DNA of 64,000 bases from Polyangiales bacterium (GTDB lineage: Bacteria; Myxococcota_A; Polyangia; Polyangiales; JADJQN01): the NCBI GenBank assembly GCA_964202905.1, contig CAXNJO010000002.1:96001-160000 (forward strand). The letters run 5' to 3'. Both the position numbers and the translations under genes were made by a program. Below are positions 1 to 64,000 of the stretch, one piece after another. How positions within the stretch are numbered: the stretch's first letter is position 1; every line of letters begins with the position of its first letter. The notes beneath the pieces were generated by a model. The model was not told the DNA's origin. It saw only the letters and a list, made by a program, of their open reading frames with translations, and searched no databases.

Positions 1-393
1 GACGATGCAGGCGCCTCGACGGCCGCCGCGGGCGCGGCACTCCGGGGCCGCCGGCGCGCTCGAGGGCGCGGGCGTGACGGCTCCGCGGCGCGGGGCGCGC
101 GGGCCGCCGGGCGCGGCGCTTCGGCCACGGGCGCGCGCCTGCGGCTCGGCTGAAGAGGCCGGCCTCTCGCGCGGCGGCGGGGCCATCACGACGACCTCGA
201 ACGACTCGTCCGCCGCGAGGCGCACTGCAGGCGCGCCGCCCGTGCCGCGCAGGACCAGAAAGAGCGCCGCATGCGCGACCGCGGAGACACCGACGAACCA
301 CGCCCCGCGCGCCGCACGCGCAGCGTCGCGCGCGACCGCCGACGCGGGGCCGGACGCGAAGCGGGCGTTGTCGTTGGTGAAAGTCGTTTTCAA
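1..393 (-). CDS. TonB-like energy transducer, N-terminal part (runs off the left edge; start uncertain)
   Basis: My own minus-strand translation gives ...WFVGVSAVAHAALFLVLRG (SxxxH transmembrane anchor typical of TonB/TolA), then ESFEVVVMAPPP and a Pro/Ala-rich linker. It follows a TonB-dependent receptor. An in-frame TTG at 393 is the candidate start. Not in the supplied ORF track because it is truncated. Confidence 0.55.
   Translation of the reverse strand, partial: MKTTFTNDNARFASGPASAVARDAARAARGAWFVGVSAVAHAALFLVLRGTGGAPAVRLAADESFEVVVMAPPPRERPASSAEPQARARGRSAAPGGPRAPRRGAVTPAPSSAPAAPECRARGGRRGACIV
378..392. promoter_or_regulatory. Fur-box-like 7-1-7 inverted repeat
   Basis: TGAAAGTCGTTTTCA matches 13/15 positions of the perfect palindrome at 7285-7299. 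It lies just downstream of a minus-strand TTGACG(434-429)-N16-CATCCT(412-407) promoter-like motif. Confidence 0.6.
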
Positions 394-530
394 GAGCGTG
401 AGCCGAAGGATGCCCTCGCCGTGCGCTCCGTCAAGGGGATCAACCCCTGGAAATGCCTGCTCCCGTGCGCTCGCGCAGGGGCCGCAGGGGCCGCTTGCCG
501 ACGAGCCCGATCAACAAGCGCGGCCCGGGC

Positions 531-2991
531 TCAGAGCGTGTACGCGAAGCCGATCTGCGCCTGGAACGGCCGCACGGGACGCGCGCCGAACGGGCGCCGC
601 GAACCGACGGACTCCTGGAGCAGCACGTTCTCGAACCGCAGCGTGAGATCCGCGTGCCGGAACACGCGCACGCGCCCCGTGAGGTCGAGCAGGTACTGCG
701 CGTCGGTGCGCAGATCCGCGTCGCCCTGCCCCGCCTCCTCGCGCATCGCCGACACGACGCTCAGCGATGCCGCGGCCTGCCACGCGTCCTGCCGCTCGAC
801 GCCCGCCTGCACGCTGAGCTGGTGCTCGGGGACGTACGGCAGCGCATCCCCGAGCTCGACCGCGCCGAACTGCGGGTTCTCGCTCTCGAAGGCGGTGCGG
901 AACGACGAGCCCGTGTACGTGTACGCCGCACGCAGCGGCACCTCGACGTGCGCCCCTGCGCGCAGCGTGTGCGAGGCCGCGACCTCCGCGCCCCACACGA
1001 GGACGCGCCCGCCGTTGAACTGCCGATCGACGTCCATGCAGCCCGCGGCGAAGGAGCACTCGCCCGTGAGGTTCGAGTAGTCGTTGAAGAAGCCGATCGC
1101 CTCGAGCAACGAGCCGCGCGCCTCGTCCCGCCAGCGGACGCCGGCCTCGTAGTTGACGCTGTACTCGGGCCGGACTCGCCGCCGGCTGTCCGGGCGCGAC
1201 GGGGCTGAAGCCGCGGTTCACGCCGGCGAGGATCGAGACGTCGGCGCCGAGCGCGTACGACAGGCCGAGCCCCGGCAGCACCGCGACCTGCGTGCTGCGC
1301 GTGAAGGTCCCCGCGAGCCGCTCCCGCTCCGCGCCGTCGATGACCTCGAGCCGCGCGCCGGGCGTGACCCGCAGGCCCTTCCACTCGAGCGCCCAGCCCG
1401 CGTGCACGGCGAGCGCGAGCGCGAAGCGCCGCACGAGCGAGTAGCGCTCGGCCGCGTCGCCCGTCGGCACGAGCCGCCGCGCCTCCATCCAGTACGGCGT
1501 CACGGTCTGGTCGTAGTCGGCCTCGTCGTAGTGCAGCCGCGCGCCGAAGCGCACGTCGTGCGAGACCGACCCCGTGCGCGCCCGCACCCGGCCCAGCGAC
1601 TGCACGCCCTGCGAGACGAAGTCGCGCGCGTTGTTCGCGAGGTAGATGGCCTGCTGGGGGTCGGTGCGATCGGAGTCACTCGCGCCGGTGAGCACGTCGA
1701 ACGAGATGCGCCGCGCGCCGACGGGCGAGCGCAGCACGCCGAGGGTGTCGATGTCGTTCCCGATCCGATCGAAACGCTGCCAGGTGCGCGACATGCCGTG
1801 GCGGTAGCCCGTCGTCGTCAGCTCGAACCGATCCCCGACGAGCAGGCGGTGGACGAGCTGCACCTGCGTCCGGTTCCACGCCATGCGGTCGAGCTGCGTG
1901 GCCGCGTAACGGCGCCAGGAATCGGCGCGGAAATCCGCGTCGGAGAGGCCGAGGTACGTCTCGCTCGAGATCTCGCGCCCGTAGCCGAAGCGCACGTCGA
2001 GGCGCTGCGCGACGCGCGCGTCCTGATCGGTCTGCACGCGTCCGCGCAGCACGAACTCGGTGCGGGAGAAGCCCGTGGGATCGTCGCTCCCGTCGATGCG
2101 CTTGAAGCCCTCGCTCTGCACGTGCGCGAGCTCCGCGAGGAAACCGCCCCACGCGTTGCTCGCGCCGTAGTGCAGGTGCGCGCGGCCGTATCCGAACGTG
2201 CCCCCCGTCAGCTCGAGCGCACCCGCCGGCGCGTCGGGGATGTCGCGCGAGGTCAGGTCGAGCGCACCGCCGACGGTGTTCGGGCCGTAGAGCACGGCCG
2301 CCGGGCCCTTGAAGACCTCGACGCCGGTCATGCGCATCATCAGCGGGAAGTAGTAGGCCGCGGGCGCGCTGTACGGCGCAGGACCGAAGAGCACACCATC
2401 TTCCATGAGGGTGATTTTTTTCGAACGCTCGGCGCTGCCGCCGCGGATGCCGATGTTGGGACGCAGCCCGAAGCCGTCCTCCGTGCGCACGTAGACGCCC
2501 GGTGCCTGCGTGACGACCGTCGTCGGGTCGTCGTAACCGAAGCGGCGGAGCTGCCGCTCGTCGAGGCGCGTGACGGCGCCGCTCGTGCGGAAGCGGTCTT
2601 CGTCGTCGTACTCGATCCGCAGCCCGCGCAGCGCGAGGTCGTCGTCCGCGAGCGACGCGTCGCCCGGTGCCGGTGGCGTGGTCGCGGCGTCCTCCCCGGC
2701 CGCGCCGCCCGCGGGCGACGCGCCCCCACCGAGCAACGAACGACCGTCGTCGAAGATGTCGCCGAGGCCCTCGCCGCCGCCGGCGTCGGGCTCCGCCTCG
2801 ACCGTGCCTTCGGCGGGAGGCGCGGCCTCCGTCCCGGGTACGCCTGCGTCCGCCGGTGCGACGACCCCCGCGTCCTGCGCGCGGGCGCCGCGCGGCGCGG
2901 CGAGCAGACCGGCGAGCGCACCAACGAGCGCGAGCGCGAGGGGACGCGCGGGCCGCGGACATGAACGATCATTCAGCGACGGCGCGGTCAT
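531..2991 (-). CDS. TonB-dependent receptor, FecA-like Fe(III) uptake family (one frameshift near 1180)
   Basis: Signal peptide ending ARA-Q. Plug motifs PGVYVRTEDGFGLRPNIGIRG, KITLMEDG and VEVFKGPAAVLYGPNTVGG. The C-terminus ...FQAQIGFAYTL lies in a second frame (ORF 531..1109). The ATG at 2991 overlaps the upstream stop codon. Confidence 0.93.
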
Positions 2992-4488
2992 TCGCGTTCT
3001 CCGAGGGCGACGGGGATGGACGTCAGGGTGGACGGGGGCGCCGCGCGCAGGCCGCGCGGACGCCGGAGCCGGATGGGGGGATCGGGCGGCGCCGGGAGGA
3101 TCCACGACGCGGGCGCGAGGGAGTCCTCGACGCGCGTGAGATCGACGTCCGGGTCGATGAGGCGCGCCGCGGCACGGCCGTTGAGCGACGCGAGCGCATC
3201 CGCCCGCACCTCGACGTCACGGTGCCCCGCCGCGCGCAGCTCGGTCGCGACGTGGTGCGCGAGCTGCAAGACGAGGTCGGGCTGCGTGCCCATCTCGCGC
3301 TCCTGCGCGCTCGTCAGGTACCGCCGCGGCGACACGATGCGCTCGCGCGCGTCGCCGTCCATGCGCACGCGGAACGACACGCTGCCGTTCTTCTCGCGCA
3401 CCATCACGCGCCACGACCAGCGCATGCCCTGCTCGTGCCAGAGCACGTCGCCGCCGTAGAGCGTGCTCCGCAGCGGCAGCGCGACCTGCACAACGCAGTA
3501 CGCCGCGAGCAGCCCCTGCGCCGCCGCGCGCAGCGCCGGATGCGCGAGCGGCGACACCCCGGGGCCGCGCACGTCGAAGGCGTCGAGCGCGCGCGGCGCG
3601 AGGCGCTGCAACCACCGGCGGGGCCACGAGGGCTCGAAGAACACGCTCGCGGCGACGACCATGATCAGCGGGAACATCCCTATCTGGAAGAGCACGCCGA
3701 CCGCTCCGTGGAAGAGCAGCGCCGCGAGGTACGCGAGGCCGCGCGTGCGACGGATCGAGAGCCACAGCGGCAGCGTGAGGTCGTAGAAAAAGCCGCCCCA
3801 GCTCATCGCGAGCGCGACGGCCGGCACGTCGAGCCACGCCCCCACGAGCGGCAGATCCGTGCGCGCCGCGAGCCAGATGCCGAGCGGCTGGCCGTGGATC
3901 AACCAGTCGGGCTGGAGCTTCGCGAGTCCCGCGCCGACGTAGACGACGCCGACCTGGAAGCGCAGCAGCCACAGCATCCACCGTGGGAACGACGCGACGC
4001 GCAGCGCGGGCCGCAGCCCGCGCATCGAGCGAGCCCGCGCGGTGCAGCGGCAGCACGGTGAGCAGCAACGCGAGCAGGCTGACGAGGTAGTAGTGGTTGA
4101 GGTAGTTCGTGACGTCGACGAGCTCGAGATACGTAAAAAGCAGGAAATACAGCGGCGCGGCGAGCCGGTACGCGAAGCCCAGCGCGACGCAGGCAGCGAG
4201 CACGGCGAGCACGACGAAGGCCGTCGTCGTCCACGGCTCGGGCAGCGCCTGCACCCAGCCGAACCCGAAGTAGCGGAAATGGAAGGTCGGCTCGACGTAC
4301 ATGCGCGCGACCCAGCCGCTCGCGAGAAAGCGCACCGCCGCGACGACCCCGAGTACGCCGAACATCACGCGGAAGGCGACGAGCGACGCCGGATCGATCG
4401 GCGTCGCGGCGTGCGTCGCGAGCGCGCGCCACCGCGCGCCCCACGGGCCCGTCGTCTCGCTGCGCGGCGCTCCGACGCTCGTCCGCAT
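2988..4488 (-). CDS. HTTM-domain protein, vitamin K-dependent gamma-glutamyl carboxylase-like (frameshift near 4025)
   Basis: Motifs SLVAFRVMFG, FHFRYFGFGWV, YLNHYYL, RFQVGVVYVGAGLAKLQPDW, IGMFP, RWSWRVM, QPDLVLQLA and SLNGR..RLIDPDVDL, split across ORFs 3217..4488 and 2988..4025. Confidence 0.92.
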
Positions 4489-4500
4489 CGCGACCGCGCG

Positions 4501-5727
4501 TCAGTCGTTGTCGGCGTCGAGCCGGTTCGGCAGCTCGAGGTCGAGCACCGTGAGGAACTGCGTCTTCTGCGCGTCCGTGAGCGCCTTGACCGCGTCGTAC
4601 GCCGCGACGAAGGCCGCCTGCCCCGCCGCGTTGCCGGGCGCGAGCGCCTCGTCGAAGGTGCCCGGCACCGCGTCGACGGCCGCGAGCGCCGCGGCGAGCG
4701 CGGCGCGCATCGTGGCCGCGAGCGCGCCCGCGCCCACCTCGACGAGGAGATCGTCGAAGCCGTACGCCTCCGTGCCGGCCGGCGCGCCGAGGAAGAGCGC
4801 CTCGAAGCCGCGCAAGTTCGCGCGCACGCTCTCCTTCGACGCGTGCGCGACAGGCGCCTCGAGGAGCTCGGGACACGTCATCGCGACGCAGTCCGTCGAG
4901 AGCCCGCCCGGCGCCGCGAGCTTCATGTCCTTCACGGCCTCCTCGAGGTAGAGCATCGCGTCGGACACCGCGTTGAGCCCCGCCTGACTCGAGGAGAAGA
5001 GCGCACTCGTCGTGCCCGCGCTCGAGAGCTGCGTGACGAAGCCGCCCTGCGACGGCTCCCACGCGGCGACGAGCGCATCGGCCGCTTCACGGACGAGCCG
5101 CGCAGCCTCACGCGCATACGCCGCGCGCCGCGACGCGACCTCCGCGTCCCCGAGCGCCGCCCAGCTGCCATCCGTATTGAGGGTGCTGAGCGGCGCGCAC
5201 GCGTTGCCAGCATCGGCGCGGAAGAGCAGATATTCGAGCGCGCCGAGGCCACGCGCGTTGACCGCCTCGGCCGCGAGCGCGCCGGGCGTCTCCCACACGC
5301 GCGCGACCGTCTCCTGGTCGACGCGGCACCGGTTCACGAGCGGCCACGCGTAGATCTCGTCGCGCAGGTCCAGGCCGCCCGCGACGCTGAGGTTCATCCC
5401 CGCGGGCCCGAGGCTGTGCAGCTCCGCGCGCTGCCAGACCTCGTTCGCGGCGCGCCAGGCCGCCTGCGCCGCGGCGCGCTCCGCCTCGCTACCGCTGCCC
5501 GCCCACTGCGCGCTCGCTGCCTCGAGCGCCGCGGCACGCGCCGCGAACTCGCGGTAATTCGGGAGCATGACGCGCTCGGCGAGGCCCGCGACGAGCATGC
5601 GCCGGGCTGGGTCGTCGACGGGCGCCGGAGCCGCCGAATCACACCCTGCAATCTGCACGATCGACCATGAAAACAGGCCGATCCGCGAGATCATCCGCGC
5701 GCTGCGCCAGTTCATCGCGGCGGCCAT
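4501..5727 (-). CDS. Imelysin-family (peptidase M75-like) lipoprotein
   Basis: Lipobox-like IAG-C. Motifs AAQAAWR, EIYAWP, RGLGALEYLLF and KDMKLAAP, with C-terminal LDLELPNRLDADND. Start overlaps the upstream stop (TGATG at 5729-5725). Confidence 0.88.
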   Translation of the reverse strand: MAAAMNWRSARMISRIGLFSWSIVQIAGCDSAAPAPVDDPARRMLVAGLAERVMLPNYREFAARAAALEAASAQWAGSGSEAERAAAQAAWRAANEVWQRAELHSLGPAGMNLSVAGGLDLRDEIYAWPLVNRCRVDQETVARVWETPGALAAEAVNARGLGALEYLLFRADAGNACAPLSTLNTDGSWAALGDAEVASRRAAYAREAARLVREAADALVAAWEPSQGGFVTQLSSAGTTSALFSSSQAGLNAVSDAMLYLEEAVKDMKLAAPGGLSTDCVAMTCPELLEAPVAHASKESVRANLRGFEALFLGAPAGTEAYGFDDLLVEVGAGALAATMRAALAAALAAVDAVPGTFDEALAPGNAAGQAAFVAAYDAVKALTDAQKTQFLTVLDLELPNRLDADND

Positions 5728-7237
5728 CACCAGCCTCCCGTGCCGTCGTCCGCGCCGAGATTCGCGGCGTCGAAGCCATACGCCGCGCCGAGCAGCGCGC
5801 GCGCCTCGAGGAGCTTCGTGCGATACCCGTCCCGCTCGGCGGGTGTCGCCGTCGCGAGCACGGGCGCGTCGCCGAGCAGCGTGTGCAGCTGTGCGAAGCG
5901 CGCACCGTCGAGCGGCGAGCGTGGATTGAACTGAAAGCCGAGTGCGAGGCCCTTCAGCTCCGACCAGTGCGCCGCGTGATCCGCGAAGACGTACTCCGGC
6001 GCATCGAATCGTCGCATGTCGACGAGCACCTCGTTCAGATAGTGGACGGCGCTCGCCGCGAGCGCGCGCTCCCACGCACCGACGATGCGGTCCCGCTCGA
6101 CGACGAGCGCGGCGAACTCCTCGTCCGTGAGCGTCTCGCCTGCGGCCGCGATGAGCGCGCGCCCGCGCTTGAAGGCGTCGAAGGCCTCGCCCGAGAAGTC
6201 CGTGCGCGCCGCCGTCACGCTGCCGTGATCGCGCTTGCCGGCGTACACCGCGGCGCCGCAGTTCGCCTCGCGCGTGAGGTCGATGCGCCCGTCGCCGTCC
6301 GTGTCGTGGTAGCCGGACGCATACCCCGCGCGGCCGCCCTCGCCGCCGAGTTCCTCGGCGCTGTAGTCGCCGAGGTCGTGCGCGCCGCCCCAGTAGCCGA
6401 AGCCCTCGTCCCACGCGTGCTCGAGCACCGTGTACGGCGCGTCGCCGTCGCGCGTGTTGGGTGAACGAAGCCCCTTCCCTGCGACGTCCGAGTCGAGGTA
6501 GTCGTCCGCGCCCTGCGAGAACGACACCGCGCCGAGCAACAGCTTCTGCACGAGCTCCTCGAGGTCGAGCCCGCTCTCGGTGAGGTGCGCCGGGAGCGGC
6601 GCGCCGCTCGGATCCGCAGCCGCGACGCGCTCCATGCCGTTCGCCTGCTCGACCGCCTGCGCCGCGAGCGTCGCGAAGAACGCGGTGAGCAGCCCCTCGG
6701 GGCTCGTCGTTGCGCCACCGGGCGCCGCGATCGCGGGGTCCGACCAGCCACGGAAGGCCGTGGACCAATCGACGTGATCCGTGACCGTGTCGTTGCCGGC
6801 GAGTTTGTCGCGCAGCGGCTTGTTCGGCGCGAGGTCGTTCCACGTCTCCTGGAGCGCGGGCGGCGTCGTCGCGAGCGCGAAGCGGTCGTCGCCGTTCGAG
6901 GCGCCGTCGAAGCGGTAGTAGTAGTCGAGCGTTGCGAGCACTTCGGCCTCGGTGCCCGGCGTGAAGGTGCCCGCGTCGATGCGCGCGGAGATCCCGCCGA
7001 TGAACGCGCGCGAGGTCGGCAATGAGCACCTGCCGCGCGGCCTGGCCCGCGTAATCGACGCTGCTCCGCGTCGGGCGCGAAGCGGCTCTCGAACGCGTAG
7101 CGCGTGGGCACCGTGGGCGGCCCGGCGTCCGGCGTGACCGGCGGCGCATCGCCCTCGCCGCACGCCCCGAGCACGAGCGCGCATCCGGTGAAGAAGACCA
7201 CCGGGCGAGCCATCGCGAACCGACGATGTGACTGCAT
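5727..7237 (-). CDS. DUF4856-like iron-regulated lipoprotein (frameshifts near 7020-7070)
   Basis: Lipobox LGA-C, then PTRYAFESRF, SSVDYAGQAARQVLI, LRDKLAGND, LEHAWDEGFGYWG and HWSELKG, pieced from three frames. A GGAG-rich RBS precedes ATG 7237; 7213 is an alternative start. Confidence 0.8.
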
Positions 7238-7283
7238 GCCGCCTCTCCCGGCTCCTTCCATGGGAGCCCGTCCACTATCGTTC

Positions 7284-7343
7284 CTGAAAATCATTTTCAG
7301 TAAGGGCCCTCGGAGAATTAGCGGGCGCCCCGCGGGGTGTCAA
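7284..7343 (-). promoter_or_regulatory. sigma70-type promoter with downstream Fur-box-like operator for the uptake operon
   Basis: Perfect 8-1-8 palindrome CTGAAAAT-C-ATTTTCAG at 7284-7300, resembling the 7-1-7 Fur consensus TGATAATnATTATCA. Minus strand carries TTGACA(7343-7338)-N17-TAATTC(7320-7315). Confidence 0.75.
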
Positions 7344-7440
7344 GCGCGCGCCCGCGCACGGCGCCGCTGCATGCGCCAGCGTCGTCGACGCAGTGCGTCG
7401 AAACCCATGCGAACATGGGCTCCGCGCGCTCCGCGCGGTG

Positions 7441-7468
7441 TTGCCGCCTCGGAATGCGGGCGTATGAT
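7441..7468 (+). promoter_or_regulatory. Putative sigma70 promoter of pckG
   Basis: TTGCCG-N16-TATGAT, 61 nt upstream of the ATG at 7530. Confidence 0.5.
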
Positions 7469-7529
7469 CGCGCCCACGAGCGCCCCCGGTAAGGTCCGCG
7501 CGCGGCGCTCTCCGAGGAAGGATCCCCGC

Positions 7530-9341
7530 ATGACGACGGCTCCCACGACCGCTCCCTCCCCTGCGCCTGCGACGAGCAACCAAGCCCTGCTCGACTGGGT
7601 GAGCACCACGGCGAAGCTCACGAAGCCCGACCACATCGTGTGGTGCGACGGCTCGGAGGAAGAGCGCCGCCGCCTCACGGAGCTCGCGGTGTCGACGGGG
7701 GTGCTGCGGCCCCTCGACCCGAAGAAGCGCCCCGGCTGCTTCCTCAGCTATTCGAACCCGAACGACGTCGCGCGCGTCGAGCACCTCACCTTCATTTGCA
7801 CGCCGACCAAGGCCGAGGCCGGCCCGACCAACAACTGGATGGCGCCCGCGGACGCCTACGCGAAGCTGACGCCCCTCTTCGACGGCGCGATGAAGGGCCG
7901 CACGATGTACGTGGTCCCCTACGTGATGGGGCCGCTCGGCTCGCCGTTCTCGAAGGTCGGCGTCGAGATCACCGACAGCGTCTACGTCGCGTTGAACATG
8001 CGGATCATGACCCGCATGGGCCGCGCCGCGCTCGACATGCTCGGCGAGTCCAACGACTTCAACCGCGGCCTGCACTCGACGCTCGACCTCGATCCGGAGA
8101 AGCGCTTCATCTGCCACTTCCCCGAGGACAACACGATCTGGAGCGTCGGCTCGGGCTACGGCGGGAACGTGCTGCTCGGCAAGAAGTGCCTCGCGCTCCG
8201 CATCGGCAGCTACCTCGGCAAGAAGGAGGGCTGGCTCGCCGAGCACATGCTGATCCTCGGCGTCGAGTCGCCCGAGGGCCAGGTCAGCTACGTCGCCGCC
8301 GCCTTCCCGAGCGCGTGCGGCAAGACGAACTTCGCGATGATGATCCCGCCGCGCCGCTTCGAGGGTTGGAAGATCTGGACGGTCGGCGACGACATCGCGT
8401 GGATGCGCGTCGGCGAGGACGGCCGCCTCTGGGCCGTGAACCCCGAGCACGGCTACTTCGGCGTCGCGCCAGGGACGAGCATGTCCTCCAACGCGAACGC
8501 CATGAAGACGGTCGCGAAGGACACGCTCTTCACGAACGTCGCGCTCACGAGGGACAACGACGTGTGGTGGGAGGGCGTCGACGGCGAGGTCCCCGACGAG
8601 CTCATCGACTGGAAAGGCCAGCCCTGGAAGAAGGGCTCGACCGAGAAGGCCGCGCACCCGAACTCGCGCTTCACATCCCCCATCACCAACAACCCGATGC
8701 TCTCGCGCGAGTGGGACAACCCCGCCGGCGTGCCGATCAGCGCGATCATCTTCGGCGGCCGCCGCGAGGGCACCGTGCCGCTCGTGCTGCAGAGCTTCAA
8801 CTGGGTGCACGGCGTCTACCTCGGCGCGACGCTCGGCTCGGAGACGACCGCGGCCGCGACGGGCAAAGTCGGCGTGCTCCGCCGCGACCCGATGGCGATG
8901 TTGCCGTTCTGTGGCTACGACATGGGCACGTACTTCGGCCACTGGCTCGCGATGCGGCACCGCATCCAGAACCCGCCGAAGATCTTCCTCGTCAACTGGT
9001 TCCGCAAGGACGAAGACGGCAAGTTCGTCTGGCCGGGCTTCGGCGAGAACATGCGCGTCCTCAAGTGGATCGTCGACCGCGCGCGCGTGCGCATCGGCGG
9101 ACTCGAGACGCCGGTCGGCTGGATCCCGCGGCAGGGCGACGTCGACCTCTCCGGGCTCGACATCTCCGCGGAGCGCTTCGAGCTCGCGACGCGCGTCTCG
9201 CCGAAGGAGTGGATGGCCGAGCTCGACAACCACGGCGCGTGGTTCGACTCGCTCGGGCCCACCGTGCCCGACGCGCTCCGCAAGCAGCGCGAGTTGTTGA
9301 TGGCGGCGATGGCGACGCACCCGGACGTCGCGGGCGCCTGA
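7530..9341 (+). CDS. pckG: Phosphoenolpyruvate carboxykinase (GTP)
   Basis: Motifs DVARVE, GSGYGGN..LGKKC, AAFPSACGKTN, VGDDIAWM, AHPNSRF and FLVNWFRKD. RBS GAGGAAGGA precedes the ATG at 7530. Confidence 0.97.
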   Translation: MTTAPTTAPSPAPATSNQALLDWVSTTAKLTKPDHIVWCDGSEEERRRLTELAVSTGVLRPLDPKKRPGCFLSYSNPNDVARVEHLTFICTPTKAEAGPTNNWMAPADAYAKLTPLFDGAMKGRTMYVVPYVMGPLGSPFSKVGVEITDSVYVALNMRIMTRMGRAALDMLGESNDFNRGLHSTLDLDPEKRFICHFPEDNTIWSVGSGYGGNVLLGKKCLALRIGSYLGKKEGWLAEHMLILGVESPEGQVSYVAAAFPSACGKTNFAMMIPPRRFEGWKIWTVGDDIAWMRVGEDGRLWAVNPEHGYFGVAPGTSMSSNANAMKTVAKDTLFTNVALTRDNDVWWEGVDGEVPDELIDWKGQPWKKGSTEKAAHPNSRFTSPITNNPMLSREWDNPAGVPISAIIFGGRREGTVPLVLQSFNWVHGVYLGATLGSETTAAATGKVGVLRRDPMAMLPFCGYDMGTYFGHWLAMRHRIQNPPKIFLVNWFRKDEDGKFVWPGFGENMRVLKWIVDRARVRIGGLETPVGWIPRQGDVDLSGLDISAERFELATRVSPKEWMAELDNHGAWFDSLGPTVPDALRKQRELLMAAMATHPDVAGA

Positions 9342-9456
9342 TCGACGGGCCCCCTCGGCGCGGCCGGGGGGGCAACATCCGCGCGCGGACCGCGAGCGCC
9401 GGCGCGGGACGGGCCTGCGGCGGCCCGTCTCCTCGCCCCGGCTGCGGGGGGAGCCC

Positions 9457-11100
9457 TCAGCCCGCGGCGACGCCGTGTTCGCGGACGAGCGCGCGGGCGT
9501 AGGCGGCGATGCGGGTCCGGTTCACACGGACGTAGCGGGCGCGCGGATTGGCCGCGGCACAGGCGCGCGCGAGCGCCGTGTCCGTCGCGTGATCCTGGAA
9601 GCTGGTCGCGCCGAGCACGAGGTCGTGGGCGCCCCGCTGGATCGCCTTGACGGCCTCGGCCACGGCCCGCGGGTCCGCGACGCACCACGCGACCTCGAGA
9701 TCGAGGGCCGCGTGCAGGCGGTCGCGCAACTCCGGGTCTTCGCGGTTCGCGACGACGAGCGCACGCTGCGCGGTGAGGCGCGGGCGCACGAGGCCGAGGA
9801 GCCGCGCGGCCACCGCCTCGAGCGTACCGTCCGCGGGGTCGGCCGGGCCCGTCTCCGCGCCGCGCTGGAAGAACTCGTGCCAGGTACCCCGCGGCCGAAA
9901 CCCGGGATCGAGCGCGGCCTTGAGGGCCTGCCCGCGGTCACCGAGCCCCGTGACGAGGAAGCGGATCCGGCCGACGGCGGCACCCCAGTGTTCGGCGTCC
10001 GGCGCGCTCGCACGGAGCCAGCGCAGGCGCTGCGCGACCTCCACGAGCTCCAGGATGTCGGCGTCGCTCACGCGGACGCTGTCCGCCCGGTCCACCGGCG
10101 GGTGCGCCAGCGAGCCGCCCACGCGCTCCACCGCGGCGCGCAGACGCGCGAAGAGCGCGGCGCGCTCGGGCGGCGCCGGGAACTGCGCGGCCCCGTCGAG
10201 CCAGCCGTCGTCGAATCCGGGCTGGCTCACGAGGGCTTCGAGGCGGCTCTCGAGAATGTCCGCGAGCTCGCCCCAGCGGCGCGGCATCGGGCGCGGCGCA
10301 GGCTCGACGCTGCGCGACGCCTGCTCGACCGTCGTGTGCAACTGCAGCGCGCGCACGGTGCCCGGCCACCAGATCTTGCAGAGGTGCGTGAGGCGACGCG
10401 CGATGTTCTGCGTCGTGTGCTGCACCTGGCGCTCGGTCGGGTACTGCTCCTCGATGCTGCGGGCGCGCGCGATCCACGCGAGCACGTGCGCGCGCTGCAG
10501 GCCCGGGGCCATCAGCGATACCTCGCTCACCGCATCCTCGACGCGCGCACGCACGACGCCGAGATCCGCGAGCGCGTCCTCGACGGAGAAGAAGGTTCGC
10601 CCCGACTCGCCCTCCGAAAACGGCGGCGTCAGCGGGGGCGCTGGACGCAGGATCGGCGGCGAGCCGCTGCCGATGGTCGTGACCACCATGCGCGAGGGTG
10701 TCCGAGGCGGCGGCGTTCCCCAGCCCTCGTTCACGTGAACGACCTGCGGCCGCAGACGCTCGCGCGCCATCGTCGGCGGCGGGGTCGGCGCAGGCGCGAG
10801 GCGAGGCGGGGCGAGGCGGGGCGGCGCGGTGTCGCCCGAGAGCGCGGACTCGCGGCGCTCGACCTGCGCGTCGAACGCGGCGCGCGCGATGCGGGTCGGG
10901 AGCATCGCGCGGAGGGCGTCGCGGAGCGCGTCGGCGCCGTCGGCGCCCGCGCCCTCGAAGCGCTCCTCCTCGCCGCGGACCGTGCAACCGGCCCCTCCCT
11001 CCGACCACGCCACCGCGTAGCCGAGTTCGCGCAAGATCTCTACGGTGGCACGCGAGCGGAGGTCACTCGGCGTGCTGGTTGCTGTCGGTCGTTCAGCCAT
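9457..11100 (-). CDS. Hypothetical protein with a C-terminal DUF2325-like domain
   Basis: Long ORF with protein-like composition and a Pro-rich linker. The C-terminal alpha/beta segment ALVVANRE...DLVLGATSFQDH...ACAAA..YVRV resembles DUF2325. Confidence 0.65.
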   Translation of the reverse strand: MAERPTATSTPSDLRSRATVEILRELGYAVAWSEGGAGCTVRGEEERFEGAGADGADALRDALRAMLPTRIARAAFDAQVERRESALSGDTAPPRLAPPRLAPAPTPPPTMARERLRPQVVHVNEGWGTPPPRTPSRMVVTTIGSGSPPILRPAPPLTPPFSEGESGRTFFSVEDALADLGVVRARVEDAVSEVSLMAPGLQRAHVLAWIARARSIEEQYPTERQVQHTTQNIARRLTHLCKIWWPGTVRALQLHTTVEQASRSVEPAPRPMPRRWGELADILESRLEALVSQPGFDDGWLDGAAQFPAPPERAALFARLRAAVERVGGSLAHPPVDRADSVRVSDADILELVEVAQRLRWLRASAPDAEHWGAAVGRIRFLVTGLGDRGQALKAALDPGFRPRGTWHEFFQRGAETGPADPADGTLEAVAARLLGLVRPRLTAQRALVVANREDPELRDRLHAALDLEVAWCVADPRAVAEAVKAIQRGAHDLVLGATSFQDHATDTALARACAAANPRARYVRVNRTRIAAYARALVREHGVAAG

Positions 11101-11214
11101 CGGTTCCCGGAGGATGACGCATCCCATGTCGGAACAGCCGCCTGACCACAAACTCCAGCTTCTCCCGATTTCGTCCCCGCCCCGCGATGCGGCACGTGCG
11201 CAGCGTCCGGAGTC

Positions 11215-12561
11215 TCAGGGGCGTGCCGGTGCGCGGCGCGCGATCCCCCGCTCCACCTGCCTCAGCAGCCAGGGTACGCACGCCGCGAGGAAGATCGACG
11301 TCCCGGCGACGCGCGGCATCCCCACGAGCATCCCGTCGGGGCCGTCGCGCAGCAGGAGTGACGAGAGCAGCGCCCCGGCCGCCGACGCGAAATGCTGCAC
11401 GGCCGACTGCAGGCTCATGAAGGCGGCGCGCTGCTGCGGACGCGGCACCTTGGTCATGGTCGCGCCCTGCGCGACGTTGCGGATCGACATCGAGAACATG
11501 AAGCCGACGAAGAGCACGACCATCGGGGCGAGCGCCGCGAGCGGCAGCGACGCCCCCCCGACGCGCACGGTGATGTCGAACGGTCCCCCCGCGGCCGCGT
11601 GCACGAGCGCCGCGGTGTCCGCGCGGTCGTAGACCACGAAACCGAACCAGATGACGCTGCAGAGCACGAGCGTTCCGACGACCGACACCGGGAACGCGCC
11701 CAGCCGATCGACGATGCGCCCGGCGCGCCGGATCGTGAAGATCGTGACGAGCCCGCCCGCGAAGTAGAGCAGCTTCAGCATCGCCTTCGGGAACTCGAGG
11801 TTCGCGTCGAGGTACCCGGCGATGGTCGGGATGAGCGCGAAGCTGCCCATCATCACGAGCGCCGTCGTCGAGAGCGCGAGCCACGCGAGCCGATCGCCGA
11901 AGAGCGCCCCGAGCCCGCCGAGGCGCGGTGTCGGCGCGCCCGCGAGGATGTGGCCGCGCAGCGACGGGAGGCGGAGGTGCGTGTACCCGAACGCCAGCAC
12001 GCCGAGCGCCGCGACCCCGAAGAAGGGCGCGCGCCATCCGCCGAGGTCCGCGAGCGTCAGGCCGAACGGGACCCCGAGCACGGAGGCCACCGAGAAGGCG
12101 GTCATCACGGTGCCGAGGGCGCGGCCACGGCGCTCGGGCGGCACGATGTCGGCCACGATCGCGAGCGCGACCGAGGTCGCGGGCCCCCCGAAGAGCCCTG
12201 CGAGCACGCGTGCGAGCAGGAGCGTCGGCAGATCGACCGCGAAGCCGCCGAGCGCCGTCGCGGCGGTGAGCCCGAGCATCGACACCAGCAGCGCGCGCCG
12301 ACGGTCGAAGCGGTCGAGGAAGAGCGCGCCGACGAGCCCGCTCAACCCCGCGGCCGCGGTGTACGCCGTGCCGACGTAACCGACCTCGGACCGCGGGAAG
12401 TGAAGCGCCTCCGCGAAGTACGGCCCGAGCGGCATCACCATCATGAAATCGAGGATGTTGACGAGCTGCACGAGCGCGACGAGCAGGACGACGCGCTGCT
12501 CGTCTGGTCCGGGCAGCCGCGGAACGGGCGCTGCGCTGCCCGAGCGATCCGGATCGTTCAT
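11215..12561 (-). CDS. MFS transporter (DHA1-like efflux)
   Basis: About 12 hydrophobic segments, motif A (LDRFDRRR), NILDFMMVMPLGP and DIVPPERRGRALG. Confidence 0.92.
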   Translation of the reverse strand: MNDPDRSGSAAPVPRLPGPDEQRVVLLVALVQLVNILDFMMVMPLGPYFAEALHFPRSEVGYVGTAYTAAAGLSGLVGALFLDRFDRRRALLVSMLGLTAATALGGFAVDLPTLLLARVLAGLFGGPATSVALAIVADIVPPERRGRALGTVMTAFSVASVLGVPFGLTLADLGGWRAPFFGVAALGVLAFGYTHLRLPSLRGHILAGAPTPRLGGLGALFGDRLAWLALSTTALVMMGSFALIPTIAGYLDANLEFPKAMLKLLYFAGGLVTIFTIRRAGRIVDRLGAFPVSVVGTLVLCSVIWFGFVVYDRADTAALVHAAAGGPFDITVRVGGASLPLAALAPMVVLFVGFMFSMSIRNVAQGATMTKVPRPQQRAAFMSLQSAVQHFASAAGALLSSLLLRDGPDGMLVGMPRVAGTSIFLAACVPWLLRQVERGIARRAPARP

Positions 12562-12637
12562 CGACGCACCGTAGACGTCGCCCGGCCCCCTGAGAAGCAC
12601 CGCGCGCGGCGGCGCGGGGCTGCTACGCTCGGCGCGC

Positions 12638-13840
12638 ATGTCGGCACGCCCCCACGCGCTCGGGCTCCGCGCGAGCGACGCCGACGAGCCCGCGACCGCG
12701 GACGATTGGCGCTGGCAGGTTCGCCACGCGGTCACGGATCTGGCCGGTCTCGAGGCGCGCCTGCACCTCACCGAACGCGAGCGCGAGGGCGTGCGCCGCG
12801 CGTTGGCGGACGGCTTCCCGATGTCGATCACGCCGCACTATCTGGGGCTCTGCGACCCTCACGATCCCGCGTGTCCCGTGCGCGTGCAGTGCGTGCCCGT
12901 CGCCGACGAGGCCCGCAGCGTGCCCGGCGATCTGCGCGATCCGCTTGGCGAGGAGGCGCACGAGGTCGCGCCACATCTCGTGCAGCGCTATCCAGACCGC
13001 GCGCTGCTTCTCGCGACCGATCGCTGCAGCGTCTATTGCCGTTTCTGCACGCGCTCGCGCATGGTCGGCGCGGGCGGCGGCGCCCGCAGCATGGAGCGGC
13101 TCGCGCCCGCGTTCGCCTGGCTGCGCGCGCACCCCGAGGTGCGCGACGTCATCGTCTCCGGCGGTGATCCGCTGGTGATGCGCACCGAGCGCCTCGCCGA
13201 GATCCTCGGCGCGCTCGCGGCGATCGAGAGCCTCGACACGGTGCGCGTCGCGACCCGCGCGCCGGTCACGCTCCCACAGCGCATCACGGGCGAGCTCTGC
13301 GCGGCGCTCCGCACGCACCCGGCGGTGTGGCTCATGACGCACTTCAACCACCCGAAGGAGCTCGCCCCCGCGGCCCTCCGCGCGTGCGGGCGGCTCATCG
13401 ACGCGGGCATCCCCGTGATGAACCAGACGGTGCTGCTCCGCGGCGTGAACGACGACGCCGACGTGCTCGAGCGGCTCTTTCGCGGGCTCGTCCGCACGCG
13501 CGTTCGGCCCTACTACCTACTCCAGGCCGACCCGGTGCGCGGCACCGGGCACCTGCGGACGCCGATCGCGACGGGCCTCGCGATCATGGAGCGCCTGCAG
13601 GGCCGGCTCACGGGGATCGCGGTGCCGAAGTTCATCGTCGACACGCCGGGCGGCCGCGGGAAGGTCCCGCTCCTGCCCGACTACGTCGCGGCGCGCGGCG
13701 CGGGGACGACGACGCTCCGCACCTTCCGCGGCGAGCTCGTCGACTACATCGATCCGCCCTCCCCGTGCGCACCCTCCGCGCCGGTCGACGACGCACGAAC
13801 CCCCGACGCGAACGGGCAAAACGCCGCGACGAACGCGTGA
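12638..13840 (+). CDS. KamA-family radical SAM/PLP aminomutase (lysine 2,3-aminomutase-like)
   Basis: DWRWQ, DPLGEE, QRYPDR, CSVYCRFCTR, SGGDPL, THFNHPKE, NQTVLLRGVND and PGGRGKV (PLP lysine). Confidence 0.92.
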   Translation: MSARPHALGLRASDADEPATADDWRWQVRHAVTDLAGLEARLHLTEREREGVRRALADGFPMSITPHYLGLCDPHDPACPVRVQCVPVADEARSVPGDLRDPLGEEAHEVAPHLVQRYPDRALLLATDRCSVYCRFCTRSRMVGAGGGARSMERLAPAFAWLRAHPEVRDVIVSGGDPLVMRTERLAEILGALAAIESLDTVRVATRAPVTLPQRITGELCAALRTHPAVWLMTHFNHPKELAPAALRACGRLIDAGIPVMNQTVLLRGVNDDADVLERLFRGLVRTRVRPYYLLQADPVRGTGHLRTPIATGLAIMERLQGRLTGIAVPKFIVDTPGGRGKVPLLPDYVAARGAGTTTLRTFRGELVDYIDPPSPCAPSAPVDDARTPDANGQNAATNA

Positions 13841-13904
13841 CTTTCCCGTTGGCGCGATCGACCCCACGGTGTATAGGCGCGCGGGACTCCAACGAGGTCT
13901 AGAG

Positions 13905-14627
13905 ATGCAACGAGCGCGGCTCCTCCATCAGACGTCCATCGGGAAGAAGGCCATCGTGGCCGTCACCGGCGTCGTGATGTTCGGCTTTCTCGTCGGACAC
14001 ATGGCCGGGAACCTCCAGGTGTTCCTCGGCCCCGAGAAGATCAACGCGTACGCCGCCTTCTTGAAGGCCACGCTGCCCCTGCTCTGGGGCACGCGCGCGG
14101 TGCTGCTCGTCTCGGTCGCGGCCCACATCTACTATTCGCTGTCCCTCGCCGCCGAGGCCGGCGACGCGCGGCCGAGGGCCTACGCGAAGCGCGTGAACAA
14201 CGCGACCAACCTCGCCGCGATCTCGATGCGCCTGAGCGGCCCGACGGTCGCGCTCTTCATCGTCTATCACCTGCTGCACCTCACCCTCGGCTACTCGCCG
14301 ACGGGCACGCACAGCGAGACGAACGTCTACGCGAACGTGATCGGCAGCTTCCAGATCCCATGGCTCGCGGCGGTGTACGTCGTCGCCCAGCTGCTGCTCG
14401 GGGTGCACCTCTTCCACGGCGCGTGGAGCTTCTTCCAGACGCTCGGCCTCAGCCACCCGCGCTACGACGGCTTCCGCCGCACCTTCGCCGTGGGCCTCAC
14501 GGTCCTCATCGTGGGCGGCAACGTCAGCATCCCCGTCGCCATCGCCTCCGGGCTCTTCCCGGGCGAGGCGCAGGTCGGCGCCGCCGACGGCGAGCCGATC
14601 GAGGCGAACAACCTCGTCGTCGAATGA
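13905..14627 (+). CDS. sdhC: Succinate dehydrogenase/fumarate reductase cytochrome b subunit
   Basis: [19 protein letters not shown], five TM segments with heme-ligand His, [11 protein letters not shown]. Directly upstream of sdhA. Confidence 0.93.
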
Positions 14628-14655
14628 CGCGCATCCACTCCCCGGAGACAACGCG

Positions 14656-16602
14656 ATGGAGCTGAAGTCGAACGCCCCCGATGGCCCTATCGAGACGCGC
14701 TGGGACCGCCACCGCTTCTCGATGAAGCTCGTGAACCCGGCGAACAAGCGGAAGTACAAAGTCATCGTCGTGGGCACCGGCCTCGCCGGGGCGAGCGCGT
14801 CCGCGACGCTGGCCGAGCTCGGCTACCACGTCGACGCCTTCTGCTATCAAGACTCGCCGCGCCGCGCGCACTCCATCGCGGCCCAGGGCGGCATCAACGG
14901 CGCGAAGAACTACCAGAACGACGGCGACAGCGTCTATCGCCTCTTCTACGACACCGTGAAAGGCGGCGACTTCCGCGCCCGCGAGTCGAACGTCTACCGC
15001 CTCGCGCAGATCAGCGTGCAGATCATCGATCAGTGCGTCGCGCAGGGCGTCCCGTTCGCGCGCGAGTACGGCGGCCTGCTCGCGAACCGCAGCTTCGGTG
15101 GCGCACAGGTCTCGCGCACGTTCTACGCGCGCGGCCAGACGGGGCAGCAGCTCCTGCTCGGCGCGTACCAGGCGCTCGAGAAGATGATCGACGCCGGCGG
15201 CGTGACGATGCACCCGCGCTGCGAGATGCTCGACCTCATCGTCATCGACGGGCGCGCGCGCGGGATCATCACGCGCAGCCTCGTCGACGGCAAACTCGAG
15301 GTCCACATGGCGGACGCCGTGTGTCTCGCGACGGGCGGTTACGGCAACGTCTTCTACCTCTCGACCAACGCCAAGGGTTGCAACGTCACCGCGACGTGGC
15401 GCGCACACCGCCGCGGCGCCCTCTTCGCGAACCCCTGCTACACGCAGATCCACCCGACCTGCATCCCCGTGAAGGGCGACTACCAGTCGAAGCTCACGCT
15501 GATGAGCGAGTCGCTCCGCAACGACGGCCGCGTCTGGGTCCCGAAGCGGCGCGAGGACGTGGACAAGAAGCCCGGCGAGATCCCCGAGTCGGATCGCGAC
15601 TACTACCTCGAGCGGATGTATCCGAGCTTCGGCAACCTCGCCCCGCGCGACATCGCCTCGCGCGGTGCGAAGACGGTCTGCGACGAGGGGCGCGGCGTCG
15701 GCCCCGGCGGGCTCGGCGTCTACCTCGACTTCGCCGACGCGATCAAGCGGCTCGGCCAAGCGCAGATCGCGGAGCGCTACGGCAACCTCTTCGAGATGTA
15801 CCAGCGCATCACCGACGAGAACCCCTACGAGGTTCCGATGCGCATCTACCCGGCCGTCCACTACACGATGGGCGGGCTCTGGGTCGACTACAACCTCCAG
15901 AGCACGATCCCCGGGCTCTTCGTGCTCGGCGAGGCGAACTTCTCCGACCACGGCGCGAACCGCCTCGGCGCGAGCGCGCTCATGCAGGGCCTCGCGGACG
16001 GCTACTTCGTCATCCCCGCGACGCTCGGCAACTACCTCGCGAGCGAATCGGGCGGGAAACTCTTCGAGAAGCGGCCCGACGAGACGCACCCAGAGGCCGT
16101 GAAGGTCCGCGACGAGGTCGCCGCGCGGCTCGACAAACTCCTCCACAGCAAGACCCCGAAGCGGACGCCCGCCTCCTTCCACCGCGAGCTCGGCAAGCTC
16201 GTCTGGGACCAGTGCGGCATGGCCCGCACGCGCAAGGGGCTGGAGGAGGCGCTCACGCGCATCCCGCAGCTGCGCGAAGAGTTCTGGGAGACCGTCTCCG
16301 TGCCGGGCAGCGGCGAGGAGCTCAACCAGACGCTCGAGCACGCCGGGCGCGTCGCCGACTTCCTCGAGTTCGCCGAGCTGCTCTGCAAGGACGCCCTCGA
16401 CCGCGAGGAGTCGTGCGGCGGGCATTTCCGCGAGGAGCACCAGGTCGAGAGCGGCCCTGAAAAGGGCGAGGCCAAGCGCAACGACGAGGCGTTCCAGTAC
16501 GCGGCGGCCTGGGAGTGGAAGGGCTTCGGCGCGGCGCCCGCGCTCCACAAGGAGCCGCTGGCCTTCGATTACGTCAAACCTTCGCAGCGCAGCTACAAGT
16601 GA
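14656..16602 (+). CDS. sdhA: Succinate dehydrogenase/fumarate reductase flavoprotein subunit
   Basis: [19 protein letters not shown] (covalent FAD His), QIHPT, HYTMGG, HGANRLG and [10 protein letters not shown]. Confidence 0.97.
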
Positions 16603-16619
16603 GCAGGGGAGAGACGACC

Positions 16620-17435
16620 ATGGCAGGCAACGGTCAGTCCGCTTCGCAGAAGGCTTCGATGAAGCTCAGGCTCCACGTCTGGCGGCAGCAGAACGCCGGC
16701 GACGCCGGGCGCTTCGAGGAGTACGCCGCCGAGGGCATCAGCCCGGACATGTCGTTCCTCGAGATGCTCGATGTCGTGAACGAGGGGCTGATCACCTCGG
16801 GCAAGACGCCGATCGCCTTCGATCACGACTGCCGCGAGGGGATCTGCGGCAGCTGCGGCCTGATGATCAACGGCATCGCGCACGGGCCGCAGGGCGCGAC
16901 GACGACCTGCCAGTTGCACATGCGCTCGTTCGCGGATGGCGACGAGCTCTGGATCGAGCCGTGGCGTGCGCGGGCGTTCCCCGTCGTCCGCGACCTCGTC
17001 GTCAACCGCGGCGCGCTCGACCGCATCGTCGCGAAGGGCGGCTACGTGTCGGTGCGCACCGGCTCGGCGCGCGACGCGAACGAGATCCTGGTGCCGAAGC
17101 AGCAGTCGGATGCCGCGATGGACAACGCCGCGTGCATCGGCTGCGGCGCGTGCGTCGCCGCCTGCCCCAACGCGAGCGCGTCGCTCTTCACCGCCGCGAA
17201 GGTCACGCACCTCGCCGAGCTCCCCCAGGGCCAGCCCGAGCGCTTCCGCCGCGTGCGGCGCATGGTCGAGCAGATGGATGTCGAGGGCTTCGGCCACTGC
17301 ACGAACCACCGCGAGTGCGAAGCCGTCTGCCCGAAGGGCATCCGCATCGGGTCGATCGCGCAGATGAACCGTGACTACCTGCGCGCCGTGCTGACGAAGC
17401 CCGAGGACAAGGAGTCTTCGGGCGGCGCGGGCTGA
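16620..17435 (+). CDS. sdhB: Succinate dehydrogenase/fumarate reductase iron-sulfur subunit
   Basis: [21 protein letters not shown] and [13 protein letters not shown]. Confidence 0.96.
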
Positions 17436-17513
17436 ACCTCGCATCACGCAGCGACGCGACGAGCGTCGATCCACGGCCCCGACTGAATGACGATTCAGCC
17501 GGGGCCGCGTCGT

Positions 17514-18812
<1,299 letters not shown>

Positions 18813-18861
18813 CGCGGGATCCTAGTCCCGCGGCGCGCGGGGCAACACCCCTCGCCGCGCG

Positions 18862-19476
18862 TCAGCGCTTCTCGAGCTCGCGGAGCCGCGCCCGCACGAT
18901 GAGCGCGAGCGGGACGACGACGAGGAACGCGACGCCGAGGGCGACCCACGCGTACACCGAGGCGAGCGCGGCGAGGCGCTGCCAGCTCCCGCCGAGCGCC
19001 CACCCGACGCCGAGCAGGAGCGCGTTCCACGCGCTCGCGCTGACCGCCCCCCAGACCGCGACGCGCGACACCGGGACCCGCGCGAGCCCGGCGCCGACGA
19101 AGAAGAAGGCGCGCAGCGCCGGCACGAAGCGGTTGATGGCGAGGTATGCGGCGCCGTGCCGCTCGAAGCGCAGCCGCACCTCGTCGAGCGCCGCGCGCGA
19201 GCGCCTCCCCGCGAGCAGGCGCGGCGGCGCGTCGGGATCGATCGCGCGGCCGAACGCGTACGCGACGAGGCCGCCCGCCACGGCTCCCACGTCGAGCGCC
19301 AGGTAGACGAGCCAGGGCGAGTAGCCCGCGCTCCCGCCGAGGAACACGCCGAAGAGCGTGATCGTGTCGCCCGGGAACGGCGGGAAGACATACTCGAGCG
19401 CGGCCGCGAGCCCGAGCACGAGGTAGGCGAGCGGGCCTTCGTGCGACGTCAGCCACCCGAGGAGGAGATCCGTCAT
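18862..19476 (-). CDS. DedA family membrane protein
   Basis: LEYVFPPFPGDTITL, AYAFGR, FERHG and NRFVPALR. Confidence 0.9.
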   Translation of the reverse strand: MTDLLLGWLTSHEGPLAYLVLGLAAALEYVFPPFPGDTITLFGVFLGGSAGYSPWLVYLALDVGAVAGGLVAYAFGRAIDPDAPPRLLAGRRSRAALDEVRLRFERHGAAYLAINRFVPALRAFFFVGAGLARVPVSRVAVWGAVSASAWNALLLGVGWALGGSWQRLAALASVYAWVALGVAFLVVVPLALIVRARLRELEKR

Positions 19477-19510
19477 GTCCGCGCAGTCGTCCTCTGACGC
19501 AGTCCGGCCG

Positions 19511-20413
19511 ATGCTGCCACCACTCCGCCTCGGGCCCGGCGCGCGCGTCGCGGTCATCGCCCCCTCGAGCCCCTTCGACGTGGCGGCCTTCGAGGTCGGT
19601 GTCGCGCGGCTGCGCACGCGGTACGACGTGACGTTCCGCGACGATCTGCTCTCGAAAAGCGGCTACTTCGCCGGGGACGATGCGCGGCGACACGCGGAGC
19701 TCGACGCCGCGCTCGCCGACCCCGACGTGCGCGCGATCGTCGCGGCGCGTGGCGGGTACGGCGCGGCGCGGCTCCTCGCGCGGCTCGACGTCGCGGCCGT
19801 GCGCGCGGCGCGCAAGCTGCTCGTCGGCTTCAGCGACGTGACCGCGCTGCACGCGCTCTGGGCGCGCGCGGGCGTGCGCAGCCTGCACGCGACGATGGTG
19901 TGCGGCCTCGGCGCAGACGGGCGGACCGATCGGGAGCTCGCGCGCTGGATCGGCGCGGCGGAGGGCGAAATACCCCCTGAAATCCGAGGTCTACAGCCTC
20001 TGACGCGCGCCGTGCGGCGAGCGACGGGGCCGCTGCTCGGCGGCAACCTCGCCGTGCTCGCGGCGCTGGTCGGCACACCGCATCTGCCGCCGCTCGACGG
20101 CGCCGTGCTCTTCCTCGAGGACGTGGGCGAGCGGCCCTACCGCGTCGATCGGATGCTCACGCACCTGCGCCTCGCGGGGGTGCTCGAGCGCGTCGCGGCC
20201 GTGGTCCTCGGCACGTTCACGGACGCGGCGCCGGGCCGGGACGGCGTGACCGTCGACGACGCGATCGCCGGCTGCCTCGCGGGGCTCGACGTGCCCGTGC
20301 TCGCGGGCGTCCCTGCGGGGCACGTCGCCGACAACCTGGAGCTGCCGCTCGGCGCGCGCGTGGTCGTCGATCCCGAGGCCGGCACGCTCACCTTCACCGA
20401 AGGGCTCGCGTAG
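19511..20413 (+). CDS. ldcA: LD-carboxypeptidase (peptidase S66)
   Basis: VIAPSS, ARGGYG, VGFSDVT (Ser), GGNL, LFLEDVGE (Glu) and PAGH (His). Confidence 0.92.
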   Translation: MLPPLRLGPGARVAVIAPSSPFDVAAFEVGVARLRTRYDVTFRDDLLSKSGYFAGDDARRHAELDAALADPDVRAIVAARGGYGAARLLARLDVAAVRAARKLLVGFSDVTALHALWARAGVRSLHATMVCGLGADGRTDRELARWIGAAEGEIPPEIRGLQPLTRAVRRATGPLLGGNLAVLAALVGTPHLPPLDGAVLFLEDVGERPYRVDRMLTHLRLAGVLERVAAVVLGTFTDAAPGRDGVTVDDAIAGCLAGLDVPVLAGVPAGHVADNLELPLGARVVVDPEAGTLTFTEGLA

Positions 20414-20429
20414 CGCGCACGCGGCGCTG

Positions 20430-21340
20430 AGCGCGGGTAGGACAGCGTCATACCGAGTACGGTCACGAGCACCAGGACGAGCGGCGTGAGCACGAGGAAG
20501 ACGAGCAGCGTGAAGCCCATCACGTCGCGCGCGCGCAGCCGGAAGAGGCCGACGACGGGCAACATCCAGAAGGGTTGCACGAGGTTCGCGAGCGCCTCGC
20601 CGAGGTCGTCGCAGGCGACCATCCAGCCGAGATGCACGCGCAGCTCGTGCGCGGCCTGCATCACGTACGGCGCCTCGAACACCCACTTGGAGCCGCCGCT
20701 CGGCACGAAGACCCCGAGCAGCATGGAGTACGCGGCGATGAGCGCCGGGAAGCTCGCGGCGCTCGAGACGCCGACGAACCAGCCGGCGATGAGCGCGTTG
20801 AGGTGCGTCTTCGCGATGACGGCCGCGATCCCCGCGTAGATCGGGAACTGCAGGGGGATGCCCCAACACCGCGAGCGTCGCCTCGCGCAGCGCCCGCATG
20901 AGCCGCGCCGGGGGGCCGTGCAGCGCGACGCCGAGCGTGAGGAAATTCAGGTGCACCGTGTCGAGGTCGATGGCGGTGAGCACGCTCGGGGCGCGCGCGA
21001 AGTAGCGGACGAGGTACACGCCCGCGAGCGCGACGAACGCGATCGAGAGCAGCGGCGAGCGCTCGAGCCAGTCACCCACCGTCGCGCGCGGGGCGGCGAG
21101 CGGCGCCTCCGCGTCGGGTTCGTCGAGCGCGATGCCGAGGTCCGCGGCGCTCTTCGCGCGGGCGCCCGCGGCGCCGCGAGCCAGACGACGAGCGTGACGA
21201 CCGCGATCTCGAGCGGCGGCGTCGGCGTCGCGACCGCTGCGCCTGCGACCACGAGCACGGTCCCGATCAGCGCAAACACGAACGCATCGGGGACGAAGCG
21301 CGCGGCGGCGCGCGTGAGGAACGACGCGAGGCGCTCGAGC
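20430..21340 (-). pseudogene. Short-chain fatty acid transporter (AtoE/TIGR00366 family) remnant
   Basis: RFVPDAFVFAL, DWLERSP, LQFPIYAGI, FVPSGGSKW..EAPY and ANLVQPFWMLP lie in three frames. Only about 300 codons, no clear start, and the expected stop after TLSYP is absent. Confidence 0.75.
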
Positions 21341-21450
21341 GGCGGCTGCGCGGCGGTTGCGCGGCGGCTGCGGAGATGCGTCGCGACCCTACAATCCGGG
21401 GCGCGCGGCGCGCTTGCGCCCCGATCGGGGCCAGCCCACGCTCGCGCGCG

Positions 21451-22740
21451 ATGTCGATCGGCCTCTACGTCGCGGGCGCCCGCACCGCGCGCGCGGACGA
21501 CCTGCTCGGCGAGGTGCTCGCGTGGCTGCGCGCCGAGCACGCGCAGACGCTCTGCGCGAGCGAGCGCGCGCACGACGACCACGGCCGTGCATGCCTGCTC
21601 GTCTCGCTGCACCCGGGCGCAGAGGACGTCGTGCTCACGCTGCGGGGGGACGGGGGCCTCGAGGCGTCCGCGGTGACGAGCACGGCCGGGCCCGGCTACC
21701 ACGCGCACGTCTGCGACGTGCTGCACGCGCTCGGCGCGCGCTTCGACGTCGCGTGGGCCCCCGAGGATCCCGGCGGCGACACGGGCGACGAGACGGGCTA
21801 TTTCCACACGAAGAACCGCCCCGCCCTCGAGGACGCGATGGCGCGCTGGCTCGCGGGGCTCGCCGGCCACGCACGCGCGCTGCTCGCGGAGGGCCGCGAG
21901 TCGATCGCGTTCTCGCTGCCCGAGGGGCACGAATACGCGCTCCCGGGCGCGGTCGCGACGCCGCTCGGGCCGCGCGACGCCGCGTGGCTCGAGGCCACAC
22001 ACCGCGACGGCCGCGCGGGGTTCGACGTGTTCCCGTGGGCCGAGCCGGGCGTCGGCGCAGGCTACCTGCTCGGCCGCGCGCTCGTGCGGATGTGGCGCGA
22101 CGTGCGCTGGCGCAGGCCCGGTGACGACGACGAGCAGGAGACGCTCGAGGAGGTCGTCGCGCTCCTCGAGGCCGCGCACCGCGCGGATCCGCAGCGCCGC
22201 TATCCGTGGCGCGAGTGGGCGGAGGCGCTCGCGCTGCTCGAGCGCGAGTCCCTGCTCGCGACGCGCGCCCAGCTCCGCGCAGAGACCGCGCCGGCCGCGC
22301 CGCCGATCGGCTACCGCCGCGGCGAGGTGCGCGCGCTGCTCTCGGGCGGGTGGTCGCTCGCGATCCCGGGGAGCCTCGCGGAGCGGTGGGACGACGCGCG
22401 CACCTGGTGCGCATTAGAGCGCGGGCGGACCGTCTGGTTCACCTCGCTGAGCACCGAGCCCACGGACGGGGGCGTGTCCGTGACGGCCGAGGAGACGCTC
22501 GCCGGGCTGCCACCGCTCGAGGGCGCGCTGACGCACCACCGCGACGGGCCGCTGGTCGGCATCGCCGCCTTGGGACGCAGCCTCGCGGACGGGGTCGAGC
22601 TCGCGCAGCTGCGCGCCTACACCGCGGCGCCCGGACAGGCCGCGGTGCTGACCGTGTGCGTCGAGGACGACGCGGATCGCGACTGGGCGCTCGCGCTGTG
22701 GCGTTCGCTGCGCTTCGCGCCCGCACGCGGCGGCAGCTGA
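21451..22740 (+). CDS. Hypothetical protein
   Basis: 429-aa ORF with protein-like composition (TSTAGPGYH, PIGYRRG). TACAAT at 21390-21395 upstream. Confidence 0.75.
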   Translation: MSIGLYVAGARTARADDLLGEVLAWLRAEHAQTLCASERAHDDHGRACLLVSLHPGAEDVVLTLRGDGGLEASAVTSTAGPGYHAHVCDVLHALGARFDVAWAPEDPGGDTGDETGYFHTKNRPALEDAMARWLAGLAGHARALLAEGRESIAFSLPEGHEYALPGAVATPLGPRDAAWLEATHRDGRAGFDVFPWAEPGVGAGYLLGRALVRMWRDVRWRRPGDDDEQETLEEVVALLEAAHRADPQRRYPWREWAEALALLERESLLATRAQLRAETAPAAPPIGYRRGEVRALLSGGWSLAIPGSLAERWDDARTWCALERGRTVWFTSLSTEPTDGGVSVTAEETLAGLPPLEGALTHHRDGPLVGIAALGRSLADGVELAQLRAYTAAPGQAAVLTVCVEDDADRDWALALWRSLRFAPARGGS

Positions 22741-22823
22741 AGGCGCGTTTCCCACGGCAGTCGGACACCGCGCGGTGCAGACTCCCCCGCAACGTCTCTG
22801 ACCCAGCGACCAAGGCCCCCGCG

Positions 22824-23951
22824 ATGAGCCAAGACCCGACGCGCGATCCCGCCCCGCACCTGACCGACCCGGAGGGCGCGCTGCGCGCGCTGGTGCGCCC
22901 CGAGCTGACGCAGCTCCGCGCCTACGCGGCGCCGTCGGGCACGCCGCCGATCAAACTCGACGCGAACGAGAGCCCGTGGCCGCTGCCCGCCGCGCTCCGC
23001 GCGCGCATCGCCGCCGACCTCGCCGAGCTCCCGCTCCACCGCTATCCGGACCCGCGGGCCGAGCGCGTGCGCGCGCCGCTCGCCGCGCAGCTCGGCGCTC
23101 ACCCCGACCAACTCGTGCTCGGCTCCGGCTCCGACGAGGTCATCGCCCTCCTTTGCACGGCGCTCGCCCGCCCGCGCGAAGGCCGCGCGCGCGCGGTCGT
23201 GCTGTACCCCACGCCGACGTTCGTGATGTACCGGATCACGGCGCTCGCCCACGGGCTCGAGCCCGTCGAGGTGCCGCTGCGCGCGGACTTCTCGCTCGAC
23301 GTGCCCGCGATGCTGGCCGCGATCGCCGCGCATCGCCCTTCCCTCGTCTTCCTCGCGACGCCCAACAACCCGACGGGGAACGCCTTCGCGGACGACGCGC
23401 TGCGGGCCGTCGTCGAGGGCGCGCGCGACGCGCTGGTGGTGATCGACGAAGCGTACGCGGCGTTCGCGGGGCGCTCGCTCTCCGCGTGGTGCGACGCGTA
23501 CCCGCACGTCGCGCTCCTCGGGACGCTCTCCAAGGTCGGCCTCGCTGCCGCGCGCCTCGGCTGGGCGCGGCTGCCCTCGGCCCTCGCCGCGGAGGTCGAG
23601 AAGGCGCGCCAGCCCTTCAACGTCAACGCGCTCTCGCAAGCCGTCGCCGCCCTCGCGCTCGGTGCGCTGCGCCCCGAGTTCGACGCCCACGTCGCCGCGA
23701 TCGTGGCGGAGCGCACGCGCCTCGGCGCCGCGCTCTCGGAGCTGCCTGGGGTGCACGTCGCGCCGAGCGACGCGAACTTCTTCCTGCTGCGCTTCGACGC
23801 GGACCCCGCCCCGCGGGTCGCGCGGCTCGCCGCCGACGGCATCGCCGTGCGCCACTTCACCGGACACGGCGCGGCCCTCGAGCGCTGTGTGCGCGTCACG
23901 GTCGGAACACCGCGCGAGAACGACGCGCTGCTCGCGGCGCTCGCTCGCTGA
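22824..23951 (+). CDS. hisC: Histidinol-phosphate aminotransferase
   Basis: IKLDANESP, RYPDP, GSGSDE, PNNPTG, IDEAY, TLSK.GLAAARLG and RVTVGTP.EN. Confidence 0.93.
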   Translation: MSQDPTRDPAPHLTDPEGALRALVRPELTQLRAYAAPSGTPPIKLDANESPWPLPAALRARIAADLAELPLHRYPDPRAERVRAPLAAQLGAHPDQLVLGSGSDEVIALLCTALARPREGRARAVVLYPTPTFVMYRITALAHGLEPVEVPLRADFSLDVPAMLAAIAAHRPSLVFLATPNNPTGNAFADDALRAVVEGARDALVVIDEAYAAFAGRSLSAWCDAYPHVALLGTLSKVGLAAARLGWARLPSALAAEVEKARQPFNVNALSQAVAALALGALRPEFDAHVAAIVAERTRLGAALSELPGVHVAPSDANFFLLRFDADPAPRVARLAADGIAVRHFTGHGAALERCVRVTVGTPRENDALLAALAR

Positions 23952-23999
23952 GCGCGGCGCCCGGACGCGCGACGGGCACGCGCACCGCGACGCCCGACG

Positions 24000-25616
24000 C
24001 TACTGGCCCACCCCGTCCGGCACGCCGGGGACGGCGATGGGCGGCACGGACGCGAGCAGCGACGGACGCGGCGGCAGCACGTCGCCGAACCAGTCGAAGA
24101 ACACGAGCATCCGCGCCTTCCGTTCGGGCGTCAGGTAGTCGAAGTTCTGGCCGCGATCGGAGATCTCCCAGAACTCGCGCGACTGGATCGCGAGCAGCTC
24201 GTCGCGGATCGACGCGAGGCGCTCGGGCTTCTCGTGGAGCATGTCGCCGTGCACCTCGCGCGCCGCGGCCTCGTCGCCCTTGAGCAGGTAGTACGTGGCG
24301 AGTTTGAGCTGCGCCTTGCGCACGCCGCGCAGCGAGGCCTCCTGGATCTCGGTCTCGCTCTCCTTGTCGACCTCGAGGAAGATCCGGAGGATGTCGCGGC
24401 GCACGCGGCTGTTCTTGTCGAACGCAATCTCGTTGAGCGTGCAGAGGTCGTACGCGACCGTCTCGAGGACGAAGGGCTGCTTCTGATCGAAGGAGAGGCG
24501 CCCGTAGTACTTGAAGTAGCGCGCGACCTCGACGGCGCGTGAGCCGTCCCCGAAGTCGAGCAACGCCTCGCCGAAGAGTCGGTATTGGTTGAGGACGTTG
24601 TACGCCGTGCGCACGTCGCGGGCGTTGATCGTCGCGCGCAGGAAGGTGTTGAAGAACTTCACGACGAGATCGACGAGCTCCTCGTGCCCCTGCCGCGCCG
24701 CGAGCTCCCCGATGCGGCGCGTGCTGATGGCGACGACGTAGTTGATGTCGCGCATCTTGTTGAGCGCTTCGTTGTAGAGCGTCTGGTACTGGCGCAGCAC
24801 CTTCATCTCGACCCAGTAGCGGCGCGCGGTCACGTCCTGCAGCACCTCGGGCGCCATCGACACGAAGTCCGGATTCCGCGCGAGATCCCCATCGACCTGG
24901 AACCACTCGGGCGCGAGGCCGCCGCGCAGCGCCTGGTACTCCTCGGTGAGCTGGCGCAGGGCCTCGACGCTCATCATCGACACGCCCTTGTCCTTGCTCT
25001 CCATCGCGTTGAGCGCGACGTCCGCGAGCTGCTCGATGCCGCGGATCGCCTCCGCCTTCGCGCGGGGGGCGCCCCGCGACGCGCGCACCACGTCGAGCGT
25101 GTGCGTGCGGATCCGCGCGAGGATCGTGTCGGGCTGCAGGAAGTGAAAGATGAAGGCGAAATACGGGATCAGGATCAGCAGCGAGATGGTGAGCAACACC
25201 ATCGCGAGCGCGATCCCCCAGTGCGGGACGAAGTCGACGCTCGGGTCGAACGTCAGCGTGACCCAGAGCCCCTGCAGCGCGGCGACGACGAAGAAGCCAG
25301 TGACGAGGAAGTTGGTCGGCTCGGCGATGAACAGCTCCGTGATGCGGTGCGTGTAGCGGGTGCTCGCGAGCTCGACGACGATGGCCGCCACGGTGATGGC
25401 CATCGCGAGCACACCGGCCACGATCTCGCCCGCGTTCGCGAGCGTGCTCGCCGCCGACACCGGGTTCGGCGCGATGAAGAGCGCCCAGAGCGACGCCGCG
25501 TCAGGGCGTCCGTGCGTGTCCGCGAGGAAGGTGAGCACGAGGAGCGCGGCCGCGACCCCGAGCAGCAACGAGAAAGGCAGCAGCCAGATACGGACCCGGT
25601 TCGCGCGCGCGTTCAT
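24000..25616 (-). CDS. DUF2254-like membrane protein
   Basis: Four N-terminal TM segments with IVVELASTRYT, followed by a helical cytoplasmic domain (EQLADVALNAM). Confidence 0.7.
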   Translation of the reverse strand: MNARANRVRIWLLPFSLLLGVAAALLVLTFLADTHGRPDAASLWALFIAPNPVSAASTLANAGEIVAGVLAMAITVAAIVVELASTRYTHRITELFIAEPTNFLVTGFFVVAALQGLWVTLTFDPSVDFVPHWGIALAMVLLTISLLILIPYFAFIFHFLQPDTILARIRTHTLDVVRASRGAPRAKAEAIRGIEQLADVALNAMESKDKGVSMMSVEALRQLTEEYQALRGGLAPEWFQVDGDLARNPDFVSMAPEVLQDVTARRYWVEMKVLRQYQTLYNEALNKMRDINYVVAISTRRIGELAARQGHEELVDLVVKFFNTFLRATINARDVRTAYNVLNQYRLFGEALLDFGDGSRAVEVARYFKYYGRLSFDQKQPFVLETVAYDLCTLNEIAFDKNSRVRRDILRIFLEVDKESETEIQEASLRGVRKAQLKLATYYLLKGDEAAAREVHGDMLHEKPERLASIRDELLAIQSREFWEISDRGQNFDYLTPERKARMLVFFDWFGDVLPPRPSLLASVPPIAVPGVPDGVGQ

Positions 25617-25696
25617 CGGTCGCGGAGCGTATCGCAGCCGCGGGGCGGGGGGTGTCGTGGCGCGCGCCGGGGTCGTGGTACCGTTGTCGAAGGCAC

Positions 25697-26258
25697 ATGG
25701 CGCGGGTGAAAGGCAGCGCGGTGACGTCACGCGTCCGCTACGTGCGCGAGCGCTTCGGTGAGGCCGCGTACCGCCGCCTGCGCGACGCGCTCCTGCCCGC
25801 CGAGAGCGAGCTGCTCGACGGCCGCGTGCTGCCGAGCGGCTGGGTGCCCTACAGCCTCTTCCTCTCCGTGAACGTCGAGGCCGACCGCCTCTTCGGCAAG
25901 GGCGATCTGGCGCTCTGCTTCGAGATGGCGAAGTTCGGCGCGGAGGTGAACCTCCCGACGCTCTATCGCCTCTTCTACCGCTTCAACAAGCCGCGCTTCA
26001 TCTTCGAGCAGGCCGCGCGTTTGTGGGACGTGCACTACGACACGGGACGGCTCGTGCCCGTCCTCCGAGGCCGATCCATCGACGATGTGCATCCGCATCG
26101 AGGCCTTCGAACAACCGCACCCCGCGCACTGCCTCAGCGTGCTCGGCTGGGCGGTGCGCTCGGTGGAGCTCTCGGGCGCGACGGTCACGGGCTACGCGGA
26201 AGAGCGCTGCCGAACCCGGGGGGACGACGCATGCGAGCTGCGCATCCGCTGGCGCTGA
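25697..26258 (+). CDS. Myxobacterial conserved protein with V4R-like C-terminus (frameshift near 26065)
   Basis: MARVKGSAV...GWVP...LWDVHYDTG continues in another frame as HCLSVLGW...EERCRTRGDDACELRIRWR, stopping at TGA 26256-26258. Confidence 0.7.
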
Positions 26259-27136
26259 CCGCGGCGCTCGCGCTCGCGGTGGGTGCCTGGCCGCGCGCCG
26301 CCGCACGCGCGGACGACGTCGCACCCACACCATCTTCCGTGATGCCATCAACAAACGCAGCCCAGGCGCCTGCGGGAGCGCCGGCGCACGCCGCACCCGC
26401 GGAACCATCGCTCGTGATTCCGACGCCGGATGCAGCACCGGCACCCACGGCAGCCCGGGCGCCCGCGGCGACGCTCGTCTCGGGCGCAAGCGCGCAGCCC
26501 GCGTGGTCGCCGCCCACGCCGATCGTGCCCGTGTTCGGATCCGGCCCCGTCGTGGCGCCCGCGCCGCCCGCGCCGCCCGCGCCGCCCGACCGGCGCCTCG
26601 ACGCGTCGGACGTCGCGCTCCGCGCCACGCTGGGCGCGCGCTTTGCCCCGAGCGACACGCTCGACGGCGCGCTCTCGGCGCGGGGCTACGGCACGAGCAC
26701 GCCCGCGCTGGGGCTCGACCTCGCGCTCACGGTGCGCGCGATCTGGTGGCTGTTTCTCGGCGCGCGCGTGGGTGCGCGCTGGCGCCCGCTCGAGCCGCCG
26801 AACGGCGCTGCCGCGAGCGAGCGCGTGGACGCAGCCGGCGTGGATGCGCTCGCGGTCGCGGAGCTGCGCGTGCCGCTCGGCCCGGTGGAGCTCGCGCCGG
26901 ACGTCGCGGTCGGCATCGCGTACGCGGAGGTGCAGCAGGGCGGCTTCACGGTCGCGCGCGCGGCGCCTCGGCTCGCGCTCGGGGCGACCGCGTCGTTCTG
27001 GATCGTGGACCCGCTGCGGATCGCGGCGCGGCTCGGCTGGGATCTCTATCGCATCGCCGACGTGAACGACTTCGGGCACGACCTCTCGCTCGGCGGCCCG
27101 AGCCTCGAGCTCGCGCTCGAGTGGAGGCCCCGTTGA
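26231..27136 (+). CDS. Exported protein: Pro/Ala-rich stalk plus probable outer-membrane beta-barrel
   Basis: Signal peptide MRAAHPLALTAALALAVGAW..ARA-D, amphipathic beta-strands, terminal LELALEWRPR. Confidence 0.65.
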   Translation: MRAAHPLALTAALALAVGAWPRAAARADDVAPTPSSVMPSTNAAQAPAGAPAHAAPAEPSLVIPTPDAAPAPTAARAPAATLVSGASAQPAWSPPTPIVPVFGSGPVVAPAPPAPPAPPDRRLDASDVALRATLGARFAPSDTLDGALSARGYGTSTPALGLDLALTVRAIWWLFLGARVGARWRPLEPPNGAAASERVDAAGVDALAVAELRVPLGPVELAPDVAVGIAYAEVQQGGFTVARAAPRLALGATASFWIVDPLRIAARLGWDLYRIADVNDFGHDLSLGGPSLELALEWRPR

Positions 27137-27777
27137 TCGACCCCATCGTGCAGCGCGCCGGGGCACGGCGCGTCCCGCTCCTCGTCGCGCTGATCGGGGC
27201 GCTCCACGCCTGTGGCCCACGCGATGCGGAGCCGCGCATCGCGAGCGTCTACGAGGAGAACTTCTCCGCGACGTGCGCCGGCGTCCCGTGCGGTTGGACG
27301 CAGCGCGCGGGCGCACCCGGCGCGGCCCACACGACTGCGACCCTGCTCCCCGGCCTGCGCGGCCTCGCGCTCGAAGGAGACGGTGTGCTCGTCGACGGCC
27401 CCGGCGCGGCCGCCCCGCTCTTCGGCATCTCCCCCACGGCGCTCCGCGTCGCGCTCACCGCGCGCTGCGACGCGGACGCCTCGCTCACCGTGCGCGTCGG
27501 GCTCACGGGCGACGGGGCCGCGGACGGCGGCGTGGACCCCGGGGCGGCGCTCCTCGAGGCGCAGCTACGCCCGCCCGCGACCTGGCCCACGGCCCCCACG
27601 GCGAGCGCCGAGGTGACCGCGCCGCTCGTCCCCGGCGGCAGCCCCGACTTCCGCGGCGAGGCGCGCATCGTCAGCGTCAGCCTCGAGAAGCGCGGCGCGG
27701 GCCGCTGCGAAATCGACGCGCTGCGCATCGATCCGCAGGTCTTCGACACCCCGTTCTTCGAGGGGGGCTGTCTGTGA
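27133..27777 (+). CDS. Putative Cys-containing lipoprotein
   Basis: TTG start overlaps the upstream stop. Lipobox-like LHA-C, then CAGVPCGW and a beta-rich body. Confidence 0.6.
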   Translation: MIDPIVQRAGARRVPLLVALIGALHACGPRDAEPRIASVYEENFSATCAGVPCGWTQRAGAPGAAHTTATLLPGLRGLALEGDGVLVDGPGAAAPLFGISPTALRVALTARCDADASLTVRVGLTGDGAADGGVDPGAALLEAQLRPPATWPTAPTASAEVTAPLVPGGSPDFRGEARIVSVSLEKRGAGRCEIDALRIDPQVFDTPFFEGGCL

Positions 27778-27820
27778 CGTCCGCGGCTGCGTCCGCGCGG
27801 GTCGGCTGCTAGTGTCGGCC

Positions 27821-28762
27821 GTGGACACGAATCCAGTGGAGATCCCACGCGAGCCCGTCGACGGTGCGCGGGCGCTCGCGTCCCTCAATTGGGCCGCTGA
27901 CATCGCGACGGGCGTCATCGAGGCGGGCCTCGCGTCTCCCTCGCGCGCGACACCCGCCGAACACCGCGCCGTGACGCTCGAGGACGCGCGCGCCGCGTTC
28001 GATCGGCTGCTGCTCGGCAAGAAGCCCGACGAAGGCCTCGAAGCCCTGCGCCTCACCGGCGCGCTCGACGTGTGGATGCCCGAGGTCGCCGCGCTCGTCG
28101 GCTTCGGCGACGGCGAGTGGCGCCACAAGGACGTCTGGAAGCACACGCGCCAGGTCGTCCTGCAGAGCGTGCCGCGCCTCCCCGTGCGCTGGGGTGCCCT
28201 GCTCCACGACATCGGCAAGGTGAAGACCCGCTCGATCGAGCCGAACGGCGAAGTGCACTTCTTCGGCCACAGCGAGGTCGGGGCCGCGATGTTCCGCAAG
28301 CGCGTCGGTCGCCGCCTCGGCTTCGAGGGCGCCGTCTTCGACCGCATCCACTTCCTCATCCTGCAGCACCTGCGCGCGAGCCAGTACGACGCCTCCTGGA
28401 CGGACAGCGCCGTGCGCCGCTTCGCGAAGGAGATGGACGACGGCCTCATCGACCTGCTCGACCTCTCGCGCGCCGACATCACGACGAAGCGCCCCGAGAA
28501 GCGCAAGCGCGGCCTCCGCCAGATCAGCGAGCTCGGCGCGCGCATCCGCAAGTTGCAAGAGGAGGACGCGCGTCAGGCGCCGCTGCCGAAGGGCCTCGGG
28601 CTCGAGGTGATGGCGGCGTTCGGGCTCCCGCCGAGCAAGCGCATCGGCGACCTGTTCAAGGCCCTCGAGGCCTGCGTGGAGGCGGGCGAGCTCGAGGGCG
28701 GCCACGACGCCGCGCACTACATCGCCTTCCTCGAGGCGAACCGCGCGCGCTTCGCCCTCTAG
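27821..28762 (+). CDS. HD-domain protein resembling the C-terminal half of CCA tRNA nucleotidyltransferase
   Basis: FDRLLL..KP..GLEAL..TGAL..WMPEV, HKDVWKHT, LLHDIGK, HFFGHSEVGA, QHLR, WTDSAVRR and SRADITT. No nucleotidyltransferase head domain. Start is 27821 or 27812. Confidence 0.82.
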   Translation: MDTNPVEIPREPVDGARALASLNWAADIATGVIEAGLASPSRATPAEHRAVTLEDARAAFDRLLLGKKPDEGLEALRLTGALDVWMPEVAALVGFGDGEWRHKDVWKHTRQVVLQSVPRLPVRWGALLHDIGKVKTRSIEPNGEVHFFGHSEVGAAMFRKRVGRRLGFEGAVFDRIHFLILQHLRASQYDASWTDSAVRRFAKEMDDGLIDLLDLSRADITTKRPEKRKRGLRQISELGARIRKLQEEDARQAPLPKGLGLEVMAAFGLPPSKRIGDLFKALEACVEAGELEGGHDAAHYIAFLEANRARFAL

Positions 28763-28866
28763 CGGCCCGCGTCACGCACGCCGCGGGCGCGCGTCGCTGC
28801 CGCCGTGGGAGCGCGACGCGAACGGACGCCCTGCCCCCATCGCGGCGCTGCTAGACTGGTCTCGCC

Positions 28867-30180
28867 GTGAGCGCCCCCCCGCAAGACGCCGCGCCCGCAC
28901 GGCGCCCCGAGCCGCGCCGGCACTTCGAGGTGCAGCTCGGGCACATGTGCAACAACCGTTGCGTCTTCTGCGTGAGCGGTCAGCGCACCGCGCTCGGCGA
29001 GGCTGGCCCGACGCCGACCGAGCCGCTGCTCGAGGTCGTCCGCGCCGCGCGCGCGAACGGCCACACGCGCATCACGCTCCTCGGCGGCGAGCCCACGCTG
29101 CAGCCCGGCTTCCTCGACGTCGTGCGCGAGTGCGCGCGGCTCGGCTTCGACGAGGTCGTCGTCTTCACCAACGGCGCGAAGACCGCGCGGGCAGCGCTCA
29201 TCGACGAGGTGCTCGCGACGGGCGCGCCGGTCACGTGGCGCATCTCGATCCAGGGCGCGACGCGCGAAGCGCACGAGCGCACGACCCACAAGGAAGGCTC
29301 CTTCGACCGCATCCTCCGCACGCTCGAGGCGCTCCGTGCGCGCGGGCAGCGCGTCACCGTGAACATGTGCGTGGTCGCCTCGAACCACGAGAGCGTCGAC
29401 GCCTTCCCCGCGCTCGTGCGCACGTACGGCATCGCGCAGCTGCACCTCGACCTCGTGCGGCCGCTCGACGCGGGTGTGCGCTCCGAGGACGAGCTGCGCG
29501 CGATGATGAACCGCTATTCAGCGATGAGCGCCGCGCTCGAGCGGATGGTCGCGGCCCTGCCGCGCGGCTTCGACGTCAACCTCGGCAACCTCCCCTACTG
29601 CATCGCGCCGCGGCTCGCGTCGGTCATCCACCACGACGGCGAGGCGACCGAGACGGTGTCCATCGACGCGCGCGACCAGCTCAGCCGCCCCTGGAACAAG
29701 TACCTCGTGAAGCGCCGCGACAAGGGCAAGCCCGCGTCGTGCCGCGCGTGCGTCTTCGACGCCCGCTGCAGCGGCGTCTTCGAGCACTACGCGCGCTTCC
29801 ACGGCACGGACGAGCTCGTGCCCGTGACACCCGCGCGCCTCGCGGCGCTCGACGCGGACGGCTCAGTCGCAGCGCAGCTCGTCGACGACGCGCTCGCGCG
29901 GGGCGGTCCCCTCGCGCCGAGCCTCGCCGTGCGGGTCGCCCGGCTGCGCGCGGCGCGCCCCTTCGCCGGCGTGACCTGGTACGACGCGCGCGTGAGCGAA
30001 GGCGGGCAGCGCGCGGAGCTCTCCCTCGTCGACGCCGACGGCGCGCGGGCCGTGCTGTGGCTCGCCGAAGACGCGACCGGCCGCGCGCGCGGCGGCTACA
30101 CGCTCGACGACGCGCCCACACCCGCCCTCCGCGAGGGCCTCGGGGCCATGTTGCACGCCCTGCGCGCGCCGGCGGGTTGA
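28867..30180 (+). CDS. Radical SAM protein with C-terminal Cys motif (SPASM/twitch-like)
   Basis: CNNRCVFC, LLGGEPTL, FTNG, NLPYC and CRACVFDARCSG. Confidence 0.88.
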   Translation: MSAPPQDAAPARRPEPRRHFEVQLGHMCNNRCVFCVSGQRTALGEAGPTPTEPLLEVVRAARANGHTRITLLGGEPTLQPGFLDVVRECARLGFDEVVVFTNGAKTARAALIDEVLATGAPVTWRISIQGATREAHERTTHKEGSFDRILRTLEALRARGQRVTVNMCVVASNHESVDAFPALVRTYGIAQLHLDLVRPLDAGVRSEDELRAMMNRYSAMSAALERMVAALPRGFDVNLGNLPYCIAPRLASVIHHDGEATETVSIDARDQLSRPWNKYLVKRRDKGKPASCRACVFDARCSGVFEHYARFHGTDELVPVTPARLAALDADGSVAAQLVDDALARGGPLAPSLAVRVARLRAARPFAGVTWYDARVSEGGQRAELSLVDADGARAVLWLAEDATGRARGGYTLDDAPTPALREGLGAMLHALRAPAG

Positions 30181-30196
30181 CGAGGCACCGCGGCAT

Positions 30197-30276
30197 ACAC
30201 GGCCGCGCGAACCACACGGCCGCGCGAACCACACGGCCGCGCGAACCACACGGCCGCGCGAACCACACGGCCGCGC
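30197..30276. repeat. 17-bp tandem repeat, 4 full copies plus 12 nt
   Basis: ACACGGCCGCGCGAACC at 30197, 30214, 30231 and 30248, with a partial copy at 30265. Lies between convergent genes. Confidence 0.95.
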
Positions 30277-30335
30277 AAGCGCTTCCGTGGACGCGCGTCG
30301 TCGCCGCCCGCGGGCCTGACCCGGGGCGCGCGCCC

Positions 30336-31160
30336 TCAGCCGCGCGTCGGACGGCCGACGAAGACCGGCATGGGGTCGCGGTAGCGCGCGCCGCTGCGCC
30401 ACTCGAAGTGCAGGTGCGCGCCACGCGCGAGCCCCGTCGCGCCGACCTCCGCGATGATCTCGCCGCGGCGCACGCGCTGGCCCGCGACGACGAAGGTCGC
30501 GCTGCAGTGCGCGTAGTGCGTCGACGTGCCGTCCGCGTGCACGAGCACGACGAGGTTCCCGTAGCCGTGGATGCCGTTGTCGCTGTACGCGACGACGCCG
30601 TCGTTGACCGCGCGGATGCTCGAGCCCTGCGGCGCGACGATGTCGACGCCCTGGTGCGGGATGCGGCGGATGCGGCGCTCGCGGGTGCGGCCGACACCGC
30701 GGCCAAAGCGCCCCTCGTGCACGGGCCAGAGGAGGTCGGCGGCTGGGGCCGCCTGCACCGCCTGCACCCACTCGGTGCGCGGCGGCGCGGCGAGCAGCGT
30801 GCGCGCGCTGTGGTCGTCACCGAGACCGAGCGCGGCGGCGCGCTCGACGTCCTTCGCGGAAGGGCGCGGCACGCGGCGGCTCGCGTTGCAGCGCGCGGTG
30901 CGCAGGCAGCCACGACGGCTCGGCGGCATCCACGCGACCGGCGCGTGCGCGACCTCGGGCGCCTCGGCGGACGCGGGCTTCACGACGACGACATCGACGG
31001 GCGACGGCGACGGCGCGGGCGTCGCGGGCAGGCTGAGCGTCGAGTGCGCGAACGCGAGGTGCGTCGAGCAGCCGAGGAGCAGCAGCGCGACGACGACGCC
31101 GCGCAGCTCGCGCCGCGACCGGCGTGCCTTGCTCGTGATGGCTTCGATCTCGAATCGCAT
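30336..31160 (-). CDS. M23 family metallopeptidase
   Basis: HQGVDI (HxxxD), GYGNLVVLVH, YAHC and GATGLARGAHLHFE (HxH), with an N-terminal hydrophobic segment. Confidence 0.92.
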   Translation of the reverse strand: MRFEIEAITSKARRSRRELRGVVVALLLLGCSTHLAFAHSTLSLPATPAPSPSPVDVVVVKPASAEAPEVAHAPVAWMPPSRRGCLRTARCNASRRVPRPSAKDVERAAALGLGDDHSARTLLAAPPRTEWVQAVQAAPAADLLWPVHEGRFGRGVGRTRERRIRRIPHQGVDIVAPQGSSIRAVNDGVVAYSDNGIHGYGNLVVLVHADGTSTHYAHCSATFVVAGQRVRRGEIIAEVGATGLARGAHLHFEWRSGARYRDPMPVFVGRPTRG

Positions 31161-31392
31161 CGTCACCCCAAGAAAACCGCGCGAGAGCGGTCGGGTCAAG
31201 AATTCGTTGCTGCTCAAACGAAAATGAGTGCGACACGGTGCGTGTGATCGCACAGCGCCCCCGGGTCACCGACGCGCCCCGAGATCGGGGAGAACGCGCC
31301 GCTTTTTCGGGCAGAAACGCGAACGGCGGCGCGAGCACGAGGCCCGCACCGCCGCATCGACGCTTCGCTGCGCGGTGCGCGCCGAGGCAACG

Positions 31393-32670
<1,278 letters not shown>

Positions 32671-32789
32671 CGCCGCCCTCCCGCTGGGGAATGCCCCAAT
32701 ACGTACCTGTTTGTAGACCGCGCCCCGGCGCGCCCCCCGACGAGAGGCACGACGACCCGCGGCAGCTTCAAAAACCGAGCCCTACGAGG

Positions 32790-34034
32790 TCAGAAGACCT
32801 CTTTGATCCAATTGCCGAGCTTGCGGCTCCAGCCGCCGAGCGGGGCGCCCACCGGGAGGATGACGTCGGACGGGATGTGCACCCGCGGCGCCTGTCTCAG
32901 CTTGTTCGCGCCGTACTTCACGAGGCCCACGCCGGTCGCGTAAGCGGGGCTCTTCACGACGTCGATGAGGCCACCGATGCCGATGGGCATCCCGCGACGC
33001 ACCTGCAGACCGAGCTCCTGCTCGGCGATCTCCGGCATGCCGTCGAGCATCGTCGAGCCGCCGGTGATCACCACGCCCGCACCGAGCAGGTCGGCAAAGC
33101 CCGTCTCGTGGATCACGTGCCGCACGGCGGCGAAGATCTCCTCCACGCGCGGCTCGATGATCTCGCAGAGCGCGTGACGGCGGACGACGCGCGGGGGACG
33201 GCCGCCCACCGAGGGGACCTCGATCGTCTCCTCTTCGTCGACCATCGCGGTCGACGCGCAGCCGTACTTCACCTTGACGCGCTCGGCCTCGGCGACCGGC
33301 ATGCGCAGGCCCTGCGCGAGGTCGTTCGTGAGGTTGAGGCCGCCGATCGGGATGACCGACGTGTGCACGACCGCGCCGTTCACGTAGAGGATGACGTCGG
33401 TCGTGCCGCCGCCGATGTCGACCAGCGCGACGCCGATCTCCTTCTCATCGTCGGAGAGCACCGCGTCGGCCGACGCGAGCGGTTCGAGCACGACCTCGGG
33501 CACGTAGAGCCCGCAGCGCTCGGCGCACTTGATGATGTTCTGCACGCTCGCCGTCGCGGCGGTCACAATGTGCACGCGCGCCTCGAGGCGGACGCCGCTC
33601 ATGCCGATGGGCTCGCGGATGCCGTCCTGCTCGTCGACGATGTACTCCTGCGGCAGCACGTGGAGCACCTGCCGGTCGGACGAGAGCGGGAACGCCTTGG
33701 CCTGCTCGAGCACGCGCACGACGTCGTCGGCGACGACCTCGCGGTTCGGGATCGCGGCGACGCCCTCTTTGTTGAGCGAGCGTACGTGCGAGCCGGCGAC
33801 GCCGGCGTAGACGGTGGTGATCCGGCAGCCCGCCATCGTCTCGGCCTGCTCGATCGCGGCCCTGATCGCCTGAACGGTGGCCTCGATGTTGACGACGACG
33901 CCCTTCTTCAGGCCCTTCGACGGCACCGAGCCGATGCCGATGATGTCGAGTCCGTCGTCCGTCTGCTCGGCGACGATGGCGCACACCTTCGTCGTCCCGA
34001 GGTCGAGCCCTGCGATGATCTCGTTGTCCGCCAT
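32790..34034 (-). CDS. ftsA: Cell division protein FtsA
   Basis: GLDLGTTKV, GLKKGVVVNI, PIGMSGVRLE, VDIGGGTT and YATGVGL. Confidence 0.97.
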   Translation of the reverse strand: MADNEIIAGLDLGTTKVCAIVAEQTDDGLDIIGIGSVPSKGLKKGVVVNIEATVQAIRAAIEQAETMAGCRITTVYAGVAGSHVRSLNKEGVAAIPNREVVADDVVRVLEQAKAFPLSSDRQVLHVLPQEYIVDEQDGIREPIGMSGVRLEARVHIVTAATASVQNIIKCAERCGLYVPEVVLEPLASADAVLSDDEKEIGVALVDIGGGTTDVILYVNGAVVHTSVIPIGGLNLTNDLAQGLRMPVAEAERVKVKYGCASTAMVDEEETIEVPSVGGRPPRVVRRHALCEIIEPRVEEIFAAVRHVIHETGFADLLGAGVVITGGSTMLDGMPEIAEQELGLQVRRGMPIGIGGLIDVVKSPAYATGVGLVKYGANKLRQAPRVHIPSDVILPVGAPLGGWSRKLGNWIKEVF

Positions 34035-34194
34035 GGATGTCGCCCCGTCTCGGTGTCGGCCATTCGAGCGCCGTCCACGCACCCATACACAGGGCGGATC
34101 CAACACACCAAATTTCGTGCAGAAAGATTTTCCGCGCGCTCGCGGCGACGTCGCGCGCCCCCCCGGAAACAAAGGGATTGTGCGCGTTCGGCGC

Positions 34195-35739
34195 TCACTC
34201 CGCGTCGCCGCGCGGGAGGCGCGCATCGGCCACGCGCTCGGTGTCGGGCATCGCGCGCCCGCGCTCCGCGAACGCGCCAGGACGCTGGTACGGCACGCCG
34301 CGCAGGCGCTTCACCGCGGTCGCGCTCTTCCACTGCAGATAGCCTTTGTTGAACTGCAGCGCCTGAGCGGGATCGAAATAGGGATTCTTCAGCCCGCCGA
34401 GGCTCACGAGCGCGAGGGCCTGCTCCGCGACGCTCACCGGGCAGCCCTCGAAGCGCACGTAGGAGTCGCCCCCGTGCAGGGCGAGCTTCGTCGTCACGCC
34501 GAGCATCTTCGCGAAGATGTCGTCGTGTTTCGCGTGGTGGGGGTCCTTGGTCGCGCGGTCCTTGTACGTGCTGCGGATCTGCACGAACTCCTTGCCGAGG
34601 TGCCCCTTCCACTCACTGCAATCGCCCATGAAGACCACCTTCTCGCCCGGCTTGGCGTCGATGGGCCCCTGGTAGTTGCCGAACACCACGTGCATGCGCG
34701 GGAGCTTCTGGTCGCACTGCGCGTCGTAGAGACGGAGGATCTCGATGGCCTCCTCGATCGCGCCGGGACAGCCGCCCCAGCAGTAGTCCGTCTGCTCGGA
34801 CTCGGGCGGCGGCCCCGCGTACGCGGTGATGTTCGTGCCCTCGAAGTACTTCTCGACGCGGATGAGGCCCACCTTGAAGCGACGCCCGCGCTCCCGCGCC
34901 TCGTCGAAGGAGACGTCGCCCGAGAGCTCGATCTCCGCCGGATCGAGCGGCCCGAAGCCGTGCTCGTGCGCGAGGCGGATGTGATCGACGCTCGCCGGGT
35001 CGACCCCGATGAGGCGCGAGCAGACCGCGTCGAAGGCGACCTGGTTGTTGCCCATGACGATGAGCTTCATCGGATACGGGACGGGCGTCAGCATGCGCCC
35101 CTCACCCGCCACGATGGCGTCGATGCAAATGAATTGCGGCTGGATGATGTGCTGGAGATCCGCGATCTTCTCGTTGAGGCGGTGATCGTGATCGATGAGG
35201 CGGTGGCGGTCGTCCTGGATGCCGATGTAGCCCTTGATCGAGAACGTCACCGTGGTCCACGGGTGCGCCTTGAACTTGGGCATGTTGACGAAGAAGTCCG
35301 CGCGCGCGACGGGCTCGGGCGTGAAGAGGTAGTCGCGCAGGCGCTGCGGGTGCGTGAGCGGGATCTCGACCTGCTGCTCCTCTTCGAAGCAGTAGCGCTT
35401 CACGTCGGGGAGCCGCGTGAGCATCTCGTCGTAGCCCGCGCCCTCGAAGGCGACGCGCGTCGGGATGGTGATCCCGCAGCGCTCGCCGATCGCGAGTTCC
35501 GTCATGCCGCCGTCGCGGTCGCGCAGGGCGCGCAGCACGCCTTCGGCGAAGGCGGGGTGCGTGTGCGCGTGCTCGAAGAGCGGGCCGGAGGCGACGACGT
35601 TCGGCTTGACCAGCGTGCGCCCCGAGGGTGCGAGGCCGAGCTCCTCGAGGCCTTCGCGGACGATCGCGCGGATGCGCTCGACGTCGTAGCTGTCGCAGTG
35701 GCGGAGGATGACCTTGGGCTTCGACGTCGGGTGGGCCAT
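34195..35739 (-). CDS. DUF362 domain-containing protein, probably Fe-S binding
   Basis: LVKPNVV, THPAF, NMPKFKAH, TFSIKG..G, IDAIVAGEG and VAFDAVC. The C-terminal extension carries CWGGCPG, GDC and GCP. Confidence 0.85.
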   Translation of the reverse strand: MAHPTSKPKVILRHCDSYDVERIRAIVREGLEELGLAPSGRTLVKPNVVASGPLFEHAHTHPAFAEGVLRALRDRDGGMTELAIGERCGITIPTRVAFEGAGYDEMLTRLPDVKRYCFEEEQQVEIPLTHPQRLRDYLFTPEPVARADFFVNMPKFKAHPWTTVTFSIKGYIGIQDDRHRLIDHDHRLNEKIADLQHIIQPQFICIDAIVAGEGRMLTPVPYPMKLIVMGNNQVAFDAVCSRLIGVDPASVDHIRLAHEHGFGPLDPAEIELSGDVSFDEARERGRRFKVGLIRVEKYFEGTNITAYAGPPPESEQTDYCWGGCPGAIEEAIEILRLYDAQCDQKLPRMHVVFGNYQGPIDAKPGEKVVFMGDCSEWKGHLGKEFVQIRSTYKDRATKDPHHAKHDDIFAKMLGVTTKLALHGGDSYVRFEGCPVSVAEQALALVSLGGLKNPYFDPAQALQFNKGYLQWKSATAVKRLRGVPYQRPGAFAERGRAMPDTERVADARLPRGDAE

Positions 35740-35870
35740 GCGACGAGTGTCGGTGATCGCCGCCCCCGGTCAAGCACGGGTCCGGATGGGCCGGCGTGGC
35801 GGGCGCACAGCCGCCGCGCGGCGATCAATCCGGCGTCCGCGCGGCGAACAATCCTGCGCGCGTGCCGCGA

Positions 35871-36992
35871 TCAGTCCGGCGCGCGCGCGGCGAGCGTGGG
35901 CGCGTCGCCGGGGAGCGGCTCGCCCACGAGCCGAACGGTCACGCGGTCGGGGTGCCGCACGTTGTCGAGGTAGACGTAGGCGGCCTTCTGGTGGTCCTGC
36001 GCGAGCCGCTCGAGCACGCGGCGCAGGCGCGAGAGCTTCTCGCGGAAGGGGCCGCGGCCGAGGCGCGCGTGGAGGGCGTCGCTGCCGACGTAGAGCGAGA
36101 GCCCGCCATCGGTCTCGACGTGCACCTCGCCGACCGGCGCCGAGCGCTGCAGGCCCGCGCCGCGCCAGTCGTGGAGCATCGCGACGACCTCGAGCAGCAG
36201 CGAGGTGCGCCACGCGCGATCGACCGTGAACCGCTCGCGCTCGACGCCCGTGATCACGGGCAGGTCGACGGGATCGCCGACCGCGACGCGCTTGAAAACC
36301 GCCCCGTCTTCCCCAACGAGGTAGAGCGCGCCGAGCGCGAGGACGGCGACGGCGCGCCGCTCGCGGAGCTGCACGACGAAGGAGCCAGGGAGCCTGCGCT
36401 CGACGTGCGCGGAGGCGATCCAGGGGTGATCGCGGAGGCGCTCGGCGGCCTGCTCGGGGCTCGTCTCGAACGCGTTGCGGCCGACCGCGAGCCCCGCGGC
36501 CTCGAGCACCTCGCGCTCGCTGAGGCGCGCGCGCCCCTCGACACGGACCGTGCGCGTCGCGAAGGCGGGCGAGGTGCGCACGTGCCGCTCGACGAGCCGC
36601 GCGACCGCGACGCTGCCCGCGATGCACGCGAGCACGACGAGGGCCTGCCCGGCGGCACGCGCCGGACGCGCGAGGCCCGCGCGCAGGCTGATCCGCGCAG
36701 CGAGCGCGCTGCGCCCGGCGTCGAGCATGACCGGCCGCACGCGCGCGCGACGGCGGCACCGGCGGCTGCCGCCGGCGCGGCGGCCCGCGCGCTACGACGT
36801 TCGCGGGCGGCGCGGTGCGCGCGTTGCGCGGCGGCGGGGTGGTGGCGAGCTCGCGCGCGGCGCCGGTGACGACGCGCGACGCGACGCGTCCGGCGGCGCC
36901 GGTGACGACGCGCGGCGCGAGACGTTGCGCGGCGGCAGCGGCTCGGCCGCGGGCTCCTGCGACGCGCGGCCCGCGCGGCGGAAGAGGCTCAC
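35871..36992 (-). CDS. ftsQ: Cell division protein FtsQ (5' part disrupted by apparent indels; intact frame 35871..36740)
   Basis: TM segment, POTRA motif [10 protein letters not shown]...[27 protein letters not shown] and YVYLDN. GTG at 36992 overlaps the murC stop; an in-frame TAG lies at 36794-36792. Confidence 0.85.
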
Positions 36993-38374
36993 GCCGTCCC
37001 CCGCGCGGTGAGCGCCGCGAGCAGCTCGGGCGCGGTGCGCGTGATGTCGCCGGCGCCGAGCGTGAGCACGACGTCGCCCGGCCGCAACCGCGCGAGCAGC
37101 GCCGGCACGAGGCCCGCTCGCTCCGCGACGTGCGCGACGTCCCGATGCCCGTGGCTGCGGATCGCCGCGACGAGGCTCGCGGAGTCGGCGCGCGCGATCG
37201 GCGCCTCGCCCGCGGCGTAGACGTCGCTCACGAGCAGCACGTCCGCGCGGTTGAAGGCGCGCACGAGCTCGTCGAAGCAATCGCGCGTGCGCGAGTAGCG
37301 GTGCGGCTGGAAAGCGACGACGACGCGACGCCCCCACGCGCGCACGGCGGCCTCGAGCGTCGCCTGCACCTCCGCCGGATGGTGCGCGTAGTCGTCGACG
37401 ACCGTGATGCCCGCGTGCTCGCCGACCACGGTGAAGCGGCGCTGCACGCCTGCGAACGTCTCGAGCGCGGCACGCACGACCTCGTGCGGCACGCCGAGCT
37501 CGTCGGTGACCACGAGCACGGCGAGGGCGTTGAGGACGTTGTGGATCCCGGGCATGCGCACGCAGAACTCGCCGAGCTCTTCGCCGCGCCGGACGACCTC
37601 GAAGCGCGTCGAGAGGCCCTCCATGCGCGGGTTGCGCGCGCGGTAGTCGGCCTGCGCTGCGAGCCCGTAGGTGAGCGTGCGCCGGTCGATGCGCGGGAGG
37701 ATGTCCTGCACGTGCGGGTGATCGAGGCACGCGACGACGAGCCCGTAAAACGGCACGCGGTTCGCAAAATCGACGAACGCCTGCTTCACGCGCTCGTGCG
37801 TGCCGTAGTGATCGAGGTGCTCGGGATCGATGTTGGTGACGACGGCGATCGCGGGCGTGAGGTGCAGGAAGGAGCCGTCCGACTCGTCGGCCTCGGCGAC
37901 GAGGAGCTGCCCCTCGCCACGCCGCGCGTTCGAGCCGAGCGCGTTGAGCTTGCCGCCGATGATGACGGTGGGATCGACGCCAGCCTGTTGCAATACAGTT
38001 GCAACGAGCGACGTCGTCGTCGTCTTGCCGTGCGAGCCCGCGATGGCGATGCCGTCCTTCAGACGCATGAGCTCGGCGAGCATCTCGGCGCGCGGGATGA
38101 CGGGGATGGCGCGCTCACGCGCCCCTGCGAGCTCGGGATTGTCGCGCGCGACCGCCGACGAGAACACGACGACGTCCGCGTCCCCGAGGTTCGACGCGCG
38201 GTGCCCCACCTCGACCCGCGCCCCGAGGGAGACGAGCCGGCGGGTCGTGTCGCTCTCGCGCGCGTCCGAGCCGCTCACGCCGAAGCCCGCGTCGAGCAGC
38301 ACCTCCGCGATTCCGCTCATGCCGATGCCGCCGATGCCGACGAAGTGGATGGAGCGAACGCGTCCGCGGAACAT
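36989..38374 (-). CDS. murC: UDP-N-acetylmuramate--L-alanine ligase
   Basis: [39 protein letters not shown] and FQPHRYSRT. Confidence 0.97.
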
Positions 38375-38460
38375 GGGTGACCTGCGCCGTTGGTAGCATC
38401 GGCGCGCGCGGAGCGCGCAGAAAACGGCGCTCCGGGGTCCGGTCGGCGCGGCGGTCGGCG

Positions 38461-39828
38461 CTACTCCCAGGTGCCCGTCGCGCCGAGGCGCACCATCGTC
38501 GGCAGCGGCGCGCGGACGCGGCGCTTGCGGCGGCGCGAAGCGTGCGCGTCGAGCGCGGTCGCGATGGTCGAGGTCTGCACGGTGCGGCGCGCGGACTCCG
38601 CGTCGCGCACCTCGTCGGCCGCGAGCGCGTCGCCCGCCTCCGCGTCGCGCTCGTCCCGGCCGGGCTCGCCGCCCTCCCCGCCTTCCGCGTCGCCGCCCTC
38701 GCCGCCTTCGCTGCCCTCACCGCCGCGCGCGACGCCGAGCCACGCGCAGAGGTCGTCGACGATGGCGGCTGCCGCGTCGGGGAAGCCGCGCCGCCGCGCC
38801 GCCGCCGCCATCGCGAGCCGACGTGCGTCGTCGTCGAGCAGCGCCGTGAGCGCGCCGGCCAGCCGCTCGGGCGTGAGCTCGGACTGCGGCAGCAGGACCG
38901 CGGCGCCGTCACGCACGAGCGACGCGGCGTTGCGCGTCTGGTGATCGTCGGCGGCGAGCGGAAACGGCACGAGGATGGACGGCCGCCCGATCGCGCAGAG
39001 CTCGGCGAGCGTCGTCGCGCCCGCGCGGGCGACGACGAGCGCGGCCGACGCGTAGGCCCGGGCCATGTCGTCGAGGAAGGGCACGACCGTCGCCTCGACG
39101 CCGAGCGCGGCGTAGCGCGCGCGGACGGCGTCGACGTTCGCGGGGCTCGCCTGGTGCACGATCTGCAAGCCGCGCCGCGTCACGCCCGCCTGCGCGAGCG
39201 CGGCGGGCACGTTCTCGTCGAGGGCCCGCGCGCCTTGCGAGCCGCCGAGCACGAGCACGTGCCGAGCCCGCGCCTCGAAGCCCTCCGGGTCGGTGAGCGC
39301 GCGCCGCGAGACGTCGACGAAATCGCGACGCACGGGGTTGCCGAACATGCGCGCCCGCACGTCGCCGAAGAGCGCGGCCGTCTCGGGGAAGCTCAGGTAG
39401 GCGCGGCCGACGAAGCGCGCGAGCAGCCGGTTCGTCAGGCCCACGTGCGCGTTCTGTTCGAGGACGGCTGTCGGCACGCCGACGAGCACGGCCGCGGCGA
39501 GCAGCGGCCCCGACGCGTAGCCGCCGACACCGAGGACGAGGTCCGGCTTCACGGCGCGCACCAGCGCCCGTGCGTGCCACGCCGCGCCCGGGAGGCGGCC
39601 GACGCTCCGCGCGAGTTCCACGGGTGAACGACCCTTCAGCGGCGTCACCTCGAGCGCCTCGAAACGCAGCCCGCGCTGCGGGATCACGCGCGCCTCGATC
39701 CCGCGCTGCGTCCCCACCCACACGACCTCGAGGCCGGGCACGCGCCGCGAAAGTTCCTCGACGACCGCGAGCCCCGGAAAGAGGTGACCGCCCGTGCCGC
39801 CGCCGGCCACGATGATGCGCTGGATCAT
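38461..39828 (-). CDS. murG: Lipid II GlcNAc transferase MurG with C-terminal extension
   Basis: [41 protein letters not shown] and DDHQ..NA. Confidence 0.96.
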
Positions 39829-41121
39829 GACGTCGCTCCCACGGGTGCGGGGGGTCGCAGCGACCCCGCGCGTGCCCCGCCGAGGGGCCTGTTCCGCGCG
39901 GCGTCCCCGTCGGGGGGCCGCGCCGCCGACGCGGCGTCCGGGCGCGCGCGGCTCACGTTGAGCAAGACCCCGATCGCCGCGCAGTTCACGAGCAGCGAGG
40001 AGCCTCCGAAACTGAGGAAGGGCAGCGCGAGCCCCTTCGTCGGGACGAGTCCCATCGTCACCGCGAGGTTGGTGAACGCCTGGATCCCGATGAAGAGCGT
40101 GATGCCGATGGCCAGGTAGGTGCCGTAGTCGTCGGCCGCGCGGAAGGCCGCGCGCAGCCCGCGGAGCACCACGAGCACGAAGGCGAGCATCACCGCCAGC
40201 ACGCCCGCGAAGCCGAGCTCCTCGCCGACGATCGCGCTGATGAAGTCGGTGTGGGCTTCGGGGAGGAAGAAGAGCTTCTGGCGGCTGTCACCGATGCCGA
40301 CGCCGAAGCCCCCGCCGGAGCCGAAGCTCATGAGCGACTCGGAGATCTGGTAGCCGACGTCGAAGCGGTGCGCGAAGGGATCGAGGAAGGCTTGGATGCG
40401 GCGCATGCGGTACTCAGACCGCGTGACGAGCACGTAGGCGATGGGCGCGACGAGCAGCGCGGCGCCGAGGATGTAACCGGTGCGCGCGCCCGCGGTGAAG
40501 AGCAGCACGAAGGTCAGCAGCGCGATCATCACGGCGCTGCCGAAGTCGGGCTGGCGCAGGCAGAGCAGCATCACGAAGCCGGCGACGAGCGCGTGCGGCA
40601 GGAACCCGACGGAGAACGAGCGGATGCGATCCGCCTTCTTCGAGAGGCTGTACGCGAGCCAGAAGATCATCGTGACCTTCGCCGTCTCGGCGGGCTGGAC
40701 GTGGATCGGGCCGATCGAGATCCAGCGCGCGGCACCGCCGGCCGAGTGGCCGAAGCCCGCACGCGATGTAGAGCATCATCAACACCGACGCGCCGAGCAT
40801 CGGGTACGCGAGCGGCCGCAGCGTGTGGTAGTCGAGCCGCGCGAGCGCGACGACGAGCAGCAGGCCGGCGACCGCGTAGATGGCCTGCCGCACGAGGAAG
40901 TGCTGGCCGTCGTGGAACATCTGCGCCGCGAAGACGGCGCTCGCGCTGTAGACCATCACGACGCCGAACGCGACGAGCGCGAGGACGGTCGCCATGAGCA
41001 CCGGGTCGGCCGGGCCGGGCTGCGCGGTGTCGACGAGCGGGGGACCTCCGGCTGCGGAGGACGGGGCGCGGCGCAGCACGCGCGCGGCGAGGCCGCGGAG
41101 CCCCGAGACGATGCGGCTCAT
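39825..41121 (-). CDS. ftsW: SEDS peptidoglycan polymerase FtsW (frameshift near 40760)
   Basis: GVVMVYSAS, RWISIGPIHVQPAE.AK, QPDFG, GYQI.ES, LPEAHTDFI and PTKGLALPFLSFGGSS, in two frames. Confidence 0.93.
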
Positions 41122-42518
41122 GGGGTACCTCCGGAGGGCGACGCGGACGGGGCGAGCGCGCGGACGGCGCGCACGAACTCGTCGCCGCGGTGCGCGTAGG
41201 AGCCGAACATGTCGAAGCTCGCGCAGGCCGGCGCGAGGAGCACCGCGTCGCCGGGACGCGCGAGCAACGAGGCCCGGAAGACGGCCGCGTCGAGCGTCTC
41301 GGCGGGCTCGCTCGGGACGCCGGCGGCGGCGAGCGCCTCCGCGAGCAGAGGCGCCGCGAGCCCGATGAGCACGGCGGCGCCGGAGCGCTCCGCGAGGGCG
41401 GCGGCGAGCGGCGCGTAGCTGCCCCCCTTGTCGACGCCACCCGCGACGAGCACGACGCGCGCGTGCACGCCGCGCAGCCCCTCGAGCGCGGCGACCGCGG
41501 CGCCGACGTTGGTCGCCTTCGAGTCGTCGTAGTACGCGACGCCCTCGCGCTCGCGCACGAGCACCATGCGGTGCGGCAGCCCCGCGAACGTGCGCAAGAC
41601 GTGCGCGATGTCGGCGGCGGCGACCCCGGCGAGGCGCGCAGCGAGCGCGGCGGCGCACGCGTTCGCGACGTTGTGTGCGCCGCGGATCCGGAGCTCGGCG
41701 ACGGGCACGCGCAGACCGCTCGCGGGGTCGACGATCGCGTCGTCGACGACGCGCACGTCGCCGTCCGCGCCCCCGAAGGTGTGGACCGTGCCCGCGCCCG
41801 CCTGCGCGAGGGCTGCGAGCAGCGCGTCCCCGGCGGGCACGACGGCGTGGTCGCCTGCGCGCTGCCCATGGAAGATGCGCGCCTTGGCGGCCGCGTAGGC
41901 CGCGAGCGTGCCGTGCCGATCGAGGTGGTCGGCCGTGACGTTGAGGAGCACCGCGATGTGCGCGCGGAAGCGCTCGACGCGCTCGAGCTGATAGCTCGAC
42001 AGCTCCGCGACGACGGCGCCGCGGGGGCTCGCTGCATCGGTGCCGACGACGTCGACGAGCGGCGTGCCGAGGTTGCCGCCGACGAACGTCGGTCGCCCCG
42101 CGCGCGCGACCATCTCGCCGACGAGCGTGGTGACGGTGCTCTTGCCGTTCGTGCCGGTGATGCCGACGACCAGCCCCGCGTCGAGGAACCACGAGGCGAG
42201 CTCGATCTCGCTCGCGACGGACACGCCGCGCGCCGCTGCCTCCTCGAGCGCCGGCAGCGGCGGAACGCCCGGCGAGATCACGATGCGATCAACCCCTGCG
42301 AAAACGGCCGGATCGTGACCGCCGAGCGCGAGCCTGCAGCCCGCCGCGCGGAGCGTCTCGACGACCTCCGCGCCGAGCGCTGCCTCGTCGCGCTGATCGT
42401 TCGCGACGACGTGCGCGCCGCGCGCCGCGCACAGCAGCGCGGCCGCGACGCCACTGCGCCCCAGGCCGACGACGACGATCCGCTGTCCGTGGAGGGCGCT
42501 CCGATCCACGGGCGTCAC
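41118..42518 (-). CDS. murD: UDP-N-acetylmuramoyl-L-alanine--D-glutamate ligase
   Basis: VVGLGRSG, GITGTNGKSTVT, ELSSYQL, DHLDRH, DDSKATN and LLAPACASFDMF. Confidence 0.97.
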   Translation of the reverse strand: MTPVDRSALHGQRIVVVGLGRSGVAAALLCAARGAHVVANDQRDEAALGAEVVETLRAAGCRLALGGHDPAVFAGVDRIVISPGVPPLPALEEAAARGVSVASEIELASWFLDAGLVVGITGTNGKSTVTTLVGEMVARAGRPTFVGGNLGTPLVDVVGTDAASPRGAVVAELSSYQLERVERFRAHIAVLLNVTADHLDRHGTLAAYAAAKARIFHGQRAGDHAVVPAGDALLAALAQAGAGTVHTFGGADGDVRVVDDAIVDPASGLRVPVAELRIRGAHNVANACAAALAARLAGVAAADIAHVLRTFAGLPHRMVLVREREGVAYYDDSKATNVGAAVAALEGLRGVHARVVLVAGGVDKGGSYAPLAAALAERSGAAVLIGLAAPLLAEALAAAGVPSEPAETLDAAVFRASLLARPGDAVLLAPACASFDMFGSYAHRGDEFVRAVRALAPSASPSGGTP

Positions 42519-43636
42519 CGGAGCTTCAGCGTCGCGAGGGTCGCGATCGCGAGCATGATGGAGATGATCCAGAACCGGACGATGACCTTCGGCTCCGGCC
42601 AGCCCATCTTCTCGAAGTGGTGGTGGATCGGCGCCATCAGGAAAATGCGCTTCTTGAAGAGCTTGAAGCTCGCGACCTGCCCGATGACGCTGACCGCCTC
42701 GACGACGAAGATCCCGCCGAGGAGAACGGAGAGGAACTCGTTCTTCGTGACGACCGCGAGCGCCCCGAGCCCGCCGCCGAGCGCGAGCGAGCCGACGTCG
42801 CCCATGAAGACCTGCGCGGGATACGTGTTGAACCAGAGGAAGCCGAAGCCCGCGCCGATGAGCGCGCCGCAATAGACGGCGAGCTCGCCGGACTGCGCGA
42901 ACGACGGGATGCGCAGGTAGTGCGCCATGTCGTTCCCGAAGAAGGTCACGCCCGCGAGGTACGCGAGGATCATGTACGTACCCGCGTTGACCATCACCGG
43001 GCCGATCGCGAGTCCGTCGAGTCCGTCGGTGAGGTTGACGGCGTTCGAGGTGCCCGCGATGACGAACGACGCGAACGCGACGTAGGCCCACGCAGGCAGC
43101 GAGATCGGCACGCGATCGAAGGCGACGAACGGCAGCGAGAGGCGGTCGCGCTGCGCGATCCAGTCCTGCGGGAGGCCGGCCTCGCCGTACCAGAGGTAGC
43201 TGCAGACGCCGATCGCGATGGCGAACTGGAGGAGCAGTTTGTAGCGGCCGGAGAGCCCGCCCGAGGACTTCTTCCGGATTTTGCGCGCGTCGTCGATCCA
43301 GCCGATCACGCCGTAGGACGCGGTGATCGCGGTGACGACCCAGACCATCACGTTCTGCGGATCGGCCCAGAGCACCGTGGAGAGGACGAGCGCGAAGAGG
43401 ATGAGCGCGCCGCCCATCGTCGGCGTGCCGGCCTTCGAGAAATGCGACTCGGGGCCGTCCTTGCGCACCACCTGGCCGACCTGCTTCGACTGCAGGCTGC
43501 GGATGAACCAGGGGTACAGCCCGAACGAGAGCAACATCGCCGTCATCGTCGCGGCGAGCACGCGGAGCGGGACGTACCGCAGCACGTTGAGCGCGCTGAT
43601 CTCCCGGTGGAGCGGGTAGAAGAAGTAGTAGATCAC
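42515..43636 (-). CDS. mraY: Phospho-N-acetylmuramoyl-pentapeptide transferase
   Basis: KAGTPTMGG, NAVNLTDGLDGL, FNTYPAQVFMGDVGS and MAPIHHHFE. Confidence 0.97.
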   Translation of the reverse strand: MIYYFFYPLHREISALNVLRYVPLRVLAATMTAMLLSFGLYPWFIRSLQSKQVGQVVRKDGPESHFSKAGTPTMGGALILFALVLSTVLWADPQNVMVWVVTAITASYGVIGWIDDARKIRKKSSGGLSGRYKLLLQFAIAIGVCSYLWYGEAGLPQDWIAQRDRLSLPFVAFDRVPISLPAWAYVAFASFVIAGTSNAVNLTDGLDGLAIGPVMVNAGTYMILAYLAGVTFFGNDMAHYLRIPSFAQSGELAVYCGALIGAGFGFLWFNTYPAQVFMGDVGSLALGGGLGALAVVTKNEFLSVLLGGIFVVEAVSVIGQVASFKLFKKRIFLMAPIHHHFEKMGWPEPKVIVRFWIISIMLAIATLATLKLR

Positions 43637-45083
43637 GGCTTCGTCGCCTCTCCGGTGTGCACGGCGCGCGCGAGCGCGGTGACGATCCGCTCCATCGTCA
43701 TCGAGCGGGATCCCTTGACGATCACGACGTCGCCCGGGCCGAGGAGCCCGCGCAGGAGCGGGACGGCGTCGATCGGGTCGACGACGTGCACGCACTGCAG
43801 CGGCGCCGTGCCTCCAGACGCGCCGTGCGCGGCCGCGTCGATGGCCGCGCGCATCGCCTCGCCGCAGCCGACGAGCACCGCGACACCGGCCGCGCGCGCG
43901 TGGCGCCCGACCTCCGCGTGGTAGGCGGGCGCGTCGGGCCCGAGCTCCTTCATGTCGCCGAGCACCGCGACGGCGCGCGCGCCGCCGAGCCGGGCGAGCT
44001 CGACGACCGTGTCGATCGCGGCCGCGACGCTGTGCGGGTTCGCGTTGTAGGTGTCGTCGACGACGAGGCCACCGTGCGCGCCCGCGACCGGCACGAGGCG
44101 ACCCGCGGCGGGACACGCCTGCGCGAGCCCGCGCGCCGCTGCGTCGAGCGCGTCTTCACCGCAGAGCGAGAGCACCGCGCAGAGCGCGGCCCCGGCGTCG
44201 AGCGCGGCGACCTCGCCGAGCAGCGGCAGCGCGACCTCCAGGCGGCGCGCGCCGATCGCGTACGTGGCGCGGCTCCCGCTCACCTCGTCGAGGGCGCGGG
44301 CGACGAGCCGCACGGAGGCGCCCGCGGCCTTGCCGAAGCTGAGCGCACGCGGTCCGGTGGGGAGACGCGCGGCCGTCGGCGGATCGTCGGCGTTGCCGAT
44401 GGCCCAGCCCCCATCGCCGAGCGCGCGCCACACCGCCGTCTCCTCGTCCGCGACGGCCTCGAGCGTGCCGAGGCCTTCGAGATGCTCGGCGGAGGCGAGC
44501 GTGACGATGGCGACGTCCGGCGCCGCGATCGCCGCGAGGCGCGCGACCTCGCCGGGCGCGCTCGTGCCGAGCTCGATCACCGCGGCCTCGTGGTGGGCCT
44601 CGAGCTCGAGCAGCGTCATCGGCGCGCCGACGAGGTTGTTCAGGTTGCCCGCGGTGCGGTGGACGGTGAGGCCTGCGCCCGCGAGCGCGGCCGCCGTGAG
44701 CTCCTTCGTCGTCGTCTTGCCCGCCGAGCCGCAGACCCCGACGACCGGCCGCGCCCAGCGGCGTCGATGCAGCGCCGCGAGCGCGCCGAGCGCGACGGTG
44801 GTGTCGTCCACCTCGAGCCGCGCGACGCCCTCCGGCGCGGGGCGTCCGCGCTCGACGAGGAGCAGCGTCGCGCCCTTCGCGACGGCGGCCTCGAGGAAGA
44901 CGTGTCCGTCGAGGCGCTCGCCGCGCAGCGCGACGAAGAGCGTCCCCGCGCGCACCGCGCGTGAGTCGATGACGACGCCGCACACGGGCGCGCCGAGCGC
45001 GGCTCCGAGGAGGTCGCCGCCCGTCGCGGCGACGAGCTCGTGCGCGGTGAATGTCGCGTGATTCTCGGGGATCGGGGTCGCCA

Positions 45084-45084
<1 letters not shown>
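43633..45084 (-). CDS. murF: UDP-N-acetylmuramoyl-tripeptide--D-alanyl-D-alanine ligase
   Basis: IDSR, GSAGKTTTKE, GNLNNLVG.P, DDTYNANP, LGDMKELG and VKGSR. Confidence 0.96.
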
Positions 45085-46636
<1,552 letters not shown>

Positions 46637-46640
<4 letters not shown>

Positions 46641-48826
46641 CGGACCACCTGCGCGGGCGCGGGGAGCAGCCCCTCCGCCGAGGCGAGCGTGCGGTCGTCG
46701 GCGTTCGGAGGCGCGGGCGGCGGCGGCTCGTCACCCGCGAGCGCGCGCGGCGCGAGCACGACGCGGACGCGCTCTCCGCGGGCGACGATCTCTCCCGACG
46801 CGGGCGACTGCGACGCGACGACGCCGCTGCCCTCGAGGTCCGCGACGAGCCCGGCCTCGGCGATCACGACGAGCGCCGCACGCGCGGTGCGCCCGCCGAC
46901 CTCGGGCACACGCGTCTCGCCCTGCGCGAGCGTGCGGTCGTCGATGGGCGTCGCGGGCAGCTCGGCCGCGAGCGGCACCGGCTCCTCGCAGCGCCGCCCC
47001 TCACGCCGCGCCGCGCGACACGCGCTCCGCGCCTGATCGAGCTCGACGCGCGCGCGCCGCGCGGCCTCGCGCGACTCGCGCGCCCGCTGCGCGAGCAGCT
47101 GCCCGCCGTCGGCCGCGGGCACGCCGAGGTGGCGCAGCGCCGCCTCGCCTACGCGCCGGAACACGGGCCCCGCGACGAGACCGCCGTAGTGCTCGATGAC
47201 GGGCTCGTCGATCATCACCGCGATGACGAGGCGTGGGCGGTCGGCGGGCACGAAGCCCACGAAGGACGCGACCCACTGATCGGCCGCATAGCCGCCGCCT
47301 ACGTAATCCGCCTTCTGCGCGGTGCCCGTCTTGCCCGCGACGAGGTAGCCCTCGATGCCGGCCTCGACGCCCGTGCCGCCCGGGCCCGTGACGGCGGTGA
47401 GCATGTCGCCGACGAGCCGCGCGGTGCCGGCGGGCACCACCTCGCGGCGCACGCGCGGCAACCGCTCCTCGACGACCTCGCCCCGCCCGTCGCGCACGCT
47501 CCGCACGAGCTGCGGCTCCATGAGACGGCCGCCGTTGGCGATCGCGCTCATCGCGACCGCGAGCTGCATCGTCGTGACGCTGACGCCCTGGCCGAAGGCG
47601 ATCGTCGCCGCGTCCATCTCGTACCAGCGACGGTAGTTGCGCAGGATGCCCGCGGTCTCGCCGGGGAGCGTCACCCCGGTGAGCTCGCCGAAGCCGAAGC
47701 GGCGCAGCGTGCGGAAGAGCCCCGGACGCCCGAGCGCTGCGCCGATCTTCGCGGTGCCGATGTTCGACGAGCGCGCGAGGATCTGCGCGGGCGTGAGCAC
47801 GTCCCACGGATGCGAATCGTGGATCGTGTACTCGGCCACGCGCATCGCGCCGTGCTCGCAGTCGATGAGCTGCTCGGGTGCGATGGCCCCGGCGGCGAGC
47901 GCGCCGGCGACCGTGAACGTCTTGATGGTCGAGCCCGGCTCGTAGCGGTCGGTGACGGCGCGGTTGCGGCGCGCGTTCGGCGACGCGTTCCCCGGATCGT
48001 TGGGGTTGAACGTCGGGTAGTTGGCGAGCGCGAGCAGCTCGCCCGTCTGCGGATCCATCACGATCACCGTGCCCGCGCGCGCCTCGCTGGTGCGGACGGC
48101 GAGCGCGAGCTCGTGCTCGGCGACGGTCTGGATCGCCTTGTCGATCGTGAGGACGAGGTCGTCCCCCTGCGCCGCGCGGTCGTCGAGCAGCTGCTCGCTG
48201 AACACGACGCGCCCGCGCCGATCGCGGATCGCGGGGACCGCCGCGACGCTGCCACGGAGCCGCTCCTCGAACTGCCGCTCGAGGCCCTCGATGCCGACGC
48301 CGTCGATGTCCGCGAAGCCGAGCACGTGCGCGGCGAGCTCGCGGTTCGGGTAGTAGCGGCGCGCCTCGCTCGACATCGAGACGCCCGGCAGATTCATGGC
48401 GCGGATCGCGGCGGCCTGCTGCGGCGTGACGCGGCGCTCGAGCCACACGAAGTAGCGATCCAGGGCCATGCGACGGGCGAGCGCCTCGACGTCGACGCCC
48501 GGCAGCACGCGCCCGAGCGCGAGCGCAGTCGTCATCGGGTCGCCTCCGCGCGCCCGCAGCTCGCGCGGGTTCGCCCAGACACTGTCGACATCGACGCTCA
48601 CGGCGAGCGGCGCGCCGCGTCGATCGAAGATCGTGCCGCGCTTCGGCGCGAGGCGGATGTCGCGCAGGTACTGCTCCTCGGCGAGCTTGCGGAGAACGGG
48701 CCCCTGCTCGATCTGGAGGTCGTACGCGCGCCGCGCGACGGCACCGGCCCCCGCGAAGAGCGCGAGCGCGAGCAGCACGATGCGCAGCTTCATCCAGCGC
48801 GCGCGGCGGGGATCGAGGTTCCTCAT
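46637..48826 (-). CDS. ftsI: Class B penicillin-binding protein FtsI with C-terminal PASTA domain
   Basis: RGTIFDR, RYYP, GIEGLE, EPGSTIK (SxxK), SSNIG and AGKTGT. C-terminal VPEVGG..GSGVVASQSP is PASTA-like. Confidence 0.95.
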
Positions 48827-49335
48827 CGGACGCCCCCGGCCGCGCGGCGCGAGGCCCGCGCGCCCATCGGCACGACGCGCGCGGGCGGCGGCACGTCCAT
48901 CCCGAGGGAACCACGCGCGACGGCCTCGACGCGCCCGGCCTGGCCGAGCGTCGCCGCCTCGATCGAGAGCAGGCGGCGCTGCTCGACGAGCGCGCTCTGC
49001 TCGCGCCGCGCCTTGCCCACGTCGTAGCCGAGCCGCACCGTCTCGAACCGCAGCGCGAGGTGCGCGACGAAGGCGACCGCCGTCGCGAGCACGGCGATCG
49101 TCCAGAGCGCGAGGAAGCGATGCGCGAGCCACGCGGAGAGCGGCGTCGCGAGACGGGCCTGGCGCGGGCTCGGGGGCGGCCCGTTCGTGGCGGCGCGGAC
49201 CGCGGCGATGGCCTGCGCGGCGCGGCGCACGGCCGCGGCGTCGGCACGCACGGGGTCGGCGCGCTCCGGCTCGGCGCCGGCGGGCGGCAAGCGCGTGTTG
49301 CGCGGAGGCAGGGTCACGCCGCGGGTCGCGCTCAT
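48823..49335 (-). CDS. ftsL: Cell division protein FtsL
   Basis: Lies between rsmH and ftsI. One TM segment, a coiled coil and RVEAVARGSLGMDVP. Confidence 0.85.
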   Translation of the reverse strand: MSATRGVTLPPRNTRLPPAGAEPERADPVRADAAAVRRAAQAIAAVRAATNGPPPSPRQARLATPLSAWLAHRFLALWTIAVLATAVAFVAHLALRFETVRLGYDVGKARREQSALVEQRRLLSIEAATLGQAGRVEAVARGSLGMDVPPPARVVPMGARASRRAAGGVR

Positions 49336-50270
49336 CGCCCGGCCTCCCACTCGGCGTCACGGGGCACACGGCGCGCGGCGCGCAGTTTGGCGCTGCGCGA
49401 CCGCGGATTGCGCGCGGACTCCGCGTCGTCGGCGACGACGGGCCGCTTCGTCAGCGGCTCGAGCCGCGCGTCGCCACGGAACGCGTGCTTCACGAGGCGA
49501 TCCTCGAGCGAATGGAAGCTGATGATCGCCGCGACGCCGCCGTCCGCGAGGACGTCGGGCAGCTCCGCGAGCAGCGTGCGCAGCTCGCCGAGCTCGTCGT
49601 TCACCGCGATGCGCAGCGCCTGGAAGGTGCGCGTCGCCGGATCGCTCGCGCCCTGCCGGCGCGGGCCGAGCACCCGCACGACCGCGCGGCGCAGCTCGTC
49701 CGTGGAGCGGAGCTGCCCCTCGGACTCCGCGCGCTTGATGCTGCGCGCGATGGGCCGCGAGCGGCGCTCTTCGCCGTACTCGAAGAGCACGTTGGCGAGC
49801 TCGTCCTCGTCGAGCCGCGCGACGAGCTCGGCGGCCGTCTCGCCGCGCGAGCCGTCCATGCGCATGTCGAGCGGCCCGCCGCGCGTGAACGAGAAGCCAC
49901 GCGCCGCGTCGTCGAGCTGAGGCGACGACACGCCGAGGTCGGCCACGACGCCGTCGACGTGCGCGATCCCGCGCGCCGCGAGCGCCGCGCGCAGTTCGCC
50001 GAAGGGCGCATGCACCAGCTCCACGCGCGCCCCGTGCGGCGCGAGGCGCGCCCGCGCGGCGGCGAGCGCCCGCTCGTCGCGGTCGAAGCCGATGACCCGG
50101 CCCGCCGGCGCCGAGCGCTCGAGCAGGCGCGCGGTGTGCCCTCCCCCGCCCACCGTCACGTCGACGTACAGGCCGCCGGAGCGCGGCGCGACCGCGTCCA
50201 CCGTCGCGTCCGGCAGGACCGTCTCGTGGACGAAGGCGGGCGCGTCCGCGTCGTGCGTCGCGTCGCTCAC
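49332..50270 (-). CDS. rsmH: 16S rRNA m4C1402 methyltransferase
   Basis: HETVL, DVTVGGGGH, DLGVSSPQLD..RGFSF, PLDMRMD, FQALRIAVN, ISFHSLEDR and NPRSRSAKLR. Confidence 0.97.
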   Translation of the reverse strand: MSDATHDADAPAFVHETVLPDATVDAVAPRSGGLYVDVTVGGGGHTARLLERSAPAGRVIGFDRDERALAAARARLAPHGARVELVHAPFGELRAALAARGIAHVDGVVADLGVSSPQLDDAARGFSFTRGGPLDMRMDGSRGETAAELVARLDEDELANVLFEYGEERRSRPIARSIKRAESEGQLRSTDELRRAVVRVLGPRRQGASDPATRTFQALRIAVNDELGELRTLLAELPDVLADGGVAAIISFHSLEDRLVKHAFRGDARLEPLTKRPVVADDAESARNPRSRSAKLRAARRVPRDAEWEAGR

Positions 50271-50719
50271 AGCCCGAGCTCCGCGAGCCGCCGCGCCATC
50301 TCGACGCGACGCGCCTCGTCCGCGAGCGCACCCGAGCGCAGCGCCTCGAAGCGCTCCTTCGACCAGAGCTCGATGTGCCGGCCCATGCCGGCCCAGAGCG
50401 CGTCGCGCTCGAGCGACGCGTGATCGCGCAGCCCCTGCGGCACGAGGAGGCGGCCGAGCTTGTCGATGTCGACCTCGACCGCACCCGACACGTAGATGCG
50501 GCGCAACATCGACACCGAGGCGTCGAACTGCGGGAGCTTCGCGAGGCGCTCCTCGAACGCGAGCCACTCCTGCATCGGGTACGCGACGAGGCACGGGTCG
50601 AGGCCGGTCGTGATCACGAGGCGCGACTCTCCGGAGGCCGCGAGGACCTCTCGGAAACGTGACGGCAGGGACGTGCGCCCCTTACCGTCGATCGCGTGCT
50701 CGTAGCGCCCTCGGAACAC
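50267..50719 (-). CDS. mraZ: Transcriptional regulator MraZ
   Basis: MFRGRYEHAIDGKGR (GTG start), DKLGRLLVP and GMGRHIELW. First gene of the dcw cluster. Confidence 0.97.
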   Translation of the reverse strand: MFRGRYEHAIDGKGRTSLPSRFREVLAASGESRLVITTGLDPCLVAYPMQEWLAFEERLAKLPQFDASVSMLRRIYVSGAVEVDIDKLGRLLVPQGLRDHASLERDALWAGMGRHIELWSKERFEALRSGALADEARRVEMARRLAELGL

Positions 50720-50767
50720 CGCTCATCACCCCGCTCGGTCGGCCTGCCCGCTCGCGCCGCTGAACCA

Positions 50768-50861
50768 CCACCGCGATCCACCAGCGGGCCCCGGCTGGCA
50801 CTTCTTACCACTTCTTGCCACCGACGGGCCGAACCTACGGGCCGCCTCCCGGGGCTGTCAA
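50768..50861 (-). promoter_or_regulatory. dcw promoter with MraZ-binding boxes
   Basis: Minus strand TTGACA(50861-50856)-N18-TAGGTT(50837-50832), followed by GTGG, GTGG, GTGC, GGGC, GTGG, GTGG at exact 10-bp spacing (50821 down to 50768). Confidence 0.8.
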
Positions 50862-51066
50862 CTTCTTTCGGCGCGTCCAAGTGGTCGAATCTGCACGTCT
50901 AACGCGCCCCTCGACCCCCACGCGCGGACGCCCCGTTCAATACGTCATCGCCTTACACTCCGCGCGTTCAGTGGTGCGATCGGCGCCCCGTGCGTCGCGC
51001 CCCGTCCCCGCGTCGGCCGCGCGCGCGTCCGACGGCGTGCGGGACGCGCCGCGCTATCTTCGGCGC

Positions 51067-51417
51067 GTGTCGCAACCTGCCGAGAGCGCCGAGGACGCCG
51101 TCATGCGCGCGTGGGAGGCCGTCGAGGCCAACTGGTCGAGCGACGACGCGCACCGCCGCTTCCTCGGGCTGTGTGCGGCATCGGGGCAGTTGCCGGAGGC
51201 TGGCCGCCGCTACCGCCGCGTGCGCGACGACGACCCGGCGCGCGCGGCCGAGGCGGGCCGGCGCATCGACGCGCTGCTCGCGCTCGCGACCGAGCAGCTC
51301 TTGCGGCACCAGACGCCGCGCCCCGAGGCCCGGGCGCCGCGCGTGACGTTCCTCGCGGTCGGCGTCGCGCTCGTCATCGTCGGGGTCACGCTCTGGCAAC
51401 TCGCGCGCCTGCGGTGA
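51067..51417 (+). CDS. Small membrane-anchored hypothetical protein
   Basis: AWEAVEANWSSDDAHRRFL..C...LPEAGRRYR with a C-terminal TM segment. TATCTT lies 6 nt before the GTG. Confidence 0.7.
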   Translation: MSQPAESAEDAVMRAWEAVEANWSSDDAHRRFLGLCAASGQLPEAGRRYRRVRDDDPARAAEAGRRIDALLALATEQLLRHQTPRPEARAPRVTFLAVGVALVIVGVTLWQLARLR

Positions 51418-51452
51418 TCCGCTGAATCGGTTACCCTCGCGGCGAGGCGCGA

Positions 51453-52149
51453 TTGCAGCTCGATTTCCAGACCCGCGAGATCACCGTCAAGCTCGTCTAT
51501 TACGGGCCCGCGCTCAGCGGCAAGACGACCAATCTGCAGGCCATCCACCACCTCGCCTCGCCGGACGTTGCGGGGGCGTCTGATGACGCTCGAGACGCGG
51601 GACGACCGCACGCTCTTCTTCGACCTGCTGCCGCTCACGTTCAAGCAGGGCGCGTTGCAGGTGCGCATCAAGCTCTTCACGGTGCCCGGCCAGGTGATGC
51701 ATGCGGCGACGCGGCGGCTCGTGCTGCAGGGCGCCGACGGAGTGGCCTTCATCGCGGACTCGCAACGCGCCGAGACCCGCGCGAACGCGGTCGCCTTCGC
51801 CGACCTCCGCAAGAACCTCGCCGACAACGGCCTCGACATCGCGGCCCTGCCGCTCGTCATCCAGTTCAACAAGCGCGACCTCCCGGAGGTCCGCACGGAC
51901 GCGGAGCTCGAGCAGCTCGCGAAGCTCGGCCTCGAGCCGGTCTACAAGGCCGTCGCCACGCGCGGGCTCGGCGTCGCGGAGACCTTCCTCGGGCTCTTCG
52001 ATCTCATCTGGGCGAAGCTCGAGAGCGAGCACGGCTTCGCCGCGAAGTTCGGCCTCGACGGGGTCTCGATGCGCAGCGAGATCGCGCGGCAGCTCGGCGC
52101 CGCCGCCCCAACGTCCGACGGTTCGACGCCCCCGGAGGCACCGCGATGA
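51453..52149 (+). CDS. MglA-family small GTPase, SofG-like (frameshift in the G run at 51573-51577)
   Basis: KLVYYGPALSGKTTNL, then in a second frame DDRTLFFD, KLFTVPGQV, LQGADG, QFNKRD and AVA. Confidence 0.9.
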
Positions 52150-53546
52150 GCGAGGGACCCGTGACGAGGCCCGAGATCGGCGACGTCAGCCGCCTCGACG
52201 ACATCATCGATCGCGACGCGCTCGGTGAGGTCTGCCGCTCCTTCTTCGAGCTGTTCGGCCTACCAATCCGCGTGATCGCGGCGGACGGCAACATGCTCGC
52301 CGACGCGCACGTCGAGCGCGAGGTGTGCGGATACGTCAACGGCACGCTCGGCGGGCGCACGTCCTGCCAGCAGACGGTGAGCACCGTCCGCCGCCTCGTG
52401 CCGACGGACGATTCGGGCACGCTGCACGCGTGCTTCACGGGCGCCGTCTACCGCGCGGTGCCGATCCACTACCAGGGCCGCACGCTCGGACGCTTCGTCG
52501 TCGGGCCGTACCTGCCGGCCGAGACGCGCGAGGTGCCGCGCAGCCTGCTGCTCGTCGATCAGCGCATCGAGCCGACGCGCGCCCGCGAGACGCTCGAGGA
52601 GATGCCGCGCGTGCGGCTCGAGACGGCGCAGCGCATCGCCGCGCACCTGCGCGGGATGCTCGACCTGATCCTGTTCAGCGGCCACAAGGCGCACCTCACG
52701 ACGGAGATGCACCTGCTCAGCGTGCGCGAGAGCTACCGCGAGCTCGCCGAGAAGAACACCGAATTGCAGGGCGCGTACGACCAGTTGAAGGAGCTCGACC
52801 GCCTCAAGTCGAACTTCCTCGCGACCGTGAGCCACGAGCTGCGCACGCCGCTCACGTCGATCCTCGGCTACTCGGAGATGCTCACGAGCGGTCTGACCGG
52901 GCCGCTCACGACCGAGCAGCTCGACTTCATCGGGACCATCCACAACAAGGGCGAGCTGCTCCTGCGGTTGATCTCGAGCCTGCTCGATCTCGGCAAGCTC
53001 GAGCAGGGGCAACTCGCGCTGCAAGTCGAGCCCGTCGAGCCGCTCGCGCTGCTCAAGGACTTGCGCGAGACCGTGGTGCCGGTCGCGAATCGCAAGGAGA
53101 TCCGCGTGGCGATCGTGCCGCCGGAGGGGCCGCTCCCGCCCTTCCGCGCCGACCCGCTCCGGCTGCGGCAGGTGCTCGGCAACCTCCTCGACAACGCGAT
53201 CAAGTTCACGCCGCGCGGCGGCACGGTCACCCTCGCGGTGCGCGAGAGCGCGCTCGACGACGGCCACGGCGACGACCCGCACGGGCGCGTGCTGCTCGCG
53301 CTGCCGCGGGCCGCGCTCGAGTTCCGCGTCTCGGACACGGGCATCGGGATCCCCGAGCGCGAGCAGGAGAAGATCTTCCAAGCCTTCTATCAGGTCGACG
53401 GAAGCTCGACGCGCGAGCACGGCGGCACGGGGCTCGGCCTCTCGATCGTCAAGCGGCTGGTCGAGGCGCACGGCGGGCTCATCCGCGTCGAGAGCGCACC
53501 GGGCAAGGGCACGACCTTCTCCGTGACCATCCCCGAGACCGAGTAA
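52146..53546 (+). CDS. Cytoplasmic sensor histidine kinase with PocR-like N-terminal domain
   Basis: Cys-containing N-terminal domain ([20 protein letters not shown]). H-box [32 protein letters not shown] and [13 protein letters not shown] overlap with the GTPase gene. Confidence 0.92.
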
Positions 53547-53559
53547 CCGCAGGCCCACG

Positions 53560-54516
53560 GTGAGCGACGAGTTCACGCGGATCGCGGCGATCGCCGCGCG
53601 CGTGTCGTCGGGCAGCCCGGGCGTGACGCTCGGGATCGGCGACGACGCGGCGGTGCTCGCGCCGCTCACGGGGGGCGTCGTGCTCACCGTCGACGCGTCG
53701 ATCGAAGGCGTGCATTTCCGGCGCGGCTGGGCGCCGCTCCGCGTGATCGCCCGCCGCGCGGTGCACGCCGCGGTGAGCGACCTCGCGGCGATGGGCGCCG
53801 GGGCGCGCGCGACGCTGGTCGCGCTCGCGCTGCCCGCGGACCTCGACGACGCCGACTTCCTCGCGCTCGTCGACGGCACCGCGGACGCCGCGCGCGAGAC
53901 GGGCGCTGCCCTCGTCGGCGGCAACCTCACGCGGGCGAGCGAGATCGGGATCACGACGACGGCCGTGGGCGAGGCGGGCGCGCGCGTGCTGACGCGCGGG
54001 GGCGGACGCCCCGGAGACGCCGTGTACGTCACGGGCGTGGTCGGCGCCGCGGCGCTCGGCCTCGCGCACCTGCTCGGTGATCGCGCGCACGAGCCCGCGG
54101 CAGAGCCCTTCGTCGCGCGCTGGAGCGCCCCCGTCGCGCGGCTCCGGGAGGGACGCGCCCTCGTCGAGGCCGGCGCGACCGCGTGCGTCGACGTCTCCGA
54201 CGGACTCGCGCAGGACCTCGGGCACCTCTGCCGCGCCTCGGGCCTCGCGGCGCGGCTCGAGGCCGCACGTCTGCCCATGCTCGCCGGCCAGCGCGAGCGG
54301 GCGCGCGCGCTCGGCCTCGACGCGGTGACGCTCGCGCTCACCGGGGGCGAAGACTACGAACTCGTCTTCACCGGGCCGGCCTCGGCCGCGCTCGACGCGG
54401 TCGGCACGCGCATCGGCGCGCTCGTGCCCGGGCCGCCGGGCGGGGTCCACACGCACGACGCCGCGGGCGTCGCCATCGACGTCGTCGCGCGCGGCTTCAC
54501 CCACTTCCGCCGATGA
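53560..54516 (+). CDS. thiL: Thiamine-monophosphate kinase
   Basis: EFTRI, GIGDDAA, EGVHF, SDLAAMG, VDVSDGL, GGEDYEL and GFTHF. Confidence 0.95.
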
Positions 54517-55253
54517 GTCCGGCCGATGCGGCCCTCCTCGGCGCGCTGGTCTTCGTCGGGGCCGCGCTCTCCGCGGCGGTCGGGCACGGCGGCGCCTCGA
54601 GCTACCTCGCGGCGATGGCGTTCGTCGGGCTCGCGCCCACGACGATGCGGGTCGCGGCGCTCGGGCTGAACCTGATCGTCGCGGGGCTCGCCGTCGTGCG
54701 CTTCGCGGCGGTGCGGAGCGTCCCGTGGCGCACCCTCGCGCCCTTCGTCGCCGGCTCGGTGCCGCTCGCGTGGCTCGGCGGCACGCTCACGCTCCCGGGG
54801 CACGTGCACGCGCGGCTCCTCGGCGTGACGCTCGTCGCTGCGGCCGCGCAGCTCGTCGCGCGCCCGCCCGCGCCCGACGACGCGCCGCTCCGCCCGCTGC
54901 CTCGGGGCGGCGCGCTCGCGCTCGGCGGCGCCATCGGCCTGCTCTCGGGGCTGACCGGCGTCGGAGGCGGCATCTTCCTCAGCCCGCTGCTCGTGCTCGG
55001 CGGCTTCGCGCGCCCGCGCGAGGCGAGCGGTCTCTCGGCCGCCTTCATCTGGCTCAACAGCGCGGCGGCGCTCCTCGCGCGGCGCCCCCTCGACGCGGCG
55101 CTCCCGCCCGCCCTCGCCGGCTGGGCCGTCGCCGCAGCGCTCGGCGGCGCGCTCGGCGCGGGCTTCGGGAGCCGCCACGCGAGCCCGCGCACGCTGCGGC
55201 GCCTGCTCGCCGCCGCGCTCTCCATCGCCGCGCTGAAGCTGCTGATCACCTGA
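54513..55253 (+). CDS. TSUP / TauE-SafE family transporter
   Basis: VGHGGASSYLA and SGLTGVGGGIFLSP duplicated glycine motifs, about 8 TM segments. Confidence 0.9.
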   Translation: MSPADAALLGALVFVGAALSAAVGHGGASSYLAAMAFVGLAPTTMRVAALGLNLIVAGLAVVRFAAVRSVPWRTLAPFVAGSVPLAWLGGTLTLPGHVHARLLGVTLVAAAAQLVARPPAPDDAPLRPLPRGGALALGGAIGLLSGLTGVGGGIFLSPLLVLGGFARPREASGLSAAFIWLNSAAALLARRPLDAALPPALAGWAVAAALGGALGAGFGSRHASPRTLRRLLAAALSIAALKLLIT

Positions 55254-55326
55254 ACCGCAGGGGCCACGGGCACGCATCAACCCCCTTGTCATGTCGCCGC
55301 GCCAGCCCGCGGACACATCAACCGGG

Positions 55327-55355
55327 TTGTCGCATCCCCGGGCGGCTCCTATCGT
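55327..55355 (+). promoter_or_regulatory. Putative sigma70 promoter of larBC (leaderless-type)
   Basis: TTGTCG(55327-55332)-N17-TATCGT(55350-55355), 8 nt before the ATG at 55364, with no SD sequence. Confidence 0.6.
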
Positions 55356-55363
55356 CCCCGCCC

Positions 55364-56119
55364 ATGGATCCCAACACGCTCCGCGCCATGCTCGAGGCCG
55401 TCCAACGCGGCGACACGGGGGTCGACGACGCCCTCGCGCAGCTGCGTGACCTGCCCTTTCGGAGCCTCGGCTACGCGACCGTCGATCACCACCGCGCGCT
55501 CCGCCTCGGCCACCCGGAGGTCATCTTCGGCGCCGGCAAGACCCCGGAACAGCTGCTCGGAATCATCCACGAGATCGCTTCGCACGGGCAGAACGTGCTC
55601 GCGACGCGCGTGTCCCCCGAGTCTGCCGCGTGGGTGACGGCGCAGCTCCCGGCGCTCGCGTACGACGCGCTCTCGCGGACGCTGTGGCTCGAGCAGCGAC
55701 CCGTGGAGGTCCGAGGTCGCGGGACCATCTGCGTGGTGAGCGCGGGCACGAGCGACCAGTCCGTCGCGCAGGAGGCCGCGATCACCGCGCGCGCGCTCGG
55801 CAACGAGGTGCACACGGTCTACGACGTCGGCGTCGCCGGGCTGCACCGCCTGCTCGCGCGGCGGGGCGAGCTCGAGGCCGCGAGCGTACTCATCGTCGTC
55901 GCGGGGATGGAAGCCGCGCTCGCGAGCGTCGTGGGGGGGCTGGTCCCACGACCGATCATCGCGGTGCCCACGTCCGTCGGCTACGGCGCGCACTTCCACG
56001 GCCTCGCCTCGCTGCTCGGCATGCTCAACAGCTGCGCGTCGGGCGTCACCGTCGTCAACATCGACAACGGCTTCGGCGCGGCCTTCGCCGCGAGCCTCAT
56101 CAACCGGCGGGAGTCCTGA
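55364..56119 (+). CDS. larB: Nickel-pincer cofactor biosynthesis protein LarB
   Basis: DHHRALRLGHPEVIFGAGKT, AGTSD..VA.EA, DVGVAGLHRL, VPTSVGYG and MLNSCASG..VVNIDNGFGA. Confidence 0.95.
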   Translation: MDPNTLRAMLEAVQRGDTGVDDALAQLRDLPFRSLGYATVDHHRALRLGHPEVIFGAGKTPEQLLGIIHEIASHGQNVLATRVSPESAAWVTAQLPALAYDALSRTLWLEQRPVEVRGRGTICVVSAGTSDQSVAQEAAITARALGNEVHTVYDVGVAGLHRLLARRGELEAASVLIVVAGMEAALASVVGGLVPRPIIAVPTSVGYGAHFHGLASLLGMLNSCASGVTVVNIDNGFGAAFAASLINRRES

Positions 56120-57564
56120 TGGCCCACGGCGACGCGCACGATCACGATCACACGCACGGCCACGTGCACGACGGCGCGGACGAGCACGATCAGACGCGCG
56201 GCCACGTGCACGACGGCGCCTACGATCACGGGCACACGCACGATCACGATCACGATCACGGGCACGCCCACGATCACGGTCACGTCACCGCCTCGGATCC
56301 CGCGCACGGAGACGACCACGTCCACCCGCGCGGAGGGCCCCGGAACACACCGCTCGCGCGTGGCGCCGGGCAGGGGAAGCTCCTCTTTCTCGACGCGTTC
56401 AGCGGCGTCGCGGGCGACATGCTCGTCGCGGCGCTGCTCGACCTCGGCGTGCCGCGGGCGCCCATCGACGCGGCGCTCGCCGGGCTGCCGCTCACGGGCT
56501 ACCGCGTCCGCACCTTCGACGTCTCGCGGTCGGGGATCGTCGCCACGCGCCTCACGGTCGACGTCGCGCGCGGGCAGCCGCAGCGCACGTACGCGGCGAT
56601 CCGCGCCATGATCGAGGCTGCGCCGCTCGCGGAAGGCGCGCGCCTGCTCGCGCTGCGGGCCTTCCGCATCCTCGGCGAGGCGGAGGCCGACGTGCACCGG
56701 ATCCCCATCGAGGAGGTGCACTTCCACGAGGTCGGCGCGGTCGACTCGATCGTGGACACCGTCGCGGCCGCGGTCGCGCTCGACTGGATCGGCGCGCGCG
56801 TGGTCGCGTCGCCGCTGCCGATGGGGCGCGGCTTCATCCGCGCACAACATGGGATCTTGCCGGTGCCCGCGCCGGCGACGGTGCTCGCGCTCCGCGGCGT
56901 GCCCACGGTCGACACGGCGTGCAGCGCGGAGCTGGTCACGCCGACCGGCGCGTGTCTCGTCGCGGCGGCCGCGCGATCCTTCGCGCGGTGGCCCGCGATG
57001 CGGCCCGAGCGCGTCGGCTGGGGCGCAGGGGCCCGCGTGCTCGCGGACCGCCCGAACGTGCTGCGCGTGGTGCTCGGCGCGCCGGAAGACGGCGCGCTGC
57101 GCAGCGGCGACGACGCAGCCGACGCGACGCACACCGTGCTCGAGGCGAACCTCGACGACATGAGCGGCGAGCTCGCCGCGCACGCGATCGAGCGCGCGAT
57201 CGCGCGGGGCGCCCTCGACGCGTGGGCGACGCCGATCGTCATGAAGAAGGGGCGCCCTGCCCTCAAGCTCTCCGCGATCGCGCGGCGCGCGGACGCGGGC
57301 GAGGTGGCCCGCACGCTCCTCGCGGAGTCGACCAGCCTCGGGGTGCGCGCCCACGACGTGCGCCGCCACGAGCGGCCGCGGCGCCTCGTCGAGGTCCACA
57401 CGGCGTACGGCACCATCCCGGTGAAGGTCGCGGACGGTGACGACCTGCCGCCGCACGCCGCACCCGAACACGATGCCTGCCGGGCGGCCGCGCTCGCGCA
57501 CGACGTGCCGCTGCGCGCCGTGTACACCGCCGCGCTCGAGGCCTGGGGCGCGCTGCGCGGCTGA
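56119..57564 (+). CDS. larC: Nickel-pincer cofactor nickel insertase LarC with N-terminal His/Asp-rich tract
   Basis: DAFSGVAGDM, VHFHEVGAVDSIVD, HGILPVPAPAT, ELVTPTGA, LEANLDDM and MKKGRP. Confidence 0.95.
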   Translation: MAHGDAHDHDHTHGHVHDGADEHDQTRGHVHDGAYDHGHTHDHDHDHGHAHDHGHVTASDPAHGDDHVHPRGGPRNTPLARGAGQGKLLFLDAFSGVAGDMLVAALLDLGVPRAPIDAALAGLPLTGYRVRTFDVSRSGIVATRLTVDVARGQPQRTYAAIRAMIEAAPLAEGARLLALRAFRILGEAEADVHRIPIEEVHFHEVGAVDSIVDTVAAAVALDWIGARVVASPLPMGRGFIRAQHGILPVPAPATVLALRGVPTVDTACSAELVTPTGACLVAAAARSFARWPAMRPERVGWGAGARVLADRPNVLRVVLGAPEDGALRSGDDAADATHTVLEANLDDMSGELAAHAIERAIARGALDAWATPIVMKKGRPALKLSAIARRADAGEVARTLLAESTSLGVRAHDVRRHERPRRLVEVHTAYGTIPVKVADGDDLPPHAAPEHDACRAAALAHDVPLRAVYTAALEAWGALRG

Positions 57565-57589
57565 GCGGGCGGTCGGCAGCGCGGCGCGG

Positions 57590-60500
57590 TCAGCGCACGG
57601 CGTCTTCGAGTCCGAGCCGGCGAATCATCTTTTGCAGGCCGAACCGCGAGACGCCGAGGGCGCGCGCCGCGGCGGCCTGCGTGCCGTGCTCGGCGAGCGC
57701 GCGGCGGATGAGGCGACGCTCGAGCGCGACCGTCTGGCCTCGCAGGTCGAGCGCGTCGAGGGGCGACCCCTCGCGGGACTCCGTGCGCTCGGGGCCGGTC
57801 ACGGCGGGGGAGAGATCCTCCGGGCGGAGGACGTCGGTCGCGAGCAGCAGCGCGCGCTGCACTTCGTTCTCGAGCTGGCGGACGTTGCCGGGCCACGGGT
57901 GCGCCTGCAGCAGCGCGAGCGCGCGGCGATCGACGCTGATCGCGCGGCCCCGCGCGTGCTTCTCGACGAAGTGCGCGACGAGCGGCGCGATGTCCGCGAC
58001 GCGCGCGCGCAGCGGCGGGACCGCGACGTTCACGACGGCGAGCCGGTAGTAGAGGTCCTGCCGGAAGGTCCCGGCGCGGAGCATCGCCTCGAGGTCGCGG
58101 TGCGTCGCCGCGATCACGCGCACGTCGACCTTGCGCGTCCGCTCGCCGCCGACCGCGCGGACCTCGCCCTCCTGCAACACGCGCAGCAATTTCGTCTGCA
58201 TCCCGGGGCTCATCTCGCCGATCTCGTCGAGCAGGAGCGTGCCGCCGTCCGCGGCCTCGAAGAGCCCGGCGCGCGCGCGGTCGGCGCCGGTGAACGCGCC
58301 CCGCACGTGCCCGAACAACGTGCTCTCGAGCAGCGGCTCGGGGATCGCGCCGCAGTTCTCGCTGACGAAGGGCCGGTCCCGCCGCGGGGAGAGCGCGTGG
58401 ATCGCGCGCGCGACGAGCTCCTTGCCGACGCCGCTCTCCCCGAGCACGAGCACCGGCACCTCCGCGACCGCGACGCGCTCGACGAGGCCCGCGACGCGAC
58501 GCATCGGCTCGCTGTCGCCGATGAGCCCGGCGAGGGGCGCCGCCTGACCGAGACGGCGCAGGCCGACGAGCTCGACGCCCTGACGCTCGACCGTCTCGGC
58601 GAGCGTGCGCCGCAGCCGCTCGAGACGCCGCGCGCTCCGCCGCTCGCGCCGCACCGACTCAGCGCTCGCGAGGGCGAGGGCCGCGAGATCGGCGAGGTCC
58701 AAGAGCAGCGCCACGTCGGCCGCGCCGAACGCGCCCGCGCGCAGGCGGTCGTCGAGGTAGAGCACGCCATCCGCGCCGTCCCCGAACCGCAGGGGCACCG
58801 CGACGACCGACCGCAGCGCGAGCGCGTGCACGCTCGCCGCCGCGTCGAGCCGTCCGTCCGCGGAGGCATCGACCGTCGCGAGCGGCGTCCCCTCGTCGAG
58901 CGCGCGCGCCGCGATCGAGCGCGAGAAGCCGGGCGCCTCGCCGTCACCGCCACGCCGCGCGAGGCCCCGATAGCCGCGCACGCGCCAGACGCCGTCGCTC
59001 TCGCGTGCGACGAGCAGCGCGCGCTCGGCGCCGCTCAACTCGAGCGCCGCGTCGAGCACCACGCCCACGAGCCGCGCCGGCGACTGCTCGGCCCCGAGGC
59101 GCTTCGCGAGTCCCGCGAGCCGACGCCAGCGCAAGTCCTCCGACGCCGGGAGACGGAGCGACGCCGCACCGACCCCGGGGGCGGCAGGCGCCTGCGCGAG
59201 CGCGAGGGCGCGGCGGTGCTCGGGCACGGCGCGCAGCGCGGCGCGGGCCGACGATGGCAGCGACGCGGCCGCGTCGTCGAGCAGGCCGCGCGCCTCGGCG
59301 ACGCGCCGCGGTCGCTGCGGCCTCGTCGCCCGCACGGGTGGCCGCGTCACCGACGACGAGCGCCGCACGCAGCCGCAGTTCCCACGGCGCCGTCCGCAGC
59401 CGCGCGTGCGCCGCCTGCGCGTGCGCGAGGGCGCGGGGGCCGTCGTCGGCAGCGAGCGCGAGCGCGGCGTCGGCGAGCGCGACCTCGGCGCGCGCGGCGT
59501 CGAGATCGGCGGCCTCGGCCGAGACGTGCGCAGCCGCTCTCCGCGACGACGCCGTGACTGAATCTCCATTCAGCGCCGCGACGATGGCCGCGCGCGCGCA
59601 GAGCGCGGCGTGCAGCGCGGGGGGCGCGCCGGCTCCGGCGAGCGCGAGCCCCGACGCGAGGGCGGACGCGGCCTCCTCGAGCGCGCCCCGGCGACGCGCG
59701 AGGTCGGCGCGGAGCAGCGCCGTGTGCGCGCGCAGCACGAGGTCGCCCGCCGCGAGCGACTCCGCCTGCGCGAGCGCGATCGGCGCGAGGTCGTCGTCCC
59801 CCGCGAGGTGCGCGGCGTTCGCGAGGTTGTAGGCGGCGCGCGCGGCGTCCGCGTCGCGCCCGATCGCGACGAGACGCCGGGCCCCGTCGCGGAGCGCGTC
59901 GATGGCCGGCCCGAGCTCGCCGAGATCAAGGCGCGCGAGGCCGACGTTCACCGCGAAGCTCGCCGCGGCGTGCGCCTCGCCCGCGGCCTCGGCGAGCTCC
60001 CGCGCGCGCCCCGCCTCGACGGCGACCGCGCGGACGTCGCCGCGCCCGTGCGCGACCGCCGCGAGCAACGACGTCGCGCGCGCCTCGGCGCCGCGATCCC
60101 CCGCAACCCGCGCAGCGCGGAGCGCACCGTCCGCCGCCTCGGCGGCCTCGCGCACCGCACCGCGCGAGAGCGCCTCGAGCGCGAGCACCTCTTCCGCGCG
60201 CGCACGCGTCGGCGCGTGGGACGGCTCGTCGCTCACCGCGATCCGCCGCAACGCCCGCAGCGCATCGGCGAGCGCGCCATCCGCCGGCGCGGGCGCGCCG
60301 TGCTGCGCGGCGTCGAGGGCGAGCCGCGCGAGCAGCGCACGCCGCGGCGCGCGCCGACGCGGGCGCCGTTTCGTCGTCGCGCACGCGCGCGGCGGTCGCC
60401 CACGCGGCGGACACCTCACCGCGAAGCCGCGCAATCTCCGCGCGCGCGACGAGTCCCGCGGGGTCGTCGCAGGACGCGAGCAGCGCGTCGGCCTCGCCGT

Positions 60501-62495
60501 AGCGGGCGAGCGCGCGACACGCGTCGGCGAGCGCACGGAGGACCGCGGGTCGCGGGCCGAGCGCATCGCGCAGCGACGCCGCGAGCGCGACGACGGCGTC
60601 GGGCTCACCCCGCCGACGCATCGCGGCGAGCACGCCGAGCAGCGTGTGCTCCGCCTCGTCCACGGCGCCCGACGCCGCCTGGGCGAAGCCGCGCACGAGC
60701 GCCTCGCGCGACGCGACGGCGAGCAGCGCCTCGCCGACCACGCGTCGTCGGCCCGCGGGCAGCGGCGCGAGGACCGCGCGCGAGACGTCCTCGCGCAACG
60801 TGAGGCGCCCGTCCGCGTCGCGTGAGGCGTGGCCCGCGGCCTCGAGCGAACGGGCCGCAGCGTGCGCTTGGCGCGCCCCCATGGCCGCCGCGGCGTCGCG
60901 CGCCGGGAGCGCGCCTCCCGCGATGGCGACCAGCTCGGCGAGCCGCGTGGCATCCGCGTCGGGCGAGCGCCAGACGTCACCGCCCGCGTCGCGCGCGGAG
61001 GCGCGCAGCGTCGCGGCGCGCAGGGGATCGGCGCCGCGCGCGCACGCCGAGGCGAGCAGGCGACAGAGCCGTCCCGCGAGCCCGCCGCACGCGGCGAGCG
61101 CCGCCTCGACGAGGGCGTCCGTCGCGGGCGCGTGCGCGCTCGGCGTCCCCGCGCTTTCGAGCCGGGCGAGCGCGGCACCGGCCGTGTCGAGCAGCGCCCG
61201 CACGCCCTCCCACGCGAGGGCGGTGACGGCGATCGCGCGCACCCCGCGCGGCGCCTCGCACACCTCGAGCACCACCGTGAGCGCCGTCCCGTCGATGGCC
61301 GCCGCGCGGACGAGCGCAGCCGCACGCGCCGCGCTTCCCGGGGCTTCTTCACGGACGTAGCACCGCGTCGTACGCCGGCGCGACGCTCGGCACGCCCCGC
61401 ACGCCGACGTAGGTGGGCACGCGATCGCCCGCCACGACGCGCGCTCGCTGCGCGCGCCGGACGGCCTCTTCGACGAGCCGCGAACGCCCGGCACCGCGCG
61501 GCCCGCACACGGCGACGACGCCCCCCGCGGCGAGACCCTCCCCGAGCGCCGCGAGCGCCACCTCCGCCCCGACGAGCGGCAGCCGCGCGAGCACCATCGC
61601 GCGCTCCGCGGGCGTGGACGCCGCGCCCAGCCAAGCCCCCGCCGCCTGCGCGGGCGGCTTCGCGCGCGACGCGCGGCCCGGTCGCGCCGGGGGCCGACAC
61701 GAGCGCAAGCTGCGCCGCGACCTCGCGGGCGGTCGCGGGTCGATCGTCCGGGTCCGGCGCGCGCAAGCGCAGGAGCAGCGCCGCGAGCGCGGGCGGGATG
61801 CCCGCCGGGACGGCCTCGTGCGACGGGCCCGCGCCGAGCAGCTCCGCGAGCGTCACGCCGAGCGCGAAGAGGTCCGTGCCCACGCTCGCGACGCCGAGCC
61901 ACGCCTCGGGCGCGAGGTACGCGGGGCTCCCCGACACCCCGGCCGATGCCCCCGGAGCCCGCGCGGCGCCGAGGTCCACGAGCCGCGCGGCAGGCGCCGT
62001 CGGCGCTTCTGCGTCCTCCGGCACGAGCACGTTCGCGGGCTTGACGTCGCCGTGCACGAAGCCGGCGGCGTGCACGGCCGCAAGCGCCCGCGCGACGGCT
62101 TCTCCGATCGCGCACACGCGCGCGGCGCGCCCGGCCGCGTCGTCCACGCGCATCGCCTCGAGGGCCTCGAGCGCCGGACGCCCGACGACGTGCTCCTCGA
62201 CGAGCAGCGCCGCCCCCGCCTCGAGTCCGAAGGGCGCGCCGACGGGCGCCTCGAGCCGCAGCAGCTCGTGCACGCGCGCGAGCCCCGGATGTGCGATGGC
62301 CGCGAGCGCGTCGCACTCCCACGCGAGCCGCGCCGCATCCGACGCCGCGACGACCTTCACCGCGCGCGGCGCGCCGCCGTCCGCCGCGTCGGCGACGAGG
62401 AACACGCGCCCGGTCGCCCCGCGCCCCAACTCACGGACGTACGCGTAGCGCCCCGCGAGCCACCCCCCACCCGCCAACTCGGTTGCATCGCGCAT
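57590..62495 (-). CDS. Ser/Thr kinase / degenerate P-loop / TPR-like / GAF / sigma54 AAA+ / HTH fusion regulator (several frameshifts)
   Basis: Kinase motifs [21 protein letters not shown] and GSPAYLAPE. Then GPRGAGRS, Ala-rich helical repeats and a GAF segment ([15 protein letters not shown]). Then [34 protein letters not shown] and a Fis-like HTH. Pieced from ORFs 58944..62495, 61349..61708, 59926..62322 and 57590..59569. Confidence 0.82.
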
Positions 62496-62634
62496 CGCCT
62501 ATTTTTGAGGGACATGACGACAATCCGCAACATGGTTGACACGATGTCGCGGCGCGCGGCGCGGGAGACACGGCGAAGCGCGCGGCGAGCACGGCCTCGC
62601 GCCCACGCGGGACCGCGCCCGGCCCCCAGCGCGC

Positions 62635-63819
62635 TCAGTAGCGCAGCCAGGCGGCGCGCGCGGCGGCGAAGCGCGCGGCGCCCTCGTCCTCGGCGGCGAG
62701 CACGGCCTCGAGTGCGTCAGCGTCCCCCGCATCGACGGCGCGGCGATACTCGGGCCCGCCCGTCAGCAGATCGATCGCGGGCCGATCGGCGACGTACTCG
62801 TACGTCTCGGTCCGCCAGCGGAAGGCCTCGCCCGCCTGCGCGCGCACGGCGGCGATGGCCCGCAGGTAGAGCGCGTACGAGCGCAGCGCGCGCGGGTCGT
62901 CGACGTGCACCTGCACCCCGCCGCAGAGCGCGCCCGCGTGCTTGTGGAAGGTCGGCTGGAAGGTGAGCGGCCGCAGCGCCGCGCCGGGACCGCGGACCGC
63001 GGCGGCGAGCGCGCGCCCGTCGACGAACGGCGCGCCCCAGATCTCGAACGGACGCGTGCTGCCGCGGCCCTCGCTGACGTTCGTGCCCTCGATGAGGCAG
63101 CCGCCCGGGTAGACCTCGGCCGTCTCCGGCGTGGGCATGTTCGGCGAGGGCAACACCCACGGGAGCCCCGTGTCCGCGAAGCGCATCGCGCGGGACCAGC
63201 CGCGCATCGTCACGACGCGGAGCGCCGCCTCGTCGAGGCCCTCGACCGCGCGCACCATCCCGGCCACTTCGCCGATCGTCAGGCCGTGGCGCACCGCGAC
63301 GTCGTAGAGCCCCACGAAGGAGCGGTAGCCCGGACGCTGCGGCGCGCCCTCGACGACCTCGCCGCCGAGCGGATTCGGCCGATCGAGCACGATCGTCTCG
63401 ACGCCCGCGGCCGCGCACGCGCGCAGCACGAGCGCCGCCGTCCACACGAACGTGTAGTAGCGGCTGCCGACGTCCTGCAGGTCGACGACCACCGCGTCGA
63501 GGCCCTCGAGCCACCCGCGGCGCGGCGAGAGGTCGGCCTCGGTCGCGCCGTAGAGCGAGCGGATCGCGGCGCCCGTCTCCGGGTCGCGCGCCTCGGCGAC
63601 GCCGATCATGTCCTGCGCCTCGCCGCCGTAGCCGTGCTCGGGCCCGAAGAGCACGCGCAGCTCGGCGCCCGCCTCGACCAGCCGTTGCTTTGCGTGCACG
63701 AGCCGCGCGTCGACGCTCGCCGGGTGCGCGACGAGGCCCACGCGCCGACCGCGTACGAGGGCGACCACGTCGGCCTCGCCGGCCGCGAGCCGATCGAGCC
63801 CCGTCGCGCAGCGCGCCAT
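62635..63819 (-). CDS. namZ: DUF1343 exo-beta-N-acetylmuramidase NamZ family protein
   Basis: LFGPEHG, SLYG, DLQDVGSRYYTF, LDRPNP, RHGLTIGE, PSPNMPT and EGTNVSEGRG.T.PFE. Confidence 0.9.
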   Translation of the reverse strand: MARCATGLDRLAAGEADVVALVRGRRVGLVAHPASVDARLVHAKQRLVEAGAELRVLFGPEHGYGGEAQDMIGVAEARDPETGAAIRSLYGATEADLSPRRGWLEGLDAVVVDLQDVGSRYYTFVWTAALVLRACAAAGVETIVLDRPNPLGGEVVEGAPQRPGYRSFVGLYDVAVRHGLTIGEVAGMVRAVEGLDEAALRVVTMRGWSRAMRFADTGLPWVLPSPNMPTPETAEVYPGGCLIEGTNVSEGRGSTRPFEIWGAPFVDGRALAAAVRGPGAALRPLTFQPTFHKHAGALCGGVQVHVDDPRALRSYALYLRAIAAVRAQAGEAFRWRTETYEYVADRPAIDLLTGGPEYRRAVDAGDADALEAVLAAEDEGAARFAAARAAWLRY

Positions 63820-64000
63820 CAGCCGCCAACCTGCTCACCCGGCTCGGCGGCGAGCAGGTAGAGCACGGCCATGCGCACGGCGACGCCGGCCTCGACCTGC
63901 TCGAGCACCGCGCTCTGCGGCCCGTCGGCGACCTCCGACGAGATCTCGACGCCGCGGTTCATCGGCCCCGGGTGCATCACGAGCGCGTCGGGCTTCGCGA
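63819..64000 (-). CDS. pyrB: Aspartate carbamoyltransferase catalytic subunit, 3' end (truncated by window edge)
   Basis: My own translation: [49 protein letters not shown]...; the stop overlaps the namZ ATG. Confidence 0.93.

Follow-up and report, generated by a model that had tools for sequence, protein, structure and literature searches.

A likely Fur-repressed iron-uptake cassette was found on the minus strand of the 64,000-nucleotide stretch of Polyangiales bacterium DNA analysed here (the window), and in our tentative reading, which falls a little short of an even chance, its GGCX-like HTTM membrane enzyme would bind the co-encoded imelysin lipoprotein and carboxylate an Asp of the imelysin tail, giving a malonate-type iron-binding end. 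A Pfam search of the window identified a DUF4856 lipoprotein, an imelysin, the HTTM enzyme, and a TonB-dependent receptor (Table 1), and these genes were joined by TGATG at 5727, a 12-nt gap at 4489-4500, and ATGA at 2988-2991, in agreement with the four tightly coupled genes of the preliminary description. The TonB-like gene called there was also confirmed: TonB_C (PF03544, E 6e-17) was located just outside the window (G000:C2:95528-95806), in a different frame from the tonB 5' part. The receptor had been called FecA-like, which held for the plug but not for FecA identity: its intact homologue from locus L059 scored 58.8 bits, in the plug only, against a cut-off of 1100 for the FecA equivalog NF041676. 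The HTTM gene was present as one copy in this genome (genome-wide family search with PF22777).

Table 1. Features of the cassette, in window positions
Feature	Positions	Strand	Basis
DUF4856 lipoprotein, all-helical	5727..7237	-	Pfam PF16148, E 5e-10
Imelysin-like lipoprotein, IPPA/PA4372 (GxxxxE) family, intact	4501..5727	-	PF09375, E 2e-34
GxxxxE motif of imelysin, without the His of GxHxxE imelysins	5233..5250	-	alignment columns; family definition PMC3143127
C-terminal Asp-Asn-Asp of imelysin, candidate modification site and candidate metal ligand	4504..4512	-	
GGCX/VKGC-like HTTM membrane enzyme, transmembrane domain and clamp A	2988..4488	-	PF05090 + PF22777
Asn-His, equivalents of GGCX N159/H160	4093..4098	-	ungapped alignment to GGCX
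Lys, equivalent of GGCX catalytic base K218	3918..3920	-	alignment to GGCX
TonB-dependent receptor, cassette-specific subfamily	531..2991	-	plug and barrel Pfam domains
Perfect 7-1-7 Fur-like palindrome upstream of DUF4856 gene	7285..7299	.	sole exact TGAAAAnnnTTTTCA match in genome
Second Fur-like box, at tonB gene start	378..392	.	one mismatch; genome's second-best site
tonB 5' part: membrane anchor, Pro/Ala-rich linker; start codon uncertain	1..393	-	translation and frame plot

The DUF4856, HTTM, and receptor genes each contained one frameshift that the preliminary description had left unmentioned (near 7063, 4015, and 1175, respectively), and tonB also switched frame. The three tested breaks were most likely assembly errors, because the extra base was missing from short-read contigs, which were one base shorter at 1174/1176 (two runs), 4015/4017 (two runs), and 7063 (one run); run-X3 contigs across 4015 and 7063 were otherwise identical to the window. 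Real frameshifts in a locus decaying in this strain, a matter independent of the mechanism, would fit the frame changes in four of the five cassette genes versus one among 33 genes tested in the rest of the genome, but are very unlikely in view of these contigs. Short-read contigs can err too, as seen from single-contig indels at 1323 and 6477.

The HTTM enzyme (about 455 residues) matched human GGCX at residues 47-174 and 191-508 and contained PF05090 plus the VKGC lumenal domain PF22777. It shared with human GGCX (PDB 9bvk, 9l6r, 9wf3, and others) the fold of the transmembrane domain and clamp A: against the model of a homologue (pLDDT 95), the 14 best GGCX chains gave TM scores of 0.79-0.84 (0.54-0.59 when target-normalised). 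The GGCX-type catalytic core was intact in an alignment of 80 homologues: (i) equivalents of N159, H160, K218, W223, H287, F294, and W399 were present in all 80; (ii) those of D263 and F299 in 79; and (iii) F286 (in at least 79), A214, and G259 were also kept. The GGCX homology proposed earlier was thus borne out. In GGCX, K218 is the catalytic base, N159/H160 bind the substrate carboxylate, and F286, F294, and F299 form the quinol/CO2 pocket; N159, H160, F299, D263, and W223 serve C-H activation and CO2 holding, with F299 stacking CO2. Compared to human GGCX, the cassette enzyme had no C-terminal domain and no propeptide clamp B, the match stopping at human residue 508; N158 was replaced by Leu and K217 by Ala in all 80 homologues, and the position of Y395, the dipeptide anchor whose loss impairs GGCX, was occupied in the sequence alignment by Met in 52, Tyr in 14, and Phe in 13 homologues, followed by Arg in 78. 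A Leptospira homologue is reportedly an epoxidase without carboxylase activity.

The imelysin profile matched IPPA (3pf0) over almost its full length, and the lipobox Cys was found in 80/81 imelysins. Asp-x-Asp formed the exact C-terminal end in 121/127 imelysins of the IPPA type and lay within three residues of the end in 126/127; the acidic residue of this tail was Asp and never Glu, and the end was disordered in the IPPA crystal. In E. coli, Asp at lipoprotein position +2 acts as an inner-membrane retention signal; it was present in just 12/80 imelysins, so that this signal was not general. A lasting complex in the inner membrane fits this less well than a passing meeting of enzyme and substrate. 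The tail was also kept where this HTTM was absent, namely in 23/23 PA4372-type imelysins of Pseudomonadota (next gene DUF1513 in 11/11 tested) and in 9/9 cassettes with a gene of the di-iron fatty-acid-hydroxylase family replacing HTTM, and it therefore has a role independent of carboxylation. IPPA, from an HTTM-free branch of the GxxxxE family (defined against the GxHxxE imelysins in PMC3143127), bound neither ferric ion nor haem in thermofluor tests (PMC3143127).

Where 1.5 kb or more of upstream sequence was in view, an IPPA-type imelysin lay beside HTTM in 70/71 GTDB loci and 31/33 relative loci. In an unselected Bacteroidota sample, 15/18 HTTM matches adjoined one. The other partners were variable (DUF4856 in 27, DHOR in 14, and TBDR in 51 of the 71 GTDB loci), so that the neighbourhood anticipated earlier was conserved across several phyla with imelysin as its only constant member. 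In ten genomes HTTM was present as two paralogues, both of them in a separate cassette with an imelysin, and the paralogues grouped by cassette type rather than by genome. A second architecture consisted of an imelysin-DHOR-imelysin core plus HTTM; DUF4856 and ICMP-type imelysin plus DHOR never occurred together in one locus, and DUF4856 filled the slot taken in the second architecture by ICMP-type imelysin plus di-haem DHOR. The model of a DUF4856 homologue (pLDDT 78) displayed helical bundles with no clear PDB match (the best structural matches, at Z 7.5, were to helical bundles of unrelated proteins), and DUF4856 gave an hhalign probability of 1.6% against the imelysin profile.

The homologous HTTM-imelysin pair from L059 was folded as a complex by one family of structure-prediction models, with a score of 0.83 versus 0.07 for the best of three controls; the mark for this score was reached by 116/157 solved complexes and 2/215 mismatched pairs. 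The runs shared at least 63% of contacts, and the pLDDT of the partner was at least 85. The predicted interface involved enzyme residues 110-113, 248-253, 331-340, and 403-411 and imelysin residues 389-412, and both the tail (residues 406-412) and the active-site residues were inside it; conservation in the interface barely exceeded that of the remaining residues (0.61 versus 0.58). The imelysin is thus predicted to bind the enzyme with the Asp-x-Asp tail at the active-site face, and the tail is a likely candidate protein substrate, a result in favour of the earlier idea that an exported co-encoded protein is the target. The listed closest residue pairs belonged to the helix and not to the tail, whose placement in the pocket came from the residue lists. 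The prediction used a homologous pair with author-made alignments and may borrow from solved GGCX-peptide structures.

The Fur-type boxes described earlier were confirmed. The two boxes of the window were the sole sites within one mismatch of TGAAAAnnnTTTTCA (a consensus adjusted to the box of the window) in the 5.68-Mb genome, which contained two Fur-family genes, and Fur-like boxes were present upstream in 41/83 homologous loci versus about one expected by shuffling. Riemerella anatipestifer RAYM_09779-09794 had by annotation the same order (receptor, vitamin K-dependent gamma-carboxylase, imelysin, and hypothetical gene), and these genes were listed in a transcriptome table as iron-regulated, with 2.1-3.1-fold induction without iron and mild Fur repression (PMC5609570, Table 4). 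The boxes across loci and this iron-starvation induction support iron/Fur control.

In the mechanism proposed, the last helix of imelysin would dock on clamp A and the cap in place of the animal propeptide, with the tail in the predicted interface beside the N159/H160 and F299 equivalents. On the periplasmic side of the inner membrane, K218 would deprotonate a quinol, O2 would then yield a strong base, and CO2 would be added beside the Asp carboxylate, either at C-alpha of the terminal Asp as in MloH, giving a citrate-like tricarboxylate, or at C-beta. The modified lipoprotein may hold Fe(III) imported via the TonB-dependent receptor or feed Fe(III) to the receptor. The best reading is a quinol/O2-driven, MloH-like carboxylation of the tail Asp and not Gla formation. 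Linkage, catalytic set, fold, complex score, Asp-only tail, iron link, and mqnC were listed in support of carboxylation; retention of the tail without HTTM, carriers without menaquinone genes, Tyr at the Y395 position in 14/80 homologues, and the changed N158 and K217 were counted against it, together with the limits of the complex prediction, the negative thermofluor tests of IPPA, and the Leptospira epoxidase. As to the menaquinone invoked earlier, mqnC was above cut-off in this genome and indicated a synthesis route, but three carriers among the gammaproteobacteria (genomes of unstated completeness) had no menD, menB, or mqnC match above cut-off, which makes strict dependence doubtful.

Three other readings were weighed against Asp carboxylation. 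A reductive hand-off is unlikely, though the least so of the three: the unmodified tail would bring Fe(III) to HTTM, and the bound quinol would reduce it and free Fe(II) for an importer such as FeoB, with HTTM, DUF1513, and the di-iron hydroxylase-like protein interchangeable. It would account for a tail retained whichever partner gene is next and for the carriers without menaquinone gene matches; the cassette neighbours scanned contained no permease while a FeoB-like gene was present elsewhere in the genome, and the predicted complex fits equally well. The retention of all the residues for C-H activation and CO2 holding argues against it, as do the inner-membrane retention signals not being general in imelysins, and we know of no HTTM protein acting as a metal reductase. 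A different carbanion or oxygen chemistry, distinctly improbable, would have HTTM activate a C-H bond in either the tail or a small ligand for hydroxylation, epimerisation, or another reaction, the hydroxylase-family replacement making the same or a similar product such as hydroxy-aspartate, a known siderophore ligand. The O2-using di-iron enzyme stood in the place of HTTM in 9/9 cassettes that could be viewed, which were nested within the imelysin clade linked to HTTM; other HTTM proteins have an unclear part in the maturation of linaridins, and Y395 and N158 were changed; against this, CO2-stacking F299 and the bicarbonate/K218 surroundings were kept, the closest named relative of the replacement, lipid hydroxylase OlsE, was far below cut-off, and such hydroxylases usually face the cytoplasm, away from a periplasmic tail.

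The preliminary description had proposed that Glu in several exported proteins of the cassette may undergo animal-style gamma-carboxylation to give Gla-rich chelators, which now appears highly improbable. The GGCX fold and catalytic residues and the many invariant Asp and Glu of DUF4856 agree with it, but clamp B was missing, Y395 was mostly replaced, the conserved flexible acidic element and candidate site was Asp-only, and DUF4856 and the receptor were each absent from many loci. For these reasons, and with imelysin as the sole constant partner, an anti-Gla blot could miss the modification.

The cassette was also compared with known systems. P. aeruginosa PA4370-PA4373 and V. cholerae VC1264-VC1266 (PMC3143127) shared the GxxxxE imelysin, the same Asp-x-Asp end, iron/Fur control, and the lack of a permease, and PA4370-PA4373-type operons had the imelysin-DHOR-imelysin core of the second HTTM architecture; HTTM followed imelysin in the cassette while DUF1513 did so in these operons, and in the window DUF4856 replaced ICMP and DHOR, with the receptor following. 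DUF5819 + HTTM pairs (bioRxiv 10.64898/2026.08.19.745780) and the linaridin HTTM proteins LinG/CrdG shared the HTTM membrane domain with quinol pocket, but the former were split enzymes, the latter belonged to peptide-antibiotic clusters, and neither had imelysin or an iron link. MloH of malonomycin biosynthesis, the one bacterial homologue reported to carboxylate, is reported to alpha-carboxylate Asp (Law et al. 2018, as cited in other papers); by description rather than sequence comparison, it resembled the cassette enzyme in being a VKGC homologue whose membrane and lumenal parts are fused. The cassette encodes an Asp-bearing candidate substrate at the same locus as its enzyme. The MloH substrate was a polyketide-peptide intermediate in an antibiotic cluster, while the cassette candidate was the end of a ribosomally made protein from an iron cassette. 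GGCX acts on propeptide-bearing, Glu-rich Gla proteins, whereas the partner here was a folded lipoprotein with an Asp tail. No description of an HTTM-imelysin mechanism was found in the literature.

The role of bacterial VKGC homologues is a long-open question, the sole reported activity found being that of MloH on an antibiotic intermediate; the cassette narrows the question to a single protein, a site of three residues, and a mass shift of +44 Da. The near-invariant, crystallographically disordered Asp-x-Asp end points to the functional site of IPPA/PA4372 imelysins, a family with which three unrelated proteins (HTTM, DUF1513, and di-iron hydroxylase) alternate as partner. In its fullest form, which we regard as rather doubtful, the proposal is that bacteria of at least six phyla make an alpha-carboxy-Asp C terminus on an iron-regulated lipoprotein, that is, a citrate-like, protein-borne siderophore formed by post-translational CO2 fixation. 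A bacterial GGCX would thereby have its first native protein substrate, in which the last imelysin helix serves as built-in propeptide, and the reaction would be a plausible ancestral role of the enzyme used by animals for clotting. If true, carboxylation of the tail would be a new bacterial post-translational modification linked to the capture of iron, and would hint at how animal Gla chemistry arose.

The cassette of the Polyangiales genome G000 (73% GC, 94% complete, 19 contigs) comprised four genes followed by tonB, with TGATG (DUF4856/imelysin), a 12-nt gap (imelysin/HTTM), and ATGA (HTTM/receptor) as successive junctions; the four tightly coupled genes and the tonB-like gene of the preliminary description were all present, and its junctions were confirmed.

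Genes of the cassette assigned by profile annotation (window coordinates)
Gene	Coordinates	Strand
DUF4856	7237-5727	minus
Imelysin	5727-4501	minus
HTTM plus VKGC-lumenal protein	4488-2988	minus
TonB-dependent receptor	2991-531	minus
tonB	after receptor, extends past window end	minus

The receptor had been called FecA-like, and its identity as a true FecA orthologue was rejected. DUF4856 was helical, its acidic and aromatic motifs were invariant, and it had no evident structural relative; searched as a hidden imelysin, it gave no profile match, no Foldseek match at E ≤0.001, and only generic helical-bundle matches (Z up to 7.5). Upstream of the cassette lay (i) a GTP-dependent PEP carboxykinase gene (7530-9341, plus strand), divergent from the cassette with an upstream region in common, (ii) one unassigned gene, and (iii) mutually divergent genes for an MFS transporter and a lysine-2,3-aminomutase-like radical SAM protein (11215-13840).

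DUF4856, HTTM, and the receptor each contained one frame change, and tonB changed frame too. The short-read contig comparison took in the first three genes: one base was absent from the contigs at 1174/1176 (runs X1 and X3), 4015/4017 (runs X3 and X4), and 7063 (run X3), and the X3 contigs spanning 4015 and 7063 were otherwise identical to the window. The three frameshifts compared were likely assembly errors; counting against this, only 1/33 test genes elsewhere in the genome was split, and single-contig indels were observed at 1323 and 6477, where the window frame was open. All folds were made with intact homologues.

The PF22777 search gave 37 matches, including that of the window, in 25/61 genomes of the same order; among the 36 others, those with at least 1.5 kb upstream had an IPPA-type imelysin within 400 bp of HTTM in 31/33 loci. 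An HTTM-only pattern scan of GTDB gave at least 593 confirmed relatives, and the best 80 of these, a set favoring Myxococcota (to which the named records of the closest homologues belonged for the most part), also included Bacteroidota, Chloroflexota, Gemmatimonadota, Bdellovibrionota, and Gammaproteobacteria. With nine of these 80 dropped for contig ends, imelysin lay within 2.6 kb of HTTM in 70/71 loci, the receptor was found in 51/71, DUF4856 in 27/71, and the di-haem protein DHOR in 14/71, and DUF4856 and DHOR occurred together in 0/71; the linkage put forward earlier was supported, with imelysin alone as the constant partner. The same-order and GTDB sets overlapped in at least one locus, and related loci were non-independent. 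Among 101 Bacteroidota genomes evenly drawn around one chosen carrier, 17 harbored HTTM, and 15/18 HTTM matches adjoined imelysin. Cultured carriers included Pontibacter ruber (L136), Sorangium cellulosum (L105), Myxococcus qinghaiensis (L084), and Nannocystis exedens (L118).

Two architectures were recognized: (i) [DUF4856 or another lipoprotein]-imelysin-HTTM-receptor and (ii) imelysin-DHOR-imelysin-HTTM. Ten genomes carried one copy of each, with HTTMs on different tree branches; each imelysin had kept its own enzyme, which suggested that imelysin and HTTM form a dedicated pair. In the HTTM FastTree, 114/118 proteins constituted one branch (support 99), including a few without imelysin in view (e.g., L140, with full view), and four stand-alone proteins fell outside; more distant HTTM proteins were stand-alone (3/5 plasmid records). 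Several loci varied: the DUF4856 slot was filled by a DUF5122/delta-60-repeat beta-propeller protein in L036 (12315-13316), L038 (12017-13750), L041 (3877-5943), and L054 (12240-13964), and by a TSP3-repeat/VWA protein in L040; the DHOR-type HTTM cassette of L034 was followed by one TonB-dependent receptor gene and one gene for a triple-HmuY protein (4999-8666), suggestive of a haem-uptake neighbour; HTTM was convergent with imelysin-DHOR-imelysin genes in Chloroflexota loci L131, L138, and L143; and Bacteroidota locus L187 had a haem oxygenase gene (857-1453) flanked by DHOR on one side and an imelysin lacking the tail on the other. Stand-alone HTTM adjoining a DUF393 gene, annotated in L069 (7506-9374) and called from a CxxC motif in L215 (3-1762), represented a second recurring context.

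Besides the Fur-type palindrome before the operon (7285-7299) and the separate box of tonB (378-392), both noted in the preliminary description, no site in the 5.68-Mb genome came within one mismatch of TGAAAAnnnTTTTCA; because the only two strong boxes of this type both sat at the cassette locus, the cassette may serve as the chief iron-starvation unit of the organism. G000 harbored two Fur-family genes and a FeoB-like gene at C5:242628. In 41/83 loci with enough view, as against about one in base shuffles, the 6 kb preceding HTTM contained a similar pattern (Fur consensus fitted to the window's box, up to two mismatches); the sigma-70 promoter scan gave no match on the operon strand. Table 4 of PMC5609570 lists a run of four neighbouring Riemerella anatipestifer genes, with the annotations receptor, vitamin K-dependent gamma-carboxylase, imelysin, and hypothetical, as upregulated 2.1-3.1-fold in the absence of iron and 1.4-1.9-fold when fur is mutated. 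The cassette is a variant of known Fur-regulated imelysin systems; PMC4555120 and PMC9927463 served as background only. Searches of the open-access literature located the cassette only as rows of the Riemerella table, the sole match in which imelysin and vitamin K-dependent terms co-occurred; they gave no paper on the HTTM domain with imelysin, none on DUF4856, none linking imelysin, sterol desaturase, and iron, and no Leptospira paper combining carboxylase and imelysin terms, and the Zenodo models of a DUF-interaction preprint may include DUF4856 or DUF1513 pairs.

The two pieces of the window HTTM were aligned to human GGCX 47-174 and 191-508, and the fold of a homologue (pLDDT 95) matched the top 14 GGCX chains at TM 0.79-0.84, with the three-stranded clamp A of GGCX but without clamp B. 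In human numbering, N159, H160, K218, W223, F286, H287, F294, and W399 were invariant in 80/80 homologues, and D263 and F299 were kept in 79/80; R406 was Lys in 79/80, K217 was Ala and N158 was Leu in 80/80, and Y395 was Tyr in 14/80. K218 of GGCX is described as catalytic and K217 as substrate binding (bioRxiv 10.1101/2025.02.09.637231), with further residue roles taken from PMC12647623. HTTM has kept its chemistry core intact and lost the propeptide machinery. The earlier menaquinone link agreed with mqnC in G000 and found no counterpart in three gammaproteobacterial carriers, where none of menD, menB, and mqnC exceeded the cut-off, so that ubiquinol may serve there or the assemblies may be incomplete.

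The window-type imelysin had GxxxxE and a lipobox and therefore belonged to the IPPA/PA4372 family (PMC3143127). Its C-terminal end was its most conserved feature: the Asp-x-Asp tail (Asp-Asn-Asp in the window) was the exact C-terminus in 121/127 IPPA-type imelysins and lay within three residues of the end in 126/127, always with Asp; the six C-terminal residues are described as disordered in the IPPA crystal (PMC3143127). Permanent inner-membrane retention of imelysin was rejected, Asp occurring at +2 in only 12/80.

The complex of HTTM and imelysin (residues 27-412) of locus L059, modeled from 80-81-row alignments each, scored 0.83 (best control, 0.07), against a mark that was met by 116/157 solved complexes and 2/215 mismatched pairs and is roughly applicable to the authors' own alignments used here. 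Runs had at least 63% of contacts in common, with partner pLDDT of at least 85. In the homologous pair's own numbering, the closest pairs joined the last imelysin helix (389-400) to clamp A (336-340 and 403-411) and the cap (185-189); the interface also included the imelysin tail (406-412) and enzyme residues 110-113 (W157-H160 equivalents) and 248-253 (F294 and F299). The model supports a predicted binding of imelysin by HTTM and, in our reading, the tail may thread into the enzyme pocket; no tail-to-pocket pair was among the closest pairs, the predicted enzyme interface displayed no extra conservation, and solved GGCX-peptide complexes could have biased the model.

The tail was ruled out as an HTTM-specific signature by two controls: (i) 23 PA4372-type imelysins without HTTM (L155-L173 and L177-L180) from 121 Pseudomonadota genomes ended in Asp-Gly-Asp, the next gene being DUF1513, possibly another reader of the tail, in 11/11 tested; and (ii) DUF4856 was found in 10/121 genomes of one gammaproteobacterial order, 9/10 carrying DUF4856-imelysin-receptor and then a di-iron protein of the fatty-acid-hydroxylase family that has three His boxes, the tenth (G291) being excluded from the nine for a cassette cut by a contig end. 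A full-length match to the cassette HTTM profile was found in 0/9 hydroxylase genomes and 0/22 DUF1513-type genomes; G291 alone in that order had a strong HTTM match, on a separate small contig without imelysin. The membrane di-iron gene in HTTM's place (L204:12875-13861; L206-L210 and L212-L214) was weakly OlsE-like, and its kind was absent from the HTTM loci examined. In the imelysin FastTree, rooted on five tail-less imelysins, both replacement groups nested among HTTM-linked sequences (support <95 for the DUF1513 placement), which suggests that HTTM was the older partner, replaced twice. In Bacteroidota, 15 tail-bearing imelysins lay beside HTTM and five tail-less ones (two with GxHxxE) did not lie directly beside it, a coincidence confounded by family because the latter formed a separate branch.

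Gene content, linkage, boxes, residues, and tail are direct observations, binding is a prediction, and chemistry and iron handling are inferences. As to chemistry, HTTM would use quinol and O2 to add CO2 to a tail Asp of imelysin, a reading we place slightly below an even chance. MloH, the only bacterial VKGC homologue reported to carboxylate in the literature searched, alpha-carboxylates aspartate (PMC12186529, PMC12647623, and bioRxiv 10.64898/2026.08.19.745780); the L131, L138, and L143 imelysins had 1-3 extra residues past Asp-x-Asp, which would block terminal alpha-carboxylation. Animal-style Gla formation, the version of the preliminary description, appears very improbable; the catalytic Lys is kept, clamp B is not, and the conserved tail residues are Asp throughout.

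Since the tail is kept in HTTM-free systems, its function does not require carboxylation everywhere: the tail is either a metal ligand upgraded by HTTM or the bearer of a cargo on which all three partners act. Quinol-driven reductive release of tail-bound iron, in which HTTM would act on such cargo, is rather unlikely, and other C-H chemistry by HTTM, a protein with its GGCX core residues retained and a di-iron hydroxylase-family protein in its place elsewhere, is more doubtful still. With carboxylation of the tail Asp as the preferred reading, the cassette offers bacterial vitamin-K-type carboxylases a precise, testable candidate substrate.
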